Assembly: GCA_040235515.1 (NCBI GenBank)
Contig: JBECKX010000036.1
Span: forward strand, 1 to 11,926
DNA length: 11,926 nucleotides
From: Candidatus Zixiibacteriota bacterium
Lineage (GTDB): Bacteria; Zixibacteria; MSB-5A5; CAIYYT01
Direction: 5' to 3'
Below the pieces are notes generated by a model that did no database searches, was not told where the DNA came from, and worked only from the letters and a program-made list of their open reading frames with translations. The position numbers and the translations under genes are program-made. The stretch's first letter is position 1. Each line of letters begins with the position of its first letter. Positions 1 to 11,926 of the stretch are shown here, piece by piece.

Positions 1-1298
1 GGTATGATCGGTTGCCTGAAGCGTGCGCAGACGAAGTAGGCAATCACGACAGCAAAATAGATCGCTACATAGCTCAGTGGAACCAGAGTCTCCTTACGGC
101 TCCTGACTGCAAGCACGATACCGGCAAACATCAGAGGAAAGAGCAGTCCGCTCGGGAAATTGAGGGGGCCCTGCTTCCAGAGGCTAATCCGCATCAGGGT
201 AGAATACTCGCCCGCGAAATAGAGCGACTTATTATTGAAGATCTCCTGACCGTGGAAGAAGTAGTACGCCTTCTTCAGCACCAACCCGATGGCTCGCCCC
301 GGTGCATCGAACATCTCCCTGAATGTTTGTGAGTACCAGTAGGAGGACACTTCGGAATCCTTCAGATTGCGTCCGAGTGCTTTCTGGGCAACGCTGACCG
401 ACTGCGAGTGAATGTTGTCATCGAACAGTCCGCCTTCAAAGATCGCATCAGCGCGCGGCATCTGTACGGTAATACCATCCGCGTAAACCGAATTACCGAC
501 GTAGAAGTTTGCCCCACCCTGTGATGAGATCAGGACCGGATCGTCGGCGACCACAAGATTCCTGACGGTGACCGGCAGTATGCAGAGCAGCGCGGCCCCG
601 GCATACACTGCGCCCAGTTTCAGTGTGCGCTGATACTTATCAGCTCCCCCCCGGAGCAGGTGGTAGATTGGTATGATCAGGATGATCGGCAGCACAGTCG
701 GTTTACTGATCGCGGCGAGACCAAGCGCGATGCCGGCCAAAACGTAGTGTGTGACTTTGCCGCTGTGCAGAGCTACGTGCAGTGCCGCGAGCGAACAGAG
801 CGAGAGGAACACCACGAGTGAGGTGATCATCAATTCGCCATCAAAATAGATCAGCGTCGGCCAGCACGCCGCGATGATTCCCGCCAGTGTGGCGACTGAT
901 TGACCAAAGAGATATCTGGCATAGAAGTAGGTGAGTGCGACTGTCAACGTACCAATTAGCAATTGGAAGATCAAGACGGGTGCAGGGGCATGGCCAAAGA
1001 TCGAGTAGAGTAACGCAACAATGTAAGGATAGAGCGGTGCGCGGAAGAAAGTCTCAGTTCCCCAGAAGGGGCCGTCGACGATCTTCATGGCCCAGACGTC
1101 GATCACGCGGCTATCAAGGATGTAATTGCCGTAGAAAATGCTGTCGCTCAGCTCCAAGAGATAAATCGCGCGCAGTATGATGGATAGGGAGATTGCAATC
1201 AGCAGCGGAGCGAAGTCACGACCGGTTAGCTGAAAGAAGCTGGCACGGCCACCCCTATTGTCTGAATTTCGGTTCGAGTTCGATTTCTTCTTAGCCAC
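1..1298 (-). CDS. GT-C fold membrane glycosyltransferase (ArnT/PMT_2, family 39-like), 3' end runs off the window
   Basis: Not in the ORF track (no stop in window). My translation from GTG at 1298 (in-frame TGA four codons upstream): MAKKKSNSNRNSDNRGGRASFFQLTGRDFAPLLIAISLSIILRAIYLLELSDSIFYGNYILDSRVIDVWAMKIVDGPFWGTETFFRAPLYPYIVALLYSIFG...WPTLIYFDGELMITSL...GGVNFYVGN...YFVCARFRQPII. Many TM helices, an early loop Asp, and the FFRAPLYPY, GxNFYxGN and RFRxP motifs typical of this family. Confidence 0.85.
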   Translation of the reverse strand, partial: MAKKKSNSNRNSDNRGGRASFFQLTGRDFAPLLIAISLSIILRAIYLLELSDSIFYGNYILDSRVIDVWAMKIVDGPFWGTETFFRAPLYPYIVALLYSIFGHAPAPVLIFQLLIGTLTVALTYFYARYLFGQSVATLAGIIAACWPTLIYFDGELMITSLVVFLSLCSLAALHVALHSGKVTHYVLAGIALGLAAISKPTVLPIILIIPIYHLLRGGADKYQRTLKLGAVYAGAALLCILPVTVRNLVVADDPVLISSQGGANFYVGNSVYADGITVQMPRADAIFEGGLFDDNIHSQSVSVAQKALGRNLKDSEVSSYWYSQTFREMFDAPGRAIGLVLKKAYYFFHGQEIFNNKSLYFAGEYSTLMRISLWKQGPLNFPSGLLFPLMFAGIVLAVRSRKETLVPLSYVAIYFAVVIAYFVCARFRQPII

Positions 1299-1373
1299 AA
1301 ATTCCGGTCACTGCTTAATAAGTGGGAGTTCCGTAACAGACCATTATTGACTATAACGGCCGCAGACCAACCG

Positions 1374-1401
1374 AATATAGAGTGCCTCAAGTGATAGTCA
1401 A
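1374..1401 (-). promoter_or_regulatory. Putative sigma70 promoter of the glycosyltransferase gene
   Basis: Minus strand TTGACT (1401-1396) - 16 nt - TATATT (1379-1374); 5/6 match in each box; about 75 nt upstream of the GTG at 1298. Confidence 0.5.
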
Positions 1402-1620
1402 GGGGATTGCAGGCGCGGCAGTAACGTCGGAGTCGGCAGGCGAACTGCAGAAAGGGCTTGCTACGCAGCCGGGCGGCGGGCATATTAATGGCGCATTTCA
1501 TATTTTTGTATTCAGTCGTTAAGCGTAGGGTGGGCGCAAAGGCTAAGGGCTATGGTCGCTGCAGGATGTTGCTTGCGTAGTTGCTATTTCCGCAGCGCAA
1601 GGCACGCTCTGCGGGGATCG

Positions 1621-1633
1621 CTTTGAAGCGACC
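1621..1633 (+). repeat. 13-bp motif CTTTGAAGCGACC, copy 1 (inverted partner at 10163-10175)
   Basis: Exact reverse complement of 10163-10175 (GGTCGCTTCAAAG); ends 32 nt before the patatin ATG. Confidence 0.6.
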
Positions 1634-1665
1634 AGACACAAGTATTTCGAAAGGTGAGGCTTTGA

Positions 1666-2799
1666 ATGAACGAAGCAGGCAGGTCGTCGGAACCCGGCGA
1701 TCGAACTCAATCCGCTATGGTTGATGCGAGTGCTCTCTGCCTCTCCGGTGGAGGCTATCGTGCGATGGTCTTTCATATCGGTGCGCTATGGCGGCTGTAC
1801 GACGCAGGGCTTCTTGGCACGATCGATCGGATTTCGAGTGTGTCGGGTGGCTCGATCACTTCAGCCGTACTCGCGCTGAACTGGAACAAATTGACGTTTG
1901 ATCCTGCCAATTTGCAGCAAGATTTTGTCCCCTGCGTCGTTGAACCGTTGCGGACGCTTGCTTCGACAACGATTGATGTACCTGCGATCCTGCGGGGGCT
2001 GTTACTGCCGGGAAATGTTTCCGACAGAATAGTGTCATACTACAACAATATCTTATTCGATGGGGCATCACTGCAAGACCTTCCCGATGCGCCCCGGTTT
2101 GTGATCAATGCAACCAATCTGCAATCAGGCGTGCTGTGGCGCTTCTCGAAACCATACATGCGCGACTACCGCGTGGGAGAGATTGAGTCACCGGATCTTG
2201 AAGTAGCGCGCGCGGTGGCTGCCTCCTCGGCGTTTCCACCATTCCTTTCACCGGTAATACTCAAGCGGCAGACCTCCGACTACGTGGCCAATAGCGGTAC
2301 CGATCTGCAGCGTGAACCGTACACTACCCGGGTTGTGCTGAGTGATGGCGGCGTGTATGACAATCTCGGGCTGCAGACCGCGGAAAACTTCAGGATGATT
2401 CTCGTGAGTGATGGCGGTGGACAGATGCAACCTCAGCCGAAGCCGAGGGGATTCTGGCCAATACAAATGTATCGCGTCCTGAACGTGATCGACAACCAGG
2501 TACGGGCGCAACGGAAGTCAAATCTGATCGATGCATATATCAAGGGCGACCATAGCGGCGCCTATTGGGGTATCAGGACAGATATCGCCGACTACAAGTT
2601 GAGTAGCGCGCTCGATTGTCCATACAAGCGGACGCTGGAACTGGCGGCAACTCCGACGCGTCTGAAGGCGATGGCGGCACTTTTACAGGAACGCTTAATC
2701 AATTGGGGCTACGCGGTCTGCGATGCGGCGCTGCGAAAACATGTGGATCAACAACTCCAGCGGCCCGCAGGCTTCCCCTATCCGAAAGCAGGGGTGTAA
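1666..2799 (+). CDS. Patatin-like phospholipase (PNPLA)
   Basis: Gly-rich oxyanion motif LSGGGYRA, nucleophile elbow SSVSGGS (S60), AVAASSAFPP, catalytic LSDGGVYDNLG (D227). GAGG RBS upstream of ATG 1666. No signal peptide. Confidence 0.93.
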   Translation: MNEAGRSSEPGDRTQSAMVDASALCLSGGGYRAMVFHIGALWRLYDAGLLGTIDRISSVSGGSITSAVLALNWNKLTFDPANLQQDFVPCVVEPLRTLASTTIDVPAILRGLLLPGNVSDRIVSYYNNILFDGASLQDLPDAPRFVINATNLQSGVLWRFSKPYMRDYRVGEIESPDLEVARAVAASSAFPPFLSPVILKRQTSDYVANSGTDLQREPYTTRVVLSDGGVYDNLGLQTAENFRMILVSDGGGQMQPQPKPRGFWPIQMYRVLNVIDNQVRAQRKSNLIDAYIKGDHSGAYWGIRTDIADYKLSSALDCPYKRTLELAATPTRLKAMAALLQERLINWGYAVCDAALRKHVDQQLQRPAGFPYPKAGV

Positions 2800-2802
2800 A
2801 TC

Positions 2803-4785
2803 ATGACAAATGGGGCAACGGGCATTCGTGTCCCGGATCAACTCGTTGAGTGTATCTTACTGGGTCCAGCGGAGGATCGGCAACTCCTCCAGGACTCACC
2901 GGTTCTGGCCGATGTTTGGCTGGCGTACGCAAAGGCGCCTGACCAGCCGCAGGATCTACTGATCACACCACACCTGGAGATTGCATCGAGTCGGGTGGCT
3001 GCGGCGATCAAAGCCGGACTGGGACATGTCGACTCACTCGATTCCACTGACACAACAAAGCGGGAGATTCCGCCACGCATTGCATACCTTCAAGGGGTGG
3101 TGGCGGCTAAAGTGTACTTCTATGATGTCGCCCGCATCCTGGTACCGCTAACCCTCTGGTGGGAACGGTTGGCAAAGGCGGAGAGGGTAATCTCGCGGAG
3201 GAAGAAGAACAAGTATTCGCGGGAAAGGATTGAACGGGCGCTGGGTATCTGCCTGGAGAGATTTTCCCGAATGCTGCAGGATCAGCCACTGGAGGCGGAT
3301 CCGATTGAAGCGTTTGACCGTTATGCAGTGCTATCTTCTCTGATACTCTGGGCTGGTCAGCAAGGAGACGAGCAATTGCAGGAGCTGTCGGCTGAGCAAT
3401 TTCTTGACGCGATCAGGGAGGCGAAGCAGCCGTCACCTGCCGCGCTGTTTCACCAGATGCTTGAGGATATCAGAGGCGACTACACCGGCTGGCTCGCGGA
3501 GTTCTTTGAACGAATGCTTGAGTTTCAGGGCAGGCAGAAGTCGAAACCGGGGGCGAAGCGACTGCAGAAGGAGGAACTGGTCACTCACCTGATTTTCAAT
3601 ATCTCCTTAAATCGCAAGGCTAACCATGCTCTGAAGAAATCTGTTCCTTCGGTTAAGGCGGACGCCGTCAAAAGCCTGTTTGAGGTGCGCTGCAACGAGA
3701 TTACCTGGGCGATACTCGATTCCGGCATAGATGGGGCTCATGACGCGTTCCGCAGTGACACATCAGTGAATGGCTCCTACAAGAACTCCCGCGTGATCAG
3801 GACATTCGATTTTACGCAAATCCGCGAGATCGTCAGCGGCGATCAGATGAGTGACAAAGCGTTGAGGGAAATCAGCGGAGAGGACCTTGACCTCAAAACC
3901 ACGAAGAAGCTGAGGGAGTCGCTTGAGGAGGATATGCTGCTGGAACGGCCACTCAACTGGAAGGTGGTCGAGCGGTTCGTGAAACGCGATCAGCCGGCTA
4001 CGCCCTCGAACTCACATGGCACCCATGTGGCTGGAATCCTCGGAGCTGCGAAAGATCCAGCGGACACTTACCCACCCGGAATGTGTCCCGATATCAGGCT
4101 TTACGATTTCAGGATACTGGGCAGCAAATCGGAGGATACCGAGTTCGCGATTCTGGCGGCGCTGCAATACATTCGTTATCTGAACGAGCAACATGGTTTC
4201 AGAGTCATTCATGGCGCCAATCTTAGTCTCTCGATCCTGCACGACGTTAAGAACTTCGCCTGTGGCAGAACACCGATTTGCGATGAGTGCGAACGACTGG
4301 TCAATAGTGGTGTGGTGGTGGTTGCCGCCGCCGGGAATCACGGTTACCAGTCATTTCACACCGTCGATGGGGTATTCTCAGGCTATGCCGCCTCCAGCAT
4401 AACGGATCCGGGCAATGCCGATGCCGTTATCACGGTGGGGGCAACTCACCGATCGTGGCCGCATACGTATGGTGTCAGCTACTTCTCCAGCCGGGGTCCG
4501 ACCGGCGACGGCAGGACGAAACCAGATCTGGTTGCCCCCGGTGAAAGAATTCAGGCGCCGGTTCCGGGCAAGGACAACGATTGGGAGGAAAAGTCGGGTA
4601 CGAGCATGGCTGCGCCGCATGTGAGCGGAGCCGCCGCGATGCTGATGGCACGTTATCCGGAGTTGATCGGACAGCCGAGGCGAATCAAGGAGATACTCTG
4701 CAATACCGCCACCGACCTCGGTCGCGAACGCTGCTTTCAGGGGCATGGAATGCTTGATGTGCTACGGGCATTCCAGTCTATCTGA
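2803..4785 (+). CDS. S8 (subtilisin-like) serine peptidase with ~290-aa N-terminal extension, cytoplasmic
   Basis: Full triad: AILDSGID (D306), HGTHVAGIL (H405), SGTSMAAPHVSG (S601); oxyanion AAAGN (N512); FSSRGPTGDGRTKPDLVAPG. Starts 3 nt after the patatin stop. No hydrophobic signal peptide. Confidence 0.95.
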   Translation: MTNGATGIRVPDQLVECILLGPAEDRQLLQDSPVLADVWLAYAKAPDQPQDLLITPHLEIASSRVAAAIKAGLGHVDSLDSTDTTKREIPPRIAYLQGVVAAKVYFYDVARILVPLTLWWERLAKAERVISRRKKNKYSRERIERALGICLERFSRMLQDQPLEADPIEAFDRYAVLSSLILWAGQQGDEQLQELSAEQFLDAIREAKQPSPAALFHQMLEDIRGDYTGWLAEFFERMLEFQGRQKSKPGAKRLQKEELVTHLIFNISLNRKANHALKKSVPSVKADAVKSLFEVRCNEITWAILDSGIDGAHDAFRSDTSVNGSYKNSRVIRTFDFTQIREIVSGDQMSDKALREISGEDLDLKTTKKLRESLEEDMLLERPLNWKVVERFVKRDQPATPSNSHGTHVAGILGAAKDPADTYPPGMCPDIRLYDFRILGSKSEDTEFAILAALQYIRYLNEQHGFRVIHGANLSLSILHDVKNFACGRTPICDECERLVNSGVVVVAAAGNHGYQSFHTVDGVFSGYAASSITDPGNADAVITVGATHRSWPHTYGVSYFSSRGPTGDGRTKPDLVAPGERIQAPVPGKDNDWEEKSGTSMAAPHVSGAAAMLMARYPELIGQPRRIKEILCNTATDLGRERCFQGHGMLDVLRAFQSI

Positions 4786-4871
4786 GTCGTCACGATGCAG
4801 TCGCGGATACTAATCAGACTATATAGCGAGTATCTACACATACACGAAATCTACCAAAAAGGAGTGCTACA

Positions 4872-6128
4872 ATGAGATTCAGTATGGATGTGTTACGCGC
4901 CCGCAAGGGCGATTGCCTGATGATTCATTTCGGGGATAAGGATGATCCGCACTTGATCATGATTGATGGCGGGCCTTCCAAGGTCTACCGTCCGCACCTG
5001 AAGCCGAGAATCGAGAAGATCCGCAAAGCCCGGAATCTCGGTGACAACGAAGCACTACTGGTTGACCTGCTGATGATCAGCCACATCGATGATGACCATA
5101 TTCGTGGAATCCTCGAACTCACGCGCGAATTGTGCGAGCGAAAGCGTGCCGATCGCTCGTTGCCCATCAGGGTGGCGAGCCTGTGGCACAACTGTTTCCC
5201 CGACATGCTTGATGTCTCCGGGGCGCAGCTTTCCTCGATGGAGTCTACCGCAACCGCATCGATTCGTGATGAAATCGGACTGTCGGAACAGGCATTCGAG
5301 GAGTTTAAATCGGCAAATATCCTGGCGAGTGTGAGCCAGGGGAATCAGCTGCGCCTGGATGCGAAGTTCCTGAAGTGGCGGATTAACCGGGAAGTCGCCG
5401 GTAAACTGATCGAGGCAAAGAGCAGATCGAAGCAGATCAAGCTTGATGGCGGCGTGAAACTCCGGGTTGCCGGGCCGATGAGTGGTGAATTGAGCAAACT
5501 CAAATCATCATTCAAGAAATGGGCGGCAGAGAATCCTGACAAGGTGAACGAGGGGGCGGCACTGGCGGAATTTGTCGACAAATCCGTTCCCAACCTGTCA
5601 AGTCTGGTGCTGCTGGCTGAAGTGAAGAGGAAGACAATGCTCCTCACCGGGGATGCGCGCGGGGATAAGATCATCAAGGGAATGGAACTGACCCGGATGC
5701 TGAAGAAGGGGAAGAGCCGTCACGTAGACCTGTTGAAGGTGCCGCATCACGGCAGCGCGAACAACCTCGAGACGTCATTCTTCGAACGATTAACCGCGGA
5801 TCACTATGTATTTTCCGGCAACGGCGAGCATGGCAACCCTGAACGTGAATCGCTCGAGATGCTGCATGAAGCGCGCGGCAACGATGACTACGAAGTTCAC
5901 CTCACCTACCCGATCGATGAAATCGACGCAGAGCGAAAGAAGGATTGGGAGAAGCAGCGTGCGAGAGAGAAGAACCGCCGTGGAGGCAATCCACGCCCTG
6001 AGTGGTCGGCAAAGAAAAACAGCCTGAAAGCCTTCCTCGCCGCAAACGGCGATTTCGCTCGAAAGGTGAGAATCGTCGATGAAAACAAGCCGCACATGAT
6101 CGACCTGCTTGATGCGGTGAAGCTGTAA
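4872..6128 (+). CDS. MBL-fold metallo-hydrolase, ComEC/Avs1a-like (putative nuclease)
   Basis: GDC, IDGGP, SHIDDDH (H71-x-D-x-D-H76), WHN, SVSQG, DxSxxNxSS, LLTGDA, LLKVPHHGS, SGNGEHGNP motifs; strong RBS AAGGAG at 4859-4864; basic protein without TM segments. Confidence 0.9.
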   Translation: MRFSMDVLRARKGDCLMIHFGDKDDPHLIMIDGGPSKVYRPHLKPRIEKIRKARNLGDNEALLVDLLMISHIDDDHIRGILELTRELCERKRADRSLPIRVASLWHNCFPDMLDVSGAQLSSMESTATASIRDEIGLSEQAFEEFKSANILASVSQGNQLRLDAKFLKWRINREVAGKLIEAKSRSKQIKLDGGVKLRVAGPMSGELSKLKSSFKKWAAENPDKVNEGAALAEFVDKSVPNLSSLVLLAEVKRKTMLLTGDARGDKIIKGMELTRMLKKGKSRHVDLLKVPHHGSANNLETSFFERLTADHYVFSGNGEHGNPERESLEMLHEARGNDDYEVHLTYPIDEIDAERKKDWEKQRAREKNRRGGNPRPEWSAKKNSLKAFLAANGDFARKVRIVDENKPHMIDLLDAVKL

Positions 6129-6169
6129 GCCTGAGACTGCGGCGGCAGATCGCCGGTGGTCGCATCACG

Positions 6170-7678
6170 TCAGGCAGTATATCGGCCTGAACTGGCTTTG
6201 TCTCCGAAATCGTTGATCTTCAAGTCGGAGAGGGTCACGACATGCCCGGTGCCGGTCAAATCAAGTACCCCGTGGGTTCTGCGGTAGCTTACATCATTGT
6301 AGAGTGTGTAAGTCTTACCGACAGGAAGCTGAAATCTTACCGACGAGATCTGGTTGTTCATCATCTGTCCGCCAACATAGATATCGCTGAAATTGGTGAG
6401 ATTGGTATTCCGAGTGCCGATGAGACCGATGCAGCGACCGCCGCAGGAGTCGTGTTCGAACAAATCAATCCAACCTTCCTCCGGATCGTCGATGACGGAG
6501 GGGGTGAAATCGGACGAGATCGGCCTGAACTCGCAGAAGTTAATGCCGTACTTCCTGGTGCTGTATCTTTTCTTGAAGCCACTGCATGAATGTATTGAGA
6601 TTCCGCCACGCTGGTCGATGAAGAGACCGGCGCCCGCATCCATATCGAACCAGTTGTGATCAGACTGCAACCTTAGTGTCGCGGATTTGACCAGTGTCCG
6701 TACCTCGGAAGCGAGATAGGCGCCGGAGGAGGGAGGGCCAGTGTCGAATCTGACTTCGAACAAGTCAGCGACATTGGGAGCCCCCAGGTGCCCGGCCGTG
6801 CCGACGTTGTGGAAGCCAACCAGATAGAGTCTGTCATCACGCTGCGCGACGAACTGGAGGCACTGATACTCGCCGAAATCAGGGGTCAGCCCCGGTTCGC
6901 TCAAGGTTTCGGTGCAATCGAAGGTAAAGGTCTTCGTGATTCCTGATTTGTGAAGCTGGTTGCGATTGAACGAATAGAAATCAAGCTTGCGCCGCTCGCC
7001 CTCGGAGTAGTAGACTGCGGCAAACAGTTCACCACTCTCGGCAGCAAAGAGCGCAACAGCGCCGGCCTTCTTGCCGGGGCGATCGATCGAGAACTTCATC
7101 ACCGCCGGCTCTTCCGGATAAGTGGTATCGAAGAAGAGGACCTTGGAGCCATCTTCGGGCAACAAGCCTTCAACCGGCACAGCCAAAAGAGCACCGGCGT
7201 TTGCGATGCCCCCGGCGTGCCAGTGTTTGGAGGTGAGTCGATGAGCTTGCTTGATCGTGCTGTTTCTATTGAGACCAATCGTGAGAAGTATCTCGTCGGC
7301 GTCTGCCGGCTGGTTGCGATAGATACAATTCGAGCGCCAGGGGAGGGTGTCGCTCCTGGAGGGGAGCGCGGCAAAGAACAAATGGGATGCTTGAGCGTCG
7401 GAACTGCAACCCGACATCACGAGGCTGGCGTGATGATCCAGTCGTTGGATTCCCTGAATATGGTTGCGGCGACCGAGCGCGGCTTGAAGCTTGTACTCGC
7501 TGTATTCGGCAGCAGGTATGAATTTCTCGCACCACACCGAGAGGCGGTCACCGACGGTGGAGATCTTTGAGAATGCCTTGGGGACGTCGACAAGTCGCCG
7601 GCTTGCAATGGCCAGCGGTGTCACCCTGGTGGCTGTGCTGACTAATTCCGGGTTGTAGTACTTGTATCTCTTTGGCAT
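6170..7678 (-). CDS. Uncharacterised protein: probable beta-propeller N-terminal region plus C-terminal betagamma-crystallin domain
   Basis: RBS AAGGAGG before ATG. The last ~100 aa carry two Greek-key signatures (LFEHDSCGG...MNNQISSVRF; YTLYNDVSY...FGDKASS). The N-terminal part has recurring short beta-strand motifs (HIQGIQRL, HAGGI..AGALLAVPVE, KVLFFD, AGAVALF). Confidence 0.75.
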   Translation of the reverse strand: MPKRYKYYNPELVSTATRVTPLAIASRRLVDVPKAFSKISTVGDRLSVWCEKFIPAAEYSEYKLQAALGRRNHIQGIQRLDHHASLVMSGCSSDAQASHLFFAALPSRSDTLPWRSNCIYRNQPADADEILLTIGLNRNSTIKQAHRLTSKHWHAGGIANAGALLAVPVEGLLPEDGSKVLFFDTTYPEEPAVMKFSIDRPGKKAGAVALFAAESGELFAAVYYSEGERRKLDFYSFNRNQLHKSGITKTFTFDCTETLSEPGLTPDFGEYQCLQFVAQRDDRLYLVGFHNVGTAGHLGAPNVADLFEVRFDTGPPSSGAYLASEVRTLVKSATLRLQSDHNWFDMDAGAGLFIDQRGGISIHSCSGFKKRYSTRKYGINFCEFRPISSDFTPSVIDDPEEGWIDLFEHDSCGGRCIGLIGTRNTNLTNFSDIYVGGQMMNNQISSVRFQLPVGKTYTLYNDVSYRRTHGVLDLTGTGHVVTLSDLKINDFGDKASSGRYTA

Positions 7679-7732
7679 GGCAGCCTCCTTTACGCATCTT
7701 TGCCGTGAGTTGAGATTAAGGAGTAAGTGTCG

Positions 7733-8860
7733 CTAGTTCCAGTGTTCGTCGAGCCAGCCGCTGAAACCGGTGGTGTGCCAATCAAGATCGGCTCCGAGGA
7801 TGGCTCGATAGCGCAGCCCGACCGGATGCTCGTTCAGTTTCACGCGTTCCTGCGGCGGTTTACTGACGTCGCCGTGGACATACTCCACCACAGTGATCTT
7901 TTCGGGGCTGAGGTGGGCGAGCCCGCGTTGGAACAGCATCGCGACTTCGACATCGTCAGAGGGCAGGCTGTACCCGATTATGATAGCGCGGGTTGCCAGT
8001 CTGAGCGCATCCTCGGCTCGACTCCAAACCTGAGAAACATGCTTGTTCTCATAATCTTTGATGAAGGTCGGCGTTATGAGGATTGGACGAACGTAGCCGT
8101 CGCACGCCGGGTTCTGACACTTCGTCCCGCGACAGCTGTAGGCTCGCTGTGAAATCTCCTCATGGTAAAGTTCATCGAGCGCCTTTTCGGTTTTCATTTG
8201 TTTGGTTATGAAGAGATCGAGCCGCTGGCAATGGTCGCAGTAGAGCCAGTTCAGCGAGCCATGAATCTTGAGCAGCTTGCCGAAAGTACCTCTCTCGGTT
8301 GCGTACAGATAGCGATCGGTTGAGAAGTCAACGCCATAGTCAGGGTATTGACCATTTCGCTCCGCCAATCTCAGCATGACGTTGTCAACGATGACGTCGT
8401 AGTTGAGAGAAATCACGAGAGGTTCGATGCCCCGGTCATACAAAGGCTCGAGCAACCGGGTGTGCGGGTTTCTGCCGCTCATCCGCGAATGTCTGAGTGC
8501 CGCCTCAATGGCTGCGAAGACGCCGTACTCGACGGCGCGTCTTGCGTCGGTGAGGTCATCTCCGGCGTAGTTGCCGATTGAGAGGTTGGAAGTTTCGGCC
8601 CGTCTGATCATGCTGAGGACCATCGGCAAATTGGGGCAGTCTTCCTTCGTGATCGTACCGCCGTGGTTGGGAACGTGAAAGCAATCGACCAGGAACCGCC
8701 TGGTTAGTTCAAGGAGGTTCTCGCGGTCGACGACATCCACTTCAAGATTTTCGTTTTCAAATCTGCCATTCAACGCTGCGGGGAGGATTTCATCTGTCAG
8801 CGGTCCACCGCAATCCTTTGTCGCCCCGGCGCCAAGAATGATCACCGGTCTTTCAATCAT
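7733..8860 (-). CDS. SIR2-like (SIR2_2-type) protein with Zn-ribbon insert, putative NADase
   Basis: IILGAGAT..GGPL, VISLNYD (N153), LLKIHGSLNW (H200), CDHC (C208/C211) and CQNPAC (C248/C253), LITPT, IIIGYSLP; RBS AAGGAG. Confidence 0.9.
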   Translation of the reverse strand: MIERPVIILGAGATKDCGGPLTDEILPAALNGRFENENLEVDVVDRENLLELTRRFLVDCFHVPNHGGTITKEDCPNLPMVLSMIRRAETSNLSIGNYAGDDLTDARRAVEYGVFAAIEAALRHSRMSGRNPHTRLLEPLYDRGIEPLVISLNYDVIVDNVMLRLAERNGQYPDYGVDFSTDRYLYATERGTFGKLLKIHGSLNWLYCDHCQRLDLFITKQMKTEKALDELYHEEISQRAYSCRGTKCQNPACDGYVRPILITPTFIKDYENKHVSQVWSRAEDALRLATRAIIIGYSLPSDDVEVAMLFQRGLAHLSPEKITVVEYVHGDVSKPPQERVKLNEHPVGLRYRAILGADLDWHTTGFSGWLDEHWN

Positions 8861-8921
8861 CGTGCCAGCTCCTTTTGGTTTGAGTTACTCGTGGTCTCCT
8901 CGATCTGGTTGAATCGCCCTC

Positions 8922-9965
8922 TCAAGCTTTCAGGTGCCTGGCGATGTCGTTATTGGTAAGCCAGCCCAGAATCGGTTCATCAGCCTTACCCGACTTAGTC
9001 ACGAAAACATCCTGGCAGAATTCGATCGCTTCCATTCGCCGTTTTGCATCCTCGACCGATGTATCCGGGGAGACAAACTCAACGGAGTCGCGCACCAGCA
9101 CACCATTCTGATCCTCAGCGATGAAATCCGCCAGCGTGAGCAGGGAGAGCTTGTTGACATCCTGATTGCTGTCATAGCTGTGACGAGAAATGAACTTGAA
9201 CAACAAACTCTGGTGGATGATGTAGCGCAGTCGATTTTGTGCGTCGACGACCGGAATGCGCGTTACAGGACCTTTGTAGATATCGTAGAGATCCTTGATC
9301 AGGACATCGCTGTCGGTCTTGTCTTCCGCCATGCGATAGGTGGTGATGTTTTGCAGCTTCAACATGACATCCTTGACCGGTACCGGTTCGCCGAGTTTGT
9401 CCTCTCTCTCGGCATCGCCACCGCTCTTGAAGAGGGAGTCGAAGACTTCGCGCAATTTATCTGCCGCCTGCTTCGAAAACATGCCGGCCAGTCCGGTCAT
9501 AGCAGCAACGGCGTAGGGGTCGAGACTTGGATTTTCATCGCCGGCGATGCTCATCATCAAGCCGCCGCGAAAAGCGAAGTAGACCATCAAGGCCAATGCG
9601 ATGCCGATGAATGGACGCATATAGTACCACCAGTACCAGCTGCTGCGCATGCTGCGGTTCCCAACATAGGAGACATAGCTGGTCGCGGCATGCACGAAGC
9701 TCCCCAATCCCCCGGACAAAATGACAAGCAGAAGTAACCTTGTTTCGCCGGTTACGGTGCACCCCCAGATGAAGAGCGCCGCCGATTCTTTCCAGATATT
9801 TTCTGCATCCCCCGTTTCGCAGCAGATTGTGATCAGAAAGAGGAGCAGAATCAGGAACACCAGTGCGAGCACCAGACCAAGGATTAGCTCCCCGCGTCGT
9901 TTCTGTGGCTCTTTAGCGGAATCAGGCGTAGCCTTCTTCTCGTCTGTAACGACTGTACTACTCAT
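8922..9965 (-). CDS. Membrane protein (about 4 TM helices) with C-terminal CBS-pair-like domain
   Basis: Hydrophobic segments at about aa 27-47, 77-95, 118-137 and 151-164, with GGLGS...YVGN...WYWWYYMRPFIG...GMFSKQA; then VKDVM, TRIPVVD...YII, FVSPDTSVEDAKRRM...DVFVT...ILGWLTNNDI, matching a tandem CBS (Bateman) pattern. Confidence 0.8.
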   Translation of the reverse strand: MSSTVVTDEKKATPDSAKEPQKRRGELILGLVLALVFLILLLFLITICCETGDAENIWKESAALFIWGCTVTGETRLLLLVILSGGLGSFVHAATSYVSYVGNRSMRSSWYWWYYMRPFIGIALALMVYFAFRGGLMMSIAGDENPSLDPYAVAAMTGLAGMFSKQAADKLREVFDSLFKSGGDAEREDKLGEPVPVKDVMLKLQNITTYRMAEDKTDSDVLIKDLYDIYKGPVTRIPVVDAQNRLRYIIHQSLLFKFISRHSYDSNQDVNKLSLLTLADFIAEDQNGVLVRDSVEFVSPDTSVEDAKRRMEAIEFCQDVFVTKSGKADEPILGWLTNNDIARHLKA

Positions 9966-10149
9966 ATGCGCCTACCCTTTCAAACGCAGTGCAACTTGCT
10001 TATGACCTGTCGATCTTTTCAGCCTGACTTCTCAGGTGTGGAGTCCACCACAGCCGGAGAATGTCTCAGCAACGCACCGGGCCCCCGGATCGCGTGTTTT
10101 ATTCAATGAGGAATAAGTTGGTTGAACTTAGCCCGAGCTTTCTAAGAGT

Positions 10150-10179
10150 AGCTTAACCAATCGGTCGCTTCAAAGTCAA
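10150..10179 (-). promoter_or_regulatory. Putative sigma70 promoter of the TM-CBS/SIR2/crystallin operon
   Basis: Minus strand TTGACT (10179-10174) - 18 nt - TAAGCT (10155-10150). Confidence 0.4.
10163..10175 (-). repeat. 13-bp motif CTTTGAAGCGACC, copy 2
   Basis: Plus strand GGTCGCTTCAAAG, exact inverted match to 1621-1633; overlaps the predicted -35 box and spacer. Confidence 0.6.
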
Positions 10180-10294
10180 GGTGAATCTGGTCGGAGGTGC
10201 TGCAAAGTGCCAAAACCTGGCGGTGTTTTGTGTGTGTGAGGGGGAGAGCAGCTAGGAACGAACTGCCTGTATTAAGGCGTCGGACGGAGGTGGA

Positions 10295-11248
10295 TCAGAC
10301 GACCCCGGCCTTTGATGCAGATTCTTTACGCGAAGCAGTTGAGGCTTCAGCTTGTGTCGAGGGAGGAAGGGTGATACGGAACAGAGCGCCTTTTGCGACG
10401 GGAACGAACGCGATCTCTCCCTTATGAAACTCAACGATCGTTTTGACGATCGCCAGCCCAAGCCCGGTACCATCGTCTTTGCCGAAAGTAACGAATGGCT
10501 CGAACAGCTTGTCATGGAGTTGTTCAGGCACTCCGGAGCCACTATCCTCTACTTCGAGTGTAATCTTGTCACGGCCCGCCTGAAGCCGCAGCACTGCCGT
10601 GTCGCCGGAAGTGCAAGCTTGCAGTGAATTGCTGAGGAGATTGATAATCGCCCGCTCCAGCTTGCCGGCATCTCCCATAATGGTAACCGGTTCGTGGCCG
10701 GCGGGAGAGTTCTCAAGCTTCAGACTGACTCCACGTTTGTCAAAGACCGGCCTGATCGAGGTGATCACGTTCTCGCACATGGCACTGAGGTTGACTGCAG
10801 AGCAGGAGATTTTCAGGTTTCCTCGGGAGAAATCGAGGATGTCCTGGCTCAGGGATAGCATCGATTCGATTCTGTCATCAATCAACCGTTTGTATTCTGT
10901 GCGCTCGTCATCCGATGAGTCCTCGAGGGAATAGAGGTCAAGCCCCGACTTGATGACATGGACCTGGTTTCGCAGATCGTGCACGATCGTGGCGGCCGCC
11001 TGTCCGATGACGCGCAGGCTCTCGGCACTGCTCGCCCGGGCGGCGAGGCGCTTGAAGATGATAAAGACAAAGGTGGCAGACATCAGGACGAAGAATGATC
11101 CTTTGACCGTCTGGACCCAGCTCAACTCGCTGATGCTGTGTGCCAGCTGTCCGAAGATTAAGTCTGTCGCGAATATCCAGATTGAACCGGCGATGAAATA
11201 GTAGACAGCAGCTCTTAGTGCAATCCTGTTGTCACTCCGCTTGGACAC
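10295..11248 (-). CDS. Two-TM sensor histidine kinase (HisKA + HATPase_c)
   Basis: H-box IVHDLRNQ, N-box INLLSNS, G1 EDSGSGV, F-box LFEPFVTFGK, G2 GTGLGL; N-terminal 2-TM motif Y....GSIWIFATD...QTVKGSFFV. Start moved from the track's 11335 to GTG 11248, which has a GAGGGGAG RBS 6 nt upstream (317 aa). Confidence 0.92.
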   Translation of the reverse strand: MSKRSDNRIALRAAVYYFIAGSIWIFATDLIFGQLAHSISELSWVQTVKGSFFVLMSATFVFIIFKRLAARASSAESLRVIGQAAATIVHDLRNQVHVIKSGLDLYSLEDSSDDERTEYKRLIDDRIESMLSLSQDILDFSRGNLKISCSAVNLSAMCENVITSIRPVFDKRGVSLKLENSPAGHEPVTIMGDAGKLERAIINLLSNSLQACTSGDTAVLRLQAGRDKITLEVEDSGSGVPEQLHDKLFEPFVTFGKDDGTGLGLAIVKTIVEFHKGEIAFVPVAKGALFRITLPPSTQAEASTASRKESASKAGVV

Positions 11249-11340
11249 GGGAAGCTCCCCTCGGTGGTCAAAAAATCGATGCCCCTGTCGCACGGTGGCG
11301 ACACTCGGTGCAGCCCTTAGAAGAAATAAACTCAACTGTT

Positions 11341-11367
11341 GTATCGGAGTATCTGCGCGATAATTGA
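11341..11367 (-). promoter_or_regulatory. Possible sigma28 (FliA)-type promoter for the histidine kinase
   Basis: Minus strand TCAA - 15 nt - TCCGATAC versus consensus TAAA-N15-GCCGATAA; exact spacing. Confidence 0.4.
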
Positions 11368-11456
11368 ACTCGTATTGTCAGTCTCCACAGAATGTTCCAA
11401 ATGAGATGTTGCAGTCCGAAACAACCGAGAATATCCGGTTAGCGGTGCGGTTCGGG

Positions 11457-11497
11457 GAAAACTAAACGCGGCCGCAAGAGGCAACTCACGGCCGCGT
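11457..11497 (-). terminator. Rho-independent terminator after the outer-membrane protein gene
   Basis: Perfect 9-bp GC stem ACGCGGCCG/CGGCCGCGT (11466-11474 / 11489-11497) with inner GAG/CTC pairing, followed on the minus strand by TTAGTTTT; 31 nt after the TAG. Confidence 0.8.
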
Positions 11498-11528
11498 GGA
11501 TGGCGTTGGGCATCAACACCGGAAGGTT

Positions 11529-11926
11529 CTAAAAGCTTAATCCAACTAGCAAATGCGTGATTTCCGATTTCGGGTTGACAATCAGCGCTACCGTGACCGG
11601 GAGTGAGAAGCTCTCCGAGACGGCGATTTCGCGCTCGGCAGACACGCCGATGTTGGTGGCGGTGACTTCATCGGTGCCGTAGTAGTCGGGGTTTTCTTCA
11701 CTCCCACCCGCTACGCCGCAGAATAGATTCAACGCGGTCTCACCTACGGTCACGGGATAGCTGATCTCGAAATAGGTATTGTTTCCCGCGTCGTTATGAA
11801 CGTTGACATAACCGGATAGTGTAATCGGTGCGGATGCCGGGCCTGACACGGAAGCTCCGATTTCGATTGTGTGAGCCCCCGGATCAGGGTTGCCATCCTC
11901 ATCGACAGCATCGTAGTTGTTGAAAT
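11529..11926 (-). CDS. Outer-membrane beta-barrel protein, C-terminal part (5' end outside the window)
   Basis: Frame stays open beyond the track's start at 11849 to the window edge (FNNYDAVDEDGNPDPGAHTIEIGASVSG...). Alternating amphipathic strands (TYFEISYP, NIGVSAEREI, HLLVGLSF) and a terminal Phe fit the BAM beta-signal. Confidence 0.7.
   Translation of the reverse strand, partial: FNNYDAVDEDGNPDPGAHTIEIGASVSGPASAPITLSGYVNVHNDAGNNTYFEISYPVTVGETALNLFCGVAGGSEENPDYYGTDEVTATNIGVSAEREIAVSESFSLPVTVALIVNPKSEITHLLVGLSF

Follow-up and report, generated by a model that had tools for sequence, protein, structure and literature searches.

What does a patatin-like lipase gene do in front of a subtilase gene and an MBL-fold hydrolase gene, and do the three make up one protease-triggered defence switch? 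The window, i.e., the whole stretch of DNA that was analysed, is a complete contig of 11.9 kb from a genome of 3.6 Mb that holds one strong copy each of patatin, S8 and MBL.

The locus, its linkage and its surroundings

The first-pass annotation had described three co-oriented genes with intact catalytic residues and no signal peptides. The layout was confirmed (Table 1; gaps of 3 and 86 nt), and the catalytic residues of patatin, S8 and MBL are intact. By a simple hydrophobicity scan, used in place of SignalP, no 19-residue segment of patatin, S8 or MBL exceeds 1.31 on the Kyte-Doolittle scale, in line with the claimed lack of signal peptides; homologues of the trio start at the same places. 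Likewise, no STAND/AAA ATPase, cyclase or gasdermin was found by Pfam among the eight main ORFs of the window. The patatin-S8-MBL linkage is above chance, since a Sinorhizobium meliloti plasmid carries the same three-gene order (58/46/46% identity) with a first gap of 3 nt as well. Promoter or terminator signals above chance were not found at the locus; the GC content of the operon (53-60%) resembles that of the genome (55%), and this lack of a compositional anomaly was counted against a defence switch.

Table 1. Features of the patatin-S8-MBL locus (positions in the window).
Feature	Position	Strand	Basis
Patatin-like phospholipase, 377 aa, optional accessory gene	1666..2799	+	Pfam; found in 7/22 related S8 loci
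S8 subtilase, predicted zymogen, 660 aa	2803..4785	+	Pfam, alignment, structure model
S8 N-terminal region, aa 1-276, propeptide-like beta strands	2803..3630	+	model matches pro-subtilases
Helical insertion in S8 propeptide, aa ~106-257, candidate regulatory/sensor element	3118..3573	+	DSSP of model
ComEC-like MBL-fold hydrolase, 418 aa, predicted pro-nuclease	4872..6128	+	profiles and model
MBL gate insertion 1, aa 110-153; predicted cleavage sites A129 (5256-5258) and A152-S153 (5325-5330)	5199..5330	+	conservation, low pLDDT
MBL short insertion 2, aa 217-236; conserved A232 (5565-5567)	5520..5579	+	conservation, pLDDT 69-77

Conservation of the pair: The S8 family is large: of 7999 proteins scored, 3515 reached E <= 1e-30, and the top 120 were about 50% identical and nearly all full length. 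For comparison, 22 loci beyond the window were collected in which S8 has both its N-terminal region and its catalytic domain; 16 were obtained via the S8 query alone, and six via the MBL query, which makes these six biased. Duplicates (copies of the window and of L001/L110) were removed, as was L109 (G555), where S8 lacks the N-terminal region and MBL gave no match; L002 was dropped from the genome-contig scan (weak 57-residue match beside one true locus); the metagenome scan gave 79 loci, mostly generic subtilases, 7 of which had the N-terminal region and catalytic domain and were counted. An MBL homologue lies directly downstream of the clade S8 in 21/22 loci (gap 11-190 nt); in the sole exception, L006, the contig ends 3 bases past S8. 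Among the loci of the S8 query (n = 16), MBL is next in 15/15 having downstream DNA. Natural MBL-S8 single-chain fusions were found as well (P0017, P0254), and with these the neighbourhood check proposed in the first-pass annotation bore out a conserved S8-MBL linkage. The core of the module is S8 plus MBL.

Distribution: MBL was present in 2/285 genomes of the host phylum (that of the window included) and in 0/20 of the host family; S8 in 10/401 Acidobacteriota genomes, in one of them without the N-terminal region. The module occurs on rhizobial and other plasmids, conjugative ones included, and is chromosomal in many lineages; no MBL relatives were found in viral contigs. The distribution is sporadic, which was counted in favour of a defence role. 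In P0193 (1297 aa), a STAND-type ATPase and an MBL of this clade form one chain. Another MBL of the clade is joined to TPR repeats (P0313, 1848 aa), and the HxDxDH motif was not found in it.

Neighbours of the pair: TIR and NB-ARC genes (L001), SIR2 (L089), IS elements (L085) and a kinase (L102) were observed next to S8-MBL. On a Methylorubrum plasmid (L086, 3567-10242), cyclase, E2-domain and TIR genes, which we take to be a Pycsar-like set, run straight into S8-MBL; hybrid or stacked systems are possible there. The surroundings with TIR/NB-ARC, SIR2, IS elements or the cyclase-E2-TIR set were counted for a defence role. Six loci (L003, L004, L005, L101, L104, L105) have housekeeping surroundings with no defence neighbours recognised by Pfam, which was counted against a defence role. 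In L087 (10133-11440) a DUF2235 gene, presumably of the alpha/beta-hydrolase lipase family, follows S8-MBL, perhaps in the patatin slot.

Other genes of the window, all on the minus strand: 3-1298, member of a membrane protein family present in several copies that, by eye, resembles glycosyltransferases; 6170-7678, 502 aa, no Pfam match, convergent with the MBL gene, Atlas feature score of 0.98 against an unnamed 486-aa cluster; 7733-8860, SIR2-like protein, 375 aa (PADLOC SIR2 E 5e-5), containing a Cys-rich insert, which may be an NADase within the small island that includes the trio and of which no close homologue was found among the fetched loci; 8922-9965, 347 aa, multi-pass membrane N-terminus and CBS domain, co-oriented with the SIR2-like gene; 10295-11335, ordinary histidine kinase. 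The best relative of the left-flank gene (47% identity, L140) has different neighbours; synteny there is too weak to point to an empty insertion site.

The subtilase and the gate of the hydrolase

S8 subtilase: The catalytic domain was matched by PF00082 (E 3e-41, aa 302-647); D306, H405, N512 and S601 each reach a conservation of 90% or more in an alignment of 41 homologues. The structure model (pLDDT 72, pTM 0.82) had as its best matches the unprocessed pro-subtilases 3afg, 3whi, CspA and CspC, with alignments starting at residue 26-50 (3afg: Z 26.9, rmsd 3.3, 363 aligned). S8 is accordingly predicted, on the model, to be a propeptide-bearing zymogen. In the model the strands of the propeptide are broken by ~150 helical residues (DSSP), and this helical insert is variable in the homologue alignment. 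A276, at the end of the propeptide region, is invariant (41/41 rows), which fits an Ala preference of S8, and is the predicted maturation junction. An Atlas search with the N-terminal region gave only leads below 0.9 (Y4kK N-terminal domains, CspB prodomain). No sensor gene was found in the operon and none is conserved across the S8 loci, which makes the helical insert the best sensor candidate and the only element that could back the first-pass view of S8 as the sensor. The PADLOC "subtilase" profile also matched S8 (E 2e-43); we take this profile to belong to gasdermin loci.

MBL hydrolase: The Pfam match was weak (PF00753, E 0.06), and the PADLOC profiles of MBLs of Lamassu, DRT and AVAST matched well (LmuA-MBL E 3e-50, RTasMBL 4e-33, Avs1a 1e-29). 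Residues H71, D73, D75, H76, D261 and H292/H293 are present. The model (pLDDT 92.5; lower confidence at 121-150 and 221-240) was closest in fold to the ComEC MBL domain 9ic4 (E 1e-10), followed by the phosphorylcholine esterase Pce. D261 corresponds, by a position counted by eye, to the GD aspartate D276 of VcMBL, mutation of which abolished defence according to the accessible text of PMC12642450. Homologues become DNases when cut after Ile in two insertions, as described in the accessible parts of PMC12642450 and PMC12799240. On the model and these homologues, MBL looks like a gated pro-nuclease.

Candidate cleavage sites: Over 60 close MBLs (59 of them homologues without genome context, not all with established S8 linkage) the following were conserved: A129, 49/60; A152, 57/60; S153, 53/60; A232, 57/60. 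Elsewhere insertion 1 is variable, both in sequence and in length (26-59 residues, as measured on the 53 rows that the search pattern matched). Five positions ahead of the G in the QG motif, S8-clade rows have Ala (7/8); the 5 rows of Avs1a, Lamassu and serine-protease type have Ile (3), Val (1) and Thr (1), and the 4 caspase-type rows have L, Y, L and F. In the part of the published trypsin-clade alignment that was accessible (PMC12642450), most rows have Ile-Ser at the position equivalent to A152, so that A152 is in register with the cleaved Ile of the trypsin-linked homologues. A232 is out of register with the trypsin-clade site of insertion 2; this insertion is ~17-27 residues long in S8-linked MBLs vs ~32-57 in the trypsin type, and is also shorter than in the caspase-linked ones. 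By analogy with these homologues, we infer an Ala-specific cleavage of MBL at A152 plus A129 or A232. The conservation of A152 and A232 could instead be structural, since the model places A152 in a long helix (139-166) and A232 in a short one, and cutting would need local unfolding.

The patatin gene, the proposed mechanism and its alternatives

Patatin: The protein was matched by PF01734 (E 6e-20) and has GGG 28-30, S60 and D227; the nearest solved sequences (ExoU, cPLA2, VipD) were all weak. Neither PADLOC nor NCBIfam gave a match for the window protein, and the comparison with the CBASS effector CapV made in the first-pass annotation was dropped on this ground. Among the 22 S8 loci, the gene is present in seven, always co-oriented and once after MBL (S8-MBL-patatin, L108). 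In 401 Acidobacteriota genomes the patatin clade was found in 15 and full-length S8 in 9; both share 3/401 genomes, in one operon each time (hypergeometric p 0.003, overstated, kin not being independent). Two genome samples gave 21 patatin places besides the window. Protease-MBL operons account for 8 of them (4 S8, 2 caspase, 2 HExxH metallopeptidase); the other 13 lie outside such operons, which was counted against the proposed switch; three of the five other places in the host phylum are among housekeeping genes. For 13 of 35 plasmid matches the surroundings were examined, and MBL was within the fetched stretch in 11: S8 2, metallopeptidase 6 (three close kin, one 3.6 kb distant, one divergent), caspase 1 (divergent), E2-E1-JAB 1, no protease seen 1. 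Some plasmid patatin loci adjoin CBASS and Hachiman genes.

A single clade of the eight S8-linked patatins was rejected (p-AU 1e-5, 31 rows), which implies repeated gain or repeated loss. The claim that patatin is a fixed third component could not be kept: it is present in the minority of S8 loci and is polyphyletic there. The clade is fused behind nSTAND1 in 27/69 longer matches and can thus serve as an immune-type effector domain; S8-patatin fusions were not seen among these 69, which is weak evidence. Patatin is an optional accessory, likely recruited by such switches several times. Aligned patatins are compact and lack variable insertions in their interior. The N-terminal tail (24 residues, acidic, proline-rich; Met 24 before Cys in 105/118) has a conserved PV, lost in the window copy, and no conserved Ala-Ser; judged on sequence, it is the only possible cleavage target in patatin.

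Other patatin operons: Seven loci (L091, L093, L094, L096, L100, L116, L118; e.g., L093:5965-10620) combine patatin, an HExxH peptidase and a divergent MBL. The peptidase (~630-720 aa, cytoplasmic, thermolysin-like) occurs on rhizobial plasmids beside CBASS/Hachiman genes; its tentative assignment as a metallopeptidase draws on the HExxH motif and on Pfam M4 at E 0.002 in one homologue only, and no PDB sequence match was obtained. It is possibly a fourth protease class for gated MBLs. Operons of patatin, caspase, an uncharacterised protein and MBL were observed at L115:2233-7136, L139:2309-7101 and L095:2363-6942; in the MBL of L095 a short ESLG motif is repeated in both insertions. At L097:2535-8092 the order is MBL, E2/E1/JAB, patatin of the same clade, DUF6615, and this operon adjoins BREX-type genes (DUF1788, DUF1819).

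Proposed mechanism: With a rough probability of 0.57, S8 of the linked pair cuts an MBL insertion and the resulting DNase kills or arrests the phage-infected cell, patatin being an optional, repeatedly recruited second effector. S8 would be held off by its own propeptide (predicted fold; inhibition as in other subtilases). An infection signal would then free S8; this is the weakest step, and the signal would most plausibly be read by the helical insert of the propeptide or be delivered by a neighbouring system. Free S8 would cut MBL after Ala, most likely at A152, also at A129 or A232, as trypsin- and caspase-linked homologues suggest, and the opened MBL would degrade DNA non-specifically, an activity shown for homologues in the accessible literature. 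Patatin would add membrane damage; its switch would be other than an internal gate, e.g., loss of the N-terminal tail or oligomerisation. By analogy, S8 thus likely activates the MBL nuclease. The first-pass proposal that S8 cleaves MBL and/or patatin accordingly stands as likely for MBL and finds no support for patatin, which shows no cleavable internal insertion and is polyphyletic next to S8. The evidence supports a conserved, cytoplasmic, protease-gated module of defence type; its anti-phage role is predicted. A wider version of this reading is tentative and, as a whole, rather doubtful: the switch would be self-contained, the insert-enlarged propeptide being the phage sensor and one activation leading to death via DNA and membrane; the patatin clade would be a plug-in co-effector that subtilase-, caspase- and metallopeptidase-gated MBLs had each taken up separately (the last a fourth class, not named in the accessible text of Evans et al. 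and Tuck et al.); and the nuclease gate would be re-tuned for each protease (Ile to Ala, second gate shortened).

Alternatives: A direct cut of both MBL and patatin by S8, e.g., with removal of the 24-residue tail, is unlikely, although it would account for the 3-nt patatin-S8 gap here and in S. meliloti, for the retention of patatin in the operon despite the changed order in L108, for a tail of fixed length (105/118) with its PV, and for the recurrence of patatin with three protease classes. Against it are the compact alignment, the missing Ala-Ser in the tail with PV absent from the window copy, and many close patatin relatives outside any protease-MBL operon; furthermore, the S8-linked patatins are not one clade and hence have not co-evolved with this S8. 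If patatin acted upstream, by sensing or making a membrane lipid signal that frees the protease, it would be the missing sensor and not an effector. Its gene often leads the operon, and it accompanies protease-MBL pairs in which no ATPase sensor was recognised (L103, L106, L110, L115, L116, L139); this reading is nevertheless very unlikely, patatin being absent from 15/22 S8 loci (although in two of these less than 1.5 kb lies upstream), one lipid signal having to activate three unrelated protease folds, and the fusion behind nSTAND1 seeming to fit an effector.

The same cleavage chemistry might serve an addiction (toxin-antitoxin-like) or a stress/developmental death module instead of phage defence. 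Another system with an S8 protease, IetAS, was originally reported as a toxin-antitoxin pair of a plasmid. Occurrence on conjugative plasmids and between IS elements, the missing sensor gene and the many loci without defence neighbours also speak for such a module; it is considered improbable, with no conserved antitoxin-like partner found and chromosomal copies in many lineages, and every protease-MBL pair tested in the accessible parts of PMC12642450 and PMC12799240 was anti-phage. The lowest probability, a shade below that of a patatin acting upstream, was given to a metabolic operon in which patatin and a Pce-like MBL phosphodiesterase degrade lipids and S8 is a maturase: Pce as second fold match and the housekeeping surroundings of three of the five other host-phylum patatins agree with it, but the profile match to defence MBLs is far stronger, and the gate-like MBL insertions, the sporadic distribution and STAND fusions of both MBL and patatin are against it.

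Comparison with known systems

Membership in AVAST type 1, IetAS, CBASS or gasdermin systems was not indicated by Pfam, PADLOC and NCBIfam. AVAST type 1 was rejected: Avs1a scored 145 bits, below the NCBIfam cut-off of 420, and no STAND or trypsin gene, as the trypsin-STAND Avs1b would require, was found among the window ORFs. IetAS shares the S8 catalytic domain (PADLOC IetS, E 3e-10) and was rejected at 25.5 bits by NCBIfam (cut-off 900), with no AAA ATPase in the window. CBASS with CapV, to which patatin fold and catalytic dyad are common, was rejected with no cyclase or CapV match among the ORFs scanned, and a bacterial gasdermin system with no gasdermin among the six ORFs scanned with PADLOC.

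According to Evans et al. 2025 (PMC12642450), there are three clades of protease-associated MBLs, and Clade 3 adjoins S8 subtilisin-like proteases; in the accessible text the experiments concern the trypsin clade, and subtilisin-clade modules are said to have distinct sensor associations. The window locus shares with Clade 3 the MBL beside an S8 subtilase, the metal-binding motifs and the gate-like insertions, and differs in having no sensor gene; its MBL is homologous to Avs1a/HamM with intact metal ligands and stands beside an intact S8 in a conserved linkage. In that text Clade 3 is given as a clade of a tree only, without experiment, cleavage site or patatin; six related MBL accessions (five S8-linked) are absent from the accessible supplement tables, which apparently cover the trypsin clade only. 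The statement that the combination is not a named system therefore holds for the patatin-S8-MBL operon and not for the S8-MBL pair. The operon was not found in the literature within view, which included PMC12642450, PMC12799240, PMC7159879, PMC8195603 and PMC13069673 and stopped short of subscription journals and some supplements and figures; the protease-gated MBL kind and the S8-linked clade are, from the same sources, already known.

The work of 2025 established protease gating of nucleases with trypsins and caspases as partners, and the subtilisin branch was named without experiments, as far as the accessible texts go. The locus and its relatives from cultured strains, S. meliloti M270 (with patatin) and Methylorubrum extorquens CM4 (without), allow a direct residue-level test; how a sensor-less module is triggered and whether a lipase plugs in as a second effector become testable.

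With HamM, Avs1a and VcMBL/AtMBL (accessible parts of PMC12799240 and PMC12642450) the locus has in common a homologous ComEC-like MBL, a first cleavage position in register, and a separate nuclease gene beside the protease. It differs from these trypsin-linked systems in its free subtilase with a propeptide (there, trypsin fused to a STAND/Hachiman/Lamassu sensor), in Ala at the P1-equivalent position (there, Ile), in a second insertion of ~17-27 residues (there, ~32-57), and in the nuclease gene being downstream of the protease, unlike theirs. In Canu (KaeCanABC; PMC12799240) a caspase plus CanB takes the place of S8, and the main text and one supplement of Tuck et al. mention neither subtilisin nor patatin; common to Canu, as described there, and to the window locus are the protease gene in front, a gated MBL downstream of it, no ATPase sensor, and variable extra genes.
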